Assembly: GCF_000315625.1 (NCBI RefSeq)
Contig: NW_005434610.1
Span: 359,698-423,697, forward strand
Direction of reading: 5' to 3'
From: Guillardia theta CCMP2712
Taxonomy: Eukaryota; Protista; Cryptophyta
Length of the DNA stretch: 64,000 nucleotides
Part shown: positions 1 to 64,000 of the stretch, piece after piece
Numbering within the stretch: position 1 is the first letter of the stretch
Layout of the letters: each line of letters starts with the position of its first letter
Made by a program: the position numbers and the translations under genes
The notes under the pieces: generated by a model
What the model was told of the DNA's origin: nothing
What the model saw: the letters and a program-made list of their open reading frames with translations, nothing else
Databases searched by the model: none

Positions 1-789
1 AGGATGCTACACAACAACAAAAAAACAACTTGCTTTGTCCATGACGACATGTGTAATCTCTCATCGCCAACCACACGGAGCAGCTACGCGGCGACAGTGC
101 ATACCGAGAGGAGGGAGATGACGATGCACGGCGTGGGGGTACAACGGTACCTGCAGTCATTTCATGGGGTGGGTGGGTTACAGGGCTTCACTTTTTCCTT
201 TTGGGGTAGGGTGCTTTCATGACAGCCAAGTGAGGATACTTCGATTTCATAGCACTTGGAGTTATAAAATGAAGAAGCAAAAGATAGCCATTCCGAACAA
301 GTCCTGGGGGCTGATCCCTCCAAGGGGTAGATGAATTCATTTTGGAGCTCTGTCATGGGGTGGGTAGGGTTGTGTAGGAATGACCGGTAAAAGGGGTAGG
401 GTTCACCCCTCGGACCCCCAAGTGTTGTTAAACTGGCATCTTGTATTTTCAAATTCAGAGAGAAAAGTCGAAATTTGGTCAGATTTCGAAGTGTGATCGG
501 GAGCATTTGGTCCTGCTGTACCAGAAACCATATTTGGTAATTCCTCTGATTCGGAAATTGAATATTAAAAATATTTAAACATTGAAGATATTTTTACTTA
601 CTACAGAAATCGTACCAATGATAGCCATTTTTAGTACCACTTATCAATGGTTTTAAAAGGTTATAAACTAGTCCCTTCAAAGTTCTATTTCCGTACCAAA
701 ATTATAAGGACCACATCCCCTGACAGACAACAGGTGGTGGGACTGTGGGGGGATGCGGTATCGCCCACCCTGATACTGATTTTTAACTT

Positions 790-1416
790 AACTTTGAGTA
801 AAGTCTGGGTCGGATAAAAGCTGTGCATTCCTCTGCCCTGGCGTTTGTCCCTTGCTCTTTCTTGTTCTTGTCCGCGTCCTCGTGGAACAACCTTTCTTCA
901 TCTTGTCTCTCAGTTAACTTGCCTCAGCCAGTGAGCACCTGTCATAGGCCTTCTAGATCTCTTCGAGGAATTGGAAGCATGGAAGAATTTCATCAGGACT
1001 CTTCTACTCGGACAGCAAAATTTCAAGCACCGAACCACGTGCCATGGAACTGTAGTGATGAAATGAAGAATGATGCAGGCGAGGCGTTGCACAAGCAGTC
1101 AAGTTTGTATATGTTAAGCTTGATGTATGGCTTGTCCATTGCCAGGACCAGAAACATGTGCTTAAAGGTAATAGCAGGAACCGAGTTCGTACCAGACAAG
1201 GCATCAAGTAACGACCGTGAAAGAACACAAGCCAGCGGATCCGTTGGATAGCACAGACTGCTTTTGTGCGGTCGTTTAATTATGTTCTTTGAAGCTTGGC
1301 TTAGCTGACAATTCCGGAGCCCATCTGGAAATACAAAGGCATGCAGCACAAGCACAAGCAGTGCGCATCGGAGGTCGTTGATTCGATTCTTGCTTTGCTT
1401 CTTGAATGCCTGGCAT
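790..1416 (-). CDS. Possible small spliced hypothetical protein
   Basis: Open stretches (LLVLVLHAFVFPDGLRN..., RQDEERLFHEDADKNKKE...) separated by candidate GT-AG introns. No coherent model or homology could be established. Confidence 0.25.
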
Positions 1417-1432
1417 TGTGGTAATTCAGAAG

Positions 1433-3345
1433 TTATATGAATGTGGCATCAACCTGACCTTCAGATGAAACAACCCATCTGCCTTCACCTTGATCGTACT
1501 TGGCCAGAGAGTAATATCCTCCGAGCTGAAACATTTGTGCTCCGGTTTCCTTTCTTGCCGGTCAGTTGAGCTTTTGCAATGAAGCAGAACATCCGACAAA
1601 TGCAATGACATACGGGTTCTCGGCTCAATTCATAATCTGTGTCAAAGAGAGGACCAGGAACTGAATGAAATTCAGTTCCACACCCGGTTGGTGATGTTAG
1701 ATCCAACCTGCACGGAAATCCAGGGTTATCCTTGTGTGCTCGGTGTCGTTCGGTATGGTGTAATGCTGAGTTGTGTATCAGTCAAGGAACAATGTTTTAA
1801 GCAATAAACTTTCAATGGTGGGGCCTCACCATGCATCGATTCCCATAAAATCTTGCAACTTGTCCTTCCAACACCTGACAATCCATGTCATCAATGAAAA
1901 TCTTGAAAGTTTTGAAAAAAAACCGCTAAAGGCAAAAAATCATTTTTGTTGGGGGAGCTCTCGATCCACAAAGAATTGGATCCTGTACACCATCTATTTT
2001 TAAGAGATTTCAGCTTTCACTGTATCTAGCAAGTCACCATATGTCCTAGTCAATGGGAGCCAAAAATTTATCTGAACAACGCAAGGTCATCATGATTGCA
2101 TAAATGACATATCAAAAGAGACACCTGACCAGGCTGATGATAATACATGGCATCGCAGTGAGGATGCGTGGCTCTGACTAGATTCCAGGGAGTTTCAAAC
2201 GTGAAGGGATTTGGAATGGTTGATTTCACTTGAAGAGGGCGGTGCGATCCTCAAACATGGGACGCTCTGAAAATACACAGAAGAGCAGCTAGCTGGACCG
2301 CCCATATACCTTGCAACCTCCGGGGCCACAACCTGGAACTTGATACATGAAAAGTGAGACTTCGATCGGAACGTTCACCTCCTGAATGAATTTCACGTAG
2401 ACAGGTTTCAGACGTCTCATCAAAAGACGATTGAAATTTCCCTGGGTCATTAGATAAGGACTTTGTCTGGAGGGCATGTCAAACCTTTGGAAGCTTCAAA
2501 TTTCCGGAGCGGCTATTGTAGGATCTCAATTTCAGTAGTGATAAAGTTGTAGGCGACATACCAATTTTTGGAAGGCCCCGAAGATTCCAACTCACTGGCT
2601 GCTATATGAATATGACCAAGAGGCAAAATTCTCAGTCTCTCCTGCACAACCAGGATGGTTTGAGGAAGACAATTGAATAACGTCAAATGATCACTTGAAA
2701 GGCATTGAGCTTGGCATTATGCTTCTCTCGTTTCCTCATCCGAGAATCTAAATATGCTTGCTTGTGTTGCATTGTCTCTCCTACGTCAATCAATGTTTTC
2801 TCACAAATCTCAATTAGTACCGGCCATGCTTGCTTCATTTTCATTTGCCTGCTATGAAAAACCACAGTGGTCATGGACTGTGACGATATGAATGAATGAG
2901 CAATTCGCCCCAAAACTCACTTTTTCCGACTTATCCTCGTTGCAATGCAACAAAACTTGCAAAAACACGTCTCGAAATGGAAATTTTTCGACATCGTAGT
3001 CAATGATTGCTTTCTCTGCCAGTTTTTTCCACCCATCAGTCGTCATGAGCTCCGGTAGCCTTGTATGGCATGGTGGCTACCCACAAGAACTCAGAATCAT
3101 GTCATTTAGAGAGGCTACATGTTTTCATACTCCGTCAATATCCTCGGGTAGGTTGTATGCATGTCTCCAACTGAAAGCACGGAAAGGGGCATGTTACATC
3201 GAATTGAATGGTGAATCAGTGATGAGGGAGTAGGAGGGGAAGAAAGAAGACAGCGGAGGAGGTGATGGGTTGGACCATTGTGAGGAAGGATAGTTAGGAC
3301 ATGATCTTGGTTGTGTACCTGCTTCTTTCCCCCCACGCTGGGCAT
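1433..3345 (-). CDS. StrG-like 2OG-Fe(II)-dependent oxygenase (multi-exon)
   Basis: Manual reverse-strand exons read IIDYDVEKFPFR, VYFQSVPCLRIAPP (~2240-2285), HPHCDAMYYHQPGQ (~2130-2170), INFWLPLT (~2050-2075), HYTIPNDTEHTRITLDFR (~1710-1765) and FQLGGYY (~1510-1535). Stop TAA at 1433-1435. HxD...H metal triad present. Start at 3345 or 3046 uncertain. Confidence 0.75.
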
Positions 3346-3413
3346 GTCGTGCTTGCTGCACGCGCCGCCTCTACGACGTCCATTACAGGTCCATCAGGCG
3401 CATCAGGGCAGTA

Positions 3414-6400
3414 ATGGAGCCGGGCGGCTGGCCGGGTAGCAGCCGGGCCGCCGGTCCTGTACGGTCACCCATCTGTTGCGGACTACTAGCAACGGACGTG
3501 GAAGGCGCGCCGATGCACAATTTGGACGGGGCGCGCAGGCGGAGAGAGAGGGGAGGAGGAGAGGAAGAAGAGAAGAAGGAAGCAGGAACGATAGAGGAGG
3601 AGGAGATGGAGAGGAAAGAAATTGTGCATGGAAGGGAAGAAAGGGAGAGATTGATGCATGCGAGGTGGCGGTTGAGGGTAGGAGGGGAACTGCAATGGTT
3701 CAGTGCAAGGTTGAGGTTGGAGTTGTGGTTGAACAGATCTCGTCCTCATCCACTTCGGAGATGTTAAGAGAATGTGTGTGCAGGAATCTTGTTCGACATC
3801 CCCGAGATCATGGCTACTCCCCTGGGTCGTCCTCCGTCCCGTGGCAAGGAGATGAGTTCCGCTCGGCCTCCGTCGCGCTCCAACGATGCGTAAGCCGCGA
3901 ATGCCAGCACAGCCTCCTGCGTGACTGCATCCTCTAGACCTACCCGTCCAACTTCCTCTCCAAGAGTTCTGTTGCAGCCTTTGAACCCGTACGTGAATCC
4001 TGACCCACTATGATCCTTCTTGACCTCGCACGCAGTCCGAGCTCGCAAGCCTTCGGTTCGAGCGGCCCAGAAGAGAAGGAGTACTTGTCGATGCTGAAGC
4101 AGGAGATCCGAACTGCAGCAAAGAAGGTGGAGCATAGGAATCGCTGTCACCTTCACCACTAACGGCATGAGAAGGCGGCGGAGTATCAGAAGGCAGTGGA
4201 GACTGACAAGTTAATGAGCGACTCTTCGTTGCTGCTGCGGAGGCCATTGACGCCGGGAAGTTTGAACAGGTTTCTTGTGCTTCCATGATCCTCTCGTCCG
4301 CTGACACCGCACAGGCCGGGCTCTCCTGCAAACCTTCCCAGTTCCACGGTACGTCTACCATCACCTACTGCTGAAGATTACCTGTCATTGCTCTTTCCTC
4401 ACACTCTCCCCCTTCAGCCCTCCTCTTGTCTGCGTAATTTTCTGATCTCCCTATCACTCTTCTTTTCACTCTCTGGCTTGATCTACTCCACCTTGTTTTT
4501 GCATGTTGGCGTTGACTTGGGTTGAGGCAGAATTTCGCCGATATTGAGATGACGATTGAGAGGACCATCAAAGGGAAGAATTTTGAGGTGAATCAAGACG
4601 ATCTCCTTATCAATGTCTTCTTCACCATAGCCATCAACACCGTCTTTCTTGTCATCATTACATTCATCCTCATCACGAACAACTTGTGACCTGCATGTCA
4701 GGCCTCCAAGACGGCGCTTCTAGAACTGCTCATGTCAGGTCAGCCCCAAAACTCCTGCACGCCAACGTCTGACTGGCTGGCCTTCTGCAGTCTTGGAAGA
4801 AGCTCAGCGGTTCACCCTCATGCTCACGGACAAGAGGGCTCCTGGCAGTCTGTCGACTCCTGCTCCTTCCTCTCACCCAGGGAGAATGGGAAGTCGTCTT
4901 CCTGGTGAGCTTGCTGGCTGCTCTGTCGTGCTCTGCATGGTGACTCCAAGTTGCAGTCTGTGAAGCGATGATGGAGAGGGCGCTGCAGCTTCACGGTGCC
5001 CTAAAGCCGCCCGACGCCGAGAGTGTCGGGATCGCGCAGAAGAGGGAGGAGAGGAAGGAAGGGGAGGAGAGGAAGGAAGAGAAGGGAGTCTCGGTGAACC
5101 ATCTAGTTGCCCTTATTGAGCCCATTGGGAGCTTGTGGGAGAGGATCAACAGTAGGGAGATGTCGACAGAATTCTTGGAGCAAAAGAAATTCGCGATCCA
5201 ACGGGCTGCACAGCAGCTCAAGGGAGGGATGCGGAGCTCGGAAGAAGCAGCGCTGCAGAAGGTTCTCGATAAGTTGCTTGCCTGCTGTAAGATGGGGGAT
5301 GAAGGATCGAAGGATGTTCAGAAGCAGGAGGAGGAGGTCAAGAGGCTCAAGGGGGATCTAGAGAAGAGCTTGAGGGCGAGCGAAGAGCTGAAGAGCAAGT
5401 CGGAGAAGTCTATGGAGTCGCTGAGGAAGCAGCTGGAAGAGGAGGAGAGGAAGAGCGCGGACTTGAGAAAGAAGGTTGAAAGTCTCAGCTCAAGGAAGAC
5501 GGAGGAAGTTGTACAACCTGCAACCACATCCTCCTCCTCCTCCTCCTCCTCCTCCTCCTCCTCAAATCGTCAGGCGTCGTTCGAGGCGGAGAATTCGGAG
5601 CTGAAGAAGGAGATCGAGGCTCTCAAGGGTCAGCTGTCGAAGGCTCAAGCCGAGAGCAGGAGGAAGGAAGCTGCAGCTGCTTCGTCGGGTGGAGGAGAGG
5701 CACAGAGCTTGCGGCAGGAGCTGTTAACCCTGAAAGGGGAGATGGGGATGGTTCGAACGCAGATGGAGAAGACACGGCAGGAGCAGGTCGCGTCGGATGT
5801 GAGGCTGCGAGCTGAGAGGGAGAAGGTAGACGATCTCAACAAGGTGAGGAAGAGGAGGAAGCGGGCTGGAGGTGGGAGGTCTTGAGAGGAGAATAAGGTT
5901 GTAGAAGAGGCCAGCAGGAAGCAGGAGGGAGGGGCAGGTATTGAGTCTTCTCCTGCTGCCAGGTGATCGAAGCCAAGGATGAGACCATCGCTCGACTCCG
6001 CAGCGACCTGCGAGGAGTTCAGGGATCGAGCATCTCCCAGGCAACTCCCGCTCATCCCTGCTCCTCCCGTGTCATCTTCCTCGCCCCCACCCCCATCCCT
6101 GCTTCAACTTATTCCTTCACTGCTTCCTCGACTGTTGTCCACCACTCCCATCCCGAAATCCTCTACCTCCTTCCCTCCCTCCCTCCCTCCCTCCCTCCTC
6201 CTGTACTCATTCGTCATGCAGCCTGAGGCCGACACTTTTGAAGCTGTCTTAGCTGAAGAAATGCAACTTATGAGAGAATCCTTCGAACAGAAGATCTCCT
6301 CCCTCAAGGTTCCTCCTCCTCCCTCTCCCCTATCTCCCTCCCTCCCTCCCCCCGCTTTTCCCTTGCTTGCTTGCTTGCTTGGTTCCTCCATACATGTTTC

Positions 6401-6637
6401 TTCATCCTCCTTCCCTCTACTCCTCCCGCCGACGCTGGTGGAACAGGCACAGATGGAGCGGGAGAGCGTGGCATTTGCAAAGGAGAGGAAGGAGATGAAA
6501 GAGCACTTTGAGAAGGAGAACAAGAATCTGAGGAGGAGACTCGACGTCTTACAGGTCTTCCTCTCCCGCTGTCTTGTCTTGTTCTGACGAAGCAACAGAT
6601 GCAAGCAAAGCCAGGGACCGACGACGTAGCGAGTTGA
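3414..6637 (+). CDS. Coiled-coil hypothetical protein (multi-exon)
   Basis: Exons splice in frame (ASKTALLELLMS|VLEEAQRF...RLP|VCEAMMERAL) into the E/K-rich ORF 4968-5885, then DTFEAVLAEEMQLMRESFEQKI and final MQAKPGTDDVAS* (TGA 6635-6637). Start uncertain (3414 or ~3808). Confidence 0.65.
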
Positions 6638-6673
6638 TCGTCAATGACATGAACGTTTCTTTTCTCTCCTCTC

Positions 6674-8548
6674 TTAGCCAATCCCGTACCCTCCATGCCT
6701 CCTGCTCTTCCCTGGTTTAACCTGTGGCATCCCGCGAGCCAGGGACTTGGCCTTGGCCTTGGCGCCGACCTGGGATGCAATTCAGAACAACTTCCTGATT
6801 GTCTCCTTCTTCCTCCTCCCTCTTCCTTCCTCCTCCTCCCTCCTCCTCCCTCCTGCTTCTTCGCCACTCCTCCTGGCTTCAAGTTCTCTCGCTCTTCTTT
6901 CTCATGGCCAATTTTCTCTTATCCCAGCTCCTCCTCCTCCTTCTCTACCTCTGCAGTCTCGAAGGCCCCGGCAAGTTTTTTCGCCAGCTCTTTGGCTTCA
7001 TTGCGTTGCACAATCCACGACACGACGTACATAGGGAGTCTGAGAAAAACAGGGGGGTAAGAGACGAAGAAGAGGAAGAGAAGGAGACAGTGGCAGACGA
7101 TATGAAACGGTAAGCAGGTATGATGGAGCTGGAGCTGGAGCTGGAGCTGGAGCTGGAGCAGGAGCTGGAGCTGGAGCTGGAGCAGGTTACCTGTAGATTG
7201 GATCATTGGCATAGGCGCTCTTGAGATTCTCTCGCAGGAATTTCTCTCTCTCCTCAACCAGGTCCGCCTTGTCCTCGGGAATTCCATACGTCCCCGTCTC
7301 CTTCTCCACTGTCATCCCTTCCAGCCCTCCCATCCCCCCCACCTCCTCTACCTCGTCCTCCTCCAACGCCTCCATCTTGGCTCCTGTCGTTCTCATCTCA
7401 GAATGTGTCACCAAGCGAAGTGCTCTCCTCACCTGGAAGAGAATTCGCGCAGAAAGTTGCGATGTCGAGGAAGTGGTCCGGAACACGAAGAGGAGACAAG
7501 TCCAGCACAACCTGAGCAGAATCAGAATTCATCTTGCATCCCTCTGCTCTCCTCTTCTCTGCTCTCCTGTCCTGTCCTGTCCTGTCCTGTCCTGTCCTTT
7601 CCTGTCTTCTCCTCTTCTCTCCTCCAGTCTCTGTCTCGACCTCTCACAATCAACCTCCCCCTCTCTCTGCTCCTCCTCTCCCTCTCCCCTCACCTCATCG
7701 TATCCAGTCTTGTCCTTGTACAGAGAGATAACTGGGATCGCCCTAGCGTCGCACCTGCCCAGAGTCACCCACTGACACCTTTGCCTCCTGCTCTGCTACC
7801 AGTTCCTGTACGTGTTGGCCAGCGGAGCTCCCCTCCTCTGCTTCCTCCACCCAGAACCAGCGACCTTGAACAACTTTCAACTCCACATGTCTCGACGTTC
7901 TCTTCTTCTCGTTCTCCCCGTCCTTCTCGAGCTCCCCCTTCCCTCGATCCTCTTCAATCGAACTCCTCTTCCTCCCTTCCACCCTCAGTGTTCATCTTTC
8001 TCCCTCCCGCCCTTATCCCATCACCTCGATGAAGCCCTTCCTCCGCGCCATGTCATACAGTATCCTTTCGTCCTGAGCACTGTCATACTCCCGCCTCCCC
8101 TTCCTCTCTCCGAACCTCATTGAGACGGTGGGGAACTCCCCGGGACCCAGTCGTCTTCTTCTTTGCAGGCTTCCCCCACGAGATCCGATCGACGTCGTCG
8201 ATGTCAGGGCGCCAGCAGTCCATCTCAGCCTGCCGCAGAGACCGTCTTACAGGGCACAACACCTGAGATCCTTCCCACAACCTTGAACTTCTCTTTCACG
8301 TCGCTGATGTCGAACTGGCTCGTCTCTACATGATCCTCGTCATCGCTCATCCTCAGCCATGTTGCGACGCGGAAGGTCCTCGAGCTCATGGGAATTGAGC
8401 GGGCGGTCCGAGGGACCAAGGAGCCCCTGAGTGCTGCAAGGCATGGAGGAGCGCAGGTAGACAGCCACGCGTCGCACAGTTTCATTCCTGTGGCGATGAA
8501 GAGCATGGCGATCAGACTCCTTGCACTCGTTGCTGTCATGTGAGACAT
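6674..8548 (-). CDS. Conserved hypothetical protein, probably plastid-targeted (multi-exon)
   Basis: Signal peptide (SLIAMLFIATGMKLCDA|W) followed by an S/R-rich transit-like segment. Core exons WRPDIDDVDRISWGKPAKKKTTGSRGVPHRLN and CDARAIPVI. C-terminus KPGKSRRHGGYGIG* (TAA 6674-6676). Confidence 0.7.
7125..7185. repeat. (GGAGCT)n hexamer microsatellite, intronic
   Basis: About 10 direct units visible. Confidence 0.9.
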
Positions 8549-9031
8549 CTCAGCTGCTTTTCATTGCCTGTCGTTTGCAATCGTGAGTCGATAGCATGTC
8601 AGCAAGCAAATCTGGCAGGGATCGCATTCACTCCTAGAGCTCTCATTCCTTCTTTCTTCGTTAAATACACACTGCCACGAGTCTCGTCTCCTCCCTCGCT
8701 CTTACTTCTCCCTCCTCCCCTCCCCCCTCCTCGCTCCCTCCCCCTCCCCTCCCTCATTGCGCGAACTCCCTTATATCATATATTGGCGCTTTGGATAGTT
8801 CTCGAGGGTGGGGTACTTTACAGTGAGAAGACAGGGTGGTCATTGCCGTCGGGTTTGAGTAACAAGATTTTGAGGACTGAGGGCAGAATGGAGGGAAGGA
8901 GGGGGGCGGGGAGGGAGGGGGCGGACGAGTAGCAGGAGGAGGAGGAGCAGGAGGAGCAGGGGCGGTAGGAGGAGCAGGAAGAGGAGCAGGAGGATATGCC
9001 CTTAGACTTGCTCGCAGGAGAGCAAGGGAGG

Positions 9032-11613
9032 ATGCACTGGAGCAGCTACCTTGTCATGGCTTACCTTCTGGTCGGCCAGCGCGCCTTCCTTTCCGTCTTC
9101 AGCGAGGACACCCAGCGGCCAGCAGCAAGACAAGGTGATCTTGGAGTGTTCAGAATCCTCGCGCAAGAGCAGGGGATTCTCAAGATGCAGGTGCTGTGTG
9201 CGCACGGGAACTAGCAGGGTTTGTTGAAGAGCTTGTCCTTCAGGCCGACGTGACTTCGCTCGTTCCTGGGGCTCTGGTGCTGTACCGAACGAACCAGTCG
9301 GAGAATGGGCTGAAGTTGGCCATGGTGTCTTGTTCCTCAAGAAATTGCGCAAAGTCACTCACTCCTGACGCAGGTGATGCGCATCATCGACCTGGAGAGA
9401 GATTTGCACAACCAAAGTGAAGGTTCGAGGAGGAGGAGGAGGAGGAGGAGCAGGAGGAGGAGCAGGAGGAGCAGGAGGAGGAGGGTTCTGCTGATGTTGT
9501 ACACCGGCAGGGATATCCGTTCACTCCATGGAGAAGAGCGACGTAAACTATTCTGATTGGCTGCGAGCGAGTTGCCTCTGAGGGGTCTTGGCAGGTCCAC
9601 TCCAATCGGTATGGAGCCCTCCTGCGACGCTACACCGACGAGTGCAACTGCGCACAGAACTATCCGAACCTGCCGCGAGACTTCGTGAAGCCTCTTGCTG
9701 AGATTCACGGGGTCTTGTACTTCAAGCTGCCTTGGCTGGGACTCCCTATCCTCCTCCTCCATCGCCTCAAAGTTTTCTTCGCTGGAGCCGGCATCGCCGG
9801 CGGAATCATGACGCAAGTGTTCAGCGCGATCAACGGGCGCCATGTCACCCTCTACGATCTTGACATCGAGACTCGGGGGACGTCCAAGAGGTCGACCTTC
9901 ATCTTCTTCGTCATCCTGCTGTGTACCGTGGTAAGCCCTACAATCTCCCTCCTTGTTCTCGCTGGTCCCTGCTGCCGGTTGCTCAAGTTCTCCTTGCTCA
10001 ACAACTCTGGCAGATCGCATACTTCGTGTATCATGCCACGGTCATGTGGATTGGGGTGACTGCCACGACGGTTCTGGGAGTGTTCTTCTTCCTCTATGCT
10101 GGGTAACGAGAGACGAAGGGAGGGAAGGGAGAACTGACGACTTCCTCTTGCAGTCTACATGACGTCACGCTCGACTCCATCGCGTCCATCCGCGAGGCTG
10201 TCGAGGACTCGATCTCGTACATAAGTAGGAGAGACAAAAGTCGGACCTTGACCTGGTCGCAGAGCGAGTGTGGGAGGACCGGCATACTACGGATGGCCAG
10301 TCCCCGGTGAGTGCTGATGAGTCAAGGGATCGCTGTTTCACCCTTAGCTAGGCCATATCGACCGGTTCTACAACGACGACATCTCGTTCGTGCATGCGCA
10401 GGTTGGACTGGAAGGAGGGGAGGGGGAGGGGAAGGAGGGAGAGTGACACTCGGAGCAGGGAGAGGGTTTGAACCCCTTGCAACTGCTACGAGGACGAGTC
10501 TTCCGCTACTTTGCAAGTGAGTAGACAAGGAGGGGAGGAGGAGAAAGACGAGGAGGTGTGGTGGAGAACGAGGAGGAAGATGAGGAGGGAAGGATTAGCT
10601 CTCTGATGGCACGTGCAGGGATTGCTGGGTGTTGCCATACCTCGAGCTGGATCTCATCGCAGAACATCGGGGTCATGCGCTTTCCGCACCCTGACGCGAA
10701 GAGGATGTGAGCTCCCCCTTGCTCGCCTCCGCCTCTCCTGAACCGCCGACAGCAAGTTGGATGAGGAACAGCGGGGGCTGCTATCAGCTTGCAGCAGGTC
10801 GATCGGGGTTGACGAAGAGACCCTCGGGGAAATTTTCAGGTAGAGAACAAGGCGACGCCCGACGAGTCTGTGCCGTGCTTGTTCGTTGACTTGTGTCCAG
10901 GTGTAAGTTGACCGGTGTGATCATGAAGGATCCGGTGGTTGCTGCAGACGGCTTCAGCTACGAGAGGTTTCAACTCTACCCTCCTCCTCCGGTTCCCCTT
11001 GACCCAGCGGCAGGGAGCCAGTGCAAACTTTCTTGCAGCGCTACTCCTTCTCTCCCGTCTCCAATGACTCGCTGGGCTTCCGTCACGTAGTCAACAACAA
11101 CCAACTTCGCACTATCCTGGAGCATGTGACTGCCCGAGCCCGAGCCTCCTGGTCTCCTGAACCAGCCGCAGGTGCATGCCAACGGCAGTCTGGACGCGAA
11201 CTTCGTTGAGGATGAGCTCAAGTGTCCGATCACCATGAGCCGCATGAGAGACGCAGTGGTCACCTGTGACGGTCACAGCTACGAGAGAAGTGCTATCCTC
11301 CGATGGTTGAGGAGGTTACAACCACCAGTGCTGTTCTCCTTCACCTCCTCCATGTGACCTCTGCACTCCTCAGGCATGCTACTTCTCCCAAGTCCAACCT
11401 CCTCTTGACCAACAAGGCAGTGCCATTCCTACCCTCGGCACTGTCAGGCTGACTGGGATGTTTCCAGGCTCTCATCACCAACCGCAACATCTCGTTACTA
11501 GGGGTAAGGTATCACAGATTCTTTTTATCCTCACTTGTTCATTCAAGAACTCTCTACCTGGCGGAGTGTGCGAAGAAGATCGGCCGTGTAGCCCTGAGTG
11601 CCCGGCGACATAA
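9032..11613 (+). CDS. Multi-pass membrane protein with two C-terminal U-box domains (putative E3 ubiquitin ligase)
   Basis: U-box 1: CKLTGVIMKDPVVAADGFSYER...SPVSNDSL...VVNNNQLRTIL. U-box 2: ELKCPITMSRMRDAVVTCDGHSYERSAILRWL...TSPKSNLLLTNK|ALITNR. Several hydrophobic segments at 9700-10100. Start uncertain. Confidence 0.75.
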
Positions 11614-11850
11614 CCTTGTAATTTATCACTTCATTCTCTTGTCTTTTTGTTTTTCACGATTATGTAAATGTCTCTGTTTAGCATGTTTGTCCTTTCAGTG
11701 AGCAACGCACACAGTTGAATACTTCATCACTTCACGTTTCGCAATGCCCCGCATCTTGCCTTTCATCCTGGCGGTTAACCTTTATCTCTGCCTCTCAAGG
11801 CGTTGACCTTTCTCCTTCTTTTCAACGTCATACTGTCAACCATAGCAGCG

Positions 11851-12971
11851 TCAAATGTGTGCTGTGGATGGCCGTTTAGTAGCAATGATCTTGTTACTTT
11901 CTACCAGCACCTTGTCTCGTCGTCAGTTGACAGCCACCAGACACAAGGAAAGATTCATATCACTTACTTCGAATTCCTTGCCGTTTGGTAACCCCACTGA
12001 AACCCATCTCTTCCCTTCATCTGGCCGTTTCTTTTTCACGTTTCCGCTATCCTCCTGCTGTTGTTTTCGTCTTTCTGCCATGTAGAAGAACTTCCCTTGC
12101 CTTGTTTGCTGTCACCGAGCAGCAACAAGAACAGTTCCGACCACACCTGTCGTCGCGCTTCAGCCGGAAGGAGGGCTGAGGCATCCTAAACACGAGGTCG
12201 AAGAGGTTGACCTTCCTCATACCGTACGTCTGAGAGCAGCAGAGATTACATCCCATGGGCAGATGCTCGCCTCCTACCACCTTAAGTGATTGCTCTGAAG
12301 TCTCTAAGTTCGCAGTCTTGGCTCGGATGAGCTGATGGATTTTGTTTTCTCGCTGTTCGTGAGAGTCAGAGGAGCGAACGACAGCGAGCACATGGACCTT
12401 GAGAGTTTCTCGGAGCTGTTCGGTTCTCATGTTGTTGGTGTATTCATCTCTCTTCGGGAAGTCACCGGAGAGGAACCCTTGCTTGGGTGCGCCGGACGGG
12501 CGTTTGTCACCACTCTTGAAGATATCCTTATACTTGATTCCCTCGTTGTATGGATCTTTTCCCTTCATGTCATCGTTCTGGACAATGCGTTGACTTCAGC
12601 ATCGCTGGTCCATACAACTCGCTCATCACGCTCATACCGATGTCAGGAAGGGAGAAAGCTTGAAAGTCCCTGGTGCACATACTCTTGTCCTCTCATCCGA
12701 TCTGTCCAAACATTTCACTAGAATCACAGCAGCAAGTTTAGCATACTTGAAGTATCCTGCCCCGAACGCCTTCCCCTTGTATCTTCCATCCATGATTCGC
12801 TTGTCATTGAAAGGCTAACAAACACTCAGTCAGCTGTTCGCTCAGTCACTTGATCGTTAAAATCAGCTTCACCTCTCCTATGCACAGAGGAGGAGGGACA
12901 GTGAAGGTTCCTGTCAACTTCTTTGTCCCTGGATTCTCCTCGGGATATTCGATCTTCTTGCCTGCCGGCAT
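11851..12971 (-). CDS. Basic ciliary/flagellar-associated-like protein (CFAP96/UPF0602-like, tentative)
   Basis: MPAGKKIEYP...PPPLCIG, KGKDPY, GFLSGDFPKRDEYTNNMRTEQLRETLK, NLFDLVF, ending ...KRPSTAHI* (TGA 11851-11853). Family assignment is from recollection of similar axonemal proteins. Confidence 0.55.
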
Positions 12972-13199
12972 CTTGCAAGTCCAGGAACGAGGGCAGCAAG
13001 TTCACACTGAGGTTGCTGGATCCCTGACCTGCTCTCCACTAGTAAGAATCAACATTGCAGATCGACTTCAGCGAGTCTGAGATGCGAAAGAAACTCTGCG
13101 GTTTCAACCTGATCATTTCACTTCTTACACGTCATAATCCCCCCCCGTCCTTCTCCTCCTCCTCTGTACTTCTTTCTCCTCCACTTTGCGAAGCCATGC

Positions 13200-13510
13200 T
13201 CAAAGTCGGTTGTTCAAACCCCTCATCCCCTTCAGAAACTGCCCTCCCTAACCCCTCTTTATCCCCATACTACAGGCCTTTTGTATGGGGTGGGTACTAC
13301 CGAGTTTTTGGTCCTAGCAACGCCTTGCATTTGAACCCCGGCGGCCCTACCACCCCACCCCTATCTGAACCTAGTAGTACAGGACACTTACAGGTGGGGG
13401 TCCTGATACTACTGGCAAATCACTGTGGTACTGATTGAAGTAGAGCTAAATAGTTCAGTAGAAACATTTGTACCAGTCCTGTCGGTAGAAGGGACTACTG
13501 TTTAAGTAGG
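13200..13510. promoter_or_regulatory. GTAC/GGGGT-rich tract in a divergent intergenic region (candidate bidirectional promoter)
   Basis: ggggtgggtactac, cctaccaccccacccc, tagtac, ggtact and tgtacc clustered between head-to-head genes. Confidence 0.4.
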
Positions 13511-13706
13511 TAGTCTCAGATCTCTGTCCTTACAATTTTCATATAAGATCAATGAGGCGGGTTGTGTTTTTGATGCACCAATGGGCGCATCGAAACGAAG
13601 GCGAGTGGAGAGGAATGGAGGGGCAGGAGGTGAGGTAAGATGGCGAGGAGAAGAGCAAGATGGTGAAGATATGAAGGAGAGATGAGGAACAGCGATCGGG
13701 CGAAGA

Positions 13707-15320
13707 ATGCGACCATCAACTTGTTGCTCTGTCGCGTGCTTCCTGGTGATCATGCTTGCTCGGGGGGAGATGGTCAAAGTTTTCGTTGGGCTAGACGAGG
13801 ATGCGAAGAGGAATTTAGCGAGGGATGCTGAGGACACGAACCAGCACAGTCTTCGAGCCCTGTGGGAGGAGGACGGGGACTTCTGGGACATTCAGATGGA
13901 ACACCGATGTTCTGTGAGCTGCTCATTTTCTGTGGAAGAGGAAGATCTCAACGACGCGTCCGCTATCCTCATCAGCACCCAGCTGTTCCCTGGCATGGGG
14001 ACGTTTGATCGGCTGATGCGGATCAGGAAGCCATCGCAGACTACCATCTTGTGGTCGACTGAAGCGCACGATACTTACCGCCTTGGCCCGCAGCTTCCTG
14101 TCCTCGGGGCCATGGTGGACTTGCGGGCTACGTACGAGATGACGTCAGACGTACCTCTAGTGCAAGGTTTCCCCTCATGGATCTCTCCTTCTGACTTTTG
14201 CAACAAGTTCTCAAGGCAGAGGAAGACGGAGAACGCAATCTTCGTCGCTTCAAACTGCAAGACCACCTCCAACTGCAGGTCGGAGTACGCACGAGAGCTC
14301 ATGGAGCATGTCGAGGTCCACAGCTACGGGAGGTGCCTCAACAATCGCCCCTTCCCTCCAGCCTTCTCCACTGCAAGGAAGGGAAAGAAGTTCTGGTTGG
14401 ACAAGGTTCGGATCATGCAGAACTACACGTTTGCTCTTGTGTTTGAAAACTCCAACATGCACGACTATGTCACCGAGAAGCTGTTCCAGGCGCTGCTTGC
14501 TGGCTGCATCCCGATCTACATGGGGGCTCCCAACGTGAGGGACTTCTTGCCGGCAAACAACGCTGCCATTCTGGTGTCGGAGTTTCAGTCAGCCGAGGAG
14601 CTTGCAGTGTACATCAAGAGGGTGAAGGAGAACGTGACGATGAGGGAGGAGCTGCTGTCCTGGAGGGACAGGCCCCTTCCTGCCTCCTTCCTCCGCCTGT
14701 GGAACTTGTCATGGGACACAGCAAAGTGCAGGATCTGCCAAGTACTCGCGGGTAGGATGAGAAATGAGCCGGAGGGGAGGCGACGGGCTGATGCTGCCGC
14801 CATTGGCGATGCAAGCTTCTGGCGGGAGCGAGGATGCGCGGCGGAGGATGCAGCGAGGTTTGAGCTTGCGAGGAGACTCTACAGTCTGTGCAGACGAATC
14901 GAGCCGAGGGACGAGAAGTGTGGGAGAGGGATGAGAAGAGCTGCAAGGAAAGGTCGCGGGCAGAAGGTGATTGCTCGGACCGAGACGGGAAGAAAGGTTG
15001 TCGTCGTCCCAACTCATCAGAGCTCTTCAGCCTTGCAGAGGTCAAACTTGACCTGCGCTGTTGCAGTAGATCCCATCTTTGCGAACGACCTGGACATCGA
15101 CGTGTCGAGCGTGATGTACGTCGTAGATGAATTCTGCATCTTGAATCAGATCGAGTTCGGGCCGAGGTGTCAGGAGGTTTTCACGCAGGTTGGCAATCAG
15201 CTTGTGCGAAATGGAGTGAAGGTAGAGAAGATTGCGATGTGGGAGGCGTCCAAGAATCGCAGGGCTGACGAGAGTCTGTGCGATTCCATCGACCGAACTT
15301 TTGCACATGAATATTCGTGA
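13707..15320 (+). CDS. Alpha-1,3/4-fucosyltransferase (glycosyltransferase family 10) with C-terminal extension
   Basis: Uninterrupted 537-aa ORF. N-terminal hydrophobic anchor, FVASNC, VHSYGRCLNN, and the GT10 motif YTFALVFENSNMHDYVTEKLFQALLAGCIPIYMGAPN. Confidence 0.9.
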   Translation: MRPSTCCSVACFLVIMLARGEMVKVFVGLDEDAKRNLARDAEDTNQHSLRALWEEDGDFWDIQMEHRCSVSCSFSVEEEDLNDASAILISTQLFPGMGTFDRLMRIRKPSQTTILWSTEAHDTYRLGPQLPVLGAMVDLRATYEMTSDVPLVQGFPSWISPSDFCNKFSRQRKTENAIFVASNCKTTSNCRSEYARELMEHVEVHSYGRCLNNRPFPPAFSTARKGKKFWLDKVRIMQNYTFALVFENSNMHDYVTEKLFQALLAGCIPIYMGAPNVRDFLPANNAAILVSEFQSAEELAVYIKRVKENVTMREELLSWRDRPLPASFLRLWNLSWDTAKCRICQVLAGRMRNEPEGRRRADAAAIGDASFWRERGCAAEDAARFELARRLYSLCRRIEPRDEKCGRGMRRAARKGRGQKVIARTETGRKVVVVPTHQSSSALQRSNLTCAVAVDPIFANDLDIDVSSVMYVVDEFCILNQIEFGPRCQEVFTQVGNQLVRNGVKVEKIAMWEASKNRRADESLCDSIDRTFAHEYS

Positions 15321-15359
15321 CCGAGGTGCCGGATGAACCCTATGAAACTCGACCCCTCA

Positions 15360-18300
15360 ATCCTTATGTTTGTTGCCCTCCAATCACATTCAACTCGCAT
15401 TTCTATCAATCTTGTTTTCGTCTTACATCTTGCATTTCTGAATTTCTTACACGAAGACAGTACGTCGACATCGCCAGATTTCTCAATCTTCTCAGCGAGG
15501 GTTTGCAGGAGCTTTTCTTCGATCGAAAGGAACTGCAAAGTCACCATCATCCCCATCGCCCTGCCTCTGAATCTCTCACGTTTCACTTGTCGTAGGATCT
15601 CAACGTGTTTGGTATCTTCTGACCCAGGAGACGAAATCACGAACCTGTGAGATTCAAATCAGTAGGCAAATCTTCAGGCTATCGTCAACAACTTCAAACT
15701 CTCCTTGGCAACTCCGCGTCCGGTCATGAACTGGCGCATGGGAGTCAGCAGGGAAATGAAGTGAGCTTGCAGACCTTCAGTTTCGAGTAGAAAGTCTTCG
15801 AGTCGTCCTTCATCTTCTGCCGTTCCAGCTCCCTCGCTTTCATCCTTTCTTGCTTCTGCCGCAGGAGATCTGCCTTCAACTTCGCTCTCGCGTCAAGTCG
15901 TGATCGATCCTGGAAAGTCTATCACCTTGGATATTCCTTTCCGCAGCTTCACTCCTCTGAAGACCCCTTGTATCTTGGAGCTTGCTAGCACCCTGATTCA
16001 ACGTCACCCTCACCTTCCTTGTTGCCCTCGCAAAGTACCTTGCCACCTCCAGCGCATGGGTTTGTTCCTCATTCAACGACCCGCCGTACTTGAAGGTTTC
16101 TTCATCCTGCTTTCCTTCCTGCCTCAAATCCTCCATCGCCCTCAGGAAGAAACGGTTTGACAGCTGGAAAGATTGGTCAAGATCACGAGCGACAACAATG
16201 GAAAAGGAGCAACCATCTTCTTCTCGTAGATCCTCCTCAGCCTGTCCTCCTCCCTCCTCTGCATCATCGCTTGCCACTGCTCCGTCACCCACTCCTTCAC
16301 GTGTCCCCACCTGCCGCCTCCTTCAGACGCCATGCCCGACATGCCCGCGGCAACCTCGCATGCTCGGGCTTGTTCCATCCGCTTCCTTCCATGCAACCAA
16401 GTTGAAACAGGAGCGATATCTTGATGCCAAGGTCTTGGTTCTATCGGCAGCTGTCACAATCCAACGTCCCTCCTCGTCTCCACTCTTGCCTGAGACCCTC
16501 GATCAACGATCGCCTTCATCAACTCGATCTGAAAGTCACTGGGCCCTTGCTGGTTGATCTGCCTGCTCATCCTGTTACATTCCCTCCCTCTCCTCTTCCT
16601 CTCCTTCCTCTTCCATTCCTCTACCTCTACCTCTACCTCTTCCTCTTCCTCCTCCCCTCGCTCTCCATCTCATCGTCTCCCCCGTCCCTCCCTCTCACCC
16701 TCCAAACAGCTGCTCGATGGCTCGGAAAGCTGCTATCCGCACATTGTGCGCTTCGTCGCTGAGGAAGGGAAGAATCTCGAGCAAGGCGTCACTGCCAGGA
16801 CGAGCGTCAGGATCTACAACGACTGCCATGCTCGTCACTTGTCCTCCTTGTCGCAGAAAGCAGCGTAGTTGGTGATCGCACTCCGGCGGACCAAGTCATC
16901 GACGTCCTCCAGACGCTCTTCCAGCACATCTCGAAGGGAGTATCTGATCGAGCTTGATCAAGGGCATTGGACTTCCATCTTGACTTGCTCACCCGTTCTC
17001 TGTCGACATCCAGTTCTTCATGGTCCTCCCTGCATACCCGATGACGGTCATCGCCACCAGCCTCGAGTCGGGATCTTCAGGTCTCGTCAAGGACAAGGGA
17101 GGGAGCAAGTAGATCGTCTAGCGACGCTTACCGGGATCGTTCTGCACCATCCTCACCACATGATCTAGAGTCATCTTCACACAGCCTTGCTTCCCGCCCG
17201 CAAGGATTTTCCTCAAACATTCGCAGCAGGTCCACCTGCAGGACGGTCACATCCCTGCATCTCCTCCTCCTCCTCCTCCTCCTCCTTTCTCCTCTTCCCA
17301 CTTGATTGCATGTGACTTCTCATCGAGCCCCTTAAGCAGCTTCTGTGCTACGATCACGTTGCCGTCATCGCTGTAGTCCGTCATCAGCTTGAACGCCTCT
17401 ATCCTGCAGCAGACCATCAACATGGCGGCAGCTCAACCGCTGCTGCTGCCTCACCTCACGCTCTCGTCCTTGCTCTGCAGCAGCCCTTCGATGTTGGGGA
17501 GCACTTTGCTTGCCAGCTGCATGTCCCCGATGCCCGAGCTCTGCTCCACCTCCGTCCTCAGCTGAACGCTACCGACAGGAGCCAGCGTCTCATTGCGGAG
17601 GGTGAACCATTCCAGCGCGTTGCCGACCATGAGGTCGGTGACTTTGACGTAGCACTTGCCGACAGCAAATTCACTCTCGTGGCCGATGACGATGCCCTGT
17701 CTTCTCCCCAGCAGAATCACCTCCAGCTCCGCCCTCTCAGTGTCGAACACGTCCAGCCGGAAGGTCAGGGAGGACCAGCGCTGCCTCCTCTCGAAGCTCA
17801 TCGACCGGCTCTCGTACGAGGAGCTTGCCCTGTCGTGCAGGATGTTGAAGACGCATCGGATCATACCGCCCTCCATGTCGCTCTGTCGCTCCAGGTCCTT
17901 GACCTGGTGGAGGGTGACGTTGAGGGTGGACGGGGCATGGCGGAGGCAGGCGATGGCGGCCCGGACGACCTCGGAGTTCCAGTCGAAGATCCGCTCGTGG
18001 ACCATGTTGAACACCCTCGCGTCTCCCTTCTCCACCACCTTTGGGACCACGTTGAGCATCCGGATGCGAACGTTGGTGAGCGGGTGCCGTAGGAGAGCTG
18101 AGATCAGCATCTCCTTCTGCTCCTCCTTCAGCCTCCTCTCCATCTTTCCAAGGGTATCGATGGCTTGTAACGCGACCTCCTCCTTCAGGACGTCGGTCAC
18201 ACCCAGGGCTCTCTCGACCTCTTGGAAGTTGACAGCGATGCTCTCACTCCTCTCCTCTACCGCTGTCACCTCGTTGTTCTGCAGCCGCCGCTTGATCGTG

Positions 18301-18381
18301 GCCACCGCTCGCTGGAAGCCTCCTCTTCCTCTCAGCTCTTTGCCGATCTTATGCACCTCCTCCTCCTCCTCCTCCTCATCC

Positions 18382-18442
<61 letters not shown>

Positions 18443-18883
18443 TGAGGGTCGTCCTGTACTTGACTTCCTCATTCTTCAACAACGACGCGCTCACTCGCGC
18501 GTGACTCTTGCACTTCTCTGTCTTCTTCGGCTGTCCGAGGAGGCTGAAGTAATCTGAGATGATCAAGGAGTTTCGGATGCTGATACTGCTCCTCCTCTGC
18601 TTCGCCTTGTGCTCCATAAACACCAGCTGGTCGTCCACCAACCCGGTAGGCGACAGCCCTCCAAGGTCGTCATGGTAGGGCTCTGCAAGTACAACATCAC
18701 AGGTAGAAGGGGAGGAAGTACACGAGTATCTTCACCTGCTACATTGCCGTCCTCACTCTCCTCCTTTGTGATTCTCCGGGTAAAGAACTCAGTTATCTCC
18801 AGCTCCAGCTCTATCATCTTCTGTCGCCCCCCGCTGATGAAGCTCTCCTTCCGCTTCGCAAACATGTCTTCTCCGTCTGACAT
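15360..18883 (-). CDS. Large HEAT/ARM-repeat protein with a C2-like domain, acidic tract and coiled-coil C-terminus (multi-exon)
   Basis: ORF 17451-18641 has poly-D/E, HEAT-like units (LLRHPLTNVRIRMLNVVPKV; IFDWNSEVVRAAIACL; LLQSKDESVR) and a C2-like segment (AELEVILL...AVGKCYVKVTDL...EWFTLRN...VGSVQLR). Further exons extend to ~15400. 3' end uncertain. Confidence 0.6.
18360..18440 (-). repeat. (GAT)n/(GAG)n trinucleotide tract encoding poly-Asp/Glu
   Basis: In frame within ORF 17451-18641 with no splice donor at its edge. Confidence 0.85.
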
Positions 18884-19364
18884 CCTGACCTGACTCTTCC
18901 TTCCTCTTGTCACCAAGAGATCGTGGATCAAACGACCATCATCCGTCACTGGTGGGCTCGCCTTGGCAAGTCGAGACTGTCCTCTCAATCCAGACTTTTC
19001 TCCCTCTCCTCCTCCTCAGTCCTTCTCTCTCCTCCTTCGTCTCTCTCCTCCTCCTCAGTCCTTCTCTCTCCTCCTCCTTCGTCTCTCTCCTCCTCCTCTC
19101 CTCCTCTCCTCTCTTCCTCCCCCTCCACTTGCCTCACTTTGCCCCGATGGTCCGTTGACTGTAACCCCAATCTTGCTTCACCCCCTTCTTTGACCACAAT
19201 GTACCCCACCCTACCTCGGGGCTCGGCCCTCTTTGCCGGTCTCCTATCTTCCGCGGTCACCGGAGTCTTTGATGTCCCGAATGCTGGGATGAGAGGGCGG
19301 TGAGAGGAGGAAGAGGAGAGAGAAGCTTGAGAGGAGGAGAGGAGAGGACAAGAAGCAGATCACG

Positions 19365-21130
19365 ATGATGAGCTTGAGGATGGGGGGGCTTCGAGCATGG
19401 ACCTCCAACAGTTTCTGGTCAAGGGCGCTAGGGAGGAGCTTGCGAACTCCAGTGCGGAAGCTCGGCCATCCCGTTCGGACTGGCTGGGGTGTGCATGTAC
19501 TCAACAGGGTCCATGGAGGGAAGGCGTTCATCTCTGCATCCTCCTCCTCTCCTCCCCCTGTCTCAGAGGTTCTTCGGCTGTTGGACAAGGCTATCAAGGG
19601 CGACAGCAAGGACGTAGACGCGATGGACAAACTGCATCAGAGGATAGAGCAGGAGATGAAGGAAGGAGCAAAGTCTCAAGACATCAGCCTGGTTGCTGGC
19701 ATCCTCTCTTCTTTAGAGTTCGCCGGTCACAGGGACGAGCGAAAAGCTGAGGAGCTGCTAGAGCATGCGCTGGGGCAAGGGGACGCGATGGCGATGTTCT
19801 ACCTTGCACGCATGCACCTGGTGAAGAACGAGAAGGAGGAGCCCGATCCTGTGTTTGGAGAAGATGAGCAACTCTCGGATGACCTACTCAATACAAGCCA
19901 CCTCGAGCTGAACGCTGAGAAAGCGAAGAAGGTGAAGAAGCAGATCCTGCTGCTGATCAAGGAAGTCCGTATTGGGAAGAGGGAGGGAGCTCCGGTCAAG
20001 AGCTTCAAGACGGTCAAGCAGCAGGAGACGGACGACATGGTCGAGTGGAAGCCGGACATGCAGAAGGGGCTCGCCCTGCTAGCCCAGAGTGCGGAGCTAG
20101 GGAACGCCGATGCTCAGGTGATGTTGGGGAATTTGAAGGTTTCCGGGGAGTTTGTGCAGCTGCTTCCCTCGCACAAGTCGAAGGTTGTGGCAGGGAACAT
20201 CGTGGAGGTGGAGCCTGTGCTGTCCAGGCAGGAGACGGATCCGAAGCTCGTGCTGGAGGATGGAGTCAAGCTCTACGAGCTGGCGGCAGCTCAGGGCACG
20301 CGGACGCCTGGTACAACCTGGGGATGCTCTACTTTGACAACAGGCACCCGCAATGCAGAGGAGACGAGCGATGGAATGCCGAGCAATGTCTTCGCTGCAT
20401 GCAGGAGGCGGCAGATCGCGGCGACAGCAGCGCCATGTACTTCCTGGGATCTGCCAAGTTGGCGGGAGAGCTGGGGGGGATGAAACTTGACAGCTCAGAT
20501 GGTCTGAGGTTACTGGAGGAGGCGTCCAACAGAGACCATCCAGCTGCGAGCTACCACGTCGCGATGCTCATGCGGGAGGAGGGGAAGGAGGAGGATATGA
20601 AGAAGTTCCTGAGCAAGGCGGCGGGTCTGGGAGATGCGGAGGCGCTCTTCTGCCTTGGGGACATGCACTTCCACGGTTCAGACGGCTTCCAGATGGATCA
20701 TCCCAAGGCTTTTCGCTTCTTCCAGGAAGCTGCTCGTCTCCAGTGAGTGGTTGACGCGTGCTCCAGGTCCTCCTCACCCTCTGCTGCAGGCACTCAGCAG
20801 CCATGTGCTGCGTGGGAGTGATGTGCTACAACGGTTTTGGAGTGAAGAAAGACGTCAAGTCCGAATCTCTTTCCTTCTCCTGTCCTGTCGCTGACGTCTG
20901 CCTCGCAGCAAAGCCTTCCTCGCGTATCAGAGGTCAGCGGAGCTCGGCAACATCGAGGCCATGCGGAATCTAGCCGCCATGCATCTGAGCGGGGAAGGGT
21001 GCGAGAAGAACGAGGCGACTGCCAGGTTTCTTGAAAAAGGCAAGAGGAGAACAGAGCTGACGTCTGAACGTCTAGGTATCTTCTCAAGGTGGTGGAAGAG
21101 GCTGAGGCCGAAGCTTCGCAACCTCAATAA
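19365..21130 (+). CDS. Sel1-like repeat (SLR) protein, likely mitochondrial; contains a 1-nt frameshift at ~20295
   Basis: R-rich N-terminal presequence. Repeats GDAMAMFYLARM, GNADAQVMLG, HADAWYNLGMLY, GDSSAMYFLG, DHPAASYHVA, GDAEALFCLGDMHFHG, GNIEAMRNLAAM. Ends ...EASQPQ* (TAA 21128-21130). Confidence 0.85.
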
Positions 21131-21353
21131 AGATGCTGTGAATCTATTCGCTGAGAGAGTCTGAGCTCGAGGAAGCGAGGTTCTGTCGCGTCCTGCAATC
21201 AATATGAGTCAACAAAGACTCAAAAGGCTTTCGGGGTGTACAGTCTCTGACGAGTCGTGCGGGTTGTCTCTTGCTTCTCATGCAGCTTCGCTGTCCGTCT
21301 AGTCACTCTGAAACAAAGAGGTCAAGAGGCCAAAAACTCCGCATCCCTCGTCC

Positions 21354-24310
21354 TCACCTCTTCGTCTCTGAATCGCAGAAGTCGCTGTCGCTGTCCGAGG
21401 ACTCTTGTTCGTATCTCTTCACCTTGTTGACAGTGCGAGTTGACCTCCTCAGAGGAGCTGCGGCGAAATCAGCCCAGCTCCCACCTTCCCTTCTCCTCAT
21501 GTTGTACCAGCAGGACGAGATTGACGAGCGCGTTTCTGAACAGCCTTCGGCTGAACGTCTCCATCTGAGTTTTCTTCCATGTCCTCCGCCTCCTCCGAGC
21601 TCTCCCCGCTGAGCTCCACGCTCTCGCTCTTGGTAGCTCTTGTCCCCTGGGATCGAGTGATCCTCAGAGGGACCGCAGAGAAGATGGAAGCAAGTTTCCC
21701 CGGCCTCGATTTCTATCAAGATCAATGAGGCATGCAGAGCATGGACAATTTACAACTTGACCTGTCTGCCGATATAGACTCTGAGCTGCTTCATGAGGTA
21801 AAGAAGCGAACAGACTGTGGTTGCCTCCTCCACATCCTTGATCCAGACTTTTTGGACAGTATCCCACCCTTCTCTCATCTTTGTAGCTTTAAGAAAGTTT
21901 TGCAGCCTGACAAGGGCAGACCAGTCAGGCAACCTGGGAATGATGTAGAATATCACGCCTGATGAGATGATTCTTCAGACTTTGAATATCTGCAGATGAA
22001 GCTGTTGCAGCTCTCCATTCCTCTCGCTTCTGGTGAAAGAAGATTTGCCAATCTTCATACATGTCTTCGGGAGTGGACTCTTCTATGTTCAGCAGAACAT
22101 CTTGTGCTCTTTGAAATATTGACTTGTCTGTTAGAATTCGTCAATGCCTCCCTAATCGCAAAGTTTTTGACCTTCGTCCCCAGCTGCATCCTCCTGCTCC
22201 TCTTTCTCATCTCCTTGGTGATTCCCTGGCACATCGGCCTCGCATAGGGAGTATGTATGAACCATGTCTCGCAACTTCTTCTGGAATCCAATCTCGTTTT
22301 CCGGATAAGTCGGGCTCCAGTGCTCATACAATTGATCCATCGGCTCACCTGTTCGCTCAATCACTTCAACTTCCTTTCCTCTCATGGATCTCAGTCAACT
22401 ACCGGGCTGGATCATCTTCCAGCAGGACTGCTTAGGGTCTGTGCCCTGCATGTTCTCCCAGAGAAGGTTCGCTCGCTGTTTGATGCACTTTCCCACCCAG
22501 TACCGCTGCTGCCCCGACGACAAGCACGGAACACGCACGATGGACGTGTGGAAGCAAATTTCTCTGCTTCGTGATTCTGCCCTGTAGAGGTTAAGCGTGT
22601 CAGACTGGGAATTGGCAGGCTGCAACTTGAAATGCACCTCTCTTTTCGTCCTATTTCTTCCTTCCTCTTGCTCTCCTCCTCTGCGATTCTCTTCTCTTCA
22701 CGGAGCCTCTTCTCCTCCGCAATCTTGTGTGCTCGCGCCTCGTCCTCCCTTGCCTACAGACATATTGTTTCAATGAGACAACCATCAGCCGGTCAGTGGG
22801 GTCACCTTAACAACCGCTCTCTGGCGGTCCGTCAAGTTCTGCAGGTCTTCCTGAGGTGAGGTCGTCGTTTCTGACTCCACGAAGCAATCGAGTTTGTCGC
22901 ACACTTCGATCTCTGGTTTCTTGTACCTGGGCAAATCAAAACATGAATTCCAGCTCAAGATCAGTGTCACGGTCGTCACTTCTCAAGGATCTCCTCCATC
23001 TGCTGCTCCTTGCGTAGCTCCTCAAGGCGGTCAAGGCTGGAGTCTATGTATTTCCTGAAAGAGGACAACCTCAGTCCGCCGCAAGACGCAAATCATTCAT
23101 GCAAACCCGATCACTGGGCTTGAGATGCAATCTTCTACAAGGAACTCCAGGGCTTCAAAACGTTCGGTCAATGACAGCTCTGAGTACTCGAAGTTTGACA
23201 GTTTCTCGACCAACTTCTGGTGTTCTGGGACATTGCTGTCCTTAAGGTGCTGCGAATATATATCAGCATCCCGGGCCGGAATGTTCACTGGAACCTGGCG
23301 GAGAACTTCTGGCCAAGTGTCTTCGTCGATCATTCTTTCTTCGTCGGGAGTCTCCCCACCTCTCACGATGGCACGGAGAAAAGCTACATGCAGCTTTGAC
23401 AGCACGGGCGAAGGAAACCTTTTGACCGTAAAGGGCTAAGAAATGAATCACAAGAGAAAAGAGTATCACTTGCTGACTCCTTGGTTGAGCTCTTCAGCCA
23501 TAGTTTCAGTTATGCCCAGAACCTCGCTGAGATGCATATTGAGCTAATCAACTAGAAACGTGGCAAATTACCTAAAAGTGTTGCAAAACTGCAGAATCAG
23601 CATTGCTTGCTGATTCAGACTGACTTCATCGCCACATGGATGCTCAGGTCTACATTTTTTCTTCCACACAGTCTTGCCATCGCTCTTGCCTGGACCAAAA
23701 ATCATCAGATCCCAAGGTTCACCAGAAATGGAAATACCAAAATCGAGAATGCTCTGGCGAGACCCGGTTTCTGCTTCTGTTTGTCATCAAGTTACAATCA
23801 CATCAAGATGGAGAGGTGTGCAGACGTACTTCTATTGGAGTTTTCCTCCGAAATCTTCTTGTGGTCCGTAGATGACTTCTTCTGTTTCCTGACAGCGTCA
23901 TTCTTGGCTTCGTCGGATTTCTCGCCATTGGTATCTAGAGGCTTCTGATTCAACCTTTCCTCATTTGGTTTGCATTTCTTCGATGTTGGAGGCGTGTCAT
24001 GGGCCACTATCTCCTTTTCGCCATCGTGGTCAGAGAGCACAATGCAATCCGTGGATTCCTGTATCGTCCCTGAACATTCTTCGCTCCCCTTCTCCTTCTT
24101 TCCCCTCTCAGTACTGTTATCCTGATTCGAATCCTTGACTTCTGTGCTAGCGGCAGCAGCCTTCACGAAGAACGCAGTGATCTTGTTCTTCTGGTTCACT
24201 GCAGCCGCCGAGCTCCCTCGTTTCTTCGGCAAACTATTGGTTGCCTTGGATTTGTTGTCAACATCTGACTTGATCTCAATGGGAGCTGCTGGAACCTCCT
24301 CGACTTCCAT
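21354..24310 (-). CDS. DDT/WHIM-domain chromatin-remodelling accessory protein (ACF1/BAZ-like, multi-exon)
   Basis: DDT-like AMLILQFCNTF|SEVLG, LSKLHVAFLRAI, IDEDTWPEVLRQ. WHIM1-like EYSELSLTERFEALEFLVED...IRKYID. QRYWV. C-terminal PLRRSTRTVNKVKRYEQESSDSDSDF. Confidence 0.7.
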
Positions 24311-24480
24311 GATCTGAAAAGGAAGGTGAGGAGTCAAGGCGGGCGAAGGGAGGGCTCGGGGAGAATTTGGAGGAAGGGGAGTTGGGGCACTCGGATACAT
24401 TGAGCATGGGAACAAATCTCGTCCCTGAGTACTTGTGCAATGTCCGCCTAAAGAAATGCTAGTGTTTGATATTTTCTAGA

Positions 24481-24554
24481 ACACTCTCGCAAAACATCCA
24501 CTCTATCCTTCTCCTCCACACTCTTGCAAAACATCCACTCCATCCTCCTCCTCC
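24481..24554. repeat. 37-bp near-perfect tandem duplication
   Basis: acactctcgcaaaacatccactctatccttctcctcc / acactcttgcaaaacatccactccatcctcctcctcc. Confidence 0.85.
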
Positions 24555-24894
24555 TCCCCACAGACCTTCCCCTAGCTCGATCTGCATAATGCAATCCGAG
24601 GTCATCAACAACGACATTCCTCTGTTCCTGCTTCCCTCATGCTCCTGCTTTTCCTGCTGTCATGCTTCAATCATTCTTGATGATCATGATGATCCTGCCG
24701 TCGCAGCTTCCCACCCTGCTCCTTCCTTGCCCTCCTGCCGCAGTGCTCTTCGCATCTAATCGCCTCCTCGACATGTCCGACGGGCCTTGGCGGGAAAGCA
24801 AAGTTTTACTCAATCTTCTTCACTGAATTTTTTGTCAACTCTCTAGCCTAGTAAAAAGAAATGCCATGGTTTGAGTAAAATCGGAGGGCTAAGA

Positions 24895-25157
24895 CTCGCC
24901 GACTCGGCGACCGGCGGAGCCCTGGAGGGTCCGACGGTCGGGCCGCCGGGCCGCCCCGGTCACGGCCACCGGGCCGCTGCCGCAGCGCGGCCGCCGGCGG
25001 GGGGCCGCGGGGCCCCTAAACTGCGAAACTGACTGCCCCGGGCCGATCGCCCGCCGCCGCCGGCGGCGCCGTCACCGGGCCGGGCCTCAGTGCCCTGGGC
25101 CCCAGGCCGCGTCCGATCCGACGGTCATCCGCCGGGCCGCCGGCCGCGGCGCCTCCA
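24895..25157. other. Extreme GC-rich island with an internal direct repeat
   Basis: Almost entirely G/C. TCCGACGGTC-x-CCGCCGGGCCGCC occurs at 24930-24955 and 25117-25141. Confidence 0.75.
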
Positions 25158-25189
25158 AAAGTTTGGATGGCATGGGAAGGATGGAAAGG

Positions 25190-25750
25190 TTTATAATTTA
25201 ATAAGGTGATATTTGGTACAAATATATATATACATATTAGCGAGATCTCGATAGCTCCTAAAAGGCCCTTGCATGTCTTGTACCATAATCTTGTACCATA
25301 ATAAAGATCTCTTCCCCAAGTATGGTACTGGAATTCCAAATCTCAGGTAATCTTGTTCACTACCAAGATTTTTCCTCAGTACAAAAGCACTTGGGAGATT
25401 GTACTAGGAGCTCAACTTGCTGTGATACTAGGGGCCCTTCTAACACCATCCCAATCCTCAGAAGTATCTAGGATGCTATGAGCTTCCTAATACCTTCATC
25501 TGACCCACCGGCTACGAAAAGTTCTAGGAAGTTGCATAGGAGGTACCACCAACCCTGCTAAAGGTCATTGGTCCCACCCCTACCCCATCATTCCTCCCCT
25601 TTAGATCTGATTCACCCCAGGTCATTCCCCCAACTGAATATGTAATGTACCCGTGGTCTTCAAATTTTCTCGTACCCCACCCTTCTTTTTCCCAACACAG
25701 TGAATGACTACCCCATGTCAACGTCAGGTTGAGGAAGGGGTGGGGAAGCA
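25190..25750. promoter_or_regulatory. AT-rich patch plus GTAC/CCCCTACCCC-rich tract upstream of CK1 (divergent intergenic)
   Basis: Many GTAC cores, tandem tcttgtaccataa x2, ggtcattggtcccacccctacccc, tcgtaccccaccc. Confidence 0.4.
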
Positions 25751-26517
25751 CGCAGCGCTCAAAGCTGATCGAAAAACAGAATGGCGGGGAAGAGAAGGGG
25801 GGGGAGAGGAGCGAGGAAGCAGACGAGAATGAGGCTAAAGAGGATTCTGGTCAGGGAGGACAAGACCACGTGCGCTGTAGACCAGGACTCTACTTAGCGC
25901 AGGGCAAGGAACTCCGGGACAATGTGCGGGCAGTGTGGTTACATCATTGTGCAGCAGTACATATCGAAGGGGGGAGGATGGGATGTTCGGAGCAGACAAA
26001 AGCAGATTAGGACAGAAAGAAGAGAGAGGTTGTGTACGGTAATCAAGCCGGTTGGAGCGAGTATGAGAGAGGCGAATGCATACTGGGCGATCGTTGTGGA
26101 GCAGAAGGAAATTTTAGTATTACACAACACAATACACAAAGATGTGAAGCTAGAGGGAAAGTTCGGGAAGACCATGAATATGAGGCAGGAGAGTCAGGAG
26201 GGTTGGGAGACACTTCATTGTAGGTGTGAATCTGCGATATGTCTGCAACTGTGGCCCTTGGTGTAGATTCGCGTTTGAATGTTCAGCGATATGCTCTTGG
26301 ATCGATCCTTTCAGACTGCTGGACTACTTGCTGTTCTCACTTACCCATCTCTTTTATAGGGAGCCTGTGATTTGTGAGGGGTATGTTTGCTTGAGCACAG
26401 TATGATAAGCAACGTTGCAATGTGAGTCCTTCCCTTCGTTGACATCGTTTCCTACACATTATGACTGCTTGTCAATGCAGGTCCCAGACTGTTGACAGAA
26501 GACAAGACGGCGCACAG

Positions 26518-27710
26518 ATGGACCTCAGAGTAGGGAAGAAGTATAGAATCACGAAAAAGATTGGAGGAGGATCGTTTGGCGATATTTTTCATGGTGCTGC
26601 TGATTTCGCAATCGAGTGGCTCTGTTGATTCTGTTGCAGGTGTGCACATTGGCACTGGGGAAGAAGTTGCTATCAAACTTGAATCTGTTCGTAGCAAGCA
26701 TCCCCAGCTTTTGTACGAGTCAAAGGTGTTGCGTTACCTCAAAGGCGGGGTCGGGCTACCAGAAGTCCTTTGGTATGGGGTTGAAGGAGACTACAATGTG
26801 ATGGTGATCGATCTTCTCGGCCCATCTCTGGAAGGTGCTGGTTCCTTGTCGATTTCTGCTGCATGCTTAACTTGTCTTGCATCAGACCTCTTCAATTTCT
26901 GCAACCGCAGATTTAACCTGAAGACCGTTCTGATGCTTGCCGACCAGGTATGTCGTGAGTTATACAGATTTTGAAAGCTGACATAATTTCTTGTTTCAGA
27001 TGCTGAGTAGAATAGAGTATGTGCATTCCAAAAGCTTTCTGCATCGAGACATCAAACCAGACAACTTCCTCATGGGCGTAGGAAAGAAGCTCCACATGGT
27101 CCATATCATAGATTTCGGACTGAGCAAGAAATATCGCGACCCCAAAACCTTAGAACACATTGCTTATCGTACCAACAAGAACTTGACAGGCACAGCAAGG
27201 TATGCAAGCTTGAATACTCACCTGGGAATCGAGCAAGGAAGGAGAGATGATCTCGAGGCTCTCGGATACGTGTTCATGTACTTCCTCCGGGGCAGCCTGC
27301 CCTGGCAGGGTCTGAGGGCTCATAACAAGAAGCAGAAGTATGACAAGATCAGCGAAAAGAAGTTGACAGTTCCTATTGAGCAGTTGTGCGCTGGTTTCCC
27401 CGAGGAGTTCTGTACGTACCTCAACTACGTAAGGAAGCTCAAGTTCGACGACAAGCCTGATTACGCCTACTTGCGCAAACTGTTCCGGGATGTTTACACC
27501 AGAGAAGGCTTTGAGTACGACCACGTCTACGATTGGACCACCCTCAAGTCTCAGCAGTCAAAGACAGGATCGAGCACCAATGTATATAATGAGTTCCTCG
27601 CGAATCAAGTGCAAGGCAACATGGGCATGCCTCAAGGGCAGGGTGGAGTCGCAAACATGCCTGGGGTCAGAGTGCAGGGAGGAGAGCCGCAGAGCTCGCT
27701 CCAAGTCTGA
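26518..27710 (+). CDS. CK1: Casein kinase I (CK1 delta/epsilon-like)
   Basis: [25 protein letters not shown]|[25 protein letters not shown]|[53 protein letters not shown]. Three short GT-AG introns. Confidence 0.97.
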
Positions 27711-28067
27711 TCACGTTGTTCATCAAGGGCAAGATGTCGTGTTTTCTGGAGATCTTGTTCGATGGATAAATGATTGGAAGCTTGTTTTCTCGATTTTGGA
27801 CCTGCTCGTGTATATCATGGAATCCGACTTTTTTTTCATGTTTTGCTATGGATTCATCACCCATTGTTGCCGTCGTTTGGATTGTCTCTTAAAGTTTCGA
27901 TTCATCGGGTGCTTCATCTGCCAGACACGTCCCATTCTCGGCTCTGTGTAGTACAGTTTAATCTCAGTAATGAGCTTAAGGAGAGTCCCTAGTAAATCTC
28001 GTAGACTCTTCGCTTGGACGAGGTGGTTTGGTATTTCACAGGAACACGATGCGAGGTCAGGGAGGCT

Positions 28068-30211
28068 TCACGAGACTGTATCTTGACCGAGGATGGGCAT
28101 GGCCTGCCATGAGGAGTCAGGGGACGAGAGGGAGGAGGGGAAAAGACCATCCGAATGTCTTGCGGCAACTTCTGGTTCCAGTTGGACGTGATAGTCTTGG
28201 TCCTTGTATAGAACCTGTTGGAGCCGTTAGCCTCCTCCTCCCCCCCGCTGTCGTCGCTCACTGGACGGCATTCTTGCCATAGAAGTAGAGGTCACCTGCC
28301 AGGAATGCCGTGAGCTCGAGAGGACTCGGCGGCCTCCCCTGGCCATACCGAGCATGCTCTTCTTGGATCCGGTGAAGGAGAAGTAGGGGATGGGAACAGG
28401 GATAGGAACGTTAATCCCGATCTGTCCTACCTGCAGCAGAATGTTTCGCCTCCTGCTCTCCTCAGACCACAGAGTGTCTGCTAACCTTGATGGAGTTCTG
28501 GAAGTACCTCGCTGCCACTCCCGAGCTTGTGAAGATCGCTGTTCCGTTTCCTGTATGGCCATGTGACGACGATGGAGAGGATACAGATGCTGGTGGTGGT
28601 GGTTGTCATGTGATGACGGCGATGATCATTGCAATGATGATGATGCCGAGGTGGAGTTGGATGTCCAAGAAGAGGATGACGACCGGAAGGACAGGAAGGG
28701 AAGGACGAGGACGAGGACGAGCAGGAGGAGCAGGAAGAGGAGGGGAAGGAGGGGGAGCAGGAGCAGGAGGAGGAGGAGGGCGTGCACACTGACCGTAAGG
28801 ATTGTCGTTGATGATTTGGATCGCCTCGTCTAAGTCCGCTGCTGAGATGCACACAAGCACCTGAGCGCGTGGGAATGTAAGGCAGAATGACACGAGGCGA
28901 TGAAGAGGAGACAGCAGCAGAGGGAGGAGGGAGGAGGGAGGAGGGGGCGAGCAGTGAGGAGCCTGTAACGACGAAGGAGGTGGATAAAGGAGAGGAGCGC
29001 ATGGGAAAATATCAGGAGGACATAGAGAGAGAGAGCGAGGAGAGGAGAGGAGAGGAGAGGAGAGGAGAGGAGAGGAGGGTAGAGGATCGAAGAGCTTCTC
29101 ATCACCGGGGCAAAGATCTCCTTCTGGTAGCACCTGCAGAAAGTCAGGAGGCTTCACTTCTCCCCTCACCGGACTCACTGCATGCTCGTCGTCGCTTCTA
29201 GGATGGTCGGGCCAACAAAATTTCCCTTCATGCACTCAGTCATCTTCTGATCCTCCCCTACCCCCAAGGCCCAGCTCTCCTCCCTCTTCTCCTCTTGTCC
29301 GCTTTCCCTCCACCTCCCTCCTCTCTCCTCCTCCCTCCTCCTCCTCCCTCTACTGTCCTCCTCCTCCTCCTCCTACTCTCCTCCTCCTCCTCCTCCTCCT
29401 CCTCCTCCTTCTCACATTCGGGAATTCCCTCACAACGACTTGTCTCCCATCCAGATGCACTGTACACAGATTCAGCTCCCCCTCGCTGGCAGCAACGAGT
29501 ACCTGTCGCTCCCTCCTTCACGGCCTCGCCCACTATCCCCTCCACTCTCCTCTGCTCCTCCTTCAGTCCTCCTCCCACTTGGTCACACTCGTCACCTTAG
29601 CAGCTGAGCTGATGAGGGGACCAACGTCGGCACGCGGATCGGTCCCCGCTGACACCACCAGCTTCTTCGCCTTCTGCACCAGCTCCGGCAGCCAATCCCT
29701 GCGTCGTTATCAGTCTCCCTCCTCCTCCTCCTCCCTCCTCCTCCTCCCTCCTCTTCCTCTCACCGAGCCTTCCCCACGAGAACCATTACACTGATGGCCA
29801 TGCAACGCTGCCCTGCTGCTCCGAAGGCTGCTCCTACCTGCTCCCGAGCTCATGCCCTTGTCAAGCAGGCAGTGCCCTTTCTCACCATGGCGTTGAGCGC
29901 GTGCTCCTTGTCCGCGTCTGGGAGGATGACGGCATGGTTCTTAGCTGCCATATTGCACTGCAAGAGCGATCAGAAGAGGAGAAGGAAGGAAGGCCGAGGA
30001 GGAAGTGGAGCAGGAGGAAGAGGAGAGGAGGAAGAGAAGAGCTGTGGACAGGGATGACGACTTGCAGTAGGGTGCGCGCACCTGTACTCTCTTCCCTGCA
30101 AGCGTCGCTTGTCTCCAGATGTCTTCTCCAGCTACGGATGAACCGACAAATGAGATGGAGGAGATGTCTGCCTAGTTCGTTATTTCCGGAGATGCTCACC
30201 GCTTCTTCCCT

Positions 30212-30274
<63 letters not shown>

Positions 30275-32105
30275 CTCACCTTCGTGTTTGCAGAGGAACT
30301 GTGCTGTGTCCTTGGAGCCGTGAATGATGTTTACAACCCCTGGCGGACAGCCTGAAGGACCACCATCACAAGGAAGGAGAACTGGAGGAAGGGAAGAGGT
30401 TTGAGGGGGGGGGGGAGAGCGGGAAGAGAAGGGCGGGCAAGGAGGAGCAAGAGAAGAGGAAGGGAGAACAGCAAAAGAAGAGAGGACGTCGGATGGAGGA
30501 TGGAGGGCAGGATGGAAAGTAAAGGGAATGAGAGGAGGAGAGGAGAAGGAGATAACAAGGTATCGCACCTGCTTGCTCGATGAGTTCGACTAGCCGATGA
30601 GCCGTCCCTGGCACCATCTCGGACGGTTTGAGGATGAAGGAATTCCCGCAGACTGCTGCCATGGGGAACATCCAGAGCCTGAGCAGGACGCGATAGAGGT
30701 GAGAAGCGAGGAAGAGCGAGGGGGAGCGAGGGGGAGGTTGAGATTTGTTTAGAGGAGTAAGAGGATGCGGAGGAGGAGGTGGAATGGGGGGGAGGTACAA
30801 AGTCAGCCGGGGGGCAGGGCGGGAGAAGGAGAAGTTTCATGCTCACGGGGATCATTGCTGGGAAGTTGAATGGGGTTGATGCCTGCCCGTACCCCCGAGA
30901 GGGACTCGGGAAGGAGAAGATGTCCATGCCCCCTACCTTCCTTGTTCAGGAGGAGTCGGAGCACGGGCCCAAGGAGGTGAAANNNNNNNNNNNNNNNNNN
31001 NNNNNNNNNNNNNNNNNNNNNNNNNNNNNNNNNNNNNNNNNNNNNNNNNNNNNNNNNNNNNNNNNNNNNNNNNNNNNNNNNNGAGGGGATAGAAGGGAGG
31101 GGATAGAAGGGAGGGGAGAGAAGGGAGGGGAGAGAAGGGAGGGGAGAGAAGAGAGGGAGAGAAGGAGGGGAGAGGAAAAAATACGATTCAAGGCGAGGAT
31201 AGGAGCGAGGAGGGGGAGGGAGAGAGGAGGAAACGGCAAAAAAGACTGTTTACAGCTTGCCATGGGAACTTGCTCACCTCAAGACCGCGGAAGATGTCTC
31301 CCTTTGCATCTGCGAGGGTCTTTCCTTGCTCGCGCGTGATGATGTTGGCCAGCTCATCGGTGTGCTCCCTGATGAGGTTCTTTGAAGACCGTCAAGCCTT
31401 GGCTCCTCCTCCTTTCCGCCTCCCATCCCCATCCTCCTTCTCCCTTCCATCGTCTTCCATGTTGTCGTCTTCCTCCAACTCCTCTTCCCAATCCTCCTTC
31501 ACCACCACCTCCACACACGTCTCCTCCTCCTCCTCCTCCTCCTCTACACACGTCTCCTCCTCCTCCTTGCCTTCCACCCTCTCTCTTTCCTCCCTTCCTC
31601 CTCCTTTCTCCACCTGGAAGCGAAACATGACTCTCTGCCTCTCAGAAACTGAGACCTGATCACAAATTATCACAATCACTTCACAACTTTCCTACGAGGT
31701 ACACAACCTTGGACCATGAAGCTGCAGCTGCGGTTGCTGCCTCCACGCACATCTTCATCTCATCCTCCGTTGCTTGGGGGACCCGGGAGATCAGCTGGAG
31801 GGAGGGAGGGAGGGAGTTTTGTGAGCTGACTGGTCAAGGAGCAAGCAAGGAAAGCACCTCCTGTGTGGCTGGGTCCTTCACATCGAAGAAGGTGGTGGAC
31901 TTGGAAGGGACCGCTTTACCGTTGATATGGTGCGCGAGAACAGAGACTGGATACAAGGCAGACTTGAGCTATACGGCATAACATTTCCTTGTGCAGATAA
32001 TGACCTGAGCGATGGAAGAAAGAAAGCTTTCTCCTTGAAGCGAGAAAGATCATGTGGCGATTCATGGCATAAATCTCTACCACGTGTCAGGATGCTCGAC
32101 AACAT
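28068..32105 (-). CDS. ALDH6A1: Methylmalonate-semialdehyde dehydrogenase (acylating), mitochondrial
   Basis: Exons give PFNFPAMIP|[42 protein letters not shown] (catalytic Cys), [38 protein letters not shown], ending [11 protein letters not shown]. Many microsatellite-filled introns and one N gap. Confidence 0.92.
30213..30275. repeat. (TCCTCG)n hexamer microsatellite, intronic in ALDH6
   Basis: Follows a GTGAG donor on the minus strand. Confidence 0.85.
30983..31082. other. Assembly gap (100 N)
   Basis: Run of N. Confidence 1.
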
Positions 32106-32359
32106 TCTTATCGGTATAAACTTTGTTTGACTGTGTTGAAAACTTTGTTTGAGTTGCACTCACTAGCTCTCAGGCTCTCAGGCTAGCTTGAAGGATGTTG
32201 CATGGCACCATCCTTCCTTCCCTTTGTCAATCATGGTTCAACCCTCGCCCCTCCTCCTCTCCATCTTCCTCTCCTTCCGCTCTCTCCCTCCCTCTCCTCC
32301 TTGCTTGCTGCTCTCCTTGCTTTGTTTCCTTTTTGTTGCGGTTCTTGCGCCCTACCCTG

Positions 32360-32580
32360 ACTACCCCACCCCCAATTTTTTTCATTTTCCAAATCACACC
32401 CTCATATTTGCAGATTTGCTACTTAGTACCCGTATTATTTACAAGTGTATTACCCCTCTAATCCCTCAACTTTACCACCCTACCATGATTTTGCTCCCGA
32501 AGTCGTGTTTACACCCTACCTGCAACGGCCCCCAGATAGCACCCGACCCCCTTTCCTGTTTATTTTGTGTCAGATCCTAG
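32360..32580. promoter_or_regulatory. CCCTACC/GTAC-rich tract upstream of ALDH6
   Basis: ctaccccacccc, tagtaccc, accaccctacc, acaccctacc. Confidence 0.35.
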
Positions 32581-33002
32581 GGGGTGGTGAGTAGAAACGA
32601 CAAGGGAGAGGAGAGACGAGGGAAGGGGGACGGGAGGGGAGGAGGAAGGGAGGGGAGGGGAGGAGGGAGGAGGGAGGAGGTAGGGGAGGGGAGGAGGAAG
32701 GGAGGGGGGGAAGAAGCGAGAGAGGGAGGGAGGGAGGGAGGGAGGGAGGGAGGGAGGGAGGGGAGGGAGGGGACGACAGAATAAGAAGAAGTGAGATTAC
32801 ATTCGGCGAGATCTACGTTGGTAGGATGAAAAATGAGAAGATCGCTCTGATAGAAACAATGATCATCGCCCGTGGACGCAGTGGGCTGAAAGTAATGAAA
32901 TGCTCATCAGAGCCGTGTGGAGATTCCACAGCATCTTGAAATCTTTATATGCAAATGCACACAAACACTCCTGTCCCGCATTGCAACCAGAAGTCGTCCT
33001 CG

Positions 33003-36660
<3,658 letters not shown>

Positions 36661-37606
36661 ATATCAGGCAGACTGCACATGCATAAGAATCCAGTCAACG
36701 TCTTTTTCAAGTCAGTTTTAGGTAGAATAGACACTGTCGAGGCTTTCTCGGTCTCTCTATCACCTCCTTGTCCTCTACTTCTCTCTCCCCTGAGCTTTTC
36801 ACAGCTTGCCAAGTTTTACGTTTTCCCTCCGGGCCTCACCTACCTTCCTTGTCCTCGATCTTCCCTCCTCTCCCCTTCTCTCCTCTCCTCTCCTCCCACT
36901 CTCATCCTCTCTTCCCGCTCTCCTCCCTCCTGTTGTCTCCTTAATCCGCCATGGACGGGTGCCATTGAAAACTTTTGACCCGATCGTTTTTGCAACGGAA
37001 TTCAACGGAGGAGAAATAGAAGTAACGATCAATGTAACGGTCTGGGAAGGCGGGAAACATGGAGTGGGACGATGGTGGAGGTACGTCAGGAGGTGCGAGG
37101 GAGAGATGGAGGAGGAGGAGGAGGGGACGGGAGAGAGGAGGGAAAACAGAGGAGAAGAGCAGGGGAGGGGAGGGGGGAGAGGAGGAGGGTGGAGGAGGGA
37201 GGAGTGAAGGGAAGAGTAGGTGCAGATCGAAAGTGAGTGCAAGGTTTGGGCAAAGGGGTGAAGAGATGGAGAGAGGAGAGGAGGAGAAGAGGTATGTCCT
37301 TCCTATGGGGGATTGTTCGGAGAGAGTGGTTGAGGAGAGCTGCCGATGCGACAGGTCAGGAAGAGGAGGCAGAGGACGTGGATTGAGTGAAAAGGAGGAA
37401 GACAACATCGGAAGGAATGAGAGAGATATAGCATCATGGAAGGAGGAAAGAAAGGCTAGAACCGACGTGGTGAAATGAAGGAGCAGGGACGAGGTAGTAG
37501 ATGATATGCTGTCAGTAGAGGAGGGGTTGGAAGATTTAGAAGAGGAGCAACGAATAAATGCGCTGAAAAAGCTTCCATGTTATGTGATCCATGACATCCT
37601 CATTCA

Positions 37607-40600
37607 TGTTCGCAGGCATACCACGGAGCTCAGTGATTGATGACGATCAGATTGTAGTTCCGGCAGACGAATTCGATGATGATGACGATGATGATGCAGT
37701 GGGTCTGATCGAAGAACAAGATGAAAAAGTACCTTCATGTGTTTTCGCACACCCAAGATTTGACTTCCTCCCAGGATGACTTGGACCACGAAGCGAATGA
37801 AGAGGAAGAGGTTTTGTGACATTGTGTTACAAATTTATGCCTGCCTTATTCCTGTTTTCAGGATGAGAATGACCAAGGAGACATCGAGGAGGAGGAAGAA
37901 ATTCTTGGAAAAGTGAGATTCAATCTTGATCCCTCCTGTGCTGAAGCTCCCAAGCAGGCGGGATCGAGTGAGTTTGTTGAGGGCGAAGAAGCGGATGCAG
38001 GGGAAGAGGAGGAGGAGGAGGAGGAGGACGCAGATAAAGCCGAGGACGCAGAGGAGGATGAAGATGAAGAAGAAGACGAGGGGCAGAATGATAACCAGCT
38101 TATCTCGGAAAGCGTTTATGATGGGTCTGTTCAACCCACCCCCAGTGCAGATGGAAGAGGCCATGGAGCCCTCGATGCCTTGTTGGCGGCCGCAGCTTCC
38201 AATGAAGGTGCATCAGGAGAACAAACATCTGCGAAGACGGACAAGCCGGCGAAAAAAAAGGACGACAAAGTGTGGATCCCCGCAAAGAGACATGTTCCAC
38301 TTGAAGAGCATCAGCATTGGCAACAAGACACGATCAAATGGGTGGAGAAACACATGAAAGACCACAAGGTCACGCATGCGCAGGTACGTGTCTCTTTGCG
38401 TGTATCAAACCTCGGTTCTGTGTAAGATGCAATTCAGCTCTCACGTCGCTCCGGTGTACCCCCGGACCGACTTGTGGAGTACTTAGAACAGCGATCAACA
38501 GTCGATCCGCGAGTAACCAACCAAATTCGTCGATACATTCGAAAGTAGGCATCATCTCATTCACTCTGACACCTGAACAACCCTGAATGTCTTTTGCTAG
38601 TTTTCTTGATCGTGAAAAGAAGGACAAAGAAAAGCGTCAGAAGGAATTGCTCGAGGGGAATGCAGAAAAGAAGCCATCTCACAAGGTACAATGGGACACA
38701 TGAAGGCTTGCAAACTGAAGTTCCTGTCAGATTCAATACCACAAGAGGGCTGAGACCAGAGATTCCAAATCCAAGGAGTTGGATCCTCAGAATTTGATCA
38801 AGATCGATGATTCACCCATGTGATCATACAATTTTTAGTTCCACAACTCATGCTGAAGTCTTTCCTAGATCTGTAGACGCTTTGCCTGAATGGTCCGTGC
38901 CGATTGAAATAAGTATCAATCACGAGGGACACAATGTGATGCTTTATTTGTTTTATCTTCGCAATTTGTTTTAATGGTTTGGATCTCTGATTTTGGACTT
39001 GACAGGTTCAGGAACGTATTTTATGGAACCTGAAAGATGATTATGTGGAGCCGGAGGACTTTGCTGCAGCTTTTTGCAAAGCTTATCATCTCCCGGCTAC
39101 TTCCGAGAACGAAATATCAGAAAGCATCAGAAACCAGGTCTCTAAGTATCCTCGATGGGCTCCCATGAAGCGAGGAGCCCGGAATTCACAGCCAGAAACC
39201 ATCGTCGATCTGGAGATTAATGTAGAGGTTGGAATCATTTTGTTTACGCATAGTTTATCATAATCTTGAGTGACAGGTGGAGGGCCTCAAGTTCCATGAC
39301 AGGCTCCGTTGGGATCTGCTGGATAGAAAGAGTAATCCTCGGACGATTGCTGCGCAAATATGCACCGACTTAAAACTCCCGGCGTTTGCTGTAAATCCAT
39401 GGAGCCAGCCAGCATGCGCTTGAGCTGATGCAGTTGCAGGTTTCTGCGATTGATACTGAGATCAGAAATCAAATCAAGAAGAAAAGTCAAGATCTCTGGC
39501 AGGATCCAGCATCTTCAGACAAGTACTCGCTGCCGTGAGAGGAGGAGCAAGAGAAATGACTCTGTTGTAGCATATTAACAGGCAGCTCGACCCATGACCT
39601 TGAAGCGCTGAATGAATGGACACCCAAGATAAATGACCAACTCAGTATCTTGCTGCCCTCACGTCTTCCTCCGAAATCTGTGAGGGGTCGATTTGCATCT
39701 CAAGCTCTGGTAGCTGACGAGTGGATAGACGTACAAGGAAGAAACGGACAAGAGCATGATGGTCGACGAGACTCAGGAGGACTTGGAGTACTTTCGTCAA
39801 CAAGAGCAAAAGGTAGTGCTTCATCAGCTTTCCTCCCGACGTGAGTTGTTATGCCAGCTGAGAATGCACAACGACATGCTCAAGTCAGCCGTTGCAAGTC
39901 CCCTCACGTCGCAGTTCCCTGCGCTGAATCAACCGCTCTTCAATCAGAATTCTTCGACACCCAGCGGAAAGGGAAAGTCAAAAGGCTCTTCAGGACGCAA
40001 AGGCTCCAAGGCATCAGCACTGGCCCAGGGCAACAACATCGCAAGTTTCAACCAAACAGACAACCGGATGCCTCCGAGCACGAATGGAACGTACCAGCAG
40101 ATGCTTGGCAGGGGAGAACTGGACGTGTCCTTTGGCTCACTTGGAGCAGGGATGCATGGCATGGCAGGGAGTATGAATCAAAACCATCCCACAAATATTC
40201 AAGGGGGCAGGTGCTTGAGAGCCTGTTGCTTGTTCAAACTCACTTGTCACCAGCAGCGGGGGTCACAGGTTTGTAGTAGATAACGATCTGAATGGCCGGC
40301 AAGCCGGAGTCACCCAGCTATCCTTCGATGTCCAGGGGAATCTGACGCAGAAGAAGCCCAACAAGAAGCAGAAGGTAGTCGGACTTGACTGAACTTGACC
40401 TGCTGCCTTCATGCTGATCTTCTGTCAATAGAATCGTCAGTCCGCCCCCTCCTCGTATGGAAGGAGTGAGATGGGTGCTCCAGGCCGTCCATTGCCTCCT
40501 CCCTCGTCCTCTCCCTATCGGAACAGCTCTCTACAGAATCCAGCAGCGAATTTCGGGGGCGGCCGGGGGCAACTTACCGTCGAGACCATCCAGATGATGT

Positions 40601-40659
40601 CAGAGGCATTGATGGCAGATGAGAATCAGTACGACGCTGCCTATGGCAACCAGTGGTGA
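37607..40659 (+). CDS. SNF5/SMARCB1/INI1-domain protein (SWI/SNF subunit-like, multi-exon)
   Basis: Rpt1: VPIEISINHEGHN|VQERILWNLKDDYVEPEDFAAAFCKAYHLP...ISESIRNQV. Rpt2: IVDLEINVE|VEGLKFHDRLRWDL...NPRTIAAQICTDLKL...IDTEIRNQI. Acidic N-terminus. Start uncertain. Confidence 0.8.
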
Positions 40660-40767
40660 GTCTTGCTGAACTGATGTACATAGTCTTGTAGATACTCGAA
40701 CAACTAAAGAGCAAAAGGAGTAAAGCCATAATGACAGCGCGGGGAGCGAGTAGTTGTGAGGACATTT

Positions 40768-41524
40768 TTATTGCGATGCAGGCAAAAACTTGGAGGATGG
40801 AATGGCGGAGAACTTGGCGATCAGCTCCTGCTGCAGCACCACGTTCTTCTGACCTACCGTCCCATCCCAGGTGATGGGGTTGCCCTGTGTGCGGCAGTGA
40901 GCAGCGGGCAGCGTCACATGCTCTGCTCCAACCTCGTATGTCAGGCGCTTGAGGATGGGAAATGAAGTTAAGAGGAAGGGAGGGATGCGACTGATCTGTG
41001 GATGGGCCCGATCTCAGTGACTGCAGACCTTGTCCTGCCCTGTGCTCGCGGACCTGATTGTTGGCGACCATGAGATTTTGTAAGTTGCTGCAGTTCTCGA
41101 GCCCAGAAGGGAACCTGAGGGAAGTCAGCGAGAGGAGAGAATTGATGGGAGCAGGAATGAAAAAGCAGCAGCAAGGGGGAGAGCGAGGGAGAGATGGTAA
41201 GGAAGAAAGGGGCAGGACGCGACGAAGCAGAGGAGGTGAGGAGGAAGAAGTGTCGAGTGGAAAGGAAGGAGAAAACTCAGTCGGGACAGAGGAGGGTGAC
41301 GGAGAGGAGGGAGGAGGGATTCACTCTTCGAGGATATTGGAGGAAAGGTCGATTGTCTTGAGCTTGATTGTAAACACTTCGGGAGGAACGTGATCGATCT
41401 GTCAAATGTCAAGAAGGTTGACGACGAGTGAGGAAGAGTAGACTTTGTTGGAGGCAAGCATGAGCTTCCATAGCATCTGCAAGTTCCCTACAGACGCCGG
41501 GACCTGTACATCCTTCAGTTGAGG

Positions 41525-41602
<78 letters not shown>

Positions 41603-43500
41603 TCCTGTTCCTGTTCCTGCTCCTGCTTCGCCTGCCCCTTGCCCTGCTCTCCTCCTCCTCTTGCAGCCTTTTCATGGCCTAACTCACCGTCTTGAGAAGG
41701 TTCTGATTCACTTCCAACACCTCCAGCGACTCCAGCTTATCTGCAACGAGATGCTCAGAGCAGCGAAGGAGCCTCAATCGTCCTGCTTGCCGATGTCATC
41801 CGGTATACTTGACAGCCAGTTCTTCGTGAGCTGACAGCGGGAGGTCAGCACGAAATGCAAAAACCTCTCCATCCCCAGCTCACTATCAGCTCGTCAAGGT
41901 CTTTGAAGTTTCCAAATTCGGGTAGCACGTCCAAAGCATTCCTGCCGGGGGGCGGTTTAGCCGAGTTAGCTCCTCCTTCCTCTCCCTCTCCCTCTCCGTC
42001 TTTCCTCCCCCTCTCCCTCCCCTCTTCCCTCTCGTTCGTCCTTCCCACCTGTAGAGCTCGAGCTTCTGTACTTTGGTGATCCCGGTGAGGGCAGGAAGGA
42101 CTACCTGTATGCTAGTGAGGACAGTCGGACGATGCAACGCGAGTTTACAATCTTGTTGTTGAACAGAGCGAGTCTTGTGAGATTGGTCAAGCTACAGGCA
42201 TTCTTTGTCATGACTTGCGAGGAGGGAGGTGGGGGATCAAGGAGGACGGGAGGAGAGTAGTGAGGCAACATGAAAGGAGTGAGGAACAAAGGGGAGGGAG
42301 GGAGGGAGGGAGGGAGGGAGGGAGGGAGGGAGGGAGGGAGGGAGGGAGAGAGGGAGAGGAAAACAAGTCAAGATGTCCACCCGTCGAGAGGAGGGATGGT
42401 CTTCAGCTTGTTGTCGGCGAAGTTGACTTCCTGCCGAATTTTGTTGAGTTGAAGTCGAGGGGCAAAGGGAGTGAAACCCTTAGGGACGAGAGCTCCCCAA
42501 GGACAGCAGGGATCTTGATGACCTTGTTGTTGAACACCTGATAACAAGTTTGACAAGCTGTTGAGGGAGCGAAGGAGGTTGGAACAAGGTCCTCACTCAC
42601 GTTCAGTTCCTGAAGCTTCTTTAGACTCGCGATTTCATCCGGGAGCACCGCCAGGTCGTTCTTGTACAGGTGGAGTCTGACGAGGCTGCATGACGGAAAG
42701 TCAGCCCGCGGGCCCCGGCCCCCTCGGGACTCTCACTTGGTCATGTGCTGGATGGTAGGAGGCAGGCTCTTGAGCTTGTTATCGCTAAGATCAAGCTTCT
42801 CCAAGTTGGTCAAGAAGCCAATCTCTGCTCTCATCGTCAGATCGCGGAGTTGCCAGCAGACCTCAGCAGCGACCAGGCGGCAGCTCGATGAACAGCTGCG
42901 GGGCAGAGGAACAGGTCAGCAGCGAGCAGGCGCGCATGAGCCCTCCTGCTCACGTTCTCGCTGCAGTTCAACTCCGTGAGGAAGTCGAGCTTCTGGATGT
43001 TCTTGGGAAAGATCTTCGGGGCAACCAGATGCAGTCAGTCCCTGCAGCAGGAAGAACATGATCCTGCCTCCAGTCTGTTGATAGAGATGTTGAGGAACTT
43101 GTGCAGATGAATCTTCTTCGACTTTGTCTGTTTTCGATAGAGAACATCTCAGTTTTCGGCAGCGACGTTCATGACACCTGGGCATACCAACTCCTGGACT
43201 TTCGCTTCTTTGAACCCTGTTGGTATTCCATGACGGTCAGCGAACGGGAGCAGTAAGTAGACATCTCTCTTGTACCTGAGGCCTGCAGCTCCGCCATCAG
43301 GTCGCCGCCCTTGTCCACCAGCGTACCTGCAGGAGACGTAAGACGGACAGCAGCTGTAGCCCAACAGCATGTCGGAGCTGCAAGAGGCGGCAATGAACCC
43401 TCACCTCTGCATATGTTGCTGAGGGCCTGCATTGCCCGCGATGTAACACGTTACTCCCCCTCCTCCTGCTGATGAAATGTGAACACCAAACACTCACTCA
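40768..43500 (-). CDS. Leucine-rich repeat protein (multi-exon)
   Basis: EIGFLTNLEKLDLSDNKLKSLPPTI, LVRLHLYKNDLAVLPDEIASLKKLQELN|VFNNKV, EVNFADNKL, LTRLALFNNKI, LEVLEVNQNLL, cap GNPITW. Stop TAA 40768-40770. Start uncertain. Confidence 0.85.
41525..41625. repeat. (CTCCTG)n hexamer microsatellite, intronic
   Basis: About 16 direct units. Confidence 0.9.
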
Positions 43501-44298
43501 GTGCATGCTACGTTCTGTTCGGATCATCTAGTGTCTTCCATCTCTTCTCACACCTGCTGCTATTCCTCCATTGTGCCCCTTGCAATTTGTCCTGCCGATC
43601 CTTTGACCTATGCATTCTCCTGCTCCTTCCTCCTCTACATCTCTACTTCTCCACCTGTCCTTCTCCCGTGTCCTTTCCCCGCCTTTCCTCCTCCTCCTCC
43701 TCCTCCCTCTCAACCTTCCTGCCTCCTGCCTTCCCCTCCTGCCTTCCCCTCCTGCCGCCCGCCTTCGTCTGGCATGTCAAACATCGCCGGGTCAACCGCC
43801 TCCCAGACTCCGTACCCCCACCCCCTAATATTCAATCAACCACCCCATAGTTTAAGGCTACCCCCAGCTCCTGCGGAAGTTAGTAGCGGCATATCCTCTC
43901 CTCCCTCTCCTCCCTCTCCCACTAGCCTTCTACCTCCCTTGCTCCTGCTACCACACCATCCTCCTACTTCCCTTGCTCCTGCTCCCTCCTCGTATTCATG
44001 TCCCACTCTCCTCCTCCCTTCCACTCCGGCTTCTGAGGATGCTGTCAAGCTCAACACTCGCAGATTGACAAAGACGGTTTTCAGACCTCCCACTCTTCTG
44101 ACAGATTTTATTCCAAATTCAACAACTCTCTGCGCAACCAAGTTGTCACGCTCACGCACAACGGGCAGCTGGAATGACAGCAACAAACAAAGACAGCGAT
44201 ACTCCTCTTAAACATACATCCAGCTTTCGTTTACCTGCACAACACAATGAGAGGTTGACGAGTCTCAGGCGTATCAATCTCTACCGGACTCGCGCGCC

Positions 44299-45709
44299 TC
44301 AAGCTTCACCTTTGCACTCCTTGCAGAACCTCCTGATTCTGCTATGATCGCAGATCGCCGACCCCTTGCACTCCTTGCAGAACTGTCGCTCTCGGTTGTG
44401 CTCGCAGATTCCTGGGCCCTTGCAGTCCTTGCATCTGCTCCGTCTCTGGTTGTGCTCGCAGATCCCGGAGCCCTTGCAGTCCTTGCAGAACCTCTTGACG
44501 CGATTGTGCTCACAGATGCACTTCCCCTTGCAGTCCTTGCAGTGACTCTTCTGCCGGTTGTGGACACAGATATCTGACCCACCGCACTCCTTACATCGCC
44601 GACGCTCACGGTTGTGCTCACAGATCCCAGACCCTCTGCAGTCCTTACACTGGCTCTTCTGCCGGTTGTGCTCGCAGATCGCTGATCCCTTGCACTCCTT
44701 GCACCGGCTCCTCTCACGATTGTGTTCACAAATCCCCGACCCCCCGCATTCCTTGCAGATTCGCTTCACCCTGTTATGCTCACAGATACCCGAGCCTTTG
44801 CACTCCTTGCAGAAACGCTGCTCCCTGCCGTGCTCGCATATCCCAGAGCCTTTGCAGTCTTTGCATCGCCTCCGCTCCCGGTCGTGCATGCAGATGCTGG
44901 AGCCCTTGCAGTCCTTGCACCTGCTCCTCCTCCTCTCATGCTCGCAGATCCCTGCTCCTTTACAATCCTTGCACAGGCTTCGATGCCTGTTATGTTCACA
45001 GATGCCAGAGCCCTTGCATTCCTTACAGAACCGACGCTCGCGGTTGTGTTCACATACACCCGTCCCTCCACAGTCTCGGCAGAGTCTCTTCTGTCTGTTA
45101 TGTTCACACACCTTTGGCCCACCGCATTCCTTGCACTGGCTGAACTTCCGATCGTGCTCGCACATCCGGGGTCGTTTGCCCCTCATCTTTTGAAGGTTTG
45201 CAGCCGTCTCCTCCAGGTCCTGCTGAGCCGTATCTTTGATCACCCCAGCTTCCTCCTGCCTGACTGGCTTTTGCTGGCCTTCTTCGTTCAACTCCTTCTG
45301 CTCCATTGCCTTGTCTCCCTGTCCCTCGCCTGCTTCCCCTGCCTTCGTCTCCTCAGCCGGAGTGTCTCGGTTGTCAACAGCAGATGGTTGCTGCCTCCCC
45401 GGATCTTGCTCAGACTGCCTCTCTGCCTGCTTCTCTTGCGCAAGCACATTGATAGCCTCCTGCCCTTTCTCAGCAGCTTGCTGTTGACCCAGGAGGTGTT
45501 GACTTTGTTCAGACTGCTTCTCCTTCTGCTGCTGCTGGTTCCCCTCCAGCTGCGGTTGTTCCCCCCCGCCACCTTCTTGTCGGGCTGCATCCTCGGAGTC
45601 AATCTTCCTCCCCTCTACATCCATCTTCTCTGCATCTTTCGGTTGCTGTGCGGCGGAGGCGCCGCCAGCCGTCGGCATGTTCTCGTCCGGTCTCCCTGCC
45701 GCGCTCATG
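44299..45709 (-). CDS. Intronless protein with 16 tandem 18-aa CxH-x6-CxxC zinc-finger-like repeats and a Q/E-rich N-terminus
   Basis: ORF 44299-45948. Consensus CEHNRxRxxCKxCKGSGI, 16 x 54 nt spanning 44299-45162. Likely start MSAAG at ~45709 because the upstream part of the ORF overlaps promoter-like sequence. Confidence 0.85.
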
Positions 45710-46103
45710 CCGCGATAACGGGAGTTGTTGATGGAGGTCGGGGGTACTTCATTACCCCCTACTATCCCCCGAATGGTGCGATATTGAGTGGGTGGGGGTG
45801 ATTTTACTATCATGGGTGGACATTTGAGTGGCTGGGTGCTTTTGTAACGGCAGGTAACGACTGAGTGAATGTCACCGGGGCCCCGGGCCCCGGCAGTTGA
45901 GTAAACTTTAAAAGGTGATTCGGCAAGTTTGACAAGCCTGTGCGCCATGGGCGGCGAAGGGAATGGTGGGAGGGAGGGGGAAGGGAGGCGGCGACCGAGT
46001 AGGAAGACTCACAAGAACTTGAGCTTAGGAACTCGATAAGTTGCCCGGGAGGCCGCGCACTGAACAGACCTTAGTAAGGTTGATAGTGTACGGTACATAC
46101 AGG

Positions 46104-48762
46104 ATGAAGGGCTTGCAGCAGACGATGAGTGTAGGGCGGGACTCGATCGACTCCTTGATGAATGTCTGTGGAGACAACCTGGAGGAGGATGCCTCGGACC
46201 AGGCACAAGTGCAGGACATCGGGAAGCTCGTGGCGGAAATATCCACGCAAGCGCTGTTGCAGAAGCGCAGGCTGACAGAGTTCAAGTCAAAGACGGCCAA
46301 GGTGCAGGGCAAAGGTTTGAATGAGCAGACTAATATGATCGAGAAGTCTTATCAGCAAATCCTCGCCAAGGACCCAAACCATGTTCCCACCATGAACGAG
46401 TACGCCCTGTTCAATCTAGTGGTCAAAAGGCAGTACGACGCTGCTGAAGAGCTGTACCTGGCTGCTCTCAATGTAAGCCCGTTTCACACGCTCACTTTGT
46501 GCGACTATGGTTTCTTCCTCGAGAGGATACGAGGCGACTTCGATGGAGCAGAGGCCCTCTACCAGCGGTCGCTCAGGGTAGACCCCCAGCACTTGCCAAC
46601 CCTTGCGAACTATGCGTTGTTCCTGCATGATGTTCGGAGACAGTACGGGAAGAGTTTGAAGATGTACAATCAGATGGTGAGGCTGAACGCGTTCAAGGAC
46701 GAGGATCCAAACCTCTCCAAGGGCGCAGAGTCTCTGCTGACAAGCGCGCACAAGAAGGATCCAGAAAGTGAGATCATCGAGGAGGAAATTCACCACCTGC
46801 GGCTGCAGCAGTCAAGGCGGTACCTGAAGATAACAGAGATGCTGAAGCACAAAGAGGGGGAAGAAACTAGCTCACAGCCCGCACTGGAGTCAAGGAAAGT
46901 TGAGGACGTAGACAAGCACGACGAACTGGACGATGACCTTGATATCGACGCTCTCCGAATCAAGGATGCAACGGGGAAAGTAGCGAACGAGGCCTACACT
47001 GCCCAGCAGGAGGACAACAGCTGGATCGACTCCCGCTCGACCTCTTGGAAAGCTGCCATCCTGCGGCTGCGGCACCGCTTCTCATGGAAACCGTACTACT
47101 TTGTGATGAAGGGCACCAGCATCAGCTTCTTTACTAGTGAGGACTCGTACCTGGCCAGCGAGAAGGAGCTCGGGACGATATGGATCAGTTCCTGTCAGGT
47201 GAAATCAGCAAGCGTGACCAACGGGGGAATCTTTCCCCTGAAGTTGGAGGATAAGAAGATGAAGTACAAGTATACCCTCGGGTTCAACGATGGGGTGGTG
47301 CGGGATGAGTGGGAGAAGGCGATCTTCAGCACCAAGAACTCGATCAAGCGGGGGCTGGTCAGCGTCCCAGGAGACGAGGGCTCCAAGGAGGAGGCCGAGG
47401 AGGTAGCGTTCAAGAGCTTGCTGACGGAGGAACACAAGGCAACCATCTACAAAGGATACCTGAACGAGCTGGACGAGACCGGGCTGAACGAGTATGACTA
47501 CATGATCGTCATGCCGCAAGTCTTTTCGGGCTGGAGCGCCTCGGCGATCAAGAAGAGGAAGGAGAGCCAGATGGAGATCATCAAGATCCTTCGGATGCAG
47601 CACCTCATCGTTCGCTGCATCAAGTCGAGGGACGAGGACGAGCTCTTCCTCCTCATCCGCGCTCCTCGGCCGGAGGAATGGGCGATCGAGAGCAACGCGG
47701 GGCAGGGAAGCGGCATGGAGCCATCCGGGGACGAGCTGGCGCTGTACTCGAAGCGCTCTTCGGGGGTCCAGGACTGGCTGACTATGTGGGCGGACAAGCT
47801 GAAGCCCGAGTACCTGGTAAGAGAGTTCAAGGAAGGATTCAAGGGCTGCACGCTTCCTTACGACTTTGGGCTCCGCCATCTGTTTGTGAGGGAAGGAGAA
47901 TTCAACGACCCCCGGGCTGTGAAGCCCATCCGGGTGGACCAGGCGTTCAGGCTTCCAGGGCAGCTGAGGGGGAAGAAGGAGCTGGAAAGGTCGGAGGCGC
48001 TCAAGAAGCAGAGCGGGACGCATCTAGGTGAGATGATGGAGGAAGGGGAAGGGAGGAGAGCTTGAAGGAAGGTGAGGGAGCGAGCAGGAGAGATTGATGG
48101 AGCTGAGAGAAGGGAGGAGGCAGACAGGGGAGAAATATGATGAGGAAGAGGAGGGAGCAAGGGAGGGAGGGTGAGGGAAGGATCAGAGCGAGAGCAAGAT
48201 TGAGTGGGCAAGAGCTTGATGGAGGGACTGATTTTCGGACGCAGCCGAGTGGGACCTGAGCATGGAGGCTCACCGGGTGGCGCAGAACTACGCTAAGACG
48301 ATAGGAGGGAAGCAGAAGTCGTTCACGGACTGGAGGAACGAGCAGATGCGGATCGGGACGATGCGGGCCTCCTCGAAGCGCCAGGAGCTGATCCGCAAGG
48401 TGATGGACCTGACGCTGAAGAGGAGGATGACGGAGACTTGGTTCTGCCGCAACGACGAGCTCAACCGAAACTGGATCGAGCTCGAGAGGAGGAGCGTCAT
48501 CAAACTCATCACCCCCCTCCACCACCAGGCCAGCAACGACTGGCTGAAGCAGAACTGGGCGGGGATATACTGCCTCACTAGCGCCTTTCTGTCTGCTTCT
48601 TCCCCCTTGGACGAGGTAGTGGCGTACTTCTCTGAAGAGATCGCCTTCTACTTCGCCTTTATCGGCCACTACAATCGCTGGCTCATCTTCCCTGCCGTCT
48701 TCGGCGCTGGAGTCTTCGGATACAACATCATCTATGCCCCCGTAACGCTGGACACCCCGGTG

Positions 48763-48812
<50 letters not shown>

Positions 48813-51800
48813 TCTCTTATTTTTGTCCTTGCTCTTCCTCCTGCTTCAACGTCACGTATTCCTCTTGTTCCTGTTCTCCTTTTCTTTCTACTCATCCTTG
48901 TTCTCTCCCGCTCATTTGCATGTCGTTCAACGGTTGCCTTCCATAACTTATTTTCCCTCTCCTCCTGCTCCTGCTCCTGCTCCTCCTGCTCCTGCTCCTC
49001 CTGTTCCTGCTCCTCCTGCTCCTCCTGATCTTGCTCCTCCTGCTCCTCCACCACCACCACCACCACCTCCTCCTCTCCATCCCTTCCCTCCTGCCACCAG
49101 CCACACGAGCTGATTCTGTGCAGGCTCTTGTCATCTACATGATCTTCCTGGCTCTGTGGAGCACGCTCTTCCTCGAGACGTGGAAGAGGAGGCAGAGCGA
49201 GCTGGCGCACTCGTGGGGGGTGATGAACACAGCGATAGAGCACATCCCTCGCCCTCAGTTCAGAGGCAACGTCAAGCTCGACCTCTGGACGAAGAAGACG
49301 GACTACAAGGTGCCCAAGAGGTCAGTGAGGATGCGAATTTTCTCTGTTCCCATCCTCCTCGTGTTCGTTGCCGTGATCTGCATCGTGACTATCTACATCC
49401 TCCTCAACAAGAGCGACTTCAAGGCCGACTCTGGAGGAGGAGGCAGCAAGGCCTGGTTCACGGGGGGAGCGTTGAGCACCGGGCTCCTGTGCTCATTTGC
49501 GATGATGATCTTCGACCAGGTCGGGCAGACACTGTCTATCGTCCTCACCACGAGAGAGAATCACAAGACGTACTGGGGGCACGAGAAGTCCCTTCGCAAC
49601 AAGTTCGTGATGTTCCAGCTCTTCAACTTCTTCCTCGCCCTCTTCTGGACGGCCTTCCATGGCGACTTCGGCAGCCTCTGCGTCGCCAGCTCCGATGCCG
49701 TCCTGACGTACCAGCAGTGCATCGACCTGCACAAGGCAGGGTACGGCGCTCCCGACGACATCTGCGCGCAGCCCGAGCAGATCTTTCAGAGCTCCGACAA
49801 GCTGAACCAGGCAGAGCAGTTCGTCCTGTTTACAGTGAAAAACATGGACCCCTCCGAACTGCGGCAGATCGGGTCGGCGTGCCTAGGGGGTACCACCATG
49901 CACTCCCTCTTCCTCATCTTCCTCATCATCTACACCTCTCGCCTTCTCGTCAGCATCTTCACTCAGTACGTGTATGCTCCCTTCTTAGACCGAGTGCGGG
50001 AGATCAGTCAGGAGCTCTACCTCAGGACGAGGGTGAGGGACCGGGCGATCGACAGGCTGACGAGGAGGAAGCTGCGGATGGAGCGGCAGAAGCAGAAGAG
50101 GATGAACGAGTTGCAGGCGAGGACGACGGACATCCTCCCGATGCCCCCGCTCGCCTCCAAGGATGACGAGAGGAAAGAGGTCTCGCTTCTGGCCAACGCC
50201 GGGGGGATCTACGGGCTGGTCATCAAGTTCTTGGAGTGGAGGAGGCAGAGGAAGGAGGCGAGTCGGCAGCACAAAACCGCCAGGAAGAACCGGGAGGATG
50301 AGGAGGAGGATGCAGAGGAGGAGGTCGAAGTTGAAGACGACGAGGAGCTGGATGCGTTTGAGGAGGAAGACTTCAGGCAGATCTCCTTCGACATCTCCAT
50401 CCCTGGCTCGGAGTCCAGATTGTGATATCCTCCTCCTCCTTTGTCTCCTCTCTCGTCCTGGTCCTCTTCCTCCTCCGTCCTCTTCCATTCTCGTCCTCGC
50501 CCTCTTCCTTGTCGGCTCATCCTCTTTGTTGCCCTCCGTCCCTATTCAACTTTTCTCCGCCCGTTTCCCTTTTCCTCCCCTGCCTTTTTGTCCTCGTGCT
50601 CCTACTCCCCGATCCGCACTGCCTCTTCCTCAATCTGACTTGACGGCAGGGCACCGTATTCCTCCTCATTCTTTGAGATCGATCAGATGTTCATCCAGTT
50701 TGGTTCGTTCATCTCAAATCATTCTCCTTCTCCTCTCCTTCCTCCTTCTCATCTCCTCCTCCCTCTCCCACCCTATCTCTCTCATCTCTTCCTTGGTGCC
50801 TTCCTTCCTGTGACTGCTCATCTTCCTCCTCCTCCTCCTCCTCCACCACCACCACCACCACCTCCTCCTCCTCCTCCTCCACCACCACCACCACCTCCTC
50901 CTCCACCACCACCACCTCCTCCTCTCCTCCTCCTCCTCCTCCTGCTGCTGCTGCTGCTGCTGCTGCTCCTCCTCCTCCTCCCCCCCCCCGCTGCTTCTTC
51001 TTCCTCTTCTTCTTCTTCCTGATGATCCTGCTCCTCCTCCTCCTCCTCCTCCTNNNNNNNNNNNNNNNNNNNNNNNNNNNNNNNNNNNNNNNNNNNNNNN
51101 NNNNNNNNNNNNNNNNNNNNNNNNNNNNNNNNNNNNNNNNNNNNNNNNNNNNNTCCTCCTCCTCCTCATCATCATCATCATCATCATAGCACTTCTCACG
51201 CATTGCTCACATGACGCACAGGCTACATCGCGCTCTTCTCCGCCGCCTTCTCTATCGCTCCCCTCCTCTCTTGGATAAACAACCTTGTCGAAGTCCGGCT
51301 GGACGCCAGGAAGCTCACCTCCTACAGCCGACGGCCCTTGATCAAGCATGCCAAGGAGCTGGAGTTCTGGATCGAAGTGCTCGAGCTCCTCGCCTACCTG
51401 GGTCTCATCTGCAACGTCCTCCTCCTCGGCCTCGGCTCCTTCTCCCTCCGCGACCTCCTCGGCCTCACCCAGGACCTGCCCAGCTCGAGCCCGCCAGACG
51501 CCGTGCAGTACAAGACGGCAGACGAGCTGAGCTCCCTGGGGAAGGACTTCCGGGGGCGGGTGACGATGCTGTGGTTCATGCTCGCAATGGAGCACGCGAT
51601 CTTTCTGGTCAAGATCGCCTTCGCCTTCTTCATCGAGGACGCGCCAGGGTGGGTGAAGGAGGCGGAGAAGGGGATCAGAAAGTACCGCAACCGCAAGTAC
51701 CTGGAGAGCGCTTTCCAGCACGACGACGAGGGGAGCGAGGGGCAGGAGTTCGGGAGATGCACGGGGGAGCTGAAGGGAGAGCTGCTGTCGGCCATGCACG

Positions 51801-53157
51801 AGAGGAACGTGTCCGACATCCTGGACGAGATGACGAACGCTCCTAGCGAGCGGCCGAGGAGGCAGGAGCGGATCATGACGCTGCTGTCGGTGGTGCAGCG
51901 GCAGGGGCTGGTGGACGACAAGGGGCTGCCCCTTGGCCTCGACCAGGCGCTGGCGCGCGAGCGGCAGCGGCCCAACGGCGGGAAGCTGGGGACGGAGAAG
52001 CACTTCACAGCAAGCAGCGAGCTGGGGTTCGCGAGCATGGTGGAGGAGGAGCCGGTCGCCAACGTGGTGGTGCGGATAGTGGAGGCGATCCGACCGCACG
52101 TGTTCATGAATTCTGACAAGAATGTGGAGATGAAGGAAGCAGACTTTCTCTTCTTCTCCCTCCGCGCGTCCTGTCCCGGGTTCCAGCACAAGCAGAACAC
52201 GAGGGTGGTGGAGGCGTCGCCGACCCTCTCGTGGAAAGAGCCGCTCGTCGTTGCTGTGCCTTCGCTTCCTGTTGCCTTGGAGGTGAGTGAGAGGCAGGAA
52301 AGGTGGAGGGAGGGAGGGAGGGAGGGAGGGAGGGAGGGAGGGAGGGAGGGAGGGAGGGAGAGGCAAAGCAAGAGGGAGGGAGGTAGAGATGAATGGAGGA
52401 CCAAGGAGGGCTTGACAATAGCAAGGAAGATCTAGGGGACAGGGGGAGTAGGATGGAGGACGGGAGGATCTTCCTAACCCCGGGCTCACTGGCTCGAGCA
52501 GCTCGAGTTGTACTCGTACAAGGGGCAGGAGGAGCCAGCAGGCCTGCTGGCAACGGCGATGACCTGCGTGACTGGAGGAGTTTTTGATGTGGACCCAATC
52601 AGGTCGACCATCCGGGTGCAGGATGAGCAGGTTGATTTCTTGTCTCCCCGCTTGTCTCTCTTCTACTCTACATGCTCTCTCTTCCTCCCCTCCCCTGCCC
52701 CACTGCTGTCCTGTCCTGTCCTGTCCTGTCCTGTCCTGTCCTGTCCCGTCCCGTCCCGTCCCGTCCCGTCCCGTCCTGTCCTGTCCTGTCCTGTCCTGTC
52801 CTGTCCTGTCCCGTCCCGTCCCGTCCCGTCCCGTCCCGTCCCGTCCTGTCCTGTCCTGTCCTGTCCTGTCCTGTCCTGTCCTGTCCTGTCCTGTCCTGTC
52901 CTGTCCTGTCCTGTCCTGTCCTGTCCTGTCCTGTCCCGTCCTCTCCTCTCCTCTCCTGTTCGGTTTGTCTTTGCAACTCCACGTTCCCACGCTCCTCGCC
53001 CTCGAGCTTCTGTCCTTATTCTTCCCCCCTCTTCTTCTCCTCCACTCCTCTTACTTTCACTGCAGGATTCATGGCTGCCGATGACTCAGCCTGACTCGTG
53101 GGAGACGGTCATCTCCAGCGGCGCTCTTCATTTGCAGCTTTCGATAGGTCGAAATCC

Positions 53158-53190
<33 letters not shown>

Positions 53191-54954
53191 AGTGCTGCTG
53201 CTGCTGCTGCTCCTCCTCCTCCTCCTCCACCACCACCATCACCAACTCCTCCTTCTCCTTCTCCACCACCACCACCACCTCCTTCTCCACCACCACCTCC
53301 TCCAGCTCTCCTCTTCCTGCTCCACCAGCTGCTGCATCTGTTCCTGCTGTTCCTCCTTTCGCTCGCTCACACCTTTGCTTCCTCTTCCTCAAGTGCCTCG
53401 TCTTGCTGAATCTCCTCCTTCTCCTCCTCCTCCTCCTTCTCCTCCTCCTCCTCCTTCTCCTTGCTGTTTTCCTTTTCCTCCTCCTTCTCCTTGCTGTTTT
53501 CCTTCTGCTCCTGCTCCTCCTACCCCTGTCACGCCTGCCCTGCTCCTGCTCTGCTCCTTGACAGAGTGAACAGAGTTCTTCCGCGAAGAGGACAGAGTGG
53601 GAGTTAAGGATAAAGACAACAGCTCAGGGGATGCGACGGAGGAGGACGTCTCAGTCGCAGGAGAGGAGGAAGAGCACGGGACGACGAGGAGGCCGGCCGG
53701 GCGGTGAGGCTCACGGGGGGTTGGGAGGGGGAGGAAGGAGTACAGGACTCCACCTGACAGACAGCAGGTCGGTGCTGGACACCGTCGGAGGGATCGGGGC
53801 GGAGGTGGAGGACATGGAGGACCCGAGGAGCGGGAGCATGTGAGTGGAGCCTAACCCCAGCTGGCAGCGAGCTGACTTCCCAGATCAGGCTCGCCTGCAT
53901 CAAGGGCGTCAGGAGGAAGTCGCCCGCCGAGGCAGCGGGGATCCGAGCTGGGGATCGCGTGCTGAGAGGTGCTGGCATCTCCACGTCCTCAGGCTCCTCA
54001 CTTGGTGCTGCAGTGGACGAGAAGAACGTGGATGGGATGGGAGCTTTCCTCGTCCGCTCCCTCCTCTACGGCCCCGTCAACAGCCGCCTCTCCCTCACCC
54101 TCCTCCGCCGTGCGGCCGACTCCTCGGGACTGGACAGGATGTAGGGCTGATTGCTGCTGCTGCTGCTGCTCCTCCTCCTCCTCCTCCTCCTCCCCCTCCT
54201 TCTTGTACTCCTCCTGCTCCTGCCGCTTCTCCTCTCTGCAATTTCCCTTCCCTCCTTTTCCTGCCCCTTGCTGAAATGTCGCAGATTTAAGGTGCAGCTT
54301 GTAAGGGATGCGGACCTCAAGCTCAATCTCGCTTCCAAGAAGCAGATCCATCGAGGTCCTGCGCCTGCTGCTGCTGCTGCTGCTGCTGCTGCGCCTGCTG
54401 CTCTTCCTGCTGTACTTTGACGTCCCTCACTCTTACGCCCTCGCAGACATCATCCTCAACATCGTGTCGGCGATGCGGCCGCACGTGTTCAGCGTCATGC
54501 AGGAGGAGGAAGCGCTCACTCCCTTCTACTCCTTCCCGGAGCTGCTCCACGTGACTTGCTCCATGACCCACAGGAAGCGGCCTGACTGCTCCTCTCCTCT
54601 CCTGCAGGCCCTCAAGGACGGCAGCGTAACCCGGCAGTCGCTCCTCCTCTGCCCGCAGCTCAACATCGACGTCTGGACTCAGATCACTCGCCTCCCCGAC
54701 GTCTGCATGCTCCTCGATTTCGCCAGGGAGGCGACCAATGAGGAGATGCGAGAGCTGACAGAGCACGGGGCGGTGAGAGTAAGAGGAGGAGGCTTGTTCC
54801 TGCTGCAGCTCACGCACTGCAGGTGGGGGAGGAGGAGAGGATGGACACGGAGACGGTGGAGCCGACGAGCCGGACACGATCGGACGGAGGTGAAGGAGGC
54901 TCGGTCTTGGACTCTGACTCGGCCTCAGTCTCCTCCATCATCTCCGGGGATTGA
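46104..54954 (+). CDS. Anoctamin/TMEM16-family protein with N-terminal TPR and PH domains and C-terminal C2 and PDZ domains
   Basis: TPR (DPNHVPTMNEYALF; DGAEALYQRSLRVDPQH). PH (SWKPYYFVMKGTSISFF...RDEWEKAI). TMEM16 motifs PLDEVVAYFSEEIAFYFAF, FLETWKRRQ, RENHKT, MFIQFG|YIALFSAAFSIAPLL, NNLVEVRLDA, MEH...DAPGWV. C2 (NTRVVEASPTLSWKE). PDZ (IKGVRRKSPAEAAGIRAGDRVLR|VDEKNV). Stop TGA 54952-54954. Confidence 0.85.
51054..51153. other. Assembly gap (100 N), intronic
   Basis: Run of N. Confidence 1.
52706..52945. repeat. Compound (CTGTC)n/(CCGTC)n pentamer array, intronic
   Basis: Alternating blocks of the two pentamers. The same CTGTC unit also occurs at ~7565-7596. Confidence 0.95.
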
Positions 54955-55008
54955 CGTCACTTGTCAAACTCTACTACAAGTACAACTTCAACAATATCTC
55001 ACATGTTG

Positions 55009-55245
55009 TCACATGATGCTGCAACATTTGTTCTTCCCTCGCAGCGTCTCCTCCTCCCCAGCAGGGTACGAGCTGACCTTCCCCTCCTTCACACCGGCTG
55101 GGGCAGGCGCAGCCACCTCCGTCCTCGTTACCACATCCGGGACGGTCTTGTACATCGCCTGCATGCTGATCAAACAGAGTACAAGGAGGAAGGAGACAAG
55201 ATCACCTGTACAATATTGGCTCTGCTATCCTCTTCCGCTTCCTCC

Positions 55246-55290
<45 letters not shown>

Positions 55291-57895
55291 GGCAAAGCAG
55301 CAGCAGTCTTTACCGTCGAGTCCCTCTCCCCTTCCTGCTCTCCTTCCACCTTCCCTCCCCTCCCTGAGCCAACCTCCCTCGGGATGCTGATCGACCGGGG
55401 CAACGGCTCCATGGAGATGTGAAGTCCTTCTTCCTGACTCGCTCGGGCTGATTCCACGCTCTCACTGTCGCAACTTTGCAAGTCCAGCGGGCCGAGGGAG
55501 GACGTGCTGGTGACAGCAGAGACAAGCCCCTCCTTCTCTTGCACGTCATGAGACTCGGTCGTCTGCTCCTGTGCCTCAACGTCATCGTCGTCATCGTCCT
55601 CGCTTGTGTCCTCATGCTCGTCCTCGCTTCTTTCGTCGTCCTCATTCTCGTCCTCCTCCTCCTCGCCCTCCCTCTCCCCCATGTTCGTTAAACAGTTATT
55701 CACATTCTGAAACGCATCCAGTCGCGTTACATGGTGTACACCTTCCACATTGCTTTCCTCAACTGGTTCCTCGGATACACTCCGGGACGAGAAAACTTCC
55801 AGGGCCCCTCGTACCTCAGCCTCGTCCGTCTCCTCCTTGTCAAGGATCGAAGCATCGGCATCCGTGCTCGCAGCTTGCAGACTAGTCCTGTCCTCACAGC
55901 TCCGCTCCAGCGACGAGCTGCTGTTCGTCCCCGAGCTCCTCCCTGCTCCCTGCGACATCGTCCGGTCCTCGTCCTGAGTCAGCGAGTGGGCCCCTGCTGC
56001 AACTCCAGAGCTCTCGCCTTCCTCAGAAGTCTCACTGTCCCCTGAAATCTGACTCCTGCACCTCGCCGTTAACCTTTGTTCCGAGCTGTACTCCCCTGCA
56101 CGCACAGTCGATCAGCTCTGACCGAACCAGACAAGCAGCCCTCTCAAGCCTCATCCCATCCCCATCTTCACCTCCTCCCGTCCTGCCTCTCACACTCCAT
56201 TCCAGCTTTTCTTTCCTCTCCCCTCGTCGTCAACAAGTCGTCACGAGTCTCACCGCAAATCTCCGAATGTTTCCGTTTCCTGCTCATCCTTCCCTCACTC
56301 CATATGTCCGTCGCTCCTCCTTCGCCGGAACCACTACCATCATGCGCACCTACACACGTGTCAGCAGCGTGTAAGTAGGAGTGCACAACTCACTTGTATC
56401 CAGCATCGTAGCCCGAGAGCCCGAGAGGGATTGGGCCGCAAGTCGATCCCCAAGGGCGTTGAGGTCCCGTGAGAAAGACTGCAGATCCTCTCCTGAGTTG
56501 CGGAGATGAGACCGTTCTGCATCATCCGGTCACCATGGGAGGCCAGCACATTTGAGATGCACCTGAGACGGAGTTCTCCGACAGCGCAAGACCGTTGTCA
56601 TCGTTGATCAGGTCGTCAAGTCCGAGCTCCGACTCTTGATCTACCATGTACGTGCTCTGCCTCGTGTAATCATCCAACCGGTCATCGATCGGGTCATCGT
56701 AAGATTCGTAGACATCCGACAACATGCTCGGTTGCAGCTGAAACCAACGATCGTATCAGCTCGGGCTTCAATACGAACGTCTCTCTCACCTCAAGATCAA
56801 AGTACTCTGACCAATCCGAATCGGCCATTGCGCCATAATCGTGCGAGGACCTTGGGGGAAGGTCGATGAATTGGTTGATTCTGCTAGGGTTGAAGGACAG
56901 GGGAATTCCTGCCGCTGAAGGGTGCTGGATCCTACGTCTCCTTTGCCTGCCATTCGAGCTCAGTCTCCATGGCCACCGAGAAGCTGAGCAGCAGCAGCAC
57001 AAGGATGTGCACCTTCGGTGGAGCGAGGAACCCGCGTGCACGTTTCTCCTTGCTGATTGGAGTTCTGAACTACCTCCATGACGCCGAGTCCTTCAGGTTG
57101 AAGAATTTCAGCACGGAAGCGCAAGTCTGCACCTCACCTTGGTATATACGATATCGACGACATGATTTCCTGCAGATTTGGCGTCCCGTTTCCACGATGC
57201 AGTATCCTATGCACGACTCTGTGCATCTCCCGCTCTGGCACGGGTATGGTAACGGTCCCTCGGAGCACGATCCTGCTAGATCGCATTACGCTCTCCTCCC
57301 CAGCAGTGGTGGGCAGCTCATCGTCGTTCTCCTGCCAGAAGGGTATCAGTCCTTGTCCTCCTACCATCTCCTCTCCCTCACCTGCTGCGGTGCAGCGAAG
57401 GCTGCTCCTGGGAACTTGACCACAAGGTAGATCACTTGCGACGGCGATTTGGAATAATCCGAAAGCCTCTTGGTATCTACCATCTCACACCCCGCCCTGC
57501 CCGCACCCAGTTGAGCAGAGTCGAGCAACATGCTCCAGCAGAACTCACGACATCAGCCGTTGGCTCTCAACGGCGATGGAGGTGGTGCTGGCGACCTCTT
57601 TCTTCAGCTCCGACACCTCGATGTCCGACCGGACCTGCACGCCTCGCCATCAGCAATGCACGCGACTGGGTCGCAGGGTGAGCACCTGAAGATAGAACTC
57701 CTTCTTGTCCAGAGTCTTCACCATCAGGTCCACATGTTCCGACATGAAGTCCTTCGATTCTTTGTACGATAGCCGACTTGGGCTGGCGGTATCCATGATC
57801 GAATCCATCCTGAAGAGTGGATGAGCATAAGGCGCGATTGCTTCAAGCATGTCCAAAAGCGAAATAAAAAACATTGTTTTCACTCCATTATACAT
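55009..57895 (-). CDS. Hypothetical protein with acidic disordered region and C-terminal CaaX box (multi-exon)
   Basis: Exons from MYNGVKTMFF/MSEHVDLMVK through acidic ORF 55170-56105 to terminal ...EEETLRGKNKCCSIM* (TGA 55009-55011). Start uncertain. Confidence 0.65.
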
Positions 57896-58334
57896 TTATG
57901 CATTCGGGTGATGGCATGAATAGCAACTTTCGCATCACATGTGCCTGAGAACTCTGCAGGGTTTGCAACATTTGTGGTCGTTCCAACATTTGTGGTCGTT
58001 CAAGGGGGTTGACAACAAACTCAACCACTTCAAGAGGCCATGACAGCATCTGACGTCACATGACAACAAGGTCAAACCAGCCGTCTCCTCATCATCTCAT
58101 TCAAGCAGCAATCATCAACACCTCATTCGCCCCGCACACATTTGTGGGGTTTTACCTGGGAATGGGTAGAGAGGAGAGAAGAGGGGGGAGAGTAGGGGAA
58201 GCAGGAGGGAGAGGAAGGGATGATGTGCAGTCTTGGCTTCTCCTCTTCGTTTATCGCGCTCCTCTTGCTGCTCCTCTTCCTCCTGCCGTACGCGCCATGG
58301 CGCCAGGTAAGGCAGCCGGCTGCATTGATAACTG

Positions 58335-58800
58335 GTCTTGTTCTGGAAGGGTAGGGGTACCACAGCGGTACCTTTGGCGCCAGGAGGTACCAGAATGTAC
58401 CCACCCTCTACGATGAAATTTGGCTCAAATACAGGGGTCTATTTGATTACTTTCTCGAAAAAGGGGGTAGTAGAACAGAGAGATGGGGTACACTATCCAC
58501 ACTGCAATGAGAGCAACCGACGGGGAAGTGGTAGGGTACTCAGCAATTGGGGTGGTCAAAGTACCCTAGAAAATTTCAATCATGTTTTGGAAAAAGAAGG
58601 GGTACTTTAGTACTTTTAGGATGTAGTGTCCAGTGGGGTAGGTGGGATGGGAACAAAAGGGGAATTCTATATCATATAAAATTTTGATGGGAAATCTTCA
58701 ACCCTACCCCCCTGTTTGAGCTAATCATGTTAGGAGATGTTCCCACCCCTGTTTAATTGCAATTGCCAAGTTTAATGAATTTTTATTGTAGTCAAACTAC
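58335..58800. promoter_or_regulatory. GTAC/GGGGTAG-rich tract in a divergent intergenic region
   Basis: About nine GTAC cores plus gggtaggggtacc, ggggtaggtggg, caaccctacccc. Confidence 0.45.
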
Positions 58801-58887
58801 CGCCCATGGCGAGCACCGTAGCTCCAGTTTTCTGCAAGGGAGAGGAGGAGGACTGAAGAGGAGGAGGAAGAGCGCGATCACACGAAG

Positions 58888-61172
58888 ATGGTATCAAACA
58901 GGGTAGATCATCATCCGCAGAGCGATTCTTCAGAAATGGCGGTAGCAAAGCGCCGGAGGCAACTTAGGCAAGGCTTCAGATCCAGCCATCAATGCCTCTC
59001 GACCTCGCTCTTGGTGCTCTGCGTCCTGTGTCTCCCTCAGGTCAGGGCCCAGCAGAAGATCTACTTTGGAGTGAACGCTCTCTGCACCAGCGACCAGAAC
59101 TGCACCGCCGTTGCAGGGCTCAAGTGTCTTCCGTACAGGTATCGAGACAATGACTACCAGGTCTGCCGGTGTCAGAACGAGAGCAGGGCAGGGATCAACT
59201 GCGTGCGAGACTGCCCGACGACCAACGGGAACCTGCCCATCTGCAACGCCCGGGGGGAGTGCAACTATCAGACGGCTATCTGTGCCTGCAACAACGGCTG
59301 GCAGGGTCAGAACTGCACCGCTGAGTGCCCTGGGGGCGAAGCCTCGCCGTGCTCAAGGCAGGGCGACTGCATGCCGTCGGGGGTAAACGGAGCTGTTTGC
59401 GCGTGCTACCCGGGCTTCCGGGGAGGCGATTGCTCGATCGAGTGCATCGGAGGAAGCAGCTCTCCTTGCCTGAACCATGGCTTCTGCGAGGCCGACGGGT
59501 CGTGCTCCTGTTACGGAGGATGGCGAGGTGCTGACTGCAGCATCGCTTGCCCTGGCGGCAGCGTGACTCCATGCAACGGACATGGTCTCTGCGAGGTTGA
59601 CGCGACCTGCTCTTGCTCCACCCTGTACCGGGGGACAGACTGTTGCTTCCGATGCCCGGACTACTTGGGGGTTGCGTGTGGAGGTGTGTAGGCAGTGACC
59701 TTGTTGTTTGCGAATTCTGAAATGTCGATTTCAAGGTCGTGGGTTCTGCCAGGTGCCCACGGGGGCAGTTTGCAACCAGGCCAGGCTCGACTCCAACATT
59801 GCCAAGTGCATCTGCAACAACGGTTTCCGTGGGGACAACTGTATGATAGAGTGCAAGGGAGGGTCGTCCAACCCTTGCTCGGGGCACGGGACATGTGGAG
59901 CCGATGGCTCCTGCACCTGCACTCTAGGATGGACAGGCTCTGCATGCGAGAACGCCTGTCCAGGTCAAGATCTCCCGTGCTCAGGGCATGGGACTTGTGT
60001 AGGGATTAATGTCACTGGCTGCTCCGTGGGGTGCTATCAAGTCAGCCCTACCTCCCCTCCCCTTTGCAACTGCCAGGCTGGAATTCAGGGCAAAATCTCC
60101 TACTACTATGGAGCTGATTGTTCACAGCCAGGCAAGTTGACGACGTTCACCTCGTCCCATCAGCATTCACGTTCGATGACGCTCAAGTGCAGGGTACAAC
60201 ACGCTATCGATGCCGAGCCTCATCTCCTCCTCTTCTCCCAGCGTCACCGTCACGTTCCGCGTGTCAGGAGCCACAAGGTCTTCCTTCGACTCAGTCCGAC
60301 AGACCGTCTTCATCCGTGTGCTCGCCACCACCGTCGCCTCCTCGGCTGCCAACATCTCGCTGGTGTCTTTGCAGGTATGAGGTGCCATGGCGGGAGAGCA
60401 CAGGGTGCTGAGGTCTGCCCAGGACGTGAAGCCTGCGGACTTTACTTTTGATGGCTCGAGCACCTTCACTTCAGGGGTTGGGGTGCAAACCAGTCAGATC
60501 CAGACTCCTTCGACCTTGACAAGCACGCCAACCATCCTTATCTCCCTGCAGCTGGCCGTAGTTGACAACCCGGCAGCAGACACCATGGTGAAGACGGTGA
60601 GGCAGGGTCGATCGTCCCCTGCTACCAGTAACGGCCCTCGTTCCCAGCTGAAGACTGTCGTCAAGGACGGGATCCTGGAGAAGGCGATGCACGACGAAGG
60701 CCTGACAGGTAGTAGCGGCTCAACTCCTCCTTGAACGAGGTCCGATGACCCTCCTTGTACAGGCATCACGCTGACTCTCGATGGAGTGATACCTTCCTTT
60801 TCCATGAGTCCATCGCCATGACTGCCTTGAGCAGGAGCCCGTCGCCCGAACTACCGTCACTAACGTCATATTCCGCCCATCGCCCAAGCTCCTGGCTGTG
60901 ATAGCCCCGGTCAGACCTTGCCAACAATCCTTGAAGTCTCCTCGCCTCGCCTCCTGACAGCAGTGCATGCAGATGCTGCTGTTCGGGGTGGTCGGCCTCT
61001 CCATCGGCCTCGTGGGCTTCCTGGTTCAGAGGAAGAAGCACATGGAGGCAACTACATCTTTCCTTCCATCCTGCTTCCCTCACTGACGTCTTGCCGTTGA
61101 CCGCAGGAGAAGAAGATGGTAGACATGTACATCAAGAGAATCGCTTCCTCGGCATCACAGCCAGGGCAGTAG
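58888..61172 (+). CDS. Type I membrane protein with tandem EGF-like (tenascin/laminin-type) repeats
   Basis: Hydrophobic signal (LLVLCVLCLPQVRA). Repeats of C-x-GHG-x-C...C-x-C-xx-G[WF]-x-G-xx-C. S/T-rich stalk. TM MLLFGVVGLSIGLVGFLV. Tail ends ...SQPGQ* (TAG 61170-61172). Confidence 0.85.
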
Positions 61173-61666
61173 ACCGTCAGAGTTGGTTCAGTTTAGCCTT
61201 GTACGGCGATTCCCGTGGAATTCCTACTCGTTCCTTCCCATGGCTCGTTTGCAGCCTGATCCTCGCCAGTTGTACCCTGATAGTTTAATCCACACGCGGT
61301 GGCTTCCGTGTTTGTGAAAACGCTCTTTCATCCTTGCTGCCTCGTTTGCTGCCTCGTTGGCTGCCCGTTGGCCTCCTAGTCCGACCAGGTCGGGTGATCT
61401 CAATGGAACGGCTGGATGACTAGTGCGCTGAGTAGCTGTGGAGCACTGATCAAGGAACGAATGGCACGAGTCAAGGTGTGTTCGAACAAGGAAGAGACTT
61501 TGAAGGGGAGCAGATGCTTGAGCAAAGATGGAGGGAAGGAAAAAGGTTGAGATATCATCGGCATCGTTATGAAGAAAGAAACTGTTTACTATTGTTGTTC
61601 TCCAACGTGAACAGAGAAAGCTTTCGCCCAGAATAAGATGCAAGCACAACAGAGAAGAACCTGACA

Positions 61667-64000
61667 TCATTCTCCTCTTGTGTTTCGATAGTCGACGTAC
61701 CGCCTGTGCCCCTGACTGTGCATGGCCCAGGCCTTGTAGTCCTTGAGCGACAACTGCAGCTCGCACACGTGCAAGTTCACACCCAGTCGACGAGTCTCTT
61801 CGTTGTCAAGACGGACGTTGAGACATAGGTCACGGTACGCTCCTGACTGCTGCGACGTGAACTGGGGATCGAAACGATTTTTGACGCGCAGGATCACAAG
61901 CTCTTCGTCCTCGCAGATCCCTTGGAAGCATCTCGAGATGTCCTCGATGCTCTCGAACACGATGCATTGCCGCACCACGTCCAGCAGCCGCCAAACTTCC
62001 CCCCTGTACGACCTGCACAGCTTCTCGATCGCCCGATCGAAGCCCTTGAGCCTCGCCCAGCCGGGTCGATGCTGCGTGTCCTCTCCCTCGTACCTCACCC
62101 ACCTGACCTCCCTTGGCCCCTCCTCCTCCTTCTCCTCCTCCTCCTCCTTCTCCTTCTCCTCCTCCTCCTGCACTAGCCCCCCCCACTTCTTGAGCAGCTC
62201 CTTCACCTTGCGCAGGTAGGGCAGCTCAAGCAGCATGGCCTGATTGTAGAGCTGATCCAGACATGCGATCTTGCTCGTGTCATGTCGCACGACCCAGTCG
62301 AACCCTGAGGGGCTCTGCCCCTGGTCCCTCCCTTGGAACTGATAGATGACTCCCTTGCGCCAGGCCTCGGGCCCGGCATCTACCATCGCCTTGAGCCTCA
62401 TGACTTGCTCCATGGTCTCTCGATTGGTCGTCAGCGCTTGCCAGACCTCGTCGTAATGCTTCACGTCGTCCTCGATCCCCCGCCGTGCTCGATGGATCGC
62501 CATCCTCCGCAGCAGCAGCACACCCAGCCAGCAAAGAATCAGGATGGATCCGCTGATGGGAACCTGAAAGCCTCTTCTGCCAAACACATAGGAATAGTGG
62601 AAGTTGATGGCAAAGTAGTTCATCAGTGCATTGACAGGAAGAAACGAAAAGAACTTCTCCTCCCAGAATACCAGGAGCAGTCCGGTGACCAACGCTGCAA
62701 AACCCTGAAAGAACCAGAACAGGATGTCGATCGCCAAGCCATTGATCGCACTGCAGATTCCAGTAGCGATCTCGAAAAAGGCAGGCACAGAAAAACACAT
62801 GGAAAAGATCACAACGCCCGTACGGGGCCACCCGAGGAAGCTCGCCAAGGCACCACCGAGGCAGGCAAACATCACCGGGAAGAGGTAGAAGATGGTGCCA
62901 ACAGCTTGATAGAGGGGCGGGACCAGCGAAATCACGTTCTCAGCTCCTCGCTTTAGGGTCGTTGGGTACGGCTCCTCCCATAAGGGAATGCAGGCGGTGC
63001 TGTAAAGGTCCCACTTGCATCGGGTGCCTGCTTTCAGAATCCAGCTGGAGTCTTGGAGCTCCCACGGGCTCTCTGTTGAGGTCGAGGTGACCTCCAGCTG
63101 GAAGCGGACGGGGTCACCTCCCTGGGTGCCGGGACGACTGTCGGTAATGAAGTAGAAGGCGTTTGCGGCTTCGAGAGTCTTGAAGGAGAAGTAGAAGTCG
63201 TTTCCCACCTCCACTCCCTCCACCGGCGAAGAGACCTTACATCCGTCCAAGATCCACCCGAGCTGTAGCGAGTAGTTCCCCCCGGCTGGTAGCGCAGCCT
63301 CCCGCCATTGCACAACCTTCATCCTGGCTGCATGTACATGGAACACCTGTCGACCAGTGAATTCATACCAGATCCCTCCGGGCCCGAACGTGTAGATTAG
63401 ATAAAAGGTGCCGCCAGCCAGCAGCAGCACCTTGAACCAGGTCTTCTGGATCGCCAACGTGCACGGGATAGATGTGAAGAGCACGCTGGCTGTCCCGGCC
63501 TTCTTGACTGCGAGTCGCAGCTCCTGGAGCCTCGCCCCGAGAGTATCGCCAGCAAACAGACATCTTTGTCTCAGCAAGTCCTTCTGCCTTCGTGTCTCAG
63601 TCATGGAGTGAGCGGCAGACCGGTAGAGTGAATTCAAAGACCCGACCTCCTTGCCCATATCGCTAATCTTGTCCACCACGACCCTTGAAAGTTTACGAAT
63701 CCTATCAGGACTCAGCATGCAAAACCAGGCAAGCGGGTCAAGCTTCGACATGAACAAGGAGCATCTCGCACGCAAGTCGATCTGGTGGATGCGCCGGTAA
63801 GTCTTCAAGTCTTCCAACATGCTCGGGGTTGCCGCAGCTTGCAGACGGGCCAGGACCAGTCGAAGTTCACAGACGAACGCGCACGTGCCGTAGAATCGCG
63901 ATTGCTCTGTGACCAACCTTACCTTTAGACAAACATCCCTGACCTGTCCCAAGTGTCTGCTGTCATCCCCCACAGCGAGTCTGTTCGTGAGGCTCACAAT
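61667..64000 (-). CDS. Multi-pass membrane protein with a C-terminal RelA/SpoT-like nucleotidyltransferase domain and an N-terminal degenerate copy (5' truncated by window)
   Basis: Open frame to the window edge. C-terminal RLKGFDRAIEK...LLDVVR...RVKNRF...GAYRD...HVCELQL. Six hydrophobic segments. N-terminal LTNRL...GQVRDVCLKVRL...FVCELRL. Confidence 0.8.
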   Translation of the reverse strand: MVSLTNRLAVGDDSRHLGQVRDVCLKVRLVTEQSRFYGTCAFVCELRLVLARLQAAATPSMLEDLKTYRRIHQIDLRARCSLFMSKLDPLAWFCMLSPDRIRKLSRVVVDKISDMGKEVGSLNSLYRSAAHSMTETRRQKDLLRQRCLFAGDTLGARLQELRLAVKKAGTASVLFTSIPCTLAIQKTWFKVLLLAGGTFYLIYTFGPGGIWYEFTGRQVFHVHAARMKVVQWREAALPAGGNYSLQLGWILDGCKVSSPVEGVEVGNDFYFSFKTLEAANAFYFITDSRPGTQGGDPVRFQLEVTSTSTESPWELQDSSWILKAGTRCKWDLYSTACIPLWEEPYPTTLKRGAENVISLVPPLYQAVGTIFYLFPVMFACLGGALASFLGWPRTGVVIFSMCFSVPAFFEIATGICSAINGLAIDILFWFFQGFAALVTGLLLVFWEEKFFSFLPVNALMNYFAINFHYSYVFGRRGFQVPISGSILILCWLGVLLLRRMAIHRARRGIEDDVKHYDEVWQALTTNRETMEQVMRLKAMVDAGPEAWRKGVIYQFQGRDQGQSPSGFDWVVRHDTSKIACLDQLYNQAMLLELPYLRKVKELLKKWGGLVQEEEEKEKEEEEEKEEEGPREVRWVRYEGEDTQHRPGWARLKGFDRAIEKLCRSYRGEVWRLLDVVRQCIVFESIEDISRCFQGICEDEELVILRVKNRFDPQFTSQQSGAYRDLCLNVRLDNEETRRLGVNLHVCELQLSLKDYKAWAMHSQGHRRYVDYRNTRGE

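Follow-up and report, generated by a model that had tools for sequence, protein, structure and literature searches.

A transcribed tandem membrane protein of Guillardia theta with two domains of predicted RelA/SpoT-synthetase fold

Among eukaryotic (p)ppGpp synthetases, only the RSH1-4/CRSH proteins of plants and algae have been characterised (PMC6881373, PMC10107265). They have the superfamily synthetase fold in common with the Guillardia theta protein described here, but they differ in being soluble and targeted to the plastid, in having HD hydrolase, TGS/ACT or EF-hand domains and in scoring above the PF04607 threshold. None of these domains occurs in the present protein, which has 12 transmembrane (TM) helices and two ectodomains. 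No sign of plastid targeting or solubility was found in it, which agrees with the contrast to plastidial, soluble algal RSH enzymes drawn in the original prediction for this locus. According to a 2025 paper (PMC12691689), the characterised alarmone synthetases, exported forms aside, act in the bacterial cytoplasm. The highest structural scores were obtained for SAS1/RelQ and SAS2/RelP (PDB 5DED, 6FGK and 6EX0; Z 13-14.7 over ~145-151 residues). The SAS enzymes are small soluble bacterial homotetramers, of which SAS1 is allosterically activated by pppGpp, whereas the protein studied here holds two unequal copies at the membrane within one chain, reads YRD where they have GYxSxH and stays below the Pfam threshold. 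Among solved structures the best sequence match is Tas1 (Apk1, PDB 6OX6), a type VI (p)ppApp-synthetase toxin domain of Pseudomonas aeruginosa. Tas1 is secreted by a bacterium as a soluble toxin and is paired with an immunity protein, in contrast to the duplicated, putatively cytosolic domain of a eukaryotic 12-TM protein considered here. To our knowledge, every alarmone synthetase characterised to date is either bacterial or plastidial and either soluble or secreted. The divergent SASs named divRel from Aspergillus, Gibberella, Dictyostelium, Thalassiosira and Phaeodactylum (Atkinson et al. 2011, PMC3153485) are, like the present family, unplaced and uncharacterised synthetase-only eukaryotic RSH homologues outside the plastid RSH clades; neither membrane-embedded nor tandem forms are described there, and Guillardia was outside the sampling of that paper. 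Our literature search found no paper on any member of the family and no report of a receptor-type alarmone synthase.

Gene structure and domain architecture

The window analysed is a stretch of 64,000 nucleotides of the G. theta genome, the end of which (61667-64000, minus strand) encodes residues 561-1337 of a 1,337-residue protein. The open reading frame (61667..63997, minus strand, 776 codons) is open up to the window edge and matches residues 561-1337 of gene model P0001 with 100% identity; this model has three exons, and the remainder of it lies outside the window. Extension of the frame past position 64000 through this gene model, a check proposed with the original prediction, revealed a complete upstream copy. 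The gene is transcribed. Transcript-like contigs from three studies are confined to the coding sequence and a tail of 31-85 nt, their 3' ends lying at 61582, 61595 and 61636 and none of them covering 60500-61581. The 4 partial reads in the 6% of RNA-seq run X20 that was sampled are too few to be informative.

The full protein consists of one module repeated in tandem. In each copy a TM helix, a beta-sandwich ectodomain, five TM helices, a long juxtamembrane helix and a putatively cytosolic domain follow each other, and the whole protein has 12 TM helices and two ectodomains (hydropathy, and AF2 on module 2). What had been described as a 6-TM protein actually has 12 TM helices, in two complete receptor-like modules arranged in tandem, and the window holds the second half only (Table 1). 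The succession of one TM helix, a beta-rich domain of ~155 residues and five more TM helices that had been read from the sequence was reproduced by AF2, with the beta domain at ~140 residues.

Table 1. Features of the gene within the window, with residue numbers of the 1,337-residue protein
Feature	Position	Strand	Evidence
N-copy RSH-like domain, C-terminal 80 residues (561-640)	63761..64000	-	BLASTP vs C copy
Putatively cytosolic inter-module linker, residues 641-746, without recognisable domain	63443..63760	-	Pfam, AF2 boundary
Module 2 first TM helix (residues 747-775, TM7 of whole protein)	63356..63442	-	AF2
Module 2 beta-sandwich ectodomain (residues 780-918)	62927..63343	-	AF2 strands 41-179, pLDDT >90
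Five tightly packed TM helices (residues 923-1062, TM8-TM12)	62495..62914	-	AF2, hydropathy
Juxtamembrane region (residues 1063-1133)	62282..62494	-	AF2, family alignment
C-copy RSH-synthetase-like domain (residues 1134-1337)	61670..62281	-	Profile, AF2, motifs
K1212	62045-62047	-	Syn1 motif, C copy
D1234	61979-61981	-	Syn2 motif, C copy
Y1282	61835-61837	-	Syn3 motif, C copy
E1307/Q1309	61754-61762	-	ExQ, Syn4, C copy
Stop codon	61667..61669	-	ORF listing
Apparent 3' untranslated tail	61582..61666	-	Contigs, three studies

The N-copy RSH-like domain comprises residues 462-640 in its entirety, the rest of it being past the window edge, and residues 620-790 gave no match in Pfam. The AF2 model of the sensor/TM part of module 2 (m8482c8a03371, pLDDT 91.6) has 1+5 helices, with TM7 as model helices 8-26 and 31-36, which packs with the other five as a six-helix bundle. 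TM8-TM12 correspond to model helices 184-209, 213-240, 244-266, 268-294 and 303-323, joined by loops of 1-8 residues. The exit of TM12, with five Arg within 11 residues, runs on as a single 44-residue helix (1042-1085) bearing the family-conserved I..D...YD..W, of which W1080 (W341 of the alignment) is conserved in at least 90%; two short helices and then a flexible stretch follow. The C-copy domain contains an E-rich low-complexity insert at about 62120-62167.

Both RSH-like domains lie on the same side of the membrane because six TM helices separate them (AF2, hydropathy), as had been supposed. This side is probably the cytosol, the two grounds for the orientation being the positive-inside rule and the availability of ATP. 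N-glycosylation sequons are confined to the beta-sandwiches, with one (N802) in the ectodomain of module 2, and no cleavable signal peptide was evident at the N-terminus when read by eye.

Fold and active-site motifs of the two RSH-like domains

Pfam, NCBIfam and single-sequence PDB searches with the ORF and its pieces returned nothing meaningful, and matches to KPBB_C, E6 and GLTP were discarded as sub-threshold noise. The search with PF04607 that had been recommended for both halves was borne out in the relatives only: the ORF and its pieces gave no match to it even at E <= 10, whereas 24 of 73 relatives matched (best E 9.7e-6), with no other family recurring. Among the matches listed, no relative reached the Pfam gathering threshold of 27 bits (21.6 bits for P0066). 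A profile of the 73 family sequences, compared with 177,635 PDB sequences, matched only Tas1 (1.2e-4) and YwaC/RelP (1.6e-3), K, D, GYR and ExQ being aligned with their counterparts.

The AF2 model of the C copy (pLDDT 89, pTM 0.85) shows the alpha/beta NTase architecture of the RSH SYNTH fold, with a central five-stranded sheet and flanking helices. Its best 50 Foldseek chains were all RSH synthetases (probability 1.00), and VIA gave Z 14.7 for SAS1, 13.7 for RelP, 12.1 for Tas1 (rmsd 2.3 A, 20% identity) and 11.9 for CapRel. The best 26 VIA rows were all RSH (Z 9-14.7), followed by a gap, the other NTases (RsfS, Pol lambda, TdT) having Z <= 7.5. The nucleotidyltransferase fold on which the original prediction depended is accordingly seen in the models, and it is of the RelA/SpoT-synthetase type by AF2, Foldseek and VIA. 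A RelA/SpoT-synthetase fold of the putatively cytosolic domains is supported by this modelling. That the domain belongs to another NTase family, with a resemblance to RSH due to the generic nucleotidyltransferase fold, would suit the missing Pfam match and the modest PDB E-values, but it is extremely improbable given the purely RSH composition of the top Foldseek and VIA matches, the low Z of non-RSH NTases, PDB sequence matches to two RSH enzymes only and the third of relatives that match PF04607.

In RSH synthetases the G-loop Tyr of Syn3 binds the acceptor base and the ExQ of Syn4 recognises the donor adenine. The four synthetase motifs predicted for the C copy were located at their expected places (Table 1), and the full set comprises the ladder K1212/R1216/K1220/R1223, D1234, R1237, KNR at 1267-1269, Y1282-R-D, H1304, E1307-x-Q1309 and H1325/Y1328/R1332. 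Residues 1210/1212/1216/1220/1223 show the +2/+6/+10/+13 spacing of R64/K66/S70/K74/R77 in FaRel2, and the FaRel2 counterparts of D1234, Y1282 and E1307/Q1309 are the catalytic D90, the acceptor Tyr and E145/Q147, respectively; the roles of these residues in the FaRel2 active site (ladder, D90, acceptor Tyr and E145/Q147) are taken from PMC11782079. We compared the motifs in 34 two-copy relatives (34 N and 34 C copies) and 122 single-module proteins. Apart from the first Arg of Syn1 (see below), the residues of the donor-ATP ladder hardly vary among C copies and single-module relatives, and nor do the Mg-binding Asp, the acceptor Tyr and ExQ. K1212, K1220 and R1223 are invariant or near-invariant, and the ladder Ser is replaced by the invariant R1216. 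D1234 is invariant throughout the N copies (34), the C copies (34) and the single-module proteins (122), and its aligned counterpart in Tas1 and YwaC is likewise Asp. The Y1282 position is Tyr in 30 of 32 C copies and 115 of 122 single-module proteins, its GYR aligning with the GYR of YwaC, while E1307 is kept in 30/30 and Q1309 in 29/30 C copies. Other details depart from the canon: the first Arg of Syn1, two before the Lys, is not conserved (K/G/A/S/P/R) and is also missing in Tas1, which is very active; Syn2 is D-x-x-R where D-x-x-G-x-R would be canonical, and Syn3 has YRD instead of GYxSxH.

The ungapped internal repeat reported for this locus was recovered by BLASTP (E = 1e-9 for the 99 N-terminal residues in the window only), and the fragment is indeed the end of a homologous domain, as the complete upstream copy matches the C copy at E = 2e-23 with 32% identity. 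The two substitutions pointed out in the N copy, Tyr to Val and Gln to Arg, are present as V580 (63941-63943) and R607 (63860-63862, giving E-x-R). The N copy keeps the ATP/Mg core and is without the acceptor Tyr, the ExQ Gln and the terminal H..Y..R motif. This pairing of an intact C with a degenerate N copy recurs across the 34 two-copy relatives, where N copies keep the Tyr in 14 of 34 and the Gln in 16 of 34 cases (Arg in 10), and the N copy was on the longer branch in 6/6 supported same-protein N/C sister pairs. Judged from these alignments, constraint on Tyr and Gln is relaxed in N copies, and N copies evolve at a higher rate.

As the C copy appears to retain every RSH residue for donor ATP-Mg and for stacking of the acceptor base, it would most likely be an active pyrophosphokinase. 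We also weighed a transporter, channel or adhesion receptor in which both RSH-like domains are non-catalytic nucleotide-binding units (sensor or scaffold) that sense levels of ATP or an alarmone. The missing Syn1 Arg, D-x-x-R and YRD would agree with this, as would a weak likeness of the six-helix bundle to channel and permease bundles (TMEM45A Z 8.8, urea channel Z 8.0) that is within helical noise. However, Asp, ExQ Glu, acceptor Tyr and the phosphate ladder are near-invariant across 150+ diverged sequences, which points to purifying selection on catalysis, and exactly the acceptor-site residues drift in the relaxed N copies and are therefore not needed for mere folding; we judge this explanation improbable.

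The target of the C copy could alternatively be a macromolecule. CapRel, FaRel2 and PhRel2 pyrophosphorylate the tRNA 3' CCA end, and a similar reaction here, for example on tRNA, would allow local control of translation at the membrane instead of yielding a diffusible nucleotide. CapRel ranks with the best structural matches and is aligned over more residues than any other (TMq 0.57-0.59; Z 11.9, 156-158 residues), and all core motifs are common to tRNA-targeting and alarmone-making RSH enzymes (PMC11782079). A large positive patch is characteristic of alarmone synthetases and is reduced in the tRNA-targeting FaRel2 (PMC11782079), and the family conserves basic residues round the acceptor Tyr (K1267, R1269, R1283, H1325, R1327 and R1332) that appear to resemble this patch. 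An N-terminal tRNA-binding extension of the FaRel2 type was not evident either, and we attach little probability to a macromolecular target.

Sensor modules, family expansion and proposed function

The sensor/TM module had no match in PDB by Foldseek at E <= 1e-3, and in ESM Atlas its TM was <= 0.33. The wide VIA search placed a de novo six-helix antiparallel barrel first (Z 10.2), within helical-bundle noise, and naming the bundle after TMEM45A, the urea channel or rhodopsins was rejected, as the scores are within this noise as well. For the ectodomain, F5/8 type C reached a feature score of 0.87 in the Atlas, which is lead level, with a structural TM of about 0.3, and PLAT/CBM-like domains reached VIA Z of about 6. 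The ectodomain of module 2 is possibly discoidin/galactose-binding-like; an assignment as discoidin/F5-8-C was not adopted, the PF00754 match being found in 1 of 57 family members (E 0.03) without confirmation by Pfam. BLASTP between the two ectodomains of the protein was not significant, and their homology is read from the family motifs that both have in common in alignment A4, the one source for it.

A word-indexed search with the whole protein found 3 proteins and its domain-profile version 18 small fragments, while exhaustive HMMER revealed a family of 2,002 cluster representatives at E <= 1e-3, all named members of which are cryptophytes. The paralogue count proposed earlier gave, besides these representatives, at least 8 two-module genes in G. 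theta. P0002 and P0003 are G. theta paralogues, and the automatic UniProt/UniRef label of paralogues is "RelA/SpoT domain-containing". Single-module relatives have the same TM-ecto-TM-RSH layout. Across the family, identity is 12-31% in the sensor parts against 36-52% in the catalytic domain. PADLOC gave no match for this protein and a marginal one for one paralogue, and PHROGs gave no significant match.

Lineage expansion, fast divergence of the sensor parts and recurrent gene conversion or re-duplication between copies may suggest an immune or cell-fate receptor, whose variable ectodomains would detect pathogens or danger ligands and whose RSH-like domain would be a toxSAS-type effector depleting ATP through massive (p)ppApp synthesis. 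Tas1 arrests or kills cells in this manner, and this toxin, the closest solved relative by sequence, also lacks the Syn1 Arg and has the Y-K-G-D stretch and D-x-x-R in common with the family. However, the sequence match to Tas1 is a weak one (E 1e-4), and in structure the housekeeping enzymes SAS1/RelP give a higher Z. Ordinary chemosensory receptor families just as typically expand and have fast-evolving ectodomains, no partner of the antitoxin, immunity or hydrolase kind was identified, and PADLOC defence models are no more favourable. We regard such a role as unlikely. If it held, a toxSAS-like effector would have been taken over by eukaryotes to arrest growth when a receptor is triggered.

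We give about even chances to the reading of a receptor-like tandem protein whose C copy is an active pyrophosphokinase and whose N copy is regulatory. Each module would begin with an N-in signal-anchor helix and hold an extracytosolic beta-sandwich between helix 1 and helices 2-6 of the bundle, and a rigid helical extension of helix 6 would lead to the cytosolic RSH-fold domain, through which the ectodomain may exert control. The C copy would be an ATP-dependent pyrophosphokinase transferring pyrophosphate to the 3'-OH of a phosphorylated purine nucleotide, with a (p)ppApp-like or (p)ppGpp-like product, and the N copy a non-catalytic, possibly nucleotide-binding regulatory partner, perhaps in A:B contact with it. 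The acceptor is not readable from the sequence, which counts against this main reading, as do the missing PF04607 match of the protein itself and the departures from the canonical Syn1, Syn2 and Syn3 motifs. More broadly, we propose tentatively, and at less than even likelihood, that cryptophytes possess receptor-type alarmone synthases, in which a ligand of the ectodomain acts through the six-helix bundle and the TM6 extension on an RSH pyrophosphokinase, the degenerate sister domain serves as built-in regulator, and (p)ppApp or (p)ppGpp are cytosolic second messengers. If true, such proteins would correspond in function to transmembrane adenylyl cyclases while using an unrelated enzyme fold of bacterial type, and this would mean receptor-generated (p)ppNpp-type second messengers in a eukaryotic cytosol.

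Animal transmembrane adenylyl cyclases (6TM-C1-6TM-C2) have a like layout, with two six-TM blocks each joined to a cytosolic catalytic-type domain, one of which is degenerate. The cyclase analogy of the original prediction holds for this 6TM-catalytic-6TM-catalytic topology but not for catalysis, as the cyclase active site is at the C1/C2 interface and that of RSH enzymes is inside one domain, because of which a pseudo-dimer is not required for catalysis. Each block here also bears a beta-sandwich ectodomain, unlike in the cyclases, and Pfam scans of all segments found no class III cyclase domain (C1/C2). That RSH catalysis needs no dimer leaves the second copy without an explained purpose, and this too counts against the main reading.

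The family is eukaryotic, transcribed and lineage-expanded, and its apparently catalysis-competent RSH domain is tethered behind sensor ectodomains. Homogenisation between N and C copies halts exactly at a catalytic-site residue in four paralogues, and the pairing of intact and degenerate copies offers a natural case of pseudo-enzyme evolution.

Gene structure and tandem modules

The gene under study, P0001 (a 1,337-residue model on contig JH993028.1, assembly GCA_000315625.1), lies on the minus strand as a 776-codon open frame that extends from the window edge, where it stays open, at position 63997 down to the stop codon at 61667-61669 and matches residues 561-1337 of the model with 100% identity. 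Both introns of this gene are short and lie upstream of the window, the in-window portion falling within one of its three exons, and no second copy of it was found within the 64-kb window. Three independent studies yielded contigs covering 61582-64000, none of which reaches into the 1.1 kb downstream, and in all three they break (at 62111-62242) only at an E-rich low-complexity insert, which is the pattern of transcript assemblies and not of genomic DNA.

Hydropathy analysis of the whole protein revealed a tandem duplication of one module, comprising in order one transmembrane (TM) helix, a hydrophilic beta-rich domain of 140-180 residues, five close-set TM helices, a linker and a cytosolic domain, of which the window covers the second module and the tail of the first cytosolic domain. 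The two-module layout therefore makes P0001 a 12-TM protein and not the 6-TM protein of the original prediction. The ungapped likeness noticed there between the N-terminal stretch of the window and the end of the C-terminal domain was borne out (first ~60 in-window residues, BLASTP E = 1e-9), and once extended, the complete first cytosolic domain (N copy) proved homologous to the second (C copy) over ~165 positions (32% identity, BLASTP E = 2e-23). The same TM-ectodomain-TM cluster-RSH layout is found in most single-module relatives exceeding 400 aa, which makes the module the basic unit and the tandem arrangement a derived state. G. theta has at least eight genes with two modules. The paralogues P0003 (GUITHDRAFT_145446) and P0008 (GUITHDRAFT_155121) sit on one 256,452-bp contig and are a single two-module gene divided between two public gene models, because of which the annotated gene count of the family is unreliable; the P0003 model is missing the C-terminal domain and a portion of module 1, and the 177 aa of P0008 match the JGI protein P0002 exactly from residue 890 onward.

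RSH fold and active site of the C copy

Searched directly against Pfam, NCBIfam and PDB sequences, P0001 gave no RelA/SpoT match. A four-sequence profile searched against PDB at E <= 10 returned two matches only, Tas1 and YwaC/RelP, both RSH synthetases, and a 73-sequence profile improved on these (E 1.2e-4 and 1.6e-3, respectively), with the Lys, Asp, GYR and ExQ positions of the family in register with YwaC. PF04607 was matched individually by 24 of the 73 members (best E 9.7e-6), among which no other family recurred. The AlphaFold2 model of the C copy, built on the family alignment (pLDDT 89, pTM 0.85), retrieved RSH synthetases as all of its best 50 Foldseek matches in PDB (probability 1.00). 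VIA-align Z scores were 14.7 for SAS1, 13.7 and 13.1 for RelP, 12.1 for Tas1 (rmsd 2.3 A, 20% identity), 11.9 for CapRel and 9-12 for Rel/SpoT/RelA, followed by a gap below which unrelated nucleotidyltransferases reached 7.5 at most, and a non-RSH nucleotidyltransferase is thus a very remote reading of the domain. From these profile, PF04607 and structural matches together, the predicted RSH-synthetase fold is securely assigned despite the family falling below Pfam's own threshold. In an exhaustive HMMER search the family comprised 2,002 cluster representatives with E <= 1e-3, of which 783 had E <= 1e-10.

Residue roles were drawn from the comparison of FaRel2, RelP and Tas1 in PMC11782079, where R64/K66/S70/K74/R77 of FaRel2 are the donor-ATP ligands, D90 is the Mg ligand and E145/Q147 recognise the adenine of the donor. 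The base of the acceptor is bound by the G-loop Tyr, whose change to Phe is the standard inactivating one. The C-copy positions 1210/1212/1216/1220/1223 reproduce the donor-ATP spacing of FaRel2 (+2/+6/+10/+13). Across 34 C copies and 122 single-module relatives, K1212, R1216, K1220, R1223, D1234, R1237, K-N-R 1267-1269, Y1282-R-D, N1288, H1304, E1307, Q1309, H1325, Y1328 and R1332 were (near-)invariant; that the domains purely bind nucleotides appears improbable. The sole canonical residue unconserved in the family is the Arg two positions ahead of the first Lys, which Tas1 likewise lacks, and the D-x-x-R form of Syn2 is common to both. A toxSAS-like effector in an immune or cell-fate receptor would be favoured by this affinity to Tas1 and by the dynamics of the family but has no specific support, and we consider it unlikely. 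A positive acceptor patch is ascribed to alarmone-making and not to tRNA-targeting enzymes (PMC11782079). Judged from sequence, the conserved basic residues around the C-copy Tyr seem to resemble such a patch, and a pyrophosphokinase acting on tRNA or another macromolecule is an improbable alternative.

Asymmetry of the two copies

The contrast of an intact C copy with a degenerate N copy, as originally predicted, was recovered along with its Tyr-to-Val and Gln-to-Arg changes. The N copy of P0001 further has Thr for Lys of K-N-R and Phe for H1304, with the H..Y..R tail not recognisable, and keeps both Lys, the Asp, the R1237 equivalent and the Glu. The trend is general across 34 two-copy proteins, whose C copies are essentially intact and whose N copies retain the K/K/D/R/E core (31-34/34), Tyr in 14, Gln in 16 (Arg in 10), R1223 in 11 and R1269 in 18. 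When a maximum-likelihood tree was built from the two copies of these proteins, the N and C copies of the same protein were strongly supported sisters in six proteins, with N on the longer branch in all six (for P0001, measured on stem and tip together). In P0001 and other proteins, the N copies cluster with those of close paralogues (P0001 with P0002), apart from their C copies.

In four proteins of G. theta and relatives (P0004, P0005, P0011 and P0157) the N and C copies of the same protein share an identical stretch of 46-79 residues. Its last two residues are the Glu-Leu of ExQ, after which the C copy has Gln, the N copy has Val or Arg, and the sequences that follow are unrelated. The copies have therefore been repeatedly homogenised while the N copy kept a Syn4 end and tail of its own. 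This halt at an active-site residue fits selection for an asymmetric pair, though a structural constraint could also set the boundary. In the metagenomic two-copy protein P0015 (94% N/C identity) the asymmetry is apparently reversed, with E-x-Q in the N copy and E-x-R in the C copy, which is uncertain as the C end is truncated.

The best-supported reading, to which we give roughly even odds, is that the C copy would be an active membrane-tethered RSH pyrophosphokinase, probably ligand-controlled, and the N copy a regulatory pseudo-enzyme. The analysis shows the fold, the residue conservation, the topology and the transcription of the gene, and from these the activity, product and gating, and any contact between the two domains, are predicted. 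Of the likeness to the C1/C2 layout of transmembrane adenylyl cyclases in the original prediction, the topological part stands; the N copy is not required to form the active site because that of RSH enzymes is complete within one domain. The observation itself was confirmed and its interpretation partly supported, and P0001 represents a new architecture for a known kind of enzyme.

Membrane part and distribution

The membrane part of module 2 was modelled with AlphaFold2 over residues 740-1136 on a 57-sequence alignment (pLDDT 91.6, pTM 0.82).

Predicted features of module 2 of P0001
Feature	Position	Strand	Remarks
Helix	747-775 (residues)		AF2 model
Beta-sandwich	780-918 (residues)		AF2 model
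Helices	923-948, 952-979, 983-1005, 1007-1033 (residues)		AF2 model
44-residue helix	1042-1085 (residues)		AF2 model; exits membrane via Arg-rich stretch
E/K-rich low-complexity insert	62120-62167	minus	Residues ~1172-1187, loop of C-copy domain, pLDDT 67-74

The E/K-rich insert is missing in the paralogue P0002. The 44-residue helix bears an I..D...YD..W motif conserved in the family (Trp >=90%). As the connecting loops of the five-helix group are only 1-8 residues long, its helices have to cross the membrane in alternating directions. Six helices precede the first RSH-like domain and six separate it from the second; from this even count and the positive-inside rule, both RSH-like domains and the N-terminus are predicted to be cytosolic and both beta-sandwiches, to which the N-glycosylation sequons are confined, to lie outside or in the lumen. 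Neither the six-helix bundle nor the beta-sandwich had a convincing relative among solved or predicted structures, and a discoidin/galactose-binding-like sandwich is only a lead.

Several paralogues are auto-named "RelA/SpoT domain-containing protein" in UniRef, and no paper on the family was found in the literature on alarmones or RelA-SpoT in Guillardia, cryptophytes, protists or transmembrane forms. The only such proteins listed by Atkinson et al. 2011 are the unplaced "divRel" SASs of a handful of eukaryotes, among which a membrane form is not mentioned. As far as we could find, the family is undescribed beyond this domain-level auto-annotation. Named relatives are restricted to cryptophytes (Guillardia, Hanusia, Hemiselmis and Rhodomonas). 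Besides, the P0138 cluster (41 members, ~1,139 aa) from ENA marine metagenomes is an abundant marine relative, one fragment of which was deposited as 'MAG: Promethearchaeia archaeon', probably a binning error involving a eukaryotic contig.
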